From Octopus vulgaris (taxonomy: Eukaryota): a stretch of 64,000 nucleotides of DNA. Below the pieces are notes generated by a model. That model made no database searches, was not told where the DNA came from, and saw only the letters and a program-made list of their open reading frames with translations. Shown here piece by piece: positions 1 through 64,000 of the stretch (positions are counted from its first letter, which is position 1; each line of letters starts with the position of its first letter). A program made the translations under genes and the position numbers. Where the stretch lies: assembly GCA_951406725.2 (NCBI GenBank), contig OX597824.1, positions 74,338,001-74,402,000 on the forward strand, in the 5' to 3' direction.

Positions 1-49
1 GTCATCCATTTGTGTGTGTTTAGTGTGTTTAATATGTTTTGACAAGGAG

Positions 50-468
50 GGCAGCGAGCTGGCAGAATCATTAGCACGCCGGATGAAATGCGTAGCCGTA
101 TTTCGTCTGCCGCTACATTCTGAGTTCAAATTCTGCCGAGGTCAACTTTGCTTTTCATCCTTTCAGGGTCGATTAAATAAGTACCAGTTACGCACTGGGG
201 TCGATATAATCGACTTAATCCGTTTGTCTGTCCTTGTTTGTCCCCTCTGTTTTTAGCCCCTTGTGAGTAGTAAAGAAATAGGTATTTTTCCTGCCATTTT
301 GCTCTGAGTTCAAATTCCACGGAGGTCGACTTTGCCTTTCATCCTTTTGGAGACTGTTAAATAAGTACCAGTTACGTACTGGGGTTGATGTAATCAACTT
401 AATCCGTTTGTCTGTTCTTGTTTGTCCCCTCTAGGTTTAGCCCACCCTATGGGAAATAAAGAAATAAA
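50..468 (+). mobile_element. tRNA-derived SINE family A, two tandem body units
   Basis: A-box-like TGGCAGAATCATTAG and B-box-like GAGTTCAAATTC, then GCCTTTCATCCTTTC.GGGTCGAT.AAATAAGTACCAG; the body repeats twice and the family recurs more than 10 times in the window. Confidence 0.85.
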
Positions 469-805
469 TATGTTTTGATAAGGTTAGTTTTATATATGTA
501 TTCTGGAGTGATGTAGAACTGGGGCCAAGTTCTCCAACAAACTCTGTTGATGCCAACCATACAAGCTCAAAACCTATCTTTCTTTTATCATTAACTTGCT
601 TCACTCATTGAACTGCAGTCAAGGTGGGTCTTTTGACCCATCTAGAAGAGCAGCAATGATTTGGTCAATCCATGTTAGCATAGAAAGTAAACATAATATG
701 ACGATGATGATGAAAGGGTATCATAAATATCATCAAGCCAATAAATACCATATTTGTCTTGGGAATCTCAACACCTGATGGAGTAGTAACAGAGTTATTA
801 TACAC

Positions 806-976
806 AAGCACCCACTACACTCGCGGAGTGGTTGGTGTTAGGAAGGGCATCCAGCTGTAGAAACACTGCCAGATCAGACTGGAGCCTGGAGCAGCCCCTG
901 GCTCCCCAGACCCCGGTCGAACCGTCCAACCCATGCTAGCGCAGAAAACGGACGTTAAACGATGATGATGATGATG
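806..976 (+). mobile_element. RTE-LINE 3' tail (family C), 5'-truncated
   Basis: GGTTGGTGTTAGGAAGGGCATCCAGCTGTAGAAA...CCATGCTAGC...GGACGTTAAAC(GAT)n, matching the 3' end of the RTE RT fragment at 45390-46780. Confidence 0.8.
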
Positions 977-982
977 GTGGAA

Positions 983-1186
983 AGGCAGCAGAATCGTTAG
1001 CATGCTGGACAAAGTGCTTAGCGGCATTTTGTCTGAGTTCAAATTCCACCAAGGTTGACTTTACCTTTCATCCTTTCGAGGCCAATTAATTAATTACCAG
1101 TGAAACACGGGGGTGGAGGTGTCAATGTAATTGACTAGTCCCCTCCCCCAAAATTTCAGGCCTTGTGCGTCTAGTAGAAAAGATTA
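983..1186 (+). mobile_element. SINE family A, alternative-tail variant
   Basis: Family A head and core followed by CCCCCAAAATTTCAGGCCTTGTGC..TAGTAGAAA tail. Confidence 0.75.
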
Positions 1187-1285
1187 TGACATATGGTGTG
1201 TCTTGAATGTTTTTTAGACATGGTGAGCTTATTCTTCTTCACTTTTGACATCATCTGAGTTGTTTCAGAAAGAGAGCAGAAATAT

Positions 1286-1682
1286 TCCTTTCTGCTCTAG
1301 GCACAAGGCCTGAAATTTTGGGGAGGGGGCCAGTTGATTAGATTGACCCCAGTACACAACTGGTACTTAATTTATCGACCCCGAAAGGATGTAAGGCAAA
1401 GTCGACCTCGGTGGAATTTGAACTCAGAATGTAAAGACAGGTGAAATACCTATTCTTTTACTACCCACAAGGGGCTAAACACAGAGAGGACAAACAAGGA
1501 CAGACAAACAGATTAAGTCGATTACATCGACCCCAGTGCGTAACTGGTACTTAATTTATTGACACTGAAAGGATGAAAGGCAAAGTTGACCTAGGCGGAA
1601 TTTGAACTCGGAACGTAACGGCAGATGAAATACGGCTACACATTTCACCCGGCGTGCTAACGTTTCTGCCAGCTCGCCACCT
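1286..1682 (-). mobile_element. SINE family A, two units, second unit with the alternative tail
   Basis: Reverse complement of the family A head at about 1682 and two core units. Confidence 0.8.
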
Positions 1683-1895
1683 TGTGAGACAGAAAGAATG
1701 AGAGAGCTGGTGGAGGAGAAAGAGAGAGAGAAGAATCAACTAGTACAGGTCTGGTATTTTATCAATCTAAAAATGCTGTTAGTTAACACTGACCAGGTAT
1801 GACTCATTTTGGCACAGTCATTTTGAGCCTGCCTATTTGGTATTGCTGATTCAATACTGACTTATTTGAAGTCAGACAATCTAATGTTTCTCTCA

Positions 1896-1937
<42 letters not shown>

Positions 1938-2058
1938 TTATGTGAGTGAGCCATATTTCTTGATGTGTACAAGGAGAGGGGAAAGTGTTTACATCAATCA
2001 TGTTTAATAAATAAATTGTAATCTCTCTTTCTGTACGTGTATACATCTGCACACATGG

Positions 2059-2105
<47 letters not shown>

Positions 2106-2717
2106 AGTATGTTTGCCTCCAGTGGCAAAAAGTACTGCCACCGAAACAGATTCAATATCCAGTCAGCCGTACCAAATTCCCAGCATCCAAACAACTGCAC
2201 CTAATGGTCTCACTCTGGCATTAACCTAGGTGGTATTTGAACTCAGTGTGCATAGAGCCGGAAAGAATAACTGCATGACAATGTAGCCAATCCAATGCTC
2301 TAATGATTTGGCTAAATTGCCACTTTAAATGTATTATCTAATACAAAATACATAATTTTTTTCTCAGAAAACAAGCCTAGCAGATAGTACATATTAATTA
2401 CTAGTAAATTATCCCCAGCTGATGGGGATGATGAAGATGATGATGATGATGTTGTTATCCTTATTGTCATTGATAGAGTTTCACTTTGTTGAATGAACTA
2501 CTAACATTAGATAAAGAAGCGAGACAATACTAGGATAGCTGGCCTCAATTATTCAATCTACTTCCTTTACAGTTGTAATTGTGACCTTATTTCTATAATC
2601 AGTCAGATGAGCATGTTTGGTAAACGGGATAATTGCCGGTTTGCCAAGCTATTCTAAAATGTATGTTAATAGTAGACATACAAGAAGAATGGCTTAAACT
2701 AACTGACCACACATTTT

Positions 2718-2750
<33 letters not shown>

Positions 2751-2759
2751 GATGATATA

Positions 2760-3165
2760 TCATCATCATCATCATCATCATTATCTAACATCCGTTTTCT
2801 ATTTTCACATGGTTTGGACAGTTTGACTGGAGCTACTAAGGCTAGTGGTGGCACCAGGCTCCGTTGTCTGTTCTGGCATTATTTTTTAAGGCTGAATGCC
2901 CTTCCTAATGCTAACCATTCCACAGAGTGTACAAGGTGCTTTTTATGTGGCACTACCACATGTGTGTGTGTGTGTGTGTAGCACATGGTTTCAAGTAGGT
3001 GCAGCTGGTGGTGGCACCAGGCTCCATTGTCTGTCCTGGCATGATTTTTTAAGGCTGGATGCCCTTCATAATGCTAACCATTCCACAGAGTGTACTAGGT
3101 GCTTTTTTATGTGGTACTACCACATGTGTGTGTGTGTGTGTGTGTAGCACATGGTTTTAAGTAGG
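2760..3165 (-). mobile_element. diverged family C tail with local tandem duplication
   Basis: (CAT)n, then GGCTG.ATGCCCTTC.TAATGCTAACCATTCCACAGAGTGT present twice. Confidence 0.65.
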
Positions 3166-3835
3166 TGCAGCTGTGACTGAGAAGTTCACTTCCCAACCAC
3201 ATGGTTTTTAAGTTAAATCCCACTGCATGGCACCTTAGGCAAGTGTCTTCTAGTAAAGCACTGGTTTGACCAGTGCCTTGTGCGAGGATTTTGTAGACGG
3301 AAACTGAAAGTGTGTTATTGTCATACAAGCAGTGTCCTTCACTTTCACTCTTTTGTGGAAACACACCGAACCAAGGGGAAATATTACCTTATTTCCACAT
3401 GCACACACATACACACAAATGACAATAAATATCTTCTCATAGCTACTATGAGAACCACGGCCACCACAACAATAATCTATACCAGACAGCAAGGAACGGA
3501 GTCTAAATTATATGCATTTCTTCAACCAGCTTGAAAAAATTGTAACACAATGATGATGATGATGATGTCTGATGAGGTGTAGACATGGTCCACAACAGTG
3601 CTCCCTTTGTTATCCGGCACCATCACAGCAACCACCAACATCACTACCACCACCACCATAAAGTTAATGATATATAATTTTTACATACTAGTGGTAGGTA
3701 ATTTGTGGTAGGTCATGGCAGGTCGTTTGAGGTCAGGTTGAGACATGCCAGAACAAAACAAATTAGTTTTCCATATGTCACCCACTATTGTTGTTTACTG
3801 AGTAGTTAATATATCAGACACATACACATGATGTA

Positions 3836-3885
<50 letters not shown>

Positions 3886-4601
3886 TGCATGCACACAAAA
3901 CTATTAACTCGAGCATCATTATCATCATACCTCCACCATCTCCATCACTATCATAATCACTATTGTCTTCATGGTTTCCATTAAATACCATACATACACA
4001 CACACATGCAAGTATGTCTATGTACTTATATTATCATTCCCACCAACACCAACACCACTATTATCTTTATAATTGCCATAGAATATAATACATATGTGCA
4101 TATACACAAACCCAAGCATATATTAACTAAAGACATCATCATTATCAGCACCACCACAATCAACATGAACACAAAGACAATGATACTGGAATATGGCTGT
4201 TGGCCAGAAATCCAAGTTACAACACTTTCTTTCGAATTTCTAGGTAAACTCGCTTCATTCCACATTCGTCACACAACCAAGAAAATAGATACCTTGGGAC
4301 AAATAATGGCAGAGACATGATCATGATAGTTTTAACTCTTTTGGACATCAAGCCATCCGAGACAAGGTTACCTTCATGAGTCATGGAAGGTCTGGTTTCC
4401 CTGTTTCCTTAACATATAAATTTCCAACCTGGGAATTACTCATTTTTACCAGCTGAGTGGACTTGGGCAAAGTGAAATTAAATATTTTGCTCAAAAGCAT
4501 ACATTACTTGGTCCAGGTATCAAAACCACAATCTTACAATCAAAAGTCCAACACCCTAACCACTAAGCCATGCACCTCTATTATACATATATGTGTATAC
4601 C

Positions 4602-4785
4602 CTTTACTCTTTTACTTGTTTCAGTCATTTGGCTGTGGCCATGCTGGAGCACCACCTTTAGTCAAGCAAATCAACCCCAGGACTTTATATACAAAGAATA
4701 AGTCATACAAAGAATAAGTCCTGGGGTTGACGAAAGGTGGTGCTCCAGCATGGCTGCAGTCAAATGACTGAAACAAGTAAAAGAG
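4602..4785. repeat. inverted pair of SINE family B 3' ends
   Basis: CTTTTACTTGTTTCAGTCATT...GGAGCACCACCTTT followed by its reverse complement AAAGGTGGTGCTCCAGCATGG...GACTGAAACAAGTAAAAG. Confidence 0.8.
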
Positions 4786-5078
4786 GTAGAGAGACATATA
4801 TTTAATGGCACACATTCAGTCTCACTGAAGCCGCGGTGTACTACAGGCGCACATGCACAAATATACAAATACATACACTTATATGACTGCAGCATACCAA
4901 TAGATTAAGTTGTACAGTATGTGTACCGATGATCGTAGTATGTAATGAAGCAAAATTATGTTTTGTAATATAAAATAAATGCCATATGCGTTAAAGAGAT
5001 TCACCAGTGTGTAATAATGGCAAAAAATATACAAAATCACAAAGAGGATTCACTGAATAATATATACCACCTGACCTA

Positions 5079-5117
<39 letters not shown>

Positions 5118-5244
5118 TATACACTAATTATAAATATGCATATTGAAAAAAAATATGTGAATATATTTACATTTATTTTCTTTTACTTGCTGAGTCTAGA
5201 GGAAGTAACATTGCCCAGCACCCTACTGATACCATCCTCCACAT

Positions 5245-5247
<3 letters not shown>

Positions 5248-5283
<36 letters not shown>

Positions 5284-5490
5284 TATATATATATATACAT
5301 ACACATACATACATATATATATATAGATATATATATATATATATACATACACATACATACATATATATATAGATATTTATATATATATATATATACACAC
5401 ACACACATATATATACACACACACACATATATATATATGTATACACACACACATATATACACACACATATATATATATATATAGACACAC
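5248..5490. repeat. compound (TA)n/(CA)n microsatellite
   Basis: Seen directly; many similar tracts occur across the window. Confidence 0.95.
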
Positions 5491-6279
5491 ACTGCACTCC
5501 AGCAACCTACCCAACTACGTGTCATCTCTCTCTTTCATTCTTCTCCTGTTAACTATATCATCTTCACTATTCTGTTTCACTCTCTCAGCCTCATCCTTGC
5601 CGTTGTGCTACTCTCTGCACTGTTAGGTATCTCCTACTCCCACCAAATCTCATCCCCCACCGCCCCTTATCCACCATTCCCTACATCCATCCTTCAACCC
5701 TACCCAATCTTTTCACTTGTTACCCACCTTCCCTCTCTCCCATCCTCCACTCCTCTATACATTCTAGCAACCTCCACTCCACCAACACTCCTGCTTCCTC
5801 TGTTCCATCTCACACCTTGAGGATCCACTCAGACACTTCATCACCACTATTTTTATTTTATATTAGCACCATCCAACCATGGATACCTACCCTCTCTTTT
5901 AAAATATGAGTAGTTATGTAACTCCTCTATAGTAAGAAACCCATTCTGCTATGGCCCTTTCTCTCATACTCTAATCCCTTATCTCCTCTTAAAGCAATCC
6001 CTTATCTCCAAACACAAAGCCATCCCTTATCCCTTAAGGTTTGTAATTTTGCAAGCTGCATGGTAACCTCAAGGGTGACGGTGACATGAAAAAGTACTCA
6101 ATACACACACAAAATGATTGATGGTATGAAGAGTATCAGCCATAGAGACCTTCCAATGTAGGCATGGGTGTACGATGGAGTCTTTTGGTCCACTGGGTCC
6201 TTTCAAACCATCCAATTCATGCCAGCATAGAACATCAATACAATAATGATGATGAATTTGTTACAAGCCGCAGAGCTGA

Positions 6280-6715
6280 TTTGTAAGATGGAGCAATGTT
6301 CCAGCCAGAGAAAAGGTAGAATGCTATAGTAGATGGAACCACAGAAACTAAGTAAGAACATGAGGAGCGAGTAGGAACACCAGACAGCCAGATATTAGGT
6401 GTATGCAGCAAGAGGAAAGAAAGAGGTTTGCCAGTGTTCTGTGATGAGAGGAGCAAAGGTGTGTATTGTTCCATATCGCAAGGTGATATGTTAAGGTGAA
6501 TCAAGATGTTTTTGTAGGGGAAAAGTATTTGCGGAATGATAGTAGTACACTTTCTCTCATTGAAACTGAGAAGAAAGGTGTTTGGAAATGATAATACAAG
6601 ATGCAGGAGAGAAAGCAGTTGTATTCTAAGCAAACTAATCGGAGAGACCAGCTACTAAAGTGGACAGCTATGTAGTTGAAAGTGTGGTTAAGGTTATGAA
6701 AGGAATGAAGTTAGA
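6280..6715 (-). mobile_element. old interspersed repeat (family E), possibly a LINE fragment
   Basis: Homologous to 10955-11440 on the opposite strand; translations share KNIL.H.NI.PC.ME...PLLLSSQ.TGKPLS.LLLHT.NI. Confidence 0.55.
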
Positions 6716-7190
6716 ATGTCAGTGATATCCATTAATGCCATATCGCCTGAAGAAATGAATCCATGAAGATGATCTATGCAATGCCCACGGATACTATTAC
6801 ACTGTAATCCCTTAGGAATAGGGACTGTGATCCTAAGAGATTTGTGATTTTTGGAAAAGCACGTAGCAATGCATTTTGGTAGTATTCCGGGAATTTTTAT
6901 GGATTCTTGAAGGATTTTTCATTTGTTATATTTACTTTACATGAAGTATTACAATGCTACATTCTTTGATTATCTCCCTTGAAAGCACGTTCAGCGTTTC
7001 CACGTAACCTATGATGGCGCTGCTGTTTCTAAGGTTTACTTTCGTTTCTCTATTAGTAATTTTACTTGCATATCTAAAAATGAGCTGCTTGGCAGAGGTC
7101 TATGGAGGATGACATGATAAGCCTTGATTATAGGGATGATTCCGGTTTTTAAAGGGTTTTTTAAAAAATCATATGCCTTTGTTATTTTTT

Positions 7191-7313
7191 TTACCTCCAC
7201 CAAGGAGGTTATGTTTTTGCTGGCATTGGTTTGGGAAATTGGGCGATTTTCAGAATGCGTGTATATGGGTGGAAATGAGCTGCTTAGTGGAGGGCTGCGG
7301 CGCTTTTCTAGTT
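7191..7313 (+). mobile_element. Helentron/DINE-like non-autonomous element
   Basis: Subterminal inverted repeat CCTCCACCAAG / CTTAGTGGAGG, T-run on the left, ends TTTTCTAGTT; related sequence at about 6800-7100. Confidence 0.45.
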
Positions 7314-7467
7314 ACTATATATGTATATGTGTGTGTGTGTTTTCATGGCCACTTATAGTTTTTATTTGTGGATTAAAAAGGCTACCATTGGTTTCATGCT
7401 GAGAGATGATTTCTCAGAAATTATGAAGCCTGCCACATGGGATGTTGATACACATCTCTATCTTGGA

Positions 7468-7527
<60 letters not shown>

Positions 7528-8844
7528 GATATAGATATAGTCTGTGAGTGGAGGAAGTCAGGAAAAGAATGGCAAAGAGAGAGAGGAAGAGAAAGAAAGA
7601 GAGAGGGAGGAATAAAAAGAAAGAAAGGAGAGAAAGAATGGAAGAATGTGAGTATTTAGTTTCCTTTCTGATGAAGAAGAAGAAGAAGAAACTACAAGAC
7701 AACATGGAAAAACCATTAAAAGATTTCAGAGAACAGAAACAGAAATAGAAGCTTGCAAGAATATAGCAATCTCGTAGATAGTTCCGTATGTGAACCATAA
7801 TTAATGGAAGGTAAATAATTATAATGGTAAATGCTATTATCACAGCAAACATTTATGGATATTAAATTGCTATTACAAGGAATTTCGCTTTTTGAAAACA
7901 ATAAAATTTTATTTTTTTAAATTTTTACATGGATTTTTTCTTTTGTTTTGTTTCAGTTTTCCATTATTCTTGAACTTCTATACCAGAAAAATTGACACAT
8001 ATGTCTCAATCTCTCTCTGTTTCTTTCTCTCTCACTCTCTATCTCTCCCTCCCTCTCTCTACCTCTGTCTATGAACGTCAGAATGAAATGTATGGTATGT
8101 TCCTAATAGAGAAAGGTGGAGATGTTAAGAAATATAATTCTTTCTGCATATATGTGTATGCGTATACGCATGTGCATGTGTGTGTGTATATGTGTATAAA
8201 TATATATATATACACATATATAAAATATACACAAAAACATACATTGGATGCCAGCATGGAATATGGTTTCTAAATGATGATATATACGCACGCACGAGAG
8301 AGAGAGAGAGCATCTGTGTGGGTGTGTAAGTGTGTGTGTGTTTGTGTAAGCGTCTCCTTTCATCTAAAATAAGATGCTTCTCCTTCATTCTCCTTTGGTG
8401 AATGTAGTTTTAATCAGAAGGATTTTGATGTCATCAGATCATCAGACACACACACACACACACACACATTGTCCTTCATTTTTTACTACACCAACACTGC
8501 ATGAGCCAATGTGATAGCCAGCTACTAAATACATATATATATATGTGTGTGTGTGTGTGTGTATATAACTAATGAAGGAAACAGAAGATGGATATCACAT
8601 TAGTCTTTATTGAATAAAGACTTATGCCAAATCCAACTTCTTTTTCTTTCATCAGTTATAATCTCAACTAACACTGTGGAATTCCTGAAGTAGATCCAGT
8701 GGAAATATACTCCAGCCATGGATGACACTAGGTAGCCCAAACTGTGAATATGCTTTACTTAACACACTAATTGACATACACCCATTAGTCAAGAAAATTA
8801 CATACAGACAGGCAGACAGACATACAGATAGATAGATATATTAG

Positions 8845-9060
8845 TAATGGTGGCATAAAAAAAAAGTACCTAGTATATGTTGTAAAGTGGTTGGTGTTAG
8901 GAAGGGCATCCAGATGTAGAAACCATAGCAAAGCAGACACTGAAGCACGATGTTATCCTTGGACCCAATTGGATCCTGTCAAACTGTCCAGCCTATGCCA
9001 GCATGCAACATGGGCGTTAAATGACAATGGTGCTGATGAAGAAAATGATGATGATGATAT
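8845..9060 (+). mobile_element. RTE 3' tail (family C), diverged
   Basis: GGTTGGTGTTAGGAAGGGCATCCAG...GCCAGCATG...GTTAAATGA and a (GAT)n end. Confidence 0.7.
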
Positions 9061-9280
9061 ATAAATCAGTAAATGGTGGGGTTGTGTTAACCGCACGTGG
9101 AGAAATGATAGGAGAGGAAATAATAATAATAAGGCAGAATGCTAAATTGAAAGTAAATTTTAATAAAAATGGGTGTATGAAATTTTAAAATGAAAAAAGA
9201 AATCAAACAGGCTTTCATCGAAAGGCAAATTTTCAAGATTTGGAAGGGGAAAAAAGAAATTTACAATGTTTTTTCAAAAT

Positions 9281-9311
<31 letters not shown>

Positions 9312-9648
9312 ATATGTATGTAAGTATATATGTATCATCATTATCAATACTCTATGTCCACCTTCCATGCTGACATGTATTCGAAGGGTCGTCATTGTCC
9401 AATCCATTTCTTATTTGGGACTATTACTCTCCTAGATGGGTGGGAGAACCATATCTTGCTTTCATGCTTCCTAGGAAGGAAGAACAGGACATAGGGATTA
9501 GTGTGGGGCGAGGTGAGGTTGATCTCAAAGATATAGGGTTATTAATTTCAGACAAAGGTGAGTAGAGATTTGGTTGAGTACAGCTGTTACGAGTAAAGAG
9601 CTGGACAAAAAAAAAAATACCTTAGACAGTACCTCTATGTTGACTCAC

Positions 9649-9767
9649 CTGACAGGTTTCATTAGCTGCAGAGTAAATCCACACACACATACACACCTAA
9701 ACACCAACTGGTGTTGTCTTAGCTGGAGGTGTGTCAATGAATTTAATTCATCTCATAATCACTGAAC
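9649..9767 (-). other. candidate spliced exon (non-coding, or 5'UTR plus first codons)
   Basis: Minus strand TTTTCTCAGCTGTACTTTTACAG|G ... CAG|GTGAGT in non-repeat DNA; all three frames stop early; ends ATGAAACCTGTCAG. Confidence 0.3.
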
Positions 9768-9995
9768 CTGTAAAAGTACAGCTGAGAAAATCTACCCCTC
9801 TTCTTCCCACCCAACAAAAACTCTCTGACTGACTTTAAAATGGGGACTCATCATTGATATTATTCTAAGTTCCTGAATCATAGGACAATAACTTCATAAT
9901 AAATGCATGTGATGACAATGAATGGAATGTAAGACAAACAGTTAGCTCAAGGCCATAGTAGAAGACAAGTTATGCTGTTATATATATTATATATA

Positions 9996-10372
9996 CTAGC
10001 AGTATCGCCCGGCGTTGCTCGGGTTTGTTATGACCCTTTAGAATTGGAATTTTTCAAAAGTAAAAATTTTGCACTATGTAGCTTGTTATTCTTTTTAAGT
10101 GAACATTTTTCTGGTTGAAAAACACAGCAGTCAAAAAATCATAAAAAATAGGGATTTTCTTAGAAAAAAAGCATCTTTTTGATGTAAATAATTTTTGGTG
10201 TTAACATGGTCTGTTTTGATTTTTTTCTTGTACAGAATGAAGAGCAAGCTTTCTTCTATCATACTCTCAATATTAATCAACTTGCGCCGCAGGGTCTTGG
10301 AGGAGATAGTGTTAGTTGAAGGCTACCAAACCTGCCATAACACAGATAACTTCAGCTTTATATAGAGAGAGA
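9996..10372 (-). mobile_element. non-autonomous Helitron
   Basis: Minus strand A|TCTCTCTCTATATAAAG ... hairpin CCCGAGCAACGCCGGG, then CGATACTG CTAG|T; AT target site and no TSD. Confidence 0.8.
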
Positions 10373-10510
10373 TTTTTACTTCCTCAACCTTCTCTATCAA
10401 TTTGATGCATCTGTAGTTGTTTCTTTCTACAGCATTTCCCATATTCTAGCAGCAACTGATGATGAGTGAATGACTAGGGGCATGTCCTACTTCATGGAAT
10501 ATTTTTAACA

Positions 10511-10930
10511 TAGGTGGCTATGTGGTAAGTAGCTTGCTTACCAACCACATGGCTCTGGGTTCAGTCCCACTGCGTGGCATCTTGGGCAAGTGTCTTCTAC
10601 TGTAGCCTCGGGCTGACCAAAGCCTTGTGAGTGGATTTGGTAGATGGAAACTGGAAGAAGCCCATCATATATGTATATGTATATATATATATATGTGCGT
10701 GTGTGTGCATCATTATGTGTCTGTGTTTGTCCCCCCCCCCACATCGCTTGACAACCGATGCTGGTGTGTTTATGTCCTTGTAACTTAGCAGTTCAGCAAA
10801 AGAGACCGATAGAATAAGTACTAGGCTTACAAAGAATAAGTCTTGGGGTCGATTTGCTCGACTAGAGGCAGTGCTCCAGCATGGTCACAGTCAAATGACT
10901 GAAACAAGTAAAAGAATAAAAGAAAAGAAA
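10511..10930 (+). mobile_element. tRNA-derived SINE family B with internal microsatellite
   Basis: GTGGCT.TGTGGTAAG...GGGTTCAGTCCC, CORE-like CTTGGGCAAGT, internal (TA)n(TG)n, and a GACTGAAACAAGTAAAAGA tail. Confidence 0.85.
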
Positions 10931-10954
10931 GAATCTGTGATTATTTCTGACAGT

Positions 10955-11440
10955 CCACCTTCTTTCCCTTCATAACTTTAATCCCATTTTCAACCATATA
11001 TTTATCCACTTTAGTGACTGATCTCTTAGCTTGGGTTACGTAGGGTACTCTCCCTCTCTCGCTCCAAGCCCAGCATGTTCTCTTCATTCAATAACATCTT
11101 GTATTATCATTTCCAAACATCTTTCTTCTCAGTTTCAGTGAGAGAAAGTGCACCACTATCATTCCATACATACTTTTTTCTCAACAAAAACATCTTGGTT
11201 CACACAAACATACTACCTTGTAATATGGAACATTTCATACCTCTGCTACTCTCATCACAGATCACTGGCAAACCTCTTTCTTCCCTTTTGTTGCATACAT
11301 CTAACATCTAGCTTCTCTTCTGGCTATCTGATATTATTACTTGCTCCTAGTATTCTTATATAGCCTTTAATGCTCTATTTACTGAACCATTCCATAACCA
11401 TATCACTTTCGCCATGACGAGAACATTGCTCCAACTTGCA
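10955..11440 (+). mobile_element. old interspersed repeat (family E)
   Basis: Homologous to the reverse complement of 6280-6715. Confidence 0.55.
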
Positions 11441-11690
11441 AATCTTGCAACGAATTATTCTATAGAAATTCCTGCTTGATCTCTATGTTGTAAATCTATC
11501 TGCTGCTGCTTCTTCATACATACATACCAATTAGTACTTCTTATTCTTATTGTCAGATCATTGATCAGCAGCTTAACTTGAGTGCTACATTCTTCAATGG
11601 TGAGGCACTTTGTATTCAAAACTGGTTGCCTATTACACTTCTTGGGTGAGAATCAAGTTTATCTGCTTCACTTGTGTTACACACACACAC

Positions 11691-11726
<36 letters not shown>

Positions 11727-11867
11727 ATATATATATATATATACTCTTTTACTTGCTTCAGTCATTTGACTGTGGCCATGCTGGAGCATCACCTTTAGTC
11801 GAGCAAATCGACCACAGGACTTATTGTTTGGAAGCCTAGTACTTATTCTATCAGCCTCTTTTTATAC

Positions 11868-12332
11868 ATACACTAATCACTTGCTATATCGCAGTTTGCC
11901 TATCATGCCCTCAGTACATTGCAAATTTTTCTAGCTAATATATGTAATTTATATCATGGACTCCTCAGTATACCGCAGGTTTCTGTGGCCAATAGGTATT
12001 TTTATCATTTTAGATTTCAATTATTCTTGTGGTAATATAAGTATTTTCACACTTAAAAATGATGAAATTTATAAATAAAAGTACAGTACAGTACTGCACT
12101 GAATAACACATTAATTAAGAAAATATCAAAAGAAAATATGTAATGTACCATAGATGAGTAAACAAAGAAACAAGAGGTGAGTGTGTTGTGTTGTTTTGCA
12201 TTTATAATAAATATATTCAAATTATAAAAATAATTAAAAAAATATACAGTAGAGTATTGTATCTATTTTGTGGATTTTCACCTATCACAGGTGTTTTTGG
12301 AATGTAACACCTGTGATAGTCAAGGATAAATA
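11868..12332. mobile_element. decayed Tigger/pogo-like MITE
   Basis: Degenerate termini TACACTAATCACTTGCTATATCGCAG / CTGTGATAGTCAAGGATAAATATA in a TA context, with an AT-rich interior. Confidence 0.4.
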
Positions 12333-12449
12333 TATATATATATACATACACACACACACACAATTAAATATAATTAAAGGATAAAATCATTAAAAATTTT
12401 ATCAGTGGCCAGCATATAAAATATACTTATAACTGTATTTTATACTATT

Positions 12450-12600
12450 AGGCATAGGAGTGGCTGTGTGGTAAGTAGCTTGCTTATCAACCACATGGTT
12501 CCAGGCATGGAACCTTGGGCAAGTGTCTTTTACTATAGCTTCAGGCCGACCAAAGCCTTGTGAGTGTATTTGATAGACGAAAACTGAAAAAAACCCATTG

Positions 12601-12631
<31 letters not shown>

Positions 12632-12852
12632 ATGTGTTTGCATGTCTGTGTTTGTCCCCCCCAACATCGCTTGACAACCGATGGTGGTGTGTTTACGTCC
12701 CTGTAACTAAGCGCTTTGGCAAAAGAGACCAATAGAATAAGTACTAGGTTTACAAAGAATAAGTCCTGGGGTCGATTTGCTTGACTAAAGGTGGTGCTCC
12801 AGCATGACCACAGTCAAATGACTGAAACAAGTAAAAGAGTAAAAAGAGAAAA
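12450..12852 (+). mobile_element. SINE family B
   Basis: Full family B layout. Confidence 0.85.
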
Positions 12853-12877
12853 AGAGTATAAATCTCTCTCTCTCTCT

Positions 12878-12918
<41 letters not shown>

Positions 12919-13048
12919 TGTGTTTGTGTGAATGTGCATAAAATAGCATACTTGAGTGTGTATATGAATGTGCATATGTCCCATCAGAGAGTGATTGGTA
13001 CATATATATTCTTTTATGTTTCAGCCCAAAGACAATGGGCATGCTGGA

Positions 13049-13087
<39 letters not shown>

Positions 13088-13584
13088 ATATATATATATA
13101 TATGAATATGTTTGTGCGGATGTGGATAAAATAGCATTGTGTGTGTGCATGTGATTAAATGAGATAGAGATTTTGTTGTTTCCACTTCCTCCCTTACATG
13201 TCTACTACACCAGAAGTGAAGTGAGAGGGTGCGGTGTGACCTTGATGTTGGTGTTAGCAATGAGAAAGCAAAGAGATGAGGATGACAGAAGGGAGTAAAA
13301 GATACTGTTCCAATAGCATGTGACAACATGAGACACAGAAAGAGGACAACAGAGAGAGAGAGAGAAGCAGAGAAGATAAAAAGTGATGCGATAGTGAAAT
13401 AAGAGTTGAAACAAAAGCTTTTCCACTTCAAAAAAAATAAGGGGAGGTGGCACCAGTTCTATTCATCATCAACTACCAATTCCAAGTGTAACACAATAGG
13501 AAAAGGAAAAAGTTGCCATCCTTTTCTTTAAAAAGTTGGTTCAGATTTATTTTTTTATTTAATTATCATATTTATACAAGATTA

Positions 13585-14210
13585 TTTCAGTTAGTTATTA
13601 GACTGTGGTCATGCTGGAGCATCGCCACGTAGAATTTTTAGTCAAATGGGTTGAGCCCAGTACTTATTATTTTAAGCCTTGTACTTATTTGATCAGTTTC
13701 TCAAGCTGGACCCCACTAAGTTACAGGGATGTAAACACACCAGCACACCATCCAAGAATTTGGACCTGGAAATCACCATTTCCAGCGAGTTCAAGGACCA
13801 CCTCCCAGTGGCGTAGGGCATGAACGAAGAGCCCTCGACTACAACAAGATGACCAAAGTTTTTTGTTTTTCTTTCCCAACGTCTGGGGTCTCCCGCCCCT
13901 AAGCCCTAGACCATCACTTAAATCACCCTTATCCATCTTGTTGATTAACAACAACAACACATCAGCACCAGTTGTCAAGCGGTGCGAGGTGGGGTGGAGC
14001 AAACACAGACACAAAGACACACATACAAAACTACATACACACACACACACAACAGGCTTCTTTCAGTTTCTGATTACCAAATCCACTCACAAGGCTTTGG
14101 TCAGCGCACAGCTATAGTAGAAGACACTTGCTCACGATGCCATGCAGTAGGACTGACCCCAGAACCATGTGGTTAAGAATAAAGCCTTTTACCACACAGA
14201 CATGCCTGTA
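13585..14210 (-). mobile_element. SINE family B (diverged), interrupted by an insertion
   Basis: Reverse-complement family B halves on either side of 13747-13955. Confidence 0.75.
13747..13955 (+). mobile_element. 5'-truncated retroposon 3' end with (AAC)n tail
   Basis: Flanked by a 13-bp duplication AACACACCAGCAC / AACACATCAGCAC and ends in AACAACAAC. Confidence 0.7.
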
Positions 14211-14291
14211 TTTAAAATCCAACAGCTGTGCGTAACTGAGCTTTTAACACTTATGTGATATTTGATGGGCTTCTAAAACGTGTATGTTATT

Positions 14292-14516
14292 TTGGGTTGT
14301 CCGGAAAGTTCATGCCGATTATTAAAGGAAAGAAAAAAGTCAATAAATACTTGCCATTACATTTTTAATCAACCAAATATGAACCATTTTGTTGCACAAT
14401 GCGTCTCCATCTTTCCTTTAACTTGAAAATACCCTCTTCCCAGAATTGCGGTGCCTGGGAGGGTACATCAAAAGGTAAGCTACTATAAATTGGCACGAAT
14501 TTTCCGGACAACCCAA
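14292..14516 (-). mobile_element. mariner deletion derivative retaining the transposase C-terminus
   Basis: TIRs TTGGGTTGTCCGGAAAGTTCATGCCGATTT / AAATTGGCACGAATTTTCCGGACAACCCAA with TA on the right; encodes FWEEGIFKLKERWRRIVQQNGSYLVD. Confidence 0.9.
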
Positions 14517-14639
14517 TACAAAGCATAAATACAAGTGGCCCAAATAGGCTCATCTGAAAGATCTCTGGAGTAATGTTTCACAACAGGGTGCATGGCTTGG
14601 GAATCAGGTGGGGGGATCTCTCCAGTTTGAGCTGCTACT

Positions 14640-14860
14640 TCTCTGCATTGTGAGGTCACAGCAATGGCACTACAGACATGTGGTTAGAATGTTGCAGGAA
14701 AGAATTGCAAGATGAATTCTTCAACCCAGACCAAGAATGAGATGGTTGGATAATATCTGTTGCCTCAGTTGATCACACTTGGGAATCCAGCTGAAAGGTG
14801 TAATGACGACCGCTTCTGATAGGACCTTATGGTGAAGTATATACACACTTGACATTATGT
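14640..14860 (+). pseudogene. decayed RTE-like LINE ORF C-terminus
   Basis: Translates ...RHVVRMLQERIAR*ILQPRPRMRWLDNI..., resembling the GRPR.RW.D motif at the end of RTE ORFs; contains stops. Confidence 0.45.
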
Positions 14861-15185
14861 GGGTTAGCAGAGGTTTATCAAAACCAGGTTGACAGCATAT
14901 GCACAAAAACAGAAGAGTGTTTTATGTTCATGTTTACAGTCTTCAAGATAACATATTCAACAATGACAGTGGATATTATATATTGTTTGATAAAAGGACA
15001 CATACTAGGCAACTGCATTTTTTTCAGTGCTCATATTTCCATTAAATAGACACCAGCAGACTACCCTTCATACCCACAACAAACACAGATGTATGGTTCT
15101 AGGTTACATGCATTTATGAAAAACAAAAACAACACTTGATGGTCATGACTGAAGTACCTTTGATCAAAGGTCTGATATATACAAC

Positions 15186-15216
<31 letters not shown>

Positions 15217-15408
15217 CTTTATTTATAAAGGCAGCAGAAAAAAATATAGACAAAAAGTGGTGTTACTCAGAGTTTCACGTTAACACCGTTCTTACATTTC
15301 GGACAGTTTTAAAGGGAAAGAAAACATAATACTGGCTACCTCTGGTATTTGAGTACTATATTTTTCCACCTTGTTTCACATTTATGTGCTTACACAACAA
15401 TGCGTATG

Positions 15409-15465
<57 letters not shown>

Positions 15466-15644
15466 ATATATATAATTAGCACTCTGCCAGTTACAATGAT
15501 GAGTGTTCCAGCTGATCCAATATCAATGAATAACCTGCTCATGAAATTAATGATGTACCACAGATATGTGTACCCCTTAATGTAGTTCTCAGGGAGATTA
15601 AGCTTGACACAGAATGTGACAAGGCTGGCCCTTTGAAATACAGG

Positions 15645-15772
15645 TACAACTCATTTTTGCTAGCTGAGTGGACTGGAGCAATGTGAAATGAAGTGTCTTG
15701 CTCAATGACACAATGTGCTGCTGGGAATTGAACTCATGACCTTACGATCATGAGCTGATTACCCTAACCATG
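15645..15772 (-). mobile_element. SINE family D head fragment
   Basis: Reverse complement gives TGGTTAGGG...GAGTTCAATTCCCAG...TTGAGCAAGACACTTCATTTCACATTGCTCCAGTCCACTCAGC. Confidence 0.65.
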
Positions 15773-16298
15773 CCTAGTCATATATATATATATATATCAT
15801 CATCATCATTTAACGTCCGCTTTCCATGCTAGCATGGGTTGGACTGAGGCATATACATATATATATATATATAAAATGTGACCGCTTGTGTACAGTTGGT
15901 AACAGAGAAAGGACTCCTCATTTCGAGCATTCAACGGCAATACAGATGGGTGGATGGATGGATGAATCAATGGACAGATAGGATAGATAGATATCAATCT
16001 CAAATCCCTATTTCATTGTTGTGTGTGTGTGTGTGAATTTAGAATAAAAACCACAGGTGTTGTGAAATTTTATTAGAACACTATCGTTACTCTCTTAGCT
16101 GATGAAGTGCTATTCTACATGTTGAAGACTCACCATGTAACATGTGTGTGTGTGGGGGGGGGGGAAGATATACATTTATATACACACACATGAATTTATG
16201 AGTTAAACAAACACCCCTTCAAAAAAAAGCGTTCTTTCTATTTTCCTAGCTCCAACTACAAATACATATATCATCATTATATATATTGCATTCTCTAT

Positions 16299-16703
16299 AG
16301 GCGCAGGAGTGGCTGTGTGGTAAGTAGCTTGCTTACCAACCTCATGGTTCTGGGTTCATTCCCACTGCGTGGCACCTCGGGCAGACCAAAGCCTTGTGAG
16401 TGGATTTGGTAGACAGAAACTGAACGAAGCCCGTCATATATGTGTGTGTGTGTGTATATATATATATATACATGTATGTATGTATGTATGTGTGTGCGTG
16501 TGTTTGTCCCCCCAACATCACTTGACAACCGATGGTGGTGTGTTTCATGCCCCCGTTACTTGGCGGTTTGGTAAAAGAGGCCGATAGAATAAGTACTAGA
16601 CTTACAAAGAATAAGTCCTGGGTTCGATGTGGTTGACTAAAGGCGGTGCTCCAGCATGGCCGCAGTCAAATGACTGAGACAAGTAAAAGAGTAGAGTAAG
16701 AGT
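16299..16703 (+). mobile_element. SINE family B
   Basis: Full layout with a small internal deletion. Confidence 0.85.
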
Positions 16704-16800
16704 AATCATCATACTGTTAACGTTTAATTTTCCACGCTTGCATGGGTAAGAGGGGGTATGCTGAAGCCAATTTTCTACACCCGGATTTCTGTTTTGTAAC

Positions 16801-17072
16801 CTCTCTTTACCGAACCGCTAAGTGACGGGGATGTAAACACACCAGCATCGGTTGTCAAGCAATGCTAGGGGGACAAACACAGACACACAAACACACACAC
16901 ACATATATATACATATACATGACAGGCTTCTTTCAGTTTCCGTCTACCAAATCCACTCACAAGGCATTGGTCGGCCCGGGGCTATAGCAGAAGACACTTG
17001 CCCAAGATGCCACACAGTGGGACTGAACCCGGAACCATGTGGCTGGTTAGCAAGCTACTTACCACACAGCCA
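16801..17072 (-). mobile_element. SINE family B, partial
   Basis: Reverse-complement head, core and microsatellite; tail missing. Confidence 0.8.
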
Positions 17073-17266
17073 ACCTTTTTTTGAAGCAGAGTAATATTTT
17101 CCCATGACCAAACATTTTTCCAGGCAACATTTGAAAGGAATGACACATATTCCTATCACAGAGACACTCATTCACAATTAACATGCGATATCAAAGACAA
17201 AGAGACACAAACATACACGCACATACATATATATATTGAGAAAAGGGCATAAATTTCCTATCAACT

Positions 17267-17326
17267 TTTCTAATGAGTGCCGAGATTGGTTGTCTTAAAT
17301 ACTCATGTACGAAACCATTGGTAAAA
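17267..17326 (+). ncRNA. hammerhead ribozyme-like motif, probably inactive
   Basis: TTT CTAATGA GTGC...GTAC GAAAC CATTG GTA AAA; core G5 is replaced by A. Confidence 0.55.
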
Positions 17327-17623
17327 TCAGCTGAAACAGGTCAGTAAAATAAATAATATATCAAACTCTGTTGACAATTATATGAGTGACTGTTTGTTTT
17401 CTGACTCATGGATTCTTAAATTACTCCCCCCCTCTCTCTCTCCCTCCCTATACACACATGCACACATACACAGGTGAACAAATAAAAGATGAAAAATATT
17501 CAACACATGCTGCAGATGTTACATATTTCTCTTAGCAGCTTGAATTAAAATACTATACATCATTGTGAAACATAGGCAAATATTAAACAATCAAGATATG
17601 CGTGTGTGTGTATTTATATATAT

Positions 17624-17670
<47 letters not shown>

Positions 17671-18189
17671 ATTCATTTAACATCTATGTTCCATGTTGCC
17701 ATATATATTTTTATATATATATATATATATTGAGTCAGATGATTACTTATACTGAATCAGATTCACGCGGGTATTGTGAGTCACAGATATGCATGTCTGA
17801 CTCTATCCGGCTTTATATATTTATATTAAATTTCATAATCTATTAGGTCATTAGGTTAGTACTAAACAACAGCGTTTAGTCATCACGTGTAAATAATCTA
17901 GGTTAAGTCAGTTTAGTTGAACTGTTCCTGGATCACTATACTACTATAAGCCCCACTTACGGTAGTAGATAAACTCCACTTATGGTAGTAGAAGGAAAAG
18001 AAGCACTCCCTAATTATATGATGTTGTGATAATCATGTTATCCACAGACCACAGACTTTCTTACCTGCTTAAAGCTTAATGGGTTGAAACCATTGGGATC
18101 AATACTGAAATACAGAACTAGATTAAAGATCCTATAAATCTAATTATATCATTCAATTAGCTAAGAAGTTCACTTAGCCATCACAAGGT

Positions 18190-18588
18190 CATCATCATCG
18201 TTTAACGTCCGTTTTCCGCGCTAGCACAGGGTCTGGGAAGCCAGGGCCTGCTCCAGGCTCCAGTCTGATCTGGTAGAGTTTCTACGGCTGGATGCCCTTC
18301 CTAACGCCAACCACTCCGCAAGTGTAGTGGGTGCTTTTTACGTGCCACCTGCACAGGTGCCAGGGGGAGTCCAGCATCGGTCACGATCGGTTGGAGCTTT
18401 TAACGTGCCAGCGGCACGGAAGCCAGCCAAGGCGGCGCTGGCAACGTTCGGATAGTCTTTTTATGTGCCACCGGCACAGGAGCCAGTTGGGGCGGCGCTG
18501 GCATTGGCCACGTTCGGATGGTGCCTTTTATGTGCCACCGGCACAGAAGCCAGTCGGGGCGGAGCTGGCATCGGCCACGTTCGGATAG
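18190..18588 (-). mobile_element. family C tail with four ~60-bp tandem modules
   Basis: (CAT)n CGTTTAACGTCC..., then four GGTGCTTTTAYGTGCCACCGGCAC-type units. Confidence 0.85.
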
Positions 18589-18691
18589 TAATGGGGCTAA
18601 GTATTTTTTTTTATCAGAGCCTTGGGTCAACTCAAACTTTGTGAGTAAAACTGGATAGATAGAAACTATGTAGAAGCCTACTTGATAAATA

Positions 18692-19260
18692 TTGGGTTGT
18701 CCGGAAAGTTCATGCCGATTTATTGCAGCTTACCTTTCGACTTATTTTAGAACATGGTTGAGTCCATAAAATAGGATTAGACAACATCTCCATTTAGAGC
18801 ACAGTTTAAGCTATCTTTTCGTGGAAGAAGGTTTATGTTCCTATAACCTGTGTTAATTCTGTAACCCTTTAAAATGGAAGAAAGTTCATTTTCGGCACTT
18901 GATGCTTTTCTTTTTCCATAAAGGGAAAAATGCCTCACAAGCAACCAAAGAAATATGCGCAGTTTACGGTGATATTTCTTTATCCGAAAGAACTGTATGG
19001 AAGTGGCTCGCAAGGTTCCGAGCTGGAGATTGTAGCCTTATTGATAAAGAGCGATCAGGCAGACCATCCACTACAGATGATGACCAAATCAAGTCATTAA
19101 TTGAGAATAACCCACATTGCACAACCCGAGAATTGGCAGAAAGCCTCAACCTATCAAAATCTGTCATTCATGAGCACCTGGTAAAGCTTGGGTAATGGCA
19201 AGTATTTATTGACCTTTTTCTTTTCTTTAAGAATTGGCACGAACTTTCCGGACAACCCAA
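18692..19260 (+). mobile_element. mariner deletion derivative retaining the N-terminal HTH
   Basis: TA-flanked TIRs nearly identical to those of 14292-14516; internal transposase N-terminus. Confidence 0.92.
18874..19195 (+). pseudogene. mariner transposase N-terminal DNA-binding fragment
   Basis: MLFFFHKGKNASQATKEICAVYG...SERTVWKWLARFRAGDCSLIDKERSGRPS...TTRELAESLNLSKSVIHEHLVKLG; no DDD domain; frameshift near the start. Confidence 0.85.
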
Positions 19261-19796
19261 TAGTAACTGCAATTCAAAGGTCTAGACTGTGTAATGCTGG
19301 CTCTGCATGAGAAATATACATCTGTGGAATATTCAGCTACTCACATGCTAGTCTGATGAGTAGGTAATTCAGTTGATCTATATAGTATATTGTATACTAG
19401 CAAATCTACAGGGAAATCATAACAGCAGTATGTATTGAGAAATGTGTAAATGGACTTGATAGATTACTGGGTGATGTCTTAGAGAAATCACATTATTGTT
19501 GGCGATACAGTATTCTATTGCAGCTATATGATATGTGTTTGTGACTAAGTTACATGTGATGATGATATTCACTCCCAAACTGAAATAGGCTCCCACTTAT
19601 GTGGACCACTCCTAAAGAAAGCTAGAGCTTCCTTCAACCACTACATAAAAAGTATTAAGTAAAAATGTTATTTAGATGTACTTTTATTTTAGTTGATTAC
19701 ACAATTTTACGCTTGTTTATATTCTTATACATTCAAAGTTCACAAATTTCCTTATTTAAATTATAAATCATATTCCTATCAATAATATCAATATGA

Positions 19797-20480
19797 TTAC
19801 AAAACTTCTTTGTAGACGATATTTTCTGTTTGGTCAACACTAATTTTTAAATTACTGGAGGCATTGCTCTACTGAGAGTGATGTATAACTGACCGTGTAT
19901 AAACATCAGAGTGGGTAAAAATACATCCACGCGATCTAAAGTTTGGCCTTGTGCCTTGTTTGCTGTGAATGTACAAGCAGAATCTTTAAAAATCTGCTCA
20001 TCTATGATGGGAAACAAAGGGATAGTATCACAAATCTAAACCCTCTGAATTCACGAACTATATGGGGCAGGGATGAAATCCAGAGTTAATCCTTGTTGCT
20101 GGAATTTTTTAAAAAATTTAAAAAATATCAAAGGGGATTTATTAATATAAAAGTCAATATCAGTAATTGTTCATATACCACTTAAAGATGAGCCAAAGCC
20201 ATCACAATCACTGTCTAATAAAGCTATCCTAAACCAAAACTTTCATATAAGGTGTAATTCAGTGGAGAAGCAAGCTGACTTATTTCCTTTGCTTCTTTTA
20301 TGAGTTATCTCCCCCTTAATTTTTATTTACTTTTTTTACACCTTTAAACTGAACAATTACCCTCAATATCCACTAAATAATCATACTTTTCCACACTTCT
20401 TTTGCTAAAAACCTTCCTGATTACCTCCTTTGTAACCCTGAAAAATATTGTAACCATTGGTCCAGCCATTCGACAGTGAA
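19797..20480 (-). pseudogene. Helitron PIF1-type helicase C-terminal fragment
   Basis: Minus strand gives TANKAQGQTLDRVDVFLPTLMFIHGQLYITLSR (SF1 motifs V and VI) and, after a frameshift, NIVYKEVL*; possible element end CTAG at 19397-19400. Confidence 0.8.
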
Positions 20481-20509
20481 AAGAGAATAGACAGACGGAT
20501 ATAACACCC

Positions 20510-20564
<55 letters not shown>

Positions 20565-20939
20565 CATATAATCATCATCATCATTTAACATCCGTTGTCC
20601 ATGCTGGCATGGGTTGGACGGTTTGACCAGGGCTGGAACACTGGAAGGCTGCATCAGATTCCAGTCCGATTTGGCATGGTTTTCTATCTCTGGATATATA
20701 CACAAATCTATCTACCTGTATATATATGCACTCACCTACCGCTTAGCCTTTTTACCTAGCAACCTAATGATTCTGCCGGTTCACTGCACATACACACCCA
20801 CACATGCTTGCTGTAAAGTAGACATGTGTGGATATGTATGTGTGAGTGTGTCTCTGTGCACCTGAGTGAGTGTGCCCATAACCGGGTTTGCACGCCCTTC
20901 CCTGTTAAACTAAATGTAATCTTTCTTTGATAGGTTGTA

Positions 20940-21149
20940 CTCTCTTTACTCTTTTACTTGTTTCAGTCATTTGACTGCGGCCATGCTGGAGCACCGCCTT
21001 TAGTCGAGCAAATCGACCCCGGGACTTATTCTTTGTAAGTCCAGTACTTATTCTATCGGTCTCTTTTGCCAAACCGCTAAGTGGCGGGGACGTAAACACA
21101 CCAGCATCGGTTGTCAAGCAATGCTAGGGGAACAAACACAGACACACAA

Positions 21150-21204
<55 letters not shown>

Positions 21205-21376
21205 CATATATATGACGGGCTTCTTTCAGTTTCCATCTACCAAATCCACTCACAAGGCATTGGTCGGTCCGGGGCTATAGCAGAAGACACTTGCCCAAGA
21301 TGCCACGCAGTGGGACTGAACCCGGAACCATGTGGTTGGTTAGCAAGCTACTTACCACACAGCCACTCCTGCGCCT
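20940..21376 (-). mobile_element. SINE family B, young full copy
   Basis: Complete reverse-complement layout with CpGs largely retained. Confidence 0.9.
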
Positions 21377-21681
21377 ATATATTTTACGATTGTATGATTT
21401 TAATTTTGTGTTATATACCCACAGGTAACAGTAGCAGGTCATAATCAAAATACAGTAGGCACGAACAACATGCCTAGAACATCTCCGGATATCTAGTGAA
21501 ACATCCCCATCTTTATACATGTACCTGAAGTGACACAAACTGCACAGGTCGATGCAACACTGTTAGATGCACAAAATCCTACCCATAACAGATACTTGCA
21601 AGATGAGTGGAAACGACTGTTGTACTGAATAAAGACTAGTGCAAAATCTAACTTCCATTTCCTTCATTGGTTATTATTATT

Positions 21682-22470
21682 CATCATCATCATCATCATC
21701 GTTTAACGTCCGTTCTCCATGCTAGCATGGGTTGGACGGTTCGACCGGGGATCTGGGAAGCCAGAAGGCTGCACCAGGCTCCAGTCTTATCTGGCAGTGT
21801 TTCTACAGCTGGATGCCCTTCCTAACGCCAACCACTCCGTGAGTGTAGTGGGTGCTTTTTATGTGCCACCTGCACAGGTGCCAGGCGAGGCTGGCAACGG
21901 CTACGGTCGGATTGGTGTATTTTATGTGCCACCGGCACAGAAGCCAGACGAGGCGGTGCTGGCATCGGCCACGAGTCGGATGGTGCTTTTTACGTACCAC
22001 CAGACCGGGGATCCTGGCTGGTTCAATTCGATTTCGATTTCGCTTGCCCCAACATGTCTTCGCAAGCAAGGGGGTTGGCATGGGTGCCTGTTGTACGGTC
22101 AGATTGGTGTATTTTACGTGCCACCGGCACGGAAGCCAATATATATATATATATATATATCATCATCATCATCATCATCATCGTTTAACGTCCGCTTTCC
22201 GCGCTAGCACGGGTTGGACGGTTTGACCGGGTCTGGGAAGCCAGGGCCGCACCAGGCTCCAGTCTGAATCTGGCAGAGTTTCTACGGCTGGATGCCCTTC
22301 CTAACGCCAACCACTCCGTGAGTGGATTGGGTGCTTTTACGTGCCACCTGCACAGGGGCCGGAGGGTCCGGCATCGTCACGATCGGTTCGAGCATTTTAA
22401 CGTGTCAGCGGCACGGGGGCAACGAGGTCCGGGGTACTTTGGGGATCGGGGTACTTTGGGGATCCGGGGT
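21682..22470 (-). mobile_element. two adjacent family C tails with tandem modules
   Basis: Two (CAT)n CGTTTAACGTCCG starts at about 21682 and 22159, each followed by GGATGCCCTTCCTAACGCCAACC and modules. Confidence 0.85.
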
Positions 22471-22774
22471 ACTTAGAATGGGTATATATATCACAGCATT
22501 TATCGTCACTGATATGTAATTAGGTAGAGGAAAGAAATACAGATATTCTAGAGTTGAGTTGGGGAGGGGGGGGGTCCAGTTGAGGCGGGTAATATAGGGG
22601 AGCAACCAGTGGGAAGGTTGGGGTAAGGAGGAACAATGGCAGGAAGGGTTGGTGTCGGTTCCTAAGAAATAAAAACGTAGGATATTACGAGGCGGGAGGG
22701 TACTAAAGGGGATGGTCGGAATGAGGCAGTGTCAGGAGGAAGCATATATATATATATATATACATACATACATA

Positions 22775-23607
22775 CAGGGTACAGTGAATAAACTGCCATC
22801 TAAATTTTGCAAAAATGAAAATAACACTGACATCTCATTTTAACAGATATATTTGCCAGAATTACATAAAAATCACCATTGACTTCAACCATGGCCTCCA
22901 AAATCTCCTGCAATTCTTCTAGGTGGTATTTTTGTTTAGGTTGGTGAATGCTGCCATAATCCTTGTCTTCAATTCATCTTTAGTGTTACAAGGAGTTTTG
23001 TTGGTCTCTCACTTAACTGTGCCCCACACATAATAATCAAGGGGGTTACAGTCTTTGGAGTTAGGTAGCCAGATATTAGGGGTGATGCGGTTGCAGAAAT
23101 TGTCTGACAGCCATGACTGGGTTCTCCTGCTTGTGTAACATGGTGCAAAGTCCTGTTGCCAGACATATTGTCTTCCAGCAGCTACCCTCGTTACCCAAGG
23201 CAGCACTACCTACTCCAGGCACTTGATGTAGGCCTCCGTGTTGAGTCCAAGGCCATGTAAGAAGATGTATGGAGGCATAACATCACCACCACTAGTGATC
23301 AGTCCAGACACAATTATGTTGACTGGATGTTTGATTTTTATCACTCTCGGTACATGTCCTCAGATTGTACTGTCCTCAGATTGACACCCAAACACTCCGA
23401 AATGTTCATATTGGAGCTTCTGGTGTGAATGCCAAGCAGTACAGCATGTCGTTTCCAAATTTCTGGCAGAGTTAATTATGTCACGGTGCTGTTTTTCTCT
23501 CAGACAGTGCCCAACTGACCCTACTATACCGTGTAGTGAACAAAATCAAAAACAAACAATGTGCATGCATGAAATTATAAAATGGGGACAATTTATCCAT
23601 CATCCTG
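22775..23607 (-). mobile_element. Tc1/mariner superfamily maT (DD37D) deletion derivative
   Basis: TA-flanked degenerate TIRs CAGGGT...ATCCTG; translation WQQDFAPCY...WLPNSKDCNPLDYYVWG has 37 residues between the two Asp. Confidence 0.8.
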
Positions 23608-24361
23608 TATATATATATATACACACACACAGACACACATTCCCCAAATTATGTGCACATGAATGTGTGTATATATATATGTATATGTGTACATGTGCAT
23701 TCACATATCTAGTTGGACTGTGCCAGGATGAGTTCATTTCCACTGAGTTCATTTTATTGAACAACTACCACTACAAGGCACCTTGGGTGAGGGTCTTTAT
23801 TTGAGCCATCCAGTATATCTTGCTGCACTTCAATAAGCTGTATGTATGCACATGTATATCCCTTACACATATACAGATATATACGTATGCGTGTGTGAGT
23901 GTATGCTTTTGTGTGCCTGCATATGTCTTTGTGAATGACTACATTCCACCCACTTACATATGAAAGCAAGTGCTGAACTTGAAAACAATGGCTATCAACA
24001 TTTTCAGCAAACCAGCCTCTACTTTTGCACATGTGAAGAGAGCCATACCTCTGTTCATAATGTATAAATTGACTTAAATATACAATAGATGATATATTGA
24101 CACTGTCAAAATATACATAATACCTCAGCAATGCAACACTTAACCTAATTCATATGTAGCTTTACCAGGAAAAATAATTTATAAAGTATGCTTTAGAAAA
24201 TAGCAATTTTATCTATTAAACTTAAATGAGCTGATAATTAGTTATGCTTTAAACCTTTTGTATTTAAACTAGCTATATCCAGTACAAATATTCTATCTGT
24301 TTTATGTTCATACCGGCCAGATCCAGCCTCTCACACCTACCCTGTAAAGTCATTCTAAAAG

Positions 24362-24943
24362 GTGCAGCCTCACCTGGAATTTACATCACCGATCTGCAAC
24401 CCCTATCTTGCCCAGGATATTAATCGTCTGGAAACTGTTCGGCGACATGCAACCAAGAGAATACTCTCCATCAGGCATTTGCCATATTCTGAACACCTTA
24501 CTTCCCTGGGCATGGATACACTGAAACTCCGACGTCTGGCAGCTGACTTGACAGACACCCATAAAATTATTAACCATCTTACTAACAATAACTCTGAGCA
24601 CCATTTCAAACTCCACCTGTCTAACACCCATGGACATGTTTACAAAGTCAGAAAACAGCACAGTTCCCATGACTTTTGGAAACATTTTTTCACGCTAAGA
24701 GTTGCTGAAGCATGGAACAAACTGCCGGCATCAGTTGTTAGTTGTCGGAGCACTGCATCCTTCAAAACTTCCATGCTTCCTGAGATTCGCCAACACTACA
24801 CCTTATTTTCTCCCCTCCATACACACGCAAGCATATATCTGACTCATACACTGTTCACTTTCCAGACATTTGTACATTACTGTATATGCTTTATACGCAC
24901 TTTTGACAAGTTGTGGTACACCTGAGCACTGTATACAATGATT

Positions 24944-24980
<37 letters not shown>
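24362..24980 (+). pseudogene. CR1-clade LINE, 5'-truncated ORF2 C-terminus with 3'UTR and (ATT)n tail
   Basis: QPHLEFTSPICNPY...LGMDTLKLRRL...THGHVYK...FFTLRVAEAWNKLP...FK is a typical CR1 C-terminus. Confidence 0.85.
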
Positions 24981-24981
<1 letters not shown>

Positions 24982-25313
24982 GAGTGAGAGAGCAGTGCAT
25001 GCCATCAAAGTGACACTGGGGTAAAATATACGAAGCCCAGTATACCCATCATGACTACTCGTCTGATAAGGGTACACTAGGCACATGCATCACAACCATG
25101 TGTGTGCGACATGGTGATCTCATATCAAGATAAACAGCACATGACCTTGCAGGTGGGGCCCAGTTAGAATTTTCTTCAGGTCGAGTAACCCATCTCATTC
25201 GAAAGGTCCCTGAATAAGGGTTGTTTAAGGATGTTGAATGAAACACCCATGTTTCCAGAGGTGAATTATTCAAACCCCAAAGAATCCCTCTCAACACATG
25301 GCTATGATGCTCC

Positions 25314-25318
<5 letters not shown>
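24981..25318. mobile_element. unclassified insert between (ATT)n tracts
   Basis: About 340 bp of complex sequence with (ATT)n on both sides; no coding signal recognised. Confidence 0.45.
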
Positions 25319-25349
<31 letters not shown>

Positions 25350-26163
25350 ATCAATTATATCATCAAAATCTCAAATCTACAAGATAATGCATGAGTAATT
25401 CAAAACCATGTGAATAGATAAGCATTATATCAGAGTAAGTTGAATACTGAAGGGTTACATAGCACACATACACAGCCATATATGCTCAATCATAGCTATA
25501 TTTACTATATAGAGATATACATACATACAGCACACAAGAAGATGTATACACACATGTGTAAAACACACACATATACCATTTTGAAACCATCTCAAAACAG
25601 ACAATCGGAGCCTTGGTAGCTCTCTGGTTGGTCACCTCCTGTCAAATTGTCCAACCCATGCCAGCATGGGAAACAGACATAACTTAAAAAAAGAAGTAGT
25701 CAGAAGGTATGGTGGATCACAGAGAAAGATCTGAACATGCAATGATCATCATAATCATCATCAATGAAGCAGTAGCAGCATTTTGCATCCATTGTTTTAA
25801 GCTGGCATGGGTTGGACAGTTTTCCTGAGGTAGTGTTTCATTGCTGGATGCTCTTCCTGTCACCAAACCTTTTTAGTAGTGAATCCATTACAAAACCTGG
25901 GATACACATGACTACGAATGAATGTCATCGAACATGGCTATTGTGTCAGCGTGACTCTCCACAATCTCTGCCATCTCTACTGCATGTATGTGTGCATGTG
26001 TATGTGTATGCAGGTGTGTATGTGTGCACATGTGCATGCATGCATCAATCTACAACTGGATTACAGCTGAAGAAATCAAGTGATGAAGTACCAGAAAGGG
26101 GAGGGAGGAGAGAGAGAGAGAGACAGACAGAGGGCATTCTTATGTGTTTAACTAATATTTGGG

Positions 26164-26670
26164 TAGAGTAGTTGTATACTGTCAACTTAATGTGACAGTC
26201 CCATGAAGGGAATCACACATACTGCTATTTAGCCCTAGGAAGCATCAACACTTCCTGTCGGCCATGACACATTTTCTGTGCCCTTATGTTTACAAGGGGG
26301 AGACAAGCATCTCCACCCAGCTAAGCCTGTAACCAGAGAGTAGTTTCTGAGTCTTTGCTCATCATCAGTCTGGAGTAGCATGGCCTGCTAGTTGGAGATG
26401 CCTGTCTGACCTTTGGAAACATATAAGAATTCTGGTGAAATAAATCCACTGATTACAAAAATAGAAATATTACATTTCTAAATATCTCAGAGAGATATAA
26501 GCAGTAGTGGTACGATAGGCGGAGGTGCTTGTCTCCCCCTTGTAAACATAAGGACACAGGAAATGTGTCAAGGCCGACAGGAAGTGTTGATGCTTCCTAG
26601 GGCTAAACAGCAGTGGCGTGATTCCCTTCATGGGACTGTCACATTAAGTTGACAATATACAACTACTCTA
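26164..26670. repeat. long inverted repeat (~150-bp arms), Penelope pLTR-like
   Basis: 26164-26314 is the reverse complement of about 26521-26670; the spacer holds a hammerhead-like motif. Confidence 0.9.
26333..26373 (-). ncRNA. minimal hammerhead-like motif
   Basis: CCAGA CTGATGA TGAG caaaga CTCA GAAA CTAC TC TCTGG; stems I and II are perfect and stem III is mismatched. Confidence 0.6.
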
Positions 26671-27413
26671 TCGTTTAGAAACGTAATATTTCTATTTAAC
26701 ATTTGGGTGTTGTTTTGTTTTTATTTGATATCTGGAATTGCATTGATAAGAATATCTTCTTCAATATTTAATTTGAAATCTGACCTCCGATCTCGAACCT
26801 CCCTACACCACCACTACCACCGCCACATTTCCATAGCTTCTTTCCACATCTGTAACCTCCTTTTCACCACCTCACCACCTCCATAACCATCAAACTGATA
26901 ATGAATCAATAACAACAACAATGCTTTTAAAAATGAAATGTTTTGGACGAGTTCACAACTTTATGTAATATCTAGGACCGTTTATCAGGGTTGTTGTTTA
27001 ACTCCAGATCAGCTCTGGTTGAGCAGCCCTTTAGCATGTGTAACTTGCAAATAATGAATCAATAATGATATAAATAACGGACAGAGTCAAGACTATTGAA
27101 AAGGTTGCAAGATGCAAACGAAAATTTTAGGAAAACAAGAAATAAGTGGAAATTTTACCGGTGTGTGTGTTAAATTATAAGGCACAAAAAGAAAATGACT
27201 CTCCCCAGACACATGTATACATGTATGACTCATACAGTGATGACCTGTCCAAACTATGCTAGCATGGAAAGTGAAAATAGGAAAAAATGATGATGGTGAT
27301 GATGATGATGAAGGTGATAATGTGTGTGTGTGTTTGTGTGTGTGTCTATCTGAACTTTTATTGCTCCCCCCCTCCTCCTGTGAGATATACTCCTTTATGC
27401 ATTTACTTTTATC

Positions 27414-27636
27414 TACAAGGGGGTGCAGGAAAGTTCCTGGATTTGTGTTGAAGAAAATTCAGGAGGATCAGTTAATTATGATCTTATTCAACATATTCCC
27501 CTCTTCAGATTCATACACTTATTGCAGCAGTCCTTCAGTTTTCCTAAGCCCTGTATAAGAATTCAAAAGGTTGGCCCTCCAATCAGATCTTTCATGATAC
27601 TCTTAAAGTCAGGAGCTTTTCAGCACCATCCTGGTA
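27414..27636. mobile_element. mariner-like MITE
   Basis: TACAAGGGGGTGCAGGAAAGTTCCTGGATTT / AAAGTCAGGAGCTTTTCAGCACCATCCTGGTA imperfect TIRs with TA ends. Confidence 0.6.
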
Positions 27637-28072
27637 TATCTTGTAGAAATATGTCATAATCTGACCTGGTACCTGCTGTTTGCTTGTTTACCCTTTTGTT
27701 CTATTATGTACTGACACCCACTTTTTTTATGTCAAAGGCTAATATGTCCCAATACTAGACTATTTTCTTTAGCCAACAGACTGATTACTTATAAGCTTTA
27801 AACTTATTGTTTACAGAATTATCACTTGTCACCACTTCTCCATTTAATGCGCACACACACACATATAGATATAGTTATGTGTATTTTTCCCTTGTTAACA
27901 ATTAACACGGAAAAAATAAATAAATAGTTACCAGGGTAGCAAAATATCACACAAGTAAAAAGGTTGTAACTCCTTGTTTTTAAAGGTAGAAACTTAGGGT
28001 TTACATGAAATTTTTTGTATCATATATAAATAAATAAACGGAGTTAAACACAGGTGTTATTCAAATTTTTTT

Positions 28073-28161
28073 ATTTCCGACACATGTTTCGAAAATATCA
28101 CTGATATTATTTCAAAGGAATAAAATGGTGTAAAACAATGTAATGTTCTCTTCAGGAAAGT
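28073..28161 (-). ncRNA. type I hammerhead ribozyme
   Basis: ACTTTC CTGAAGA GAACAT...ATTTTC GAAAC ATGT GTC GGAAAT; intact core with one mismatch in each of stems I and II. Confidence 0.7.
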
Positions 28162-28404
28162 AAAAAAATGAAACTCGCCAATAAGACATTTTAACAGAAA
28201 ATAATGGATATATATTTTTCCTAGTCTATAAGGTTTTATTTAATATACATATAGTCATATACTTCTCATTTATTTAGTTTTTCTTTACTCTATCCCTCCT
28301 ATAACGTTTTTTTGAAACAATATTAATAGCGTTCAGTTAATCACTTTACATATCCATCATTTTCTGTTAAACTGTCTTATTGACAGTTTAACAGTCATTT
28401 CTTC

Positions 28405-28493
28405 ACTTCCCTGAAGAGAAGATTACATTGTTTGACACCATTTTATTCCTTTGGAATAATATCAGCGATATCTTCGAAACATGTGTCGGAAGT
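28405..28493 (+). ncRNA. type I hammerhead ribozyme
   Basis: ACTTCC CTGAAGA GAAGAT...ATCTTC GAAAC ATGT GTC GGAAGT; perfect 6-bp stems I and II, GUC site, palindromic ACAUGU in stem-loop III. Confidence 0.85.
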
Positions 28494-28527
28494 AATAGTA
28501 TTTGAACTATACCTCCGTTAAACTCCA

Positions 28528-28582
<55 letters not shown>

Positions 28583-29614
28583 CAGCTTGATCAATAAATT
28601 GCTTAATGCTTATCTTCATTTAGGCAACTACCACCTCCCTGTACTTAAATTCAGAGTTTATGCACAAATTCAACCTGGTGTCATTTAACATGATATACCC
28701 ACTATATATACATGTGTGAGGGTGGGTGCACATGGGTGCAGAAATCATATTTTCTGGTTTGTAATCTGTGCACATGTGTCTCCAAATTAGATTTTTTTAC
28801 TCTCCTTTCAAATTGTACATTTTATATTTTACACTTCAACTGACATTTAATGTTATATAAAACCAAGGTCTTGGGTCACTGTCAACTGAATATATACCTA
28901 CATTTAACAGCATAAACAGAAAATCTGTTACTGAACATTATAACATAACTTGTAAATAATGTCACTACCATGCGCTACAGCATGTTACGTTATATCCTTA
29001 TATATATATATATATATATACGTTATATATATATACATACATACACACACACACATATATATATATATAACATGTGTATGTGCATAAGAGCTAGAGTATA
29101 TATGCTGCACTCATATTTCATCAAGGTAAAATGTCAAAATAAACTCGTTATAAATTATTTATAATTGAGATGGATTTAGTAAAGAAAAAATGGCACTATA
29201 TATATATATATGTATGTATGTATGTATGTGAAAGTGTGGCCTAGTGACTATAGGTTTTGGGTTCACAATCATTAGGTTGTGAGTTAATTTCTGGGACCAG
29301 GCATTGCATTGCTCTGACCCTCTACAAAGCACATAATTTCATTCCACATTTCATCAGTCTAAAACATAGTCAAGCTTTAACTTGGTGAGTCTGTAATCCT
29401 GAAACAAACTTTGATTCACACACACACATATATATATATATATCCCCAACATCAAATTTGAGACATCAGCATCATCACTTAATGTCCAATTTTCCATGCT
29501 TGCATGAGTCAGATGGAGTTTATTTAAGGCAGATTTTCTATGGATACCCTTTCCTATTGCCAACCCTTACCTGTTTCCAAATAAAGTAATATTTCACATG
29601 GCCATACATTGACA

Positions 29615-29975
29615 ACCTGCTGTGCTAACCTTGGATTGTAAGGTGACTTGCTGTGCTTGAGGAAGGAGACTTATTGAGTCAAGTACATCAACATCAAAAT
29701 AAAAATCAATGGAAATTGTAGTTGTGATACCCGTGCCGGTGGAACATAAAAAGCACCATCCGAACGTGGCCGATGCCAGTACCTCCTTGACTGGCGTCCG
29801 TGCCGGTGACACGTAAAAAGCACCAACTGATTGTGGCTGTTTGCCAGCCCCCTCTGGCCCCTGTGTCAGTGGCACGTAAAAAGTACCCACTACACTCACG
29901 GAGTGGTTGGCGTTAGGAAGGGCATTCAGCTGTAGAAACACTGCCAGATCAGACTGGAGCCTGGTGCAGCCTCTT
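29615..29975 (+). mobile_element. family C tail with three modules, 3' end lost
   Basis: Three GTGCCGGTGGCACGTAAAAAGCACC-type units, then GGTTGGCGTTAGGAAGGGCAT; stops at the mariner fragment. Confidence 0.8.
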
Positions 29976-29977
29976 GG

Positions 29978-30274
29978 CTTTCCCTCACCCTCCCTACAAT
30001 CCAGACCTTGCTCCCTGTGGCTTTTGGTTGTTCCCCAAGCTGAAAGAGAACTTCAGGGGTAGTCATTTTGAAGATATTATGAAGATGAAGGAGGATGTAA
30101 CAAGGGTCCTGAACACCTTTACTTTGAAGGACTTCCATGAAACAGCTGGAGTGTGACGACAAAAGCATTGAAGTCAGAGGATCATATTTTAAAGGAAATT
30201 AGAATCTTATACCTCCTTGAAATTAATAAATGACTCTCTTGAAAAAATCTCAAAACTTCTGGAATTCACCTTGT
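29978..30274 (+). pseudogene. mariner transposase C-terminal fragment with right TIR
   Basis: PHPPYNPDLAPCGFWLFPKLKENFRGSHF... matches the mariner HPPYSPDLAP.D motif; ends CTGGAATTCACCTTGTA. Confidence 0.8.
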
Positions 30275-30395
30275 ACCCAAGAACCATAATACGCTGAATA
30301 CAATAAACTGCAGTGCCCAGCCTTAGATAACGAAGGGTCTTAACAATCACTACCAGCACAACAACCATGACCACCACAACTGCTACAACCACCAT

Positions 30396-30776
30396 GATTT
30401 ATTTCTTTATTGCCCACAGGTGGCTAAACATAGAGGGGACAAACAAAGGGTTTTAAGTCGATTATATTGACCCCAGTGCGTAACTGGTACTTAATTAATT
30501 GACCCCGAAAGTCGACCTCGGTGGAGTTTGAACTCAGAATGTAACAGCAGACGAAATACCTATTTCTTTACTACCCACAAGGGGCTAAACACAGAGGAGA
30601 CACACAAGGACAGACAGACAGATTTAGTCGATTATATCAACCCCAGTGCACAACTGGTACTTATTTTATCGACCCCGAAAGGATGAAAGGCAGAATTTGA
30701 ACTCAGAACATAACGGCAGATGACATACTGCTAAGTATTTCACCCAGCGTGCTAACGATTCTGCCAGCTCGCCGCC
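30396..30776 (-). mobile_element. SINE family A, two units
   Basis: Reverse-complement head plus duplicated body. Confidence 0.8.
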
Positions 30777-31271
30777 CATCACACTCATTGTCACATCTAT
30801 TGAAGAAGACATTTAATTGCATTTGGTTTAGGCAACCGAGTCTACAAAGCTATGTAAATAGATACCAAATGGCTGTCGTTGTCATAGTAGTCATTGTGGT
30901 AACAGAAGCAGCACTACTTACAGTACAATATTTTAAACATACCTCCATCTCCGTTTGTTTATCTTGCATTACCGAGTCCACAACTTTTCCAGTGGAGATT
31001 AGATAAGAGATGGAGGTATGCGTAACATGTTGATTTGTCCTGGTTACACAGTGTGATGGGTTTAAGGTCTTCGGAACAGTGCCAGTAAAGATTACAAGGT
31101 CACTTCCAATGCCCTTCTACCCTACCACTGACTCCCATACATTCACCCACCCACTACAGTCAACTCAACATGTAACAGGTTGCATGCATGGGGGAGGGGG
31201 CAATGGAAAAGCCCCTGTTTCCCACCTCCATCTAATAAAACTGTTTCACATTTATTTACTTATTATTATTA

Positions 31272-31500
31272 AGGCAGTGAGCTGGCAGAATCATTAGCAT
31301 GCGGGGTGAAATGCTTAGTGGTATTTCGTTTGTCTCTACATTCTGAGTTCAAATTCTGCTAAGGTCAACCTTGCCTTTCATCCTTTTGGGGGTCGATAAA
31401 TTAAGGACCAGTCAAGTACTGGGGTCAATGCGATCGACTTTCCCCATCCCCCAAAATTTCAGGTCTTGTGCCTATAGTAGAAAGGCTTATTATTATTATT
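31272..31500 (+). mobile_element. SINE family A, alternative tail ending in (ATT)n
   Basis: Family A head and core plus CCCCAAAATTTCAGG tail. Confidence 0.8.
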
Positions 31501-32445
31501 ATTTTACTATATAGGTGTAGACATGGCTATATGGTTATGATGCTTTGAGCAAATCTGTCTCAAAGTTATCCATATAATCCATTGCAAACATGGAAAAGTG
31601 AACATTAAAATGATGACTATGTATGCATATGTGTGTATATGTGTGTGTATGTGGTATGTATATATATATATATACACACACACATAGATTGTTTGGAGTG
31701 GTGTATAGATTTTATAAATTCAGAAAACAGAAGCTGTCAAAATTTTGGATGATTATTTATTTAGTGCCTTCGTCTCCTTTTGAGAGATTCATCATGAATG
31801 ATTTATTTACAGAAAATTCCTACCTTTCATATATATCTATATGTAAGCTAGTTAAAAAATTTTGGAGTTGGATTAGGAGGAGAATATGTACGTGTGCATA
31901 CCAATCTGTGAATATATATTTATACAGATATATATATATGTTCAAATAATATTATTTTACAGTAATTTAAGCATCTAGAGGCAGCATAACTGAGGATAGT
32001 CAAATTATTATAGAGTAGACTCCATGCTATTAAGTGAAACTTGATGCTCCAATCAACTTGACCCTCTCTCTCGCTCTCTCTCTCCCTGTGTGTGTGTACA
32101 CAAATGGACAGCTAAAAGAAAGAAGAACTCAACACATCAACACATTTAGCAGGAGTTACATTATTGTTTAAAGCAGTTTGCATCAAGGTCAGGAGTGGTG
32201 GAGGGCATGCAATTTAAAATTTTGGAAACTCATTACAAGAACCTAGCCCATCAGGACAAATGAGCCAGATTCCTGTAACGAGTCTACAAAAGTTGCTTGG
32301 GGGCCAAACCAAACTTTTAAGTAATATATATGTGCATGTGTGTATTATTAAGTTTCCCTAACTCTTGCTTTCCAAGAGCATAGCGTTTTCAGAAAAATAA
32401 CACTGAAACCCAATATTATCATGGGTTATATTATAAGCAACCAAA

Positions 32446-32676
32446 GGCGGTGAGCTGGCAGAAACGTTAGTGCGCCGGGCGAAATGTTTAGCGATATTTC
32501 GTCTGCCGTTACGTTCTGAGTTCAAATTCTGCCGAGGTCGACTTTGCCTTTCATCCTTTCGGGGTCAATAAATAAAGTACCAGTTATGCACTGGGGTCGA
32601 TGTAATCGACTTAATCCCTTTGTCTGTCCTTGTTTGTCCCCTCTATGTTTAGCCCCTTGTGGGCAATAAAGAAATA
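32446..32676 (+). mobile_element. SINE family A monomer
   Basis: Head and a single body unit ending AATAAAGAAAT. Confidence 0.85.
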
Positions 32677-33397
32677 TATATTATAACCAGCCATGCAGTT
32701 TGAGGGTTACAGATTGGCCACTGTATATATATATATATATATACACAGATAATATAATTACATGTAGTTCTTTCAGACAACTAAATTCCTTTTCAGAAGT
32801 GAGTTTCATAGCCCAAATCTTTTAATCTCATTACCAACAACACATCTCCACATCTCCCGTAAATTTAAATCCATACTTTGTATCTTAATCTAAACTTTAA
32901 CAAAGCTTTAAGACAACAATAATCTAAGATGAAAAAAAAATCACAATTCTAATTAAAAAAAGCCACCTGTTATCTTGTCTCACTAACAACTCTGTGAAGT
33001 TTCTTGACTTCACATTACAAGATAAGGCTGTCACCAAAGACATAATTTAATCTCTAATGAAAAAGGAAAGGAGCTTTCCATTGTCAAAGCATCTGTAGTC
33101 TCATTCCCACTGGTTTCATTCAGTTTATATTATCAGACTGCTGGCAGTGAAAAGGTGACAACATGTCGTAAAGTTTTTGAAATCTAGGAAGTCTAAAGGA
33201 ATTTTTTTATATGTGTCAATATCCGAGTGGTGTAATATGATAATAATTATGATGTGCATCACACACATACACACACACAAATACACACAGACACACACAC
33301 ACAATTACATACTTAATGTATAAGTGTATGTGACTCCAAGTTATGTATTGTAATTTGATATGCAAAAATGTGTGTATGTATATATATATATCATTTC

Positions 33398-33595
33398 ATC
33401 ATCATCATCATTTAGCGTCCGCTTTCCATGCTAGCATGGGTTGGACGGTTCAACTGGGGTCTGGGAGGCCAGAAGGCTGCACCAGGCCCAGTCTGATCTG
33501 GCAATGTTTCTACGGCTGGATGCCCTTCCTAACGCCAACCACTCTGTGAGTGTAGTGGGTGATTTTTACGTGCCAGACGGGGCTGGCAAACGGCC
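33398..33595 (-). mobile_element. family C tail
   Basis: (CAT)n...GGATGCCCTTCCTAACGCCAACCACTC. Confidence 0.8.
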
Positions 33596-33878
33596 ATACT
33601 TTAAACATACATGTATACTTGTAACATGTGTACATCCACATGATCGCAAAATCATGGTTTCAATTCATGGACCAGGCAGTGTGTTACGTTCTTGAGCAAA
33701 AGATTTCATCTCGTCGTTCTACAATCACTTCGATATCGGATATATATATATATATATACACACACACGTATGTGTGTATGTGTATGCGGAGCCCAATATT
33801 TATTGTAATTTCATATGTGTGTGTATAGATAGATGGAGAGATGTAAAATTGAAGTTATTATTTTAAACAAGTTCAAAG

Positions 33879-34325
33879 ACAGCAAGCTGGCAGAACTATT
33901 ACCACACTGAGCAACAATGCTTTGTGGCATTTCATCTGGCTTTATGTTCCGAGTTCAAATTCTGCCAAGGTTCACTTTGTCTTTCATCTTTTTTTTTGGG
34001 GGGGGGGGGGACTGATGAAATAAGTACCAGTTGAGTACTGGTGTCGATGTAATCAACTAACCTCTCACCCCTAAAAAAGTTTCAGGCCTTGTGCCTATAG
34101 TAGAAAGCATTTATTTTAAAGTAACTTAAAGCTGACAATCGTTAGAGCATCAAATGCCTAGCAACATTTCTGTCAACATTCCGAGTTCAAATCCTGCCAA
34201 GGTCAACTTTGCTTTCATCCTCTCAGGGTTGATAAAATAATGTACCAGCTGCACACTGAGGTTGATGTAATCAACATAGCCTTCCCTCTAAAATTGCTGG
34301 CCTTGTACTAAAGTTTGAAACCAAT
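33879..34325 (+). mobile_element. two diverged family A SINEs in tandem
   Basis: Two GAGTTCAAAT.CTGCCAAGGT...TTTCATC cores. Confidence 0.7.
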
Positions 34326-34364
34326 ATTTTAAAGCAAGTTTAAGAGCAACAGGAGTTATTGTAT

Positions 34365-34778
34365 AGGTGCAGGAGTGGCTGTGTGGTAAGTAGCTTGCTT
34401 ACAACCACATGGTTCTGGGTTCAGTCCCACTGTGTAGCACCTTGGGCAAGTATCTTCTACTATAGCCTCGGGCTGACCAAAGCCTTGTGAGTGGATTTAG
34501 TAGATGAAAACTGAAAGAAGCCCGTCGTATATATGTATATACATATGTATGTGTGTGTGTGTATATGTTTGTGTGTCTGTGTTTGTTCCCCCAACATCAC
34601 TTGACAACCAATACTGGTGTGTTTACGTCTCTATAACTTAGCGGTTCGGCAAAAGAGACCGATAGATTAAGTACTAGGCTTACAAAGAATAAGTCCTGGA
34701 GTCGATTTGCTTGACTAAAGTCGTTGCTCCAGCATGGCCACAGTCAAATAACTGAAACAAGTAAAAGAGTAAAAGAGT
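34365..34778 (+). mobile_element. SINE family B
   Basis: Full layout. Confidence 0.88.
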
Positions 34779-35530
34779 ATTGATTTACTGATGGATGGAC
34801 TAGATTTTGGATTCAAATTTTTGTCAGCAGGTTTGGGAGAGGGTCTAAGTCGATTAAATCTACCCTAGTATTCAACTGGTACTTGTTTTATCAACTGTGA
34901 CAGGAGGAAAGACAAAGTCAACCATGGCAGAATTTGAAGTCAGAACATAAAAAGGGATGACATGCTTACTGCTAAGCATTTTGCTTGGCATGCTAACGAT
35001 TCCGCCAGCTAAATACTGAGAATAGAATCAGATATACACATTTCTCTGTGTGTGTTTGTGTGTGTGTACATTTGCCTATGTATGTGTAAATTGGCTGAGT
35101 TAATTAAAAATAGATCACATCTGCCCTTTGATGGATGTATATCGATCAATAAAACAAGTTCCTGCCTAAATATTGAGATCTATATAAATAATTGGCAATA
35201 AAAGAACACATACCTATTTTTCATCTATCTATCTATCTCTCTACCTATTTACCTACCTACCTACTTACCTGCCTATATGTATGTGTGTATGTATGTGCAT
35301 ACCCCTCTCTTTTTCTCATACATATGTATGAGAGAAAGAAAGGGGTAGAGAACAAGAGAGAAAGAGAGATAAAGATATCTATGAATTTGTAAGTAGGCTA
35401 ATTACATTTATTCAGGATTTATACAAAGTTGATTACCAAAAAGATTTTTTAAAAATAATAAAAATAGATACAAGAACAACAAGATGATATAATTTGGTAT
35501 AAAGGTGGTGTTTAGACTGCAATTTAAAAA

Positions 35531-35570
<40 letters not shown>

Positions 35571-35799
35571 ATATATGTGTGTGTGTGTGTGTATGAAATA
35601 CAAAATGGGACAAGAACGCAAAACATCTGGACAACAAGGTAATACAAAAGGGGACAACAAAACATTCAGATAGACGATACAAAAAAACAACGATAGGTCA
35701 TTCGAAGCTTTCTATCCTCAGTCAAGAACCAGATCATCCTCGCAATTTCAACTGATTAATCTTGAGATCGCTCCTATCTGGCCAGCCCCGTGTGTGTGC

Positions 35800-35838
<39 letters not shown>

Positions 35839-35939
35839 TAAATAGATAGATAGATAGACAGACAGATAGATAGAGAGAAAGAGAGAGGGGGAGTATAAAT
35901 TGATAGAGAGATATACACATACATGTACGTTTTTCCTCC

Positions 35940-36302
35940 ACCCTTTTACCTGTTTTGGTCATTGGACTGCAGCCATGCTTGGGCATTGCCTTGACTTCAG
36001 TATTTATTTTTAAGTGGTACTTGTTCTATTGGTCTTTTTTGTAACAAACTACTAAGTTATGGGAATGTAAACAAACAAACACTGCTTGTCAAATGATGGT
36101 GGCAGACAAACACAAAGACACACACACACACCTATATGATGGGTGGGCTTTTTTCTGTTTCCATCTGACAAATCTGCTCACAAGTCTTTAGAAAGCCAGA
36201 GACTATTGTACAGGACACTTGCCCAAGATGCCATGCAATGGAACTGAACCCAAAACCAAGTGGTTGAGAAGGAAACTTATTACCACACAGCCACATCTGT
36301 AC
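35940..36302 (-). mobile_element. SINE family B, old diverged copy
   Basis: Reverse-complement tail, core (GACACTTGCCCAAG) and head are recognisable. Confidence 0.7.
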
Positions 36303-36390
36303 CGATATTATTTTCTTTTTACTTATTTGAATTATTCCTATAAAGACAAAACTGGTTTCTAACAAAAAAACAAAAAGCACCTTCACTCAA

Positions 36391-36710
36391 TTTTTTTTTT
36401 TTATTTATGTGCCCTTTTCAAGCTTAGCCAGGCTCATGGGCCCAGTTTCCCAGTTTCTATGGCGTATGTGTTCTCCCCAGCTGGACGGGATGCTAGTCTA
36501 TCGCAGCGTTACTCAAGAAACAGGAAGAAAGAGTGAGAGAAAGTTGGGGCAAAAGAGTACAACTGGAGTTGCCACTACCCCCTGCCGGAGCCTCGTGGAG
36601 CTTTAGGTGTTTTCGCTCAATAAACACACACAACGCCCGGTCTGGGAATCGAAACCACGATCCTCTGACCACAAGTCCGCTGCCCTAACCACTGGGCTAT
36701 TGCGCCTCCA
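36391..36710 (-). mobile_element. tRNA-derived SINE family D, full length with TSD
   Basis: Minus strand GGAGGCGCAATAGCCCAGTGGTTAGG...GGTTTCGATTCCCAG head, poly(A) tail, and CACTCAA duplicated on both sides. Confidence 0.88.
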
Positions 36711-37096
36711 CACTCAAATTTTATACCACAACAATAATAAAGAATTACATTCTAAACCTTAGATATGTCTTGAATATTTTTTACTGTTCTAAATACCAGT
36801 TAGTTATATGTATAAGTGTGTTAGCTAGTCACTTCCTTGGTCTGAAAACTGCACCTTTTTCTGGAGATTACTTCTTAGATAATGATGATGATCATCATCA
36901 CTGCTAAATACCCTCACCCTGTCATTTGAAGGCTAAAACACAATGGAAAATGCATTGTGACCAGCGACGTGTAACATCTAATGGCCTGGTTGGTTACATG
37001 ATCATGTGATATCTGAATAAAAAAGAAGGCAGTATGTCCATACCTGGGACATCTTTCCTCATAAGATCAACAGAATCAGGGTTGACCTAGGCTTAA

Positions 37097-37558
37097 TCCT
37101 TTTGTTACTGCATTTATTTTGAGATGCTCTGTGTTTCTTTCAATTACTTTAAATATAACAAAGAATTTAGTAAAATAACTTAGTTATCTGTTTCTTTACT
37201 ACCCACCAGGGGCTAAACACAGAGGGGACAAACAAGGACAGACAAACGGATTAAGTCGATTATATCGACCCCAGTGTGTAACTGGTACTTATTAAATCGA
37301 CCCCGAAAGAATGAAAGGCAAAGTCGACCTCGAGGGAATTTGAACTCAGAACATAACGTCAGACGAAATACGGCTACGCATTTCGCCCGGTTTGCTAACG
37401 TTTCTGCCAGCTCGCCACCTTACGTTTCTGCCAAAGCTAGCGTTAGGAACATAAATTGTAACTAAGGTTTGGTGGAAGATTTTAATTCAAAACTTATGCA
37501 AACAAGACATTTGTACTCAGAGCCAGAGCCGGTTTCAGCCAGGTTGGTAACAAAAGGG
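37097..37558. mobile_element. piggyBac-like MITE with a family A SINE inserted (about 37190-37420, minus strand)
   Basis: TTAA|TCCTTTTGTTAC ... GTAACAAAAGGG|TTAA. Confidence 0.75.
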
Positions 37559-38039
37559 TTAAAAACTAAAAGAAAAGCAGCAGCAGCAGAGGTGAATCAC
37601 TGAACATTAGACATCACAGACAAGTGTGTAACAGTCACATGTTTAACATGAGATAGAAGTTCCATTGCCCCATTTACAGAATGAAATATGCTGAATACAT
37701 GTTGAATGGCTGTTATTTCTTCTTACGTTGAAAATATCACGTTTCTAGGAAGAAAGGAAAAGATGGTGAGATGGAATGATGAGTGGTTGTATATGGTGAT
37801 GGGGTGTAAGTATTGTGGCATCTATGTACGATGAATGAGGTGGGAGTTGACTAAGTAGCACGACAGATCACTTTTATCATTCAACTTACCACCAACACTA
37901 TGAGGAAGGCCCTAAGTGGTTGCTCATTCTACCAGTAGTGTATGTATGTGTATGGAGAGAGAGAGAGGAGAGAGAAAGATTGATTCTCTCTTTCGGCTTG
38001 CTTTGTTTCTTAGTTGGGAAACAAGTCTTTGCTTTAAGA

Positions 38040-38170
38040 CAGTGGTTCTCAACTGGGATCCATATGGCCCCCGAGGGTCCATATAAAATTTTTGGGGGTC
38101 CACACAACAAAATGGTAAATTAGGGATCCACAATAGTATTTTAAGGGCCCCTGAAGAAATTTTGCTTCAG
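38040..38170 (+). mobile_element. hAT-like MITE left end
   Basis: Starts CAGTGGTTCTCAAC; cut by the family B SINE at about 38173; right TIR not found. Confidence 0.45.
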
Positions 38171-38172
38171 AT

Positions 38173-38582
38173 GTAGGTGCAGGAGTGGAGTGGCTGTGTG
38201 GTAAGTAGCTTGCTTACCAACCACATGGTTCCGGGGTTCATTCCCACTGCATGGCACCTTGGGCAAGTGTCTTCTGCTATAGTCTTGGGCTGACCAAAGC
38301 CTTGTAAGTGGATTTGGTAGATGGAAACTGAAAGAAGCTTGTCTTATATATATATGTGTGTTTATGCATGTGTCTTTGTGTTTGTTCTCCCACCACCACT
38401 AGACAACTAGGGTTGGTGTGCTTATGTCCCTGTAACTTGGCAGTTCAGCAATAGAGACCGATAGAATAAGTACCAAGCTTAATGAAAAATAAGTACTGGG
38501 GGCGTGATTCATTTGACTAAAAATTCTACAAGGTGGTGCTCCAGCATGGTCGCAGTCTAATAGACTGACACAAATAGAAAAC
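38173..38582 (+). mobile_element. SINE family B, diverged
   Basis: Full layout. Confidence 0.8.
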
Positions 38583-39069
38583 AAAGAAACACTGTGATAA
38601 ACATTACAAAATGACAGGGTGCTTGCGGATGTTTTTCTATACAATAGATGACAGCTCTATTTGATCAAGGCCAACTTGAAGGTTAATTATAAAGATTAAT
38701 TACAATCATAATATATTAGCTCTACTACTACTACTACCATCACCACCACTACCACCACTACACTGGCACAGAAAACAGAAAAAAAAAAGCAGCCCAAACT
38801 TAGCATTTACGGAAGAACCCTCTGGCTATATTCTATCAGAGCACGTCAAATGTATTATAGTTGTTTAAGATAGTGACAATCATCTTAATGAGAGAAGGAA
38901 TAATTGAGGTCAGTCACAACAGAAGCTCATGAATTCTTCTTTCGTCAGGTAACACACACGTGGTCGTGGTGGGGGTCTGCATCTATCTATCTTTCTATAT
39001 CTATATATGTGTATGTGTGTGCATGTGTGTGTGAACATGCATGTACTGCAGTAAGTTTATATATAAATA

Positions 39070-39106
<37 letters not shown>

Positions 39107-39112
39107 ATGTAT

Positions 39113-39510
39113 ATCATCATCATCATTTAACGTCCGCTTTCCATGCTAGCATGGGTTGGACGATTTTGACTGAGGGCTGGTGAACCAGATGACTGCACCA
39201 GGTTCCAATCTTGGTCTGGCAGAGTTTCTACAGCTGGATGTCCTTCCTAACGCCAACCACTCCAAGAGTGTAGTGGGTGCTTTTACGTGCCACCGGTACG
39301 GGGGCCAGTCAGGCGGTACTGGCAATGACCTCACTTTAATCTTTTTACACTTGCCACCGGTACAGATGCCAGTAAGGCGATGCTGATAATGATCACACTC
39401 GAATGAAGCCTTTTACATGCTGGTGGCACAGAAGTCAGTTAGCTGCTCTGGCAACGATCATGCTCGGATGATGCTCTTAGCACCCTACTAGCACGGGGCT
39501 CAAGTGCTAG
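39113..39510 (-). mobile_element. family C tail with four modules
   Basis: Close relative of 54272-54666. Confidence 0.8.
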
Positions 39511-39639
39511 TAGTAGTATAAATATAAGAAGATATACAGATGTATGTGCATACTGTGTGTATGTGTATATGTATGTACCCCACTGCTTGAAAGCTGATAT
39601 CTGTTTACATCCCCCATCACTTGGCTGTTTGGCAAAATT

Positions 39640-40160
39640 TACCAACAGTGCGATTCACTGTAACTGCATTTGACATAACGCTGTACAAAAGCGTTTGCAT
39701 GTTTCCAGTAATCCCTTATGTCAGTACAAATCCGTTTTATCCTCAAAAATTGGGATTTGGAATTCGACCAAAATAATATGATGTGGATGATTGGAGCGGC
39801 AGTGGAGATAAATGTGGGTAAACGGCAGTGGAGATAAATGTGGGATGACATGGGCTTGCAAAATAACTCTGTCCCTATTCTGCCTCCAGAAAACTTTTGT
39901 GTCCAAAACTTCAACGCTAGTTTTTGAAAAACTAGACATATATTTTATGTTGGACTTAAAGCCATAGTTTTTAATATAACAGTCACAGAAATGCAAGAAG
40001 TCCATTAAACTATCCTGTGATCCTTCCCAGACAAAAAAATACATCATTATTGAACCGTAACCAAAGTATTGGTTCATGACCATGAAGGGATTTGAATGTC
40101 TTCAGTAACTGCGTCTCGAATTTTGCCATGAAGACAGTGAAATTAACTGCCATAATTTCA
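39640..40160 (-). pseudogene. Penelope-like element reverse transcriptase fragment (frameshifted)
   Basis: Across frames: FMAKFETQLL..PILWLRFNNDVF / WEGSQDSLMDFL..IKY..S...VEVLDTKV / TELFCKP..HIYLHC.SNHPHHI / SQFLRIKRICT, which is the PLE RT palm-thumb signature. Confidence 0.8.
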
Positions 40161-40312
40161 AGCAAATTTTTTACTGTATTACCTGTAACACTACCATGTT
40201 GCTGAGGTGTGTGCAGCATTGTGTGTTCTTGTTTTTCCTTTTGTGTTGCGGTGGTAGGGGTTACAAACTCTTCCTGGTAATGTATTGCATCACAAACACT
40301 TTATTCAGAAAA

Positions 40313-40725
40313 TCTGTATATATATAAAAGGCAGGATGTGCGTGGGTGTGTGTGTGTACGTGAATGTAATTTATGTACATCCACAAATTAGCACGCATGT
40401 CGCTTCAATTTTAGGAGGACATTAGTCATGACCCGAGCTGCATTTTTGTCAACTTATTTTTCCCAGAGGCACCAACGAATAGCAGTAAAAATAAATTTTC
40501 AACCAAAACTTTTAACAAATTTCAAGTCAGAGAAATCGCCATTGTTTGCAAGCAGGAGTTAAGTCCCCTTCTAGCGACGAGTAGGTTTTTGTTAAGACTT
40601 TTGTTGTTTTTTTCCATCGAGGAAAAAAGTGTTTTGTTGATATATGGGCAACATACATACACACGAACATGTATGCGTACAGAAAACGTATACAATAGGT
40701 GTATGTACATACGTGTGTGTTGCCC

Positions 40726-40756
<31 letters not shown>

Positions 40757-40876
40757 AATTTCAATGGATTTCGCCCAAATTTGATGTCGATGTTACTTAG
40801 TTTGGTTTGAAATAAAGAACTAGATTAGCTTAATAATCCTAACTTAATCCCGGGCAAAACCAGGTTATACTGCTAG
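40313..40876 (+). mobile_element. non-autonomous Helitron
   Basis: A|TCTGTATATATATAAAAG ... CCCGGGCAAAACCAGG TTATACTG CTAG|T. Confidence 0.75.
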
Positions 40877-40963
40877 TATCCAATAAAATAAACTACCACC
40901 ACAACATGTAATCTACAGGTGGGATATGCAACATAACACAACTCACATTACACTCACAATAAT

Positions 40964-41044
40964 AAGAAGAAGAAGGAGAAGGGAGAAGAAGAAGAAGAAG
41001 AAGAAGAAGAAGAAGAAGAAGAAGAAGAAGAAGAAGAAGAAGAA
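40964..41044. repeat. (GAA)n microsatellite
   Basis: Seen directly. Confidence 0.95.
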
Positions 41045-41045
41045 T

Positions 41046-41254
41046 TCTTTCTATTATAGGCACATGGCCTGAAATTTGGGGGATGGGGATAATTGATTAC
41101 ATTGAGCCCAGCACTCAGCTGGTACTCATTTTATTAACCCTGAAAGGATGAAAAGGCAAATTCGACCTCGGTGGAATTTGAAAGCAGTACATAAAGACGA
41201 AATGCATCTAAGCATTTTGCCCCGCATGCTAATGATTCTGCCAATTTGACACCT
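41046..41254 (-). mobile_element. SINE family A, alternative tail
   Basis: Reverse-complement head and core. Confidence 0.75.
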
Positions 41255-41283
41255 TAATAATAATAATAATAATAATAATAATC

Positions 41284-41663
41284 AACGAAATTAGCAAAAT
41301 GTGGAGCCTGAATACTAAAACAATACCTGTTGACATAGGTGCCCTGGGAATGATAGCAAAAGGGGCTGATTGGTACCTACCTCAGATATCAGGAAACCCC
41401 AAAATAGCAGAAATTCAAAAGATAGTGCTCATGGGAACTGCTCATATCCTACGCAAAATACTTCCTGAGTAATCTCAAGTTTTAAAACAAACATAATTTT
41501 CTTATGGTTTCTTAGACATTCACTAGTACAACACTAAGTACAAAACCAAATATATGGCACCCTAGGCATAACACCAACATGAACTTCCAACTTGTTGTCT
41601 CTTGAGGTCTGTGGGTGAGACTTGGAGCCAGCTTGTACAAATGTAAAGCAAAAGTCAAACATA

Positions 41664-41664
<1 letters not shown>
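41284..41664 (+). pseudogene. R4/Dong-clade non-LTR retrotransposon 3' end (RLE C-terminus plus 3'UTR)
   Basis: 41284-41472 translates NEISKMWSLNTKTIPVDIGALGMIAKG...EIQKIVLMGTAHILRKILPE*; (TAA)n on both sides. Confidence 0.8.
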
Positions 41665-41707
<43 letters not shown>

Positions 41708-42377
41708 TGAAAACAATACTAGTGATAATTGGAGCATTGGGCATGATAAAATGTATGAACAACAACACAACATGTTATCTAAAAAATAGTCCTGCTAGGA
41801 ATGACCTATATCCTATGCAATTCGATAGCAATTCGATGTAACACAACTCACATTACACTCTCAATACACAGTAGAAACACTAATACAGCAAAAGACTGCA
41901 ACCAAACCCTATAATGAAACAAACTGATGTAATACAGTATCAGGAAGAGTTTGTAATCCCACCACCTCAACACAAAAAACAAAACAAAGGGAAAAACAAG
42001 AACATACAATGCTGCACACACCTCAGCAACACGGAAGTGTAGCAGGTAATACAGTAAAAATTTGCATGCATACATATATATATATTTCGGAGTAAGCACA
42101 TAAATGTGAAACAAGGTGGAAAAAAGAGTATTCAAATACCAGAGGCAGAGTAAAGTGTATATATACATATATATCATAATATAATTCTCTCCCTGATAAT
42201 AAACTGCAGTTTCCGCAGGATTACTCGTAGTGCACGTGGGTGATTGGGGGATGGTGTGAGCCCTAACTCGTCTGTATGAATTCAGAAGTACTGGTTTTTT
42301 GGATATTAATTTTGTTCAGTGGCTCTTGGCCGAATAAATATCTTGATTGCTAGTGCTCACAAATTTATAACTGAAAT

Positions 42378-42446
42378 ACTATACTGATGACGGAAATAAG
42401 GTATGAGTTATTTTACATATCTTTAATCTAGAAACGCGTATATAGT
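42378..42446 (+). ncRNA. type I hammerhead ribozyme
   Basis: ACTATA CTGATGA CGGA...TCTA GAAAC GC GTA TATAGT; perfect 6-bp stem I, palindrome ACGCGU, mismatch at the base of stem II. Confidence 0.75.
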
Positions 42447-42636
42447 TAATCAAAACCGGGTGGATTCATTATTTTTTCCTATTTGCCTGTGTGAGTTGAG
42501 AGTGTTGCTATCTGGGAGGTATTTTATGGTAGTAGAATAGTTTTTAACTGCTATTTCTAAATTTCGGTATGTGGTGAAGCAATTTTGCTAAGCTCTAATT
42601 ATAATTACGTTTATAATTATAATAATTTTTGTGTAT

Positions 42637-42674
<38 letters not shown>

Positions 42675-42832
42675 CTTTACTCTAATTTTATTTATCTACT
42701 CTATCTCTAATCAACCTGTAAACCCCTCGCCCGAGCATATAACAATACAAATCATAAACCGTAACATTTAGTCTGCTGAAATGAATTGATAAGGCCATGT
42801 ATAACATCCAAAGGTACGTTATTTTTTTTTTT

Positions 42833-42929
42833 ACCTCTGATGAAATTATACTCATGTCACATAAATGTAAATATAATGTACAAATTTGTAATTAAATTAT
42901 TGAGTACTAATTGAAACAGCTGTAAGAAG
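42833..42929 (+). ncRNA. type I hammerhead ribozyme
   Basis: CT CTGATGA AATTATACTCA...TGAGTACTAATT GAAAC AGCT GTA AG; palindrome ACAGCUGU; stem I is weak. Confidence 0.7.
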
Positions 42930-43166
42930 CAACGATGACGAATTTGTTGTTAATAACAACTTCCTAATCTCCATTTTCTATCCTTCTTTTAAACGGATAT
43001 AAACTATATGCATTATATATACCTATTGTTCTAAGAGAATTTCATTCCCCCCAAATACTAGATATTGAACCTGTATTTCCTTGGAGGCAACCATTCTTTA
43101 ACATACCCTCTAATTATAATATATAAGTGTATGTGTGTATATATTTTATATTTATATTTATATATT

Positions 43167-43199
<33 letters not shown>

Positions 43200-43505
43200 T
43201 TTATCTAGTTTCAGCTCACGAGCTGTGGCCATGCTGTGCATAAATAAATAGGCGTGTATATGCATATGTATGTATATATGCGTGTGTGTGTGTGCATAGG
43301 TATACATGTGTACACATGTCTGTATGTGGCATTAGGAAGGGCATCAAGCCACAGAAACCATACCAGAACTGACACTGGAGTTTGACACAGTCCTGTGGCT
43401 TGTCATATTGTCCTGTCAAACTGTCAAACCCATGACAATGTGGAAAACAGGCGTTAAATAGCGATGATGATATGCATACCATTAAGTCTACTTCATTGGC
43501 CTAAA

Positions 43506-43545
<40 letters not shown>

Positions 43546-43548
<3 letters not shown>

Positions 43549-43940
43549 TTACTCTTTTTACTTGTTTCAGTCATTTGACTGCAGCCATGCTGGAGCACTG
43601 CCTTTAGTCGAGCAAATCGACCCCGGGACTTATTCTTTGTAAGCCCAGTACTTATTCTATCGGTCTCTTTTGCCGAACCGCTAAGTGACGGGGACGTAAA
43701 CACACCAGCATCGGCTGTCAAGCAATGCTAGGGGGACAAACACAGACACACAAACACACACACATATATATATATATACATATATACGACAGGCTTCTTT
43801 CAGTCTCCGTCTACCAAATCCACTCACAAGGCATTGGTCGGCCCGGGGCTATAGCAGAAGACACTTGCCCAAGATGCCGCGCAGTGGGACTGAACCCGGA
43901 ACCATGTGGTTGGTTAGCAAGCTACTTACCACACAGCCAC
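43546..43940 (-). mobile_element. SINE family B
   Basis: Near-identical to 20940-21376. Confidence 0.88.
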
Positions 43941-44042
43941 ACACATTACAGATAAAGGGTGAAATATAATTAATTTAATAAAATCAACAAATTTCACCTC
44001 GTAGTATTTCGGTATGGAAAGGAACCATATTCGGTAAAAGTT

Positions 44043-44337
44043 TATATAATTATAACAATGAGGGTCTTTGCAACAAGTTGCTAGACCACATACCAAAAGT
44101 TTTAGAAATAGCAGCCAGAGGACTGCCATTTCCTTTTACTACAAAAATATGTCTCCGCAGACAACAGTATTTGTAACTGACTTCTTTTTTTGCTATACAT
44201 GAGTTACAAATACTGTTGTCTGTGGAGACATATTTTTGTAGTAAAAGGAAATAGCAGTCCTCTGGTTGCTATTTCTAAAACTTTTGGTATGTGGTCTAGC
44301 AACTTGTTGCAAAGACCCTCATTGTTATAATTATATA
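44043..44337. repeat. near-perfect foldback with 136-bp arms
   Basis: 44043-44178 is the reverse complement of 44202-44337 with only a few mismatches; TATA ends. Confidence 0.92.
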
Positions 44338-44368
44338 TACACACACATATATATATATATATAACAAG

Positions 44369-44473
44369 AAAAGTATGGAGTGCTTCACGAATTTGCATGT
44401 CATCCTTGCGCAGGGGGCCATGCTAATTTCTGTATCATTCCAATCTTAGAATATGTACTGCCAAAGCTAGTAC
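44369..44473 (-). pseudogene. U6: U6 snRNA copy, probably a pseudogene
   Basis: Minus strand GTACTAGCTTTGGCAGTACATATTCTAAGATTGGAATGATACAGAAATTAGCATGGCCCCCTGCGCAAGGATGACATGCAAATTCGTGAAGCACTCCATACTTTT; the ACAGAGA box is damaged. Confidence 0.92.
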
Positions 44474-45389
44474 TTGCTTCACAAATTTGCATTATATAAT
44501 GCCTCCCTCTGATGAGAGCAGGATATATGTATAAATATATACCAAGTATGTACATATGTGTTGATATACTGAATGAATATATCTGTATATAAGCAGGTCA
44601 ACTCTATGTCATTGGCCTTTCATAACCTCTCAACTCTCTAGCTCCCTTATCACTTGTTCTTCTATCACTCATCCCTTGTCATTCCTCTGTTTATCAACGA
44701 TGTCACTATCGCCAGTCTCTATCACTCGTGCCTTTATCTGTCATATTTCTATTGCTCATCTCCCAATCATTCTCCACCCCTTCTCAAACTCACTTTACTA
44801 TGCTGTCAATATGACTAAGCATAGCAGCAGACCTTTTCTGCTCATTGTACATTGTTCCCTCTCACCGACGCTCCATCCCCACTCACTCTCTCATCATTAT
44901 CCCCCTAGCTCTCTCACCTATGTCAAGGCCTCAGCACTAAGAATTTCATCATGTATGCATGTATCCTATACACTCTACTTATAACCTGTCTATGATCATT
45001 TGGAATTGGTATCCAACCTCTTGCTATCTTGCATGCTCTCACCTTGATTTCCTTTATCGGTGACAGTGCCACAAAATATGCATCCTAGTACACCCTATGT
45101 ATTGGTTGGTGTTAGGAAGGACATCCAGTTGTAGAAAACAAATCAAAAACGAAACTTATACATGATGAGAATCAACAGGCTGGTCTGTTCCAGAGGACTT
45201 TTCGGTCAGGGCCTATGAATAATTTCCAGAAATCCTTAGTCTGGCAGTGCTTCAGGATTGGAGGGTGGGGGCATTGCCAGGTATGGAAGTGCTGTCAGCT
45301 GGGCTTGCTCAAGATATGCACAAAGCAACAAAACTGTTCTCCATGCTCTTGTCCAATGCCTGAGCATTGCTGACTTGTGGGTTTATTTT

Positions 45390-46780
45390 GACCATCTGCC
45401 CCTGGGAGCTCTTCTATGCTGATGACCTTGCTCTTATTTCTGTATCACTACCAAAACTAAAGAAGTTCCAGGTATGGAAGCAAGGTCTAGAATCAAAGGG
45501 CCTTAGAGTTAACCTAGCAAAAACCAAAGTCTTAGTAAGTAGGAAGGCAGACAAATCACAAACCCCTTCAGGTAGATGGCCCTGCTCAATCTGTAGAAAA
45601 GGTGTAGGTAGAAACTCCATAAGATGCACCTGATGTAAGCTTTGGAAACATAAAAGGTGCAGCAATATCAGAGGAAGGTTGATAGGGAAACTAGCTTTTG
45701 TATGTGAAAGATGCACAGGTACAATAAATGCTGAAAATGTGCAGGAAATAGACTTCATCAACTGCTAGGGTTGCAAGCTAGAGGTAGTAGATAGATTTTG
45801 TTATCTAGGTGACCAAGTTAGTAGTGGAGGTGGATGCTCTGAGATTGCAGCTTTGAGAATAAAATTAGGCAGGACAAAGTTCAGAGAGCTCCTACCTCTA
45901 CTGCTCATAAAGAGTCTCTCTCTGAGTGAAAGGCAGATTGTATGATGCCTGTGTGCGAACAGCTATGCTACATGGCAGTGAAACATGAGCTGTGACAGCT
46001 GAGGACATACGTAGGCTTGAAAGAAATGAAGCCAGTATGCTTTGCTGGATGTGCAGTGTTAGTGTGCATGTTTGACAGAGTGTAAGGCTCTTGAGGGAAA
46101 AGTTATCAGATGTGGTGTGCAAAAGAGACAACTGCACTGGTATGGTCATGTAATGCATATGGATGAGGACAGCTGTGTAAAGAAGTGCTGATCTCTAACT
46201 GTGGAGAAAACCTATAGCAGAGGTAGACCTAGGAAAACACGGGACAAAGTGTGAAGCACGATCTTTGAACTTTGAGCCTCACAAAGGCAATGACTAGTGA
46301 CCAAGACCTCTGGCGATATGCTGTGCTTGAGAAGACCTGTGAAGCCAAGTGAAATCGTAGTCATAGCTATTGCTAGTGTCACATAACTGGCACCAGTGTT
46401 GGTGGTACATAAAGAGCACCTTTCGAGTGTTTGGCCTCCAGGAGGCAAAGGGGTTGAGTTCCTTTTGAACGTTAGGCCTCATGGAGATAAATTGGCTGAA
46501 TTTCTTTTGAGTGTTGGGCTTCGCAGAGGCACTGACCGAGACCTTTGGTATTATGTCGGGCTTGAGAAGAAGACCCATCAAAATTGTAGTAGTGGCAGAT
46601 ACTGGTGGCACGTAAAAGCACCCATCACACACTAAGAGTGGTTCGCGTTAGGAAGGGCATCCAGCCGTAGAAAACCGTGCCAAATGAGACTGGTGTCTGG
46701 TGCAGCCTTCCAGCTTGCCAGCCTTGGTCAAACCGTCCAACCCATGCCAGCTTGGACAACGAACGTTAAATGATGATGAT
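45390..46780 (+). pseudogene. RTE-clade LINE, 5'-truncated RT C-terminal half with 3'UTR
   Basis: PWELFYADDLALI...GLRVNLAKTKVL...LEVVDRFCYLGD...LYDACVRTAMLHGSET*...GRPRKT; several stops and frameshifts; ends in the family C tail and (GAT)n. Confidence 0.9.
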
Positions 46781-47421
46781 ATTGATGATACAAATTTAAG
46801 CAGTTAATTTTTAATATACATATTATACACACACGACCAGTGTACAAATTTATTTGAACACTTTCGACAACTATTCGACGAAAATACACGCTTCTCAATG
46901 CAACCCACACACTAACATTTATACATTTGTAAAGATCGTACATTTAGAGAGACAGAAAGGCAGACAAAAATATCACAGAAAGGCTATTACGTATGAGAAT
47001 GAGTATAAAAAGAGAAAGTAGAAGAAAGAACAAGTGGAAATTGCAAGCTGTTTGCACATAACAACGTACACAAAGAGTGTAAACAAGCATTAACTACAAG
47101 TTCGATTAATATTTTAGTTTTCAACTGTGTAATAAACAGACTATATGAAACATTTTTCGACACACATACACACACATATATAATCTTGACACACTTATTA
47201 TACACAGAATATCGTAGGGTGGTGGATCTACCCAAGTCTCTCGATATCGATTTTTGGACCATTATTTACGTGATGATTGATAGTAAGCTATTGAAATAAA
47301 ACACTAGATTCGGACATATATGTGGGTGTGTGTGTGTGTGTATTTGTGTATGTACATATACATAAACTCTACATATATTTCTGTCGTTGTGTACAACCAA
47401 GCCAAAACGGGTACGTGTGCG

Positions 47422-47456
<35 letters not shown>

Positions 47457-47920
47457 TAGATAGATAGATAGATATTCGGTAAAAGGCATAATTTTTGTCT
47501 TAAATATTGAAGTAAAAAAGTTTTTCTTAACAAAAACTTTTACTTTATATATTTCTCCTCGTGGTTCAAAAAAATAAGTAAATAAAAAGTTACAGGACGG
47601 GTGCATGATAGGAAACTCCGTCTGTGCGTGTATATATGGATATATGTATATGTGTTGCTATTATTGCTAAACTGTCGTGTGTCCAAATTTGACCAAATAT
47701 CATTTTTTGAATATTTATTTTTGCCTGCAATAACCGGTTCTTTTGGTCAAACTATCGTATCTCCACCTGTTTCAGATGATAAGATATCAAAAGTTGTCAA
47801 TGTGTAGTAGAACGGTTTTGCTAATGAAATGGTGAAACTACTTTTTCGTTTTCTGAAAAAGCAACTTTTTGAATGTGTGACATTTTTGCGTAATAGCAAT
47901 GTGTGTGTTTGTGTATACAT

Positions 47921-48028
47921 GCATACATAAATAATATATATATATACATAAATAATATATATATACATAAATAATATATATATACATAAATAATATATAT
48001 ATATACATAAATAATATATATATATATA

Positions 48029-48067
<39 letters not shown>
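47921..48067. repeat. AT-rich minisatellite grading into (TA)n
   Basis: Repeated ACATAAATAAT(AT)n units. Confidence 0.9.
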
Positions 48068-48068
<1 letters not shown>

Positions 48069-48159
48069 TATCCCTAATAGTAATTTGTAGTTTAACTACT
48101 CCTTCTAGCGAGTCAGATGTCCTGTTATGGCCATCTCTTAGGTGCTTAAATGTACACTG

Positions 48160-48237
<78 letters not shown>

Positions 48238-48347
48238 TATATTGTATACATACCTAAGTACACAAACAACACGCTGCTATCAAAGATCTGTAATTTCCAA
48301 AAATCTTATTCGATCGAATGAATTCCGTAATAATTAATAACAACAGA

Positions 48348-48378
<31 letters not shown>

Positions 48379-49036
48379 GTTATCTGTGTGCTTATGTAGT
48401 ATAATGTGATCGAATAATTTGGTTGTTAACTTGGATGTAAAACTTCTAGTTACTCGCTTGACAATATTTCAACAAACGTCACAGATAAAATGTGGGACTA
48501 GCTTCCGGAAGAGATAGAGAGAGTGTGTGACAACTTAAAAAAAAAAAAAACAGGTGTGTGTCTATAATTGGTGTATATATTTATGAGTGTGTCCACGCGC
48601 ACGCACACATGAAGACATACCGGTTTTCTATTGGAATACATACATATAGTTATTTTTATATATATATATATATATATATTAAATTAAATTAGAGATAAAA
48701 CCACTATTAGGCAAATCAAACAGCGAAAAACATAAACCAAAACATAGAAATAAAATTAATTAATATAATATAATATACAAAATATATAAATATAAATTTC
48801 AAAAATCATCTAAATTTAAAGTTAAAAATTTAAAATTATTAATTTATATTTGAGTGGCTGTGTGGTAAGTAGCTTGCTTACCAACCACATGGTTCCGGGT
48901 TTAGTCCCACTGCGTGGCACCTTATATATATATATATATAACGGGAAGGTTTACAAAAATAAACAAAAGTCGAAGGCAGGTGGAGTACAAACAAACAATG
49001 TATTAGTATGGCGCTCAGGAATAGAAATAGAACAGG

Positions 49037-49074
49037 TCTTTTACGTTTCGAGCCTATGCTCTTTGACAGAAAGA
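49037..49074 (-). ncRNA. minimal hammerhead-like motif with altered core
   Basis: TCTTT CTGTCAAA GAGC atag GCTC GAAAC GTA AAAGA; stems I and II are perfect but the CUGANGA box is non-canonical. Confidence 0.5.
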
Positions 49075-49228
49075 TACACAGAAAAAAACAAGGAGAGAAA
49101 AAAAATGCATGTAGGAGCTAACGATCTATCACGGCGTCCTGACTTCGGACATACAGGGTTGACCAAGTCACCTGTTAGTAAATCAAAAACCTTAATTCCA
49201 AGATTTATCTACATTTAACAAATGAATG

Positions 49229-50008
49229 GGCGAAGTTTCGCATGTCGTAGATCAGATTTCCGTCGATTTCCGTAAAAAACTTTTATTTTTTTACATAAGT
49301 AATGAGAGCGAAAGAGACTAAGAGGAAGCGATTTTACGACGAGAAGGTTTCACTTTGAAGTCGGCCTGTGTGTGTTTGATGGGGTGTGGGAGACAGACAG
49401 TATGTTGTGTAAGTGAAGTGCTTCTGTTAGTGTGTGCGAAGAGACAGAGAGAGTAATGTGTGAAAGAGAGAGATAACTGATTTTTTACTCGGTGTATGTG
49501 TATATGTATGTATGCATGTATGTGTGTGTGTGTGTATGTATCTATGTATGTGTGTGTGTGTAAGTATGTGTGTGTGTATGTATGTATGTATGGCCGATTC
49601 ATCGTAATTTTTTACTCGGTGTATGTGTATATGTATGTCTGCATGTATGTGTGTGTGTGTGTGTATGTATCTATGTGTGTGTGTGTGTGTAAGTATGTGT
49701 GTGTGTGTATGTATGTGTGTGTGTGTGTATGTATGTATGTATGGCCGATTCATAGTAATTTTTTACTCGGTGTATGTGTATATGTATGTCTGTCTCTTCA
49801 CACACACTAACAGAAGCACTTCACTTACACAACATACTGTCTGTCTCCCACACCCCATCAAACACACACAGGCCGACTTCAAAGTGAAACCTTCACGTCG
49901 TAAAATCGCTTCCTCTTAGTCTCTTTCGCTCTCATTACTTATGTAAAAAAATAAAAGTTTTTTACGGAAATCGACGGAAATCTGTGCTACTACAACCGAA
50001 ACTATGCC
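49229..50008. mobile_element. long-TIR non-autonomous DNA transposon with 8-bp TSD (Merlin-like)
   Basis: AATGAATG|GGCGAAGTTTCG ... CGAAACTATGCC|AATGAATG; ~220-bp inverted arms and internal ~130-150-bp tandem units. Confidence 0.85.
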
Positions 50009-50134
50009 AATGAATGAATTTAATCAAACTGAAGTCCTTGAGCAACACATTTTTCCATTTGATTCAATATTGAATTACAGAGAGTATTTATGGAATGTTG
50101 ATATGCTGTCAGGTGACTTTTGGCCAACCCTAAA

Positions 50135-50510
50135 TGCAGGAGTGGCTGTGTGGTAAGTAGGTTGCTTACCAGCCTTGGGCAAGTGTCTTCTACTATAGCC
50201 TTGGGCCAACCAAAGCCTTGTAAGTGGATTTGGTACACGGAAACTGAAAGAAGCCTGTCGTATATATGTATAAATATATATGTGTGTGTGTGTATATATG
50301 TTTGTGTGTCTGTGTTTGTTCCCCGCCTCCATCACTTGACAACTGATGGTGGTGTGTTTACGTCCCTGTAACTTAACGGTTCAGCAAAAGAGACCGACAG
50401 AGTAAGTACTAGGCTTACAAAGAATAAGTCCTGGGGTTGATTTGCTCAACTAAAGGCGGTGCTCCAGCATGTCCACAGTCAAATGACTGAAACAAGTAAA
50501 AGAATAAAGA
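50135..50510 (+). mobile_element. SINE family B with a deletion in the head
   Basis: Family B layout lacking the B-box segment. Confidence 0.82.
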
Positions 50511-50799
50511 TATATATATATATACACATATATATTTCATTAATAAATATATATATATATAAAGTCACACATACATACACTCATGATGGGCTTGTTTCAG
50601 TTTTTCTCTGCCAAATCCACTTACAAGATTTTGGTTGGCTCAAGGTTATAGTAAAAGACACTTGCCCAGGATGTGATGCCATGAGACTAAACTGGTTGGG
50701 AAAATATCTTCTTAACGATGCAGCCATATATATATATGTATGTGTGTGTGTATAATATACACATACTTTCCTATGGTAATAATGTGCTAGAAAAGAGGA

Positions 50800-52580
50800 G
50801 GAGTTTCCTGAAAGACTGTTTCAAAGTTTGTTGACTGCTCCTTGGAAAAGATGTACCCAGCTTCCTTCTCCAAGCAGATCAGTAGTTATTTAAAGCAGTC
50901 ATCATTTAGTCTTGTACAAAGGTGGGTTGCTTAATTTGCATATTCATGTTTTTGATGGCTTGTCTTTAATTAAACATCAGTTTGATAAATGACAGCAGTC
51001 TCATTAGCATGACTGATGACTTTAATGGACATGTAGAACAACTGTGAGATGACTACTTCTTAGTACATGAATATGTTGTAAGAAACAAAAAAGGAATGTA
51101 ACTTCTCTGATTTCTGTTATGTAAAAGACTTAATTATTTATAACAGCAACTTCAAGAAACTAGCCAGCTCTCTGATCACCAACTAATCAGGCAAACATAG
51201 AAACAGCATAAATTCATAGTTATCAGCAAACAGGAATAGCAACTGGTTTTCAATAGTGAGTCCTTCCTCAGTGAAAAATATACCAACCCACATAGCTCAG
51301 TGGTCAACAATCTGAGTTATGAGCGGTAAGCTGGCAGAATCGTTAGCACGCTGGGTGAAATGCTTAGCAGTATTTCGTCTGCTGTTACGTCTGAGTTCAA
51401 ATTCCGCCGAGGTCGACTTTACCTTTCATCCTTTTGGGGTCGATTAAATTAAGTACCAGTTACACACTGGGGTCGATGTAATCGACTTAATCCCTTTGTC
51501 TGTCCTTGTTTGTCCCCTCTATGTTTAGCCCCTTGTGGGTAGTAAAGAAATAGGTATTTCGTCTGCTGCTACGTTCTGAGTTCAAATTCCGCCGAGGTCG
51601 ATTTTGCCTTTCATCCTTTCAGGGTCGATAAATTAAGTACCAGTTACGCACCGGGGTCGATGTAATTGATTTAATCCCTTTGTCTGTTCTTGTTTGTCCC
51701 CTCTATGTTTAGCCCCTTCTGGGCAATAAGGAAATAAGAATCTGAGAAAGAGAGAAAGAGCTAGACAGACTCAGAGACACAAGACAACCTACAAGATAAA
51801 GGTAGAGAGCCAGAATGTTCCTTGGCCCTAACAAATGTGGTTTGGTTAGCTGAGAGGTGGAAATTTATTCAAGCTGTGTGTCATTTCCCACATAAAAGCA
51901 ACCACAAGGAATCATATTTATTTCCATATTGACATTACAATAGTTACTTGCCAAAAGCTGTTGTGCTTAATGCCAGCAGCTAGTGTATGAGAATCTATGT
52001 CTGGCAAAAAGAGAAAATGTAAGTCTTTATGCTTGGTGAGGTGGTTTTTAACATCACATCGAAGTGGCATGAATGCTGGTTGACCAAGAAAATTTCTGCC
52101 ATCCTCTGCCTTACACGCTCACCTCTCTGGTTTATATTTCCCACACATATCAATTTATATCCATCATTTGGCACGAAGCTGCATGGAATTTTCCAGGACT
52201 CTTAACAAATGCTTCAGGATACTGATTGGCTTGAATGTAGACTAACATCACCTGATATGTCATGGCTTTTGTCCATGGCAGGACCGATGTGGTTTCAAAT
52301 ACTAAGTACTGCTACACAAGGCTCAAAGAAGTTCTATGTGATACATAATAAGGAGGTAACAACAGAAACTTACAACACAGAAGACAACTGTGGGAGGTCT
52401 ATGAAAAACTTTGCTGTAAGTTACATAGCATATCTGTTGATGGAGCCAAGTTTCAGCAAGAGAGGTGATTTGATGATGAAATAATACAGTAGATAAGGCC
52501 ATAAAAGCTAACAGACCATATGGAAGACAGGGCCTTAGCAGTAGTATGGGTTCCAGGCAAATAATTGCACTGGGCTCAAC
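50800..52580 (-). pseudogene. heavily decayed hAT-like transposase, split by a SINE
   Basis: Minus-strand remnants AMDKSHDISG (cf. LDESTD), ILIH*LLAL (cf. HCxxHxLxL) and TRLNDDCFK*LLI (dimerisation domain) occur in the expected order. Confidence 0.45.
51322..51738 (+). mobile_element. SINE family A, two units
   Basis: Head plus duplicated body. Confidence 0.88.
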
Positions 52581-52589
52581 AATATTTAT

Positions 52590-52972
52590 AGGTGTAGGAG
52601 TGGCTGTGTGGTAACCACATGGTTCCGGGTTCAGTCCCACTATGTGACACTTCGGCAAGTGTCTTCTACTATAGCCTTGGGTCGACCAAAGCCTTGTGAG
52701 TGGATTTGGTAGACGGGAACTGAAAGACGCCCGTCGTATATATGTATGTGTGTGTATATGTTTGTGTGTCTGTGTTTGTCCCCCAACATCGCTTGACAAC
52801 CGATGCTGGTGTGTTTACGTCCCCGTAACTTAGCGGTTCGGCAAAAGAGACTGACAGAATGAGTACTAGGCTAACAAAGAATATGTCCTGAAGTCGATTT
52901 GCTTGACTAAAGGTGGTGCTCCAGCATGGCCTCTGTCAAATGACTGAAACAAGTAAAAGAGTAAAAGAGAGT
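52590..52972 (+). mobile_element. SINE family B
   Basis: Full layout. Confidence 0.85.
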
Positions 52973-54271
52973 ATTTATTCATTAAAAGCAAGCTATGGTA
53001 TGCTTAGATCAGAATTATGGCCCTAGAACTGTGGGGCCCCAAGGCAAGTGCCTAGTGTGCTTATGCCTTAAGATGGCACTGAGAAGAGATTAGAATGGAT
53101 GAACAACAACATTTATCTTCATCTGCTTCTTTATGATTTCTTATTTACTAATACACATCAGATTTGAGATTAAATTATATTTTAAGTGGTTTTGATCTTT
53201 AATCCATTTTTAATCCGTAAATCTAATCTTTACTTTATATTTTTTCCTTTTCAGGTGAATATACAGGGTCTAATAGTTAAGGTGTTTGGCTCACATTCAT
53301 AAGATCTTGAGTTCAACTCTTGGGACCAGGCAACACAATGTATCTTTGACCAAGACACTTCGTTTCACATTGCTCCAGTGTACTCAGTTTTAAATGAGTA
53401 CAAGCCAGGTGCTGATGGAACACTCTCTCTCCCTCTCTCACTACCCCCACCTTCTTTCTTGCAGAACCACCCCTCTCTCGCACCCCTCTTTCTCTCCTTT
53501 CAGTTCTTGCGTCCAGGATATGCCAATGGGTCAAGATTTAGGGGACTGAGTGACTATCTATGTATGTTCGTAACTATAGAGGTACTTAAAACAATTAGTG
53601 AAAGTATGGTTTAAAATTCTGGTACAAGGCCAGCAATTTCAGGGGAAGGGGTAAGTTAACCTTGAAAGGCAAAGTTAACCTTGAAAAGGCAAAGTTAACC
53701 ATGGCAGAATTTGAACTCAGAATGTGAAAACAGAAGGCATGGTACAAATTACCAAACTACACTCACTTGCAAGTGATGGCTTGTTGTACTGTACTTGACT
53801 TCACTTACAGAGCCTCAAATAATCATGGGATAAAAATTTGAAACCATAGATTCATTTGATGCTTGAGATAAAAACACTTTTACAAGTGCTAAAAAACCAA
53901 AAGCTATATCAATGCTTTAGATATTGCATATGGTAAGTATACTTCATATACCATAACATAGACTGCATAGCTGACTAAAATTTATTTCATTTCTTTTAAA
54001 TATTATAATATTGATTTTTTTTATACATTTAAACAATATGTCAAACAGTAATGTCAAGGTTGAGGTGTGTAACATCTCTTTTATGTATTATTTTATGTAT
54101 CACCTGGTCTGGAAAAACAGCTTTAAAAATTGAAGTACATCAAAACTATGTCATGGGATTTATTAGTGGTTAACATCCAAATGATAAAGATTAAGTGGTA
54201 AATCTATGAGAAATGTCACAGTTAAAACCCTACAGAATTAAAGTACTAAATCTTAGAGAAATTACGCAACT

Positions 54272-54666
54272 CGAGCCCCGTGCTAGTAGGGTGTTAAGAG
54301 TACCAACCGAGCATGATCGTCGCCAGAGCGGCTATCTGGCTTCCATGCCGGTGGCACGTGAAAGACACCATTCGAGCATGATCATTACCAGCTTCACCTT
54401 ACTGGCACCTGTGCCGGTGGCATGTGTAAAATATTCAAGTGAGGTCATTGCCAGTACCGCCTGACTGGCCCCGTGCTGGTGGAATATAAAAGCACCCACT
54501 ACACTCTCGGAGTGGTTGGCGTTAGGAAGGGTATCCAGCTGTAGAAACTCTGCCAGATCAAGATTGAAGCCTGGTGCAGCCATCTGGTTCGCCAGCCCTC
54601 AGTCAAATCATTCAACCCATGCTAGCATGGAAAGCGGACGTTAAACGATGATAATGATGATGATGA
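54272..54666 (+). mobile_element. family C tail with four modules
   Basis: Modules, then GGTTGGCGTTAGGAAGGG..., CCATGCTAGCATGG and (GAT)n. Confidence 0.85.
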
Positions 54667-55219
54667 TTGGATTATCAGATAAATTTGTTTTGTGTTGTTT
54701 TTTTTGTTTATTTGGTGCTTCATTGTCATATATCTGAAAAGCTGTAAAATTTATTTGAATTTCAAAAGCTATAAACAAGAGTTGTAGAGGAAGAATAGAG
54801 CTACAAGAAAAAATCCATAAAATCTCTCTATATATAAACGGCAGTTTGTACTGTGATAAAAATATTTTTCTAGTTAATTCAAAATAACATGGGAAAGAAT
54901 TAAAATAAATGGGGGAAAAAACCCAAGCAATTATCTGACAACTAAATATAATGAATTATTAGTAAAGCTAAAAGTAACTTCCTTAAGCTGTTTGGCCACA
55001 TCAAGCATTCAACTCATGATCTTCTTTCGAAAGGGAAACCAATGATGTTTCAAGCAGAGATAGGCAGTCAGATCTTAAAATGGTCCCAATGTCGAATCAT
55101 GGACAGAATTCAATGCACTAATAGTGAGAAAGGAATACTTGAAAGAAATACATTTGTGATGTTTTATAAAGAAACAACAGAAATAACAAATGGTAAAAAT
55201 ATCAACACACAACTTGATT

Positions 55220-55420
55220 ACTCTTTTATTCCTTTAATTGTTTCAGTCATTTCACTGCGACCATGCTGGAGCACTGCCTTTAGTCAAGCAAATCAACCCC
55301 AGGACTTATTCTTTGTAAGCCTAGTACTTATTCTATCAGTTTCTTTTGCCGAACTGCTAAGTTACGGGGACATAAACACACCAGCATTGGTTGTCAAGTG
55401 ATGTTGGGGGACAAACACAG

Positions 55421-55453
<33 letters not shown>

Positions 55454-55615
55454 TATATATGACAGGCTTCTTTCAGTTTCCGTCTACCAAATCCACTCAC
55501 AAGGCTTTGGTCGGCCCCTGAGGCTATAGAAGAAGACACTTGCCCAAAGTGTCACGCAGTGGGACTGAACCCAGCACCATGTGGTTGGTAAGCAAGCTAC
55601 TTACCACACAGCCAC
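55220..55615 (-). mobile_element. SINE family B
   Basis: Reverse-complement full layout. Confidence 0.85.
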
Positions 55616-55793
55616 TAACGGAACCAGATGGATGAAAGGTAAAGTTAATTTCAGCAGGATTTGAAACCATAATATAAAGAGTTGCAACTGAATACTGCAA
55701 AGCATTCTGTCTGATGCACTACCAATTCTGAAATATTTACTGCCTTTCGTATGAATTTTAGGGGCAGATATTAAAACTAGGTACAAACTACTA

Positions 55794-55954
55794 GGCGCAG
55801 GAGTGGCTGTGTGGTAAGTAGCTTGCTTACCAACCACATGGTTCCGGGTTCAGTCCCACTGCATGTCATCTTGGGCAAGTGTCTTCTGCTATAGCCTCGG
55901 GCCGACCAATGCCTTGTGAGTGGATTTGGTAGACGGAAACTGAAAAGAAGCCTG

Positions 55955-56024
<70 letters not shown>

Positions 56025-56350
56025 ATAAAGTTAATCCAAACAAGAAAGCACAAAAAAAACACAACAACGCGAGGACGTGGAACAAATAGAAGTATTAATG
56101 GACGCTCAGGAAAGAAGGAAAGAAGGGTGTGTATATGTTTGTGTGTCTGTGTTTGTCCCCCACAACATCGCTTGACAACCGATGCTGGTGTGTTTACGTC
56201 CCCGTCACTTAGCAGTTCGGCAAAAGAGACCGATAGGATAAGTACTAGGCTTACAAAGAATAAGTCCCGGGGTTGATTTGCTCGACTAAAGGTGGTGCTC
56301 CAGCATGGCCGCAGTCAAATGACTGAAACAAGTAAAAGAGTAAAAGAGAG
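55794..56350 (+). mobile_element. SINE family B with a ~100-bp insert in its microsatellite
   Basis: Family B halves flank 56028-56127, which resembles the A-rich sequence at 48940-49035. Confidence 0.8.
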
Positions 56351-57189
56351 AACTCTCACTGGTTTGTATCAAGTAAGGTCGAGTTATGTGGGAAGCTCTT
56401 CACTTCTCTTCTGTTCCCAGCTTGACTTCCTGTTGAACGTTGTGAGTTCAGTTATTGTGGACGAAGAGGGAAGATGGTTTCCTATTTTAAATGAACAGAA
56501 TGTGACATCAAAAGGCTCGGGTTGACCTAAATATATATCTGCCCTTCCCCTGCAAGCTCTACTGAAATTAATTAGTGGATGAAGTATCTGTAAATACCTC
56601 AGATCATATATAGAAATATATATATATATAAGGTTTCCATTGTCACCAAAAGAAACAGCAGTAGCAGCAGTAACAACAACAACAACAACAGCAACAACAA
56701 CAACAACAACAACAGTAACAGCAACAACATGACTGCACCTACACACACTCACATACAAATCTCTGTAAAAGATGGAACCTGCACAAGAGTAAAACAGTAT
56801 TCAGTACTGATCAAATAATGCTAAGGTAATAAGACCCTTTAAAGCAGACCAAGTGAGGGAGCACCATTGCAGTGACTCAATCTATTAGAAATAGCAACCA
56901 AGTCCCCACTCAGATTATAGACTACCATTTTAGACACACTTAGTCTGCAAAAAAAAAGGAATGCACACAGCTGGAATATCTTTGGTTACAGGTTTGCTTA
57001 ATCCTTATTGCACTGGAACTGACTATATTTGGTTTCATGCATGACTGCTTGAGACACAGAAACCAAGTTAACTCATGTTTGACAGTGAGACACTTTCCAG
57101 ACTTCTTCACATTTCCTATGATGTAATACACACATTTTATTTTTTACTAGCCAATATTTATGTGTGTGTGTGTGCATGTGTTATGGTTA

Positions 57190-57451
57190 GGTTTCTGTGG
57201 CGTATGTATTCCCCCCAGCTGGACGGGACGCCAGTCCATAACAGCATTACTCAAGAAACAGGAAGAGAGAGTGAGAGAAAGTTGGGGGCGAAAGAGTACA
57301 ACAGGGATCGCTACCACCCCCTGCCGGAGCCTCATGGTGCATTAGGGGTTTTCGCCCAATAAACACACACAACGCCCGGTCTGGGAATCGAAACTGCGAT
57401 CCTCCGACCGCGAGTCTGCTGCCCTAACAACTGGGCCATTGTGCCTCCATA
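57190..57451 (-). mobile_element. SINE family D
   Basis: Close to 36391-36710; tail truncated. Confidence 0.82.
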
Positions 57452-57704
57452 TATATATAGACTCACAAACATATGCATGGTGATCTCCTTAGCGCAAGTA
57501 GCATGAAAATTATCCAGTACATGCTATAAAGTGATTGGCATTAGGAAGGGCATCTAGCTATAGAAAGCATACCAGAGCAGACACTGGAGCACTGTGCAGT
57601 CTTTGGATCATCATGGAACATGGATGCCATCATGGAACATGGATGCATACATACATACATATCTCGTATATATATATACATATATACGTATATGAATATA
57701 TATG

Positions 57705-57758
<54 letters not shown>

Positions 57759-58240
57759 ACAGCACAGTGTCCATAGATAATGCAGTGAAAAAAGAGAAAA
57801 TGTAAAAAAAAAACTTAACAAAGATAAAAAGAGAGCAATTGGTTGATTTGATTCTAGGTAGAAAGAATATGTTGTATGGTTTCTAGATAGTGAGACTTCT
57901 GATCATGGATCAAAGTCTCTCAGGTTGAAAACAAAAAGAGAATGGCTAAGTTGGCAATTGGGTGCAAAGCTTCTGATAGAGTAGATAACAGATAACAAGA
58001 TCAAATAGACAAATAAGATGATTAAGAGAAAAAGCATTAAAGAAAAAGATAGAGGAATATAAATTTCAATATATTTTGGTTATATTGATACTAGAACTGA
58101 ACTCACACTTCAAATAAATAAATATATATATATCGTTTTTAGAAATACACTCTAAAAAGTAGAGCAGTCTATGTTTTTTCCCAGTGAAGGCCGGTTTATC
58201 TTCAGGCGCCAAGAAAAGAGGTCATAGGCCAAAAGATCTC

Positions 58241-58303
58241 GGGGTCTGAAGATACACCATAAAGTTAAACCATTCATGGATGGGAAAAACCCAGGGTAAC
58301 CCC
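58241..58303 (+). ncRNA. hammerhead-like motif
   Basis: GGGGT CTGAAGA TACACCAT...ATGGATGGGAAAAAC CCAGG GTA ACCCC; perfect stem I and degenerate stem II/GAAA junction. Confidence 0.55.
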
Positions 58304-58622
58304 ATAAACTGGCCTTCACTAGTTGTATATTATTGACTGCTATTTTCAGTAAATATTGGTGCTTTGTTGTACCACTATTCTATATATATGTATGTGTGTG
58401 TGTACATATATGTATGTATGTGTGTGTATATATATATATATATATATAGCAAATAAGAAAATGGAGGAGAACAATAGTTTGGTTCATCAAGTTTAGGACA
58501 TTAAAAATGTTAACTTATTTATTAAACAGATCATTACAATAACATATATACATATAGCATATTATTCTATGCATATAAGATAAGGATACAAGTAATTATT
58601 AGAATGAATATAAATTAGTAAA

Positions 58623-58751
58623 ATAACTTACAGCTGTTCCAGCCCAAAGATAAAAGTATCTCATTCTGCCTATATTAGTCAAGTGTATTGAGGTAATAGG
58701 CAGATGAAAATGAGGTACTTAAATATATCTCTAGGCTTCGTCAGAGATTAT
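58623..58751 (-). ncRNA. type I hammerhead with long stem II and one core mutation
   Basis: ATAATCT CTGACGA AGCC...GGCT GGAAC AGCT GTA AGTTAT; GAAA has become GGAA; palindrome ACAGCUGU. Confidence 0.7.
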
Positions 58752-58959
58752 ATAGTATAAAAATAATAAATATAAATATAAAACAAAATACACAAGGGAA
58801 TGGCAAAGGCTGATACAGCTGAGTGAACTGGAGCAACATGAAATAAAGTGTCTTGCTCAAGAACAACACACAGCCCGGTCCAGGTACTGAATCCACTACC
58901 TCATAATTACGAGCCTGACACTCTAACTACTGAGCCATGTACCTTCACACACACACATA

Positions 58960-59017
<58 letters not shown>

Positions 59018-59039
59018 TATGTAATCTATGTATTTTTTT

Positions 59040-59279
59040 CTTCTACTTCTTTCAGTCATTTGACTGCGACCATGCTGAAGCACCGCCTTTAGTCGAGCAA
59101 ATCAACTCCAGGACTTATTCTTTGTAAGCCTAGTACTTATTCTATCAGCTTCTTTTGCCGAACCACTAAGTTACGAGGACGTAAACACACCACCATCGGT
59201 TGTCAAGCGATGTTGGGGGGACAAACACAGACACACAAACATATACACACACACATACATACATACAGATATATACATA

Positions 59280-59350
<71 letters not shown>

Positions 59351-59542
59351 TTATATACATACATACATACATGTATACGATGGACTTCTTTCAGTTTCTA
59401 TCTACCAAATCCACTCACAAGGCTTTGGTCGGCCCCTGAGGCTATAGTAGAAGACACTTGCCCAAGGTGCCACGCTGTGGGAGTGAACCCGGAACCATGT
59501 GGTTGGTAAGCAAGCTACTTACCACACAGCCACTCTTGCGCC
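59040..59542 (-). mobile_element. SINE family B with expanded (TA)n
   Basis: Reverse-complement full layout. Confidence 0.85.
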
Positions 59543-60037
59543 TTGTACGTAAATGCATGCACTATATGTAAATGCATGCAAGTATGTGTGCATGTGCAAC
59601 AATGCACAATTTTCCTGTAACAAAATCGGTTCCCTTGTAACACAGAGGAAGAGACACTGAAACATTGAGCTTTATGTAGCAATCAGCAGCTGATGAAATA
59701 GAGCTCTTGTTTGGTTTCATGTCCTTCTTCTTGAACTTTGACTTCATGATAACATGAACCTCTCCCTCACCCACCACTACCATCACCATTACCACAAATG
59801 AGATAAATAAACCATTCACCAAATGAGTTATGATTCAGTTGCTATTACTGCTGCTTCTATTGCTGTTGTTGTGGATGTGGTGGTTGTTGTTTTTCTTTGG
59901 CTTCTGATTGACTGGGCAGATAACCTATAATACTTCTGCTTTTTACCTTTCACTTGTCTTAGTTATTGAAGTGTGGCCATGCTGAAGCACCACCTTGAAG
60001 GGTTTAGTAGATCAAATAGAACTTGATATCTTTTTTG

Positions 60038-60633
60038 AGGTGGCGAGCTGGCAGAGTCATTAGCATGCCGGGCGAAATGCTTAGCTGTATTTCATCTGCC
60101 GCTACGTTCTGAGTTCAAATCCCGCCGAGATCGACTTTGCCTTTCATCCTTTCGGGGTCGATTAAATAAGTACCAGTTACACACTGGGGTCGATATAATT
60201 GACTTAATCCGTTTGTCTGTCCTTGTTTGTCCTCTCTGTGTTTAGCCCCTTGTGGGTAGTAAAGAAATAGGTATTTCGTCTGTCGTTACATTCTGAGTTC
60301 AAATTTCGCAGAGGTCGACTTTGCCTTTCATCCTTTCGGGGTCGATTAAATAAGTACCAGTTATGCACTGGGGTCGATATAATCGACTTAATCCGTTTGT
60401 CTGTCCTTGTTTGTCCTCTCTGTGTTTAGCCCCTTGTGGGTAGTAAAGAAATAGGTATTTCGTCTGCCGTTACATTCTGAGTTCAAATTTCGCCGAGGTC
60501 AAGTTTGCCTTTCATCCTTTCGGGGTCGATTAAATAAGTACCAGTTACACACTGGGGTCGATATAATCGACTTAATCCGTTTGTTTGTCCTCTCTGTGTT
60601 TAGTCCCTTGTGGGTAGTAAAGAAATAGGTATT
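60038..60633 (+). mobile_element. SINE family A, three tandem body units
   Basis: One head, then three ~180-bp units joined at AAAGAAATAGGTATTTCGTCTG. Confidence 0.9.
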
Positions 60634-61513
60634 TTTTTGTAAGTATTCTTTTGTAAAGTCTGATATTTTTTCTCTTAATCTCTTACGCGGAGCTGCTGTC
60701 TAAACATTTTAGACACAGTGTATTTAGGATTACATTTTTGAATGCACCCTTCCATTTTCCTGTGTGACTTGAGAGAGATTTTACTACTAATTTCTAGCAG
60801 GTTGAGCAATCACGTAAGGGAGGTGTTCCTCTTGTTTGGTAGTGTCATACTATTGGGTTGGGTTGGGTTGTAAGCTTCGATCAAGCCAACTCATTTTTAT
60901 GTAATTTACACTGCTAAAGACCTGTGTGGAATTTTTGGACATGCATGACAGCCGCACCCTCACAGTCACCTCACCTATAGCTATGTGGTCATTTGATCTT
61001 AGAAACAGGCAAGACAACCACATACTCATAGTTCCATGCCTATAGCTAGTGGCCTAATGACCTCACAAACTGACATGACAGCCAAGCATTCACAATGCCT
61101 CTCCAATAGTTATGTGGTCTTGTGTGCATGTATGTACATGTGAATGTACATTTATATGTGCAAGTATTAATGTGTATTATATGTGCAAGTATTAATGTGT
61201 ATATAAGCAAATGAGTGTGTGTGTGTGTATGTGTGTACATGCATATGTGTGTATGTTTGTAAGCTTGTGAAAACCAAAGGTACAACTCAACACCTTCCTT
61301 CAGACAAAACCAGCATGTGCTTATATATTTATTGGCTGTGTCTGTGTGCACACCTATATGTGTATGTCTGTTTATGAGCATGTATAGGCACAACTATATA
61401 TTCGGTTCAGTGAGCTTGTGTGCATGCAAATTAGCAACTATAGGTATGGGAATAAAATATTTTGGTGGGAAAGTGCATATATGTGTATGTATGTGCATGT
61501 GTATGTACATATG

Positions 61514-61735
61514 TCGTGGCTTAGTGGTTAGGGTGTCAGCACCACGATAGTAAGATTGTGGTTTCGATTCCTGGACCGGGCAAAGCGTTGTGTTCTTGAG
61601 CAAAACACTTCATTTCACGTTGCTCCAGTCCACTCAGCAGGCAAAAATGAGTAACGCGGCAATGGACTGGCGTCCTGTCCAGCTGGGGAACACATATGCC
61701 CATGAACCTGGCTAGGCTTTAAAAGGGCACATTTA
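61514..61735 (+). mobile_element. SINE family D variant ending in (ATT)n
   Basis: GTGGCTTAGTGGTTAGG...GGTTTCGATTCC head, ATGGACTGGCGTCCTGTCCAGCTGGGG, and a tail shared with 36391-36710. Confidence 0.8.
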
Positions 61736-62204
61736 TTATTATTATTATTATTATTATTTATTATTATTATTATTATTATTATGTGCATCTGTAGACTACA
61801 GTATATATTGACAAGGTCAGTGTATATGGGAGTGTATAAACATTTATACATTCACAGTTGTGTGAACAATACCGTGAAACTTAAGATGAAACAAACAAAC
61901 AGACAACACCATAAAAAAAAGGGTAGTATCAACAGAATATTATATAACCAATATATCACTAAGGCCAAAACCTAATCCAAATAATTATCTGAGGGGATGA
62001 TGGAGAGTGGGGTACTGTATGTGTATAATCAGTAGAATTCACTTGAACATCAGTAGTCTAAACCAATAAAGAGTTAATTCATTAATGATAAGTGTTTGCG
62101 TGCATGCTTTGGCTGTTTTCTACAGCCAAATGTGCTACCAGATGCCAAGCTTTATCTGTATCCAAGCAGGATGACAATCACACAGTTTATCGAGCAGTTT
62201 ATAA

Positions 62205-62375
62205 GTGTAGGAGTGGCTGTGTGGTAAGTAGCTTGCTTACCAACTACATAGTTCCGGGTTCAGTCCCACAGCGTGGCACCTTGGGCATGTGTCTTCTACT
62301 ATAGCCTCGGGTCGACCAAAGCCTTGTGAGTGGATTTGGTAGATGGAAACCGAAAAGAAGCCTGTCGTATATATG

Positions 62376-62424
<49 letters not shown>

Positions 62425-62652
62425 GTGTGTGTGTGTATATGTTTGTGTGTCAGTGTTTGTACCCCAACATCGCTTGACAACCGATGCTGGTGTTTACGTC
62501 CCCGTAACTTAACGGTTTGACAAAAGAGACCGATAGAATAAGTACTAGGCTTCCAAAGAATAAGTTCTGGGGTCGATTTGCTTGACTAAAGGTGGTGCTC
62601 CAGCATGGCCACAGTCAATTGACTGAAACAAGTAAAAGAGAGAGTAAAGAGT
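62205..62652 (+). mobile_element. SINE family B
   Basis: Full layout. Confidence 0.87.
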
Positions 62653-63084
62653 AATGAAGAGTTCAGACATGGTTATGTGCAGAACTGGAATCAACATCAC
62701 TGCATGAACAAGCATTTTGCATAAAAAGATTGCACAACATGTCAATACATGCCAGGAAATTCTGGGCTGCTTTTGTTCTTGACTGTAAACAGCAATCAAT
62801 AGAGCTATTATTTACCACTAGCAACTAGTGGTAAACTCACTCACACAATCACACACATATTTATATACACACACACGCGCGCACACACAGACACACACAC
62901 ACAAACACATACATACATAAACACACACACACACATGCTCACATATAAATATAAAAACAAGAGAAGTATGAACTCACTCACACAATCACACACATATTTA
63001 TATACACACACACAAACACACACACGCACACACAGACACACACACACACAGACACACACACACAAACACATACATACATACATA

Positions 63085-63136
<52 letters not shown>

Positions 63137-63229
63137 CTCAGAGAGCTGAGCATCCAGTGAAACAGGGAGAAAGAGATAAAAGCAGCAGGCATCATGAAAT
63201 TGATGCTCAGAGAGCTGAACGTCTTTGCC

Positions 63230-64000
63230 AACAGATGAATAAGATCTGTGTCTGTTGTCACGCAATGCTTTTCCATGGTGAAACTGCTAACTTTTGCTGT
63301 ATGAATAGGGAAGTCAGGCTGGGGAATCTGCACCCTTTACCCCAGGAACTTCACAATTTATTTAGTGCTGATCAACCTAGAGCAAACGAGTTTAGGGAAA
63401 CCCTCAGACAATACAACTTTTTGTTTGTTCCTTCTCGAACCATCCCTGGCTCATTAGGGCCGGTTTCCCAGTTTCCTTGGCGCATAGGTTCCCCACCTGG
63501 ACAGGACGCCGGTCCATCGCAGGTGAGCTGCAAGATGCAGGAGGAAAGAGTGAGAGAAAGTTGTGGTGAAAGAGTCAGCAGAAGTTCGCCATTACCTTCG
63601 GCCGGAACCATGTGGAACTTAAGTGTTTCGCTCATAAACACGCACATTGCCCAGTCTGAGATTCGAACCCGTGATCCCTCGACCATGAGTCCACTGCTCT
63701 AACCACTAGGCCATGTACCTCCATGGACAATACAACTGCCTGTTTATGATTAACAACAAGAAGTTGATGCCAGTGAGCTACATCGCCTATCGAATAATAA
63801 ACCATGAAAATGAATTCAACCAACTTCTCAGAGGCGGTAATTTATTTCGGCAATATTTGATTGACATGGCTGCAAAGATTAAAGGAGATAGGCTGCAATA
63901 CATTTGAATGAATCAAACATCATTGTGATCTACAACATACAAAGGCCTTACTAACGTATTGAATGATGGTGATGATTTTCACAATACTGGCAGGCGAATC
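63230..64000 (+). pseudogene. Helitron RepHel N-terminal region, decayed, runs off the window end
   Basis: MNKICVCCHAMLFHGETANFCCMNREVRL...FRETLRQYN, then YRIINHENEFNQLLRGGNLFRQYLIDMAAKIKGDRLQYI*MNQTSL*STTYKGL...GRRI (Helitron_like_N-type motifs). Confidence 0.85.
63419..63725 (-). mobile_element. SINE family D relative inserted in the Helitron ORF
   Basis: 12-bp TSD GACAATACAACT at 63407-63418 and 63726-63737; tRNA-like head TGGCCTAGTGGTTAGAGC...GGGTTCGAATC. Confidence 0.9.

Follow-up and report, generated by a model that had tools for sequence, protein, structure and literature searches.

Two hammerhead motifs with intact cores lie on opposite strands of a single inverted repeat (28022–28544) within the window, the stretch of 64,000 nucleotides from Octopus vulgaris contig OX597824.1 analysed here. 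The locus is best read, with a probability of about 0.87, as two 5′-truncated end repeats of a Hydra-like Penelope-like element (PLE) placed back to back, likely by one insertion, with hammerheads that were inherited from the element and are predicted not to cut. This reading is carried by family membership, copy number, geometry, junction microhomology, the long and short 3′ ends, and the lack of excess conservation in the core. Both the kind of element and its arrangement are known ones, and the motifs are real and, according to the folding models, likely silent at this locus.

The two arms of the repeat (28022–28171 and 28395–28544) comprise 150 nt each and are 87% complementary when aligned ungapped; once gaps are allowed, the repeat reaches inward to approximately 28214/28344. 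The whole feature spans approximately 27865–28549, which is larger than the inverted repeat first described, and consists of the following parts:

27865–28215, minus strand: 5′-truncated copy assigned to a PLE end repeat, with a long 3′ end (hammerhead plus a tail of ~150 nt); 91% to family locus L006 by BLAST
28208–28549, plus strand: second 5′-truncated copy of the same end repeat, with a short 3′ end that passes into (TA)n; 81–91% to copies L002–L030
28207–28214, no strand: 5′-to-5′ junction with 8-nt microhomology; overlapping matches at query 186–194
27865–28021, minus strand: one-sided tail of the minus copy, lacking in the plus copy
28073–28161, minus strand: type I hammerhead motif with intact core; predicted cut after 28079
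28405–28493, plus strand: type I hammerhead motif; predicted cut after 28487
28364–28394, plus strand: perfect 13-bp hairpin, specific to the locus and in place of family sequence; absent from the other aligned copies
28536–28582, no strand: (TA)n microsatellite at the 3′ end of the plus copy

The minus copy also matches both pLTRs of the full-length locus L051 at 80%. Longer copies continue upstream into an open reading frame (ORF) that ends ~60 nt before the start point of the plus copy (62 nt past the stop codon in L004, L008 and L012). The junction between the two copies is TA-rich, and its microhomology matches one copy at 8/8 and the other at 7/8 positions. Both 3′ ends point outward into TA-rich repeats, namely the (TA)n run at 28536–28582, which is likely the insertion target, and a CA/TA-rich run at the opposite outer end (~27850–27870). 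In full-length copies, the counterpart of the one-sided tail is located after the hammerhead and before the next ORF begins. Indels between the arms arose because the 28364–28394 hairpin replaced family sequence; its likely origin is template switching at a near-palindrome. Variants of this hairpin were seen in contigs labelled as two other organisms. The tail itself contains a small hairpin (27885–27899, minus strand) ~20 nt before the long 3′ end, with an AC-rich run after it, which recalls the start-site stem loop of PMC11167929; within the lineage, its stem showed no extra conservation (73/636, against 423/3590 for the rest of the tail). The locus has no coding sequence, and the RT/GIY-YIG ORF is absent from the window.

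Both copies carry what a type I hammerhead requires, i.e. a CUGANGA core, GAAA and an NUH triplet. The plus motif is ordered as a 6-bp stem I, CUGAAGA, a long stem II, GAAA, a 2-bp stem III and GUC, with stem III closed by four nucleotides in a self-complementary loop and stem II extended across a 46-nt insert that contains a second helix as well as a terminal hairpin. CTGAAGA and CGAAACATGTGTCGGAA are present in both arms. Stems I and II form 6/6 pairs each in the plus motif and 5/6 each in the minus motif (one mismatch per stem), and the C of the GTC triplet of the plus motif is nucleotide 28487 (segment start 28476). An earlier note, made from the letters of the window, had described two core-intact hammerheads on opposite strands of one inverted repeat, with both core segments and most stem pairs retained in either arm, perfect stems I and II in the plus copy, and a cut after 28487, and all of this was confirmed. 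Its statement that the arms had diverged by substitutions and indels holds as to the divergence, with the indels confined to the inner edge of the repeat rather than found throughout.

The motif is not a chance occurrence, since an exact 23-nt piece of it was found 399 times in the genome compared with 0 times for a reversed control. Its helices covary across lineages (94% of cells paired, three pairs altered on both sides, slid controls at 26–49%), which provides moderate support given that the sample consisted of 17 chosen copies of related sequence. Rfam returned no hammerhead match at the locus, neither at the gathering score nor at E ≤ 10; the 46-nt insert in stem II likely lies behind this. 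A relaxed motif scan of the whole window retrieved two hammerhead motifs, both at this locus, and the rating of the locus as the best ribozyme candidate in the window is accordingly true but trivial.

The family was identified through a DNA search of the octopus's own genome (2.8 Gb), which gave 3106 candidates, 40 of which were scored. An intact ORF of 778 residues was found in L051–L053, three of the 19 long stretches around the longest open frames, and has 11 relatives at 29–39% identity. Their alignment displays YRDD, DKT, RWL and, at the C terminus, a GIY-YIG-like stretch (IYQC..YIG in L051–L053); by inspection, CxxC and CxH flank conserved E and N residues, and there is no CCHH. The DKT motif is exact, and RWL stands where the Hydra clade has RWK. 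Neither four ORF pieces nor the 778-residue ORF had a significant Pfam family, so the RT and GIY-YIG assignment rests on motifs and homologs. In L051, an inverted short-ended copy is followed by a 5′ pLTR, then the ORF and, last, a 3′ pLTR that terminates in (TA)n; the tail of the 5′ pLTR stops ~50 nt short of the first Met of the ORF, the unit from pLTR to pLTR measures 2863 bp (<3 kb), and TA runs are found at the copy ends. The ORF of this locus (L051:3287–5620) contains an extra Lys/Asn-rich stretch after the thumb. The features expected of an EN+ PLE were found, i.e. pLTRs with a hammerhead, partial tandems, an inverted 5′-truncated copy and a one-sided tail. It is a sister lineage, ~80% identical in the pLTR, that carries the intact ORFs; the lineage of the window gave broken ORF pieces only. 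Judged by these sequence features, the family is a C-terminal EN+ PLE of Hydra-like type. It is filed as Hydra-like, and not as a member of Hydra, because the CxCX5C linker, present in 10 of the 11 homologs, is missing from the 778-residue ORF. As the (TA)n ends are kept in the absence of this linker, the published link between CxCX5C and TA targeting may not be strict.

Within the accessible part of PMC8557442, the Hydra clade, e.g. Hydra-1_Obim, shares with the present family a single ORF with RT and C-terminal GIY-YIG, DKT, RW[K/L], CxxC/CxH around E and N, a length below 3 kb, (TA)n targets, a hammerhead in the end repeat and an inverted 5′-truncated copy. The tail is longer here, ~150 nt versus 30–40 nt. 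The family is not Hydra-1_Obim itself, whose protein and hammerhead differ according to the supplement as far as available; three motifs of the window family had no match in that supplement, where wrapped nucleotide lines could hide some. The conserved core, 2-bp palindromic stem III, long stem II and predominance of single truncated copies are also described for metazoan PLE type I hammerheads in the available sections of PMC4209133, from which the present motif differs by its 46-nt stem II insert and by the absence of an Rfam model match. Poseidon of Anolis (PAc; PMC11167929) is likewise similar in its AT-rich targets, in the extension of both strands and in having two start sites, which result in a one-sided tail. 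However, PAc belongs to another PLE clade, and its hammerhead overlaps the ORF start, whereas here it lies ~290 nt upstream of the next ORF. Finally, non-LTR retrozymes, in the part of 10.64898/2026.07.22.740005 that was available, have a type I hammerhead related to that of PLE pLTRs; however, they are same-strand tandem units without an ORF, whereas the window family is linked to an ORF and occurs mostly as single or inverted copies.

The arrangement was compared across 90 loci, which cover 95 of the first 100 listed among the 399 matches and were retrieved with flanks of 1.5 kb (30 loci) or ~2.5 kb (60 loci). At 48 of the 90 loci, a piece of 40 nt or more lay on the opposite strand, with the minus piece leftmost in 48/48. 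Hammerhead cores occurred on both strands at 15/90 loci, one of which (L126) involves a more distant relative and is laid out differently, and two same-strand cores at only 3/90. The back-to-back inverted layout is therefore the norm of the family. As at the window locus, one long and one short 3′ end were found in 36 of 44 other pairs, a set in which L140 is a simple-repeat artefact. Dual motifs 100–700 bp apart on opposite strands are reported for Schistosoma (PMC4209133, accessible part), and an inverted 5′-truncated copy with a one-sided tail is known for PLEs from the available text of PMC8557442 and PMC3846280. PMC11167929 describes nicking and extension of both target strands as well as two start sites. 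The long/short pairs match this one-sided tail, as far as PMC8557442 was accessible, and the two start sites of PMC11167929. In overlapping in sequence and in nearly always having long and short ends and a shared subfamily, the inverted pairs fit priming on both target strands. Of note, a divergent relative family with a CUGAUGA core and another stem II insert was seen as inverted pairs at L026, L070, L114 and L126. It adjoins or sits inside copies of the present family, hinting at families that insert into one another.

Under the back-to-back reading, the endonuclease of the element would nick both strands of a TA-rich target, and reverse transcription would be primed by each nick at either of two start sites located downstream of the hammerhead. 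Use of both sites would produce the long and the short 3′ end, and the two copies would each stop early and then be joined at their 5′ ends. By analogy with published work, the motif would cleave weakly as a same-strand dimer in tandem parent transcripts, perhaps aided by the element's protein.

A transcript of either strand contains one sense motif plus its antisense arm, as had been noted earlier, and self-cleavage was thought to compete with formation of the long hairpin. The folding predictions leave little room for such competition. In the full repeat, the hammerhead fold lies above the ensemble by +97.8 (plus) and +108.6 (minus) kcal/mol. With the antisense arm removed, a penalty persists, of +6.1 to +7.6 kcal/mol for the plus motif and +11.5 to +16.8 kcal/mol for the minus motif. 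All of these values are secondary-structure predictions, and the models take no account of magnesium, protein or tertiary contacts. Stems I and II have a predicted probability of 0.00 in the full repeat on both strands. Because both motifs point outward, read-through RNA of either strand makes the antisense arm before the motif, and when folding was modelled step by step, the core and the 5′ side of stem I were 91% paired to the antisense arm from the start. Among the 65 core-intact arms (of 98), the plus and minus motifs ranked 36th and 61st, respectively, for the hammerhead fold. The letter at 28434, private to the plus copy, was predicted to permit a helix that occludes the cut site, also when the motif stands alone.

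The segment of stem III can pair with a second copy of itself over 6 bp (−6.0 kcal/mol). Such a 2-bp self-complementary stem III is, by analogy with characterized motifs, of the dimer type and would need a partner on the same strand; the opposite-strand copies of the locus therefore provide none. In the accessible parts of PMC4209133 and PMC6765202, metazoan PLE motifs are inactive as monomers and weak as dimers. Self-cleavage at the locus is, on these model-based grounds, unlikely. If transcription started in the spacer, the plus motif with its perfect stems could cut in trans together with a sense copy from elsewhere, and protein help could likewise permit cutting by a spacer-started transcript. 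Contigs from the putative RNA run X1 contained pieces of the family but gave no cover in four bins of unique flank, and are neutral on transcription of the locus.

Conservation of the core was assessed in the 95 arms that cover the motif. In these, 38 of 570 positions of the 5′ core (6.7%) depart from the family majority, versus 8.6% in stem II plus insert, 6.9% upstream and 5.6% downstream; the 3′ core had served to select one arm per locus and is not scorable by comparison with the majority. A full core was retained in 9 of the 21 arms without the exact 23-mer, among them the minus arm of the window. The core has thus decayed as fast as its flanks among copies, and intact cores are not special, contrary to their earlier use as a sign of activity or selection. 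Given that the helices covary across lineages, the motif was likely kept in active elements and decayed neutrally in copies.

These results bear on two alternatives. A selected, functional ribozyme switch regulated by antisense pairing would account for two intact cores and for the perfect plus stems, and the insertion is common to two differently labelled organisms, as contigs X18 and X19 bridge the unique left flank and the tail. However, 36 of the 98 sampled arms are equally intact in core and stems I and II, the core shows no excess conservation, the hairpin is favoured by ~100 kcal/mol and forms first, the private change at 28434 yields a helix that hides the cut site in the isolated plus motif, and single metazoan PLE motifs do not cleave according to the available part of PMC4209133. 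We consider such a switch very improbable. An origin as a non-autonomous retrozyme, or as a foldback or MITE-type DNA element with hammerheads in its terminal repeats, would be compatible with inverted arms and a locus devoid of coding sequence. It is, however, largely refuted and hardly credible at this point: copies vary in their 5′ ends and extend upstream into the PLE ORF, the outer arm ends are unequal, the spacer is family sequence, and the same-strand double cores of a retrozyme, which would occur as tandem units without an ORF, are confined to the three loci mentioned above.

One result counts against a single event for the two copies: the arms at this locus differ at three of four linked sites that mark subfamilies. 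For comparison, 24/24 other pairs in which three or more sites were covered have arms that disagree at no more than one site, which makes the window locus the one discordant pair among 25; three or more sites differ in 48% of draws of random pairs. With a wider set of sites, the minus arm is intermediate, with five of one type and three of the other. The plus and minus arms are 8/284 (2.8%) and 19/304 (6.3%) away from the family majority, respectively. Hyper-editing from A to G was rejected as the source of the arm divergence, as 10 of the 19 minus-arm changes are C>T, which is family-like, and 2 are A>G. Two separate insertions, the later one into an older copy at its TA-rich 5′ edge, would explain the subfamily disagreement, the unequal distances and the TA-rich junction, and PLEs tend to land in or beside existing copies (PMC6765202, available part). 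The differing sites are bunched within 22 nt, which would suit this scenario as well as a gene-conversion patch on one arm. Against two insertions, the geometry is identical to that of the concordant pairs (3′ ends outward, one long and one short, 5′ ends abutting), and concordant pairs also diverge unequally, e.g. L110 with 1 versus 12 changes; we therefore regard this pair of scenarios as rather unlikely. Within the single-insertion reading, the discordance could instead reflect copying from two RNA templates that derive from different source elements, something a dimeric enzyme would permit; we propose this tentatively and with more doubt than confidence. Chance convergence would be a further possible source of the discordance. 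If two templates were indeed used, discordant pairs would be a genomic read-out of template number per PLE insertion; in the literature, as far as searched, we found no test of this number, which is weak evidence of absence.

As a ribozyme candidate, the locus matters little: copies that decay like it number in the hundreds, and no arrangement is commoner in its family. The earlier interpretation was sound on the hammerheads and on the sense and antisense content of transcripts, and overlooked that the motifs come from a retroelement and that stem III is of the dimer type. The inverted pairs and the sister lineage, in turn, bear on how PLEs insert and on whether they need the hammerhead. The sister-lineage pattern has 940 genome matches; among the 100 listed, 59 have CCGA for the CTGA core and 36 form 18 outward-facing pairs within 4 kb. 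L051–L053, which contain the intact ORFs, are of the CCGA type, as are L055, L061 and L163–L190, and the lineage often shows GUA as the cut triplet together with a basal G-U pair in stem II. Median divergence among copies is 4.3% in the sister lineage (22 copies) versus 8.6% in that of the window (30 copies), with an exact seed included in both samples. According to the accessible part of PMC3088659, the U4C change lowers in vitro activity considerably, yet it suffices for a viroid in vivo. The apparent spread of a younger lineage with C at U4 hints, on sequence grounds, that cleavage may be needed only weakly. This would fit the finding that the PAc hammerhead is dispensable, and cleavage not required, for insertion in vitro (PMC11167929).

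Elsewhere in the window, the other long inverted repeats (26164–26670 and 49213–50024) contain no hammerhead motif; they are 94–98% and 93% complementary, respectively, and are possibly foldback or MITE-type elements. A U6 snRNA match on the minus strand (44369–44473, 84 bits) has a 3-nt deletion in the ACAGAGA region and is likely a pseudogene.
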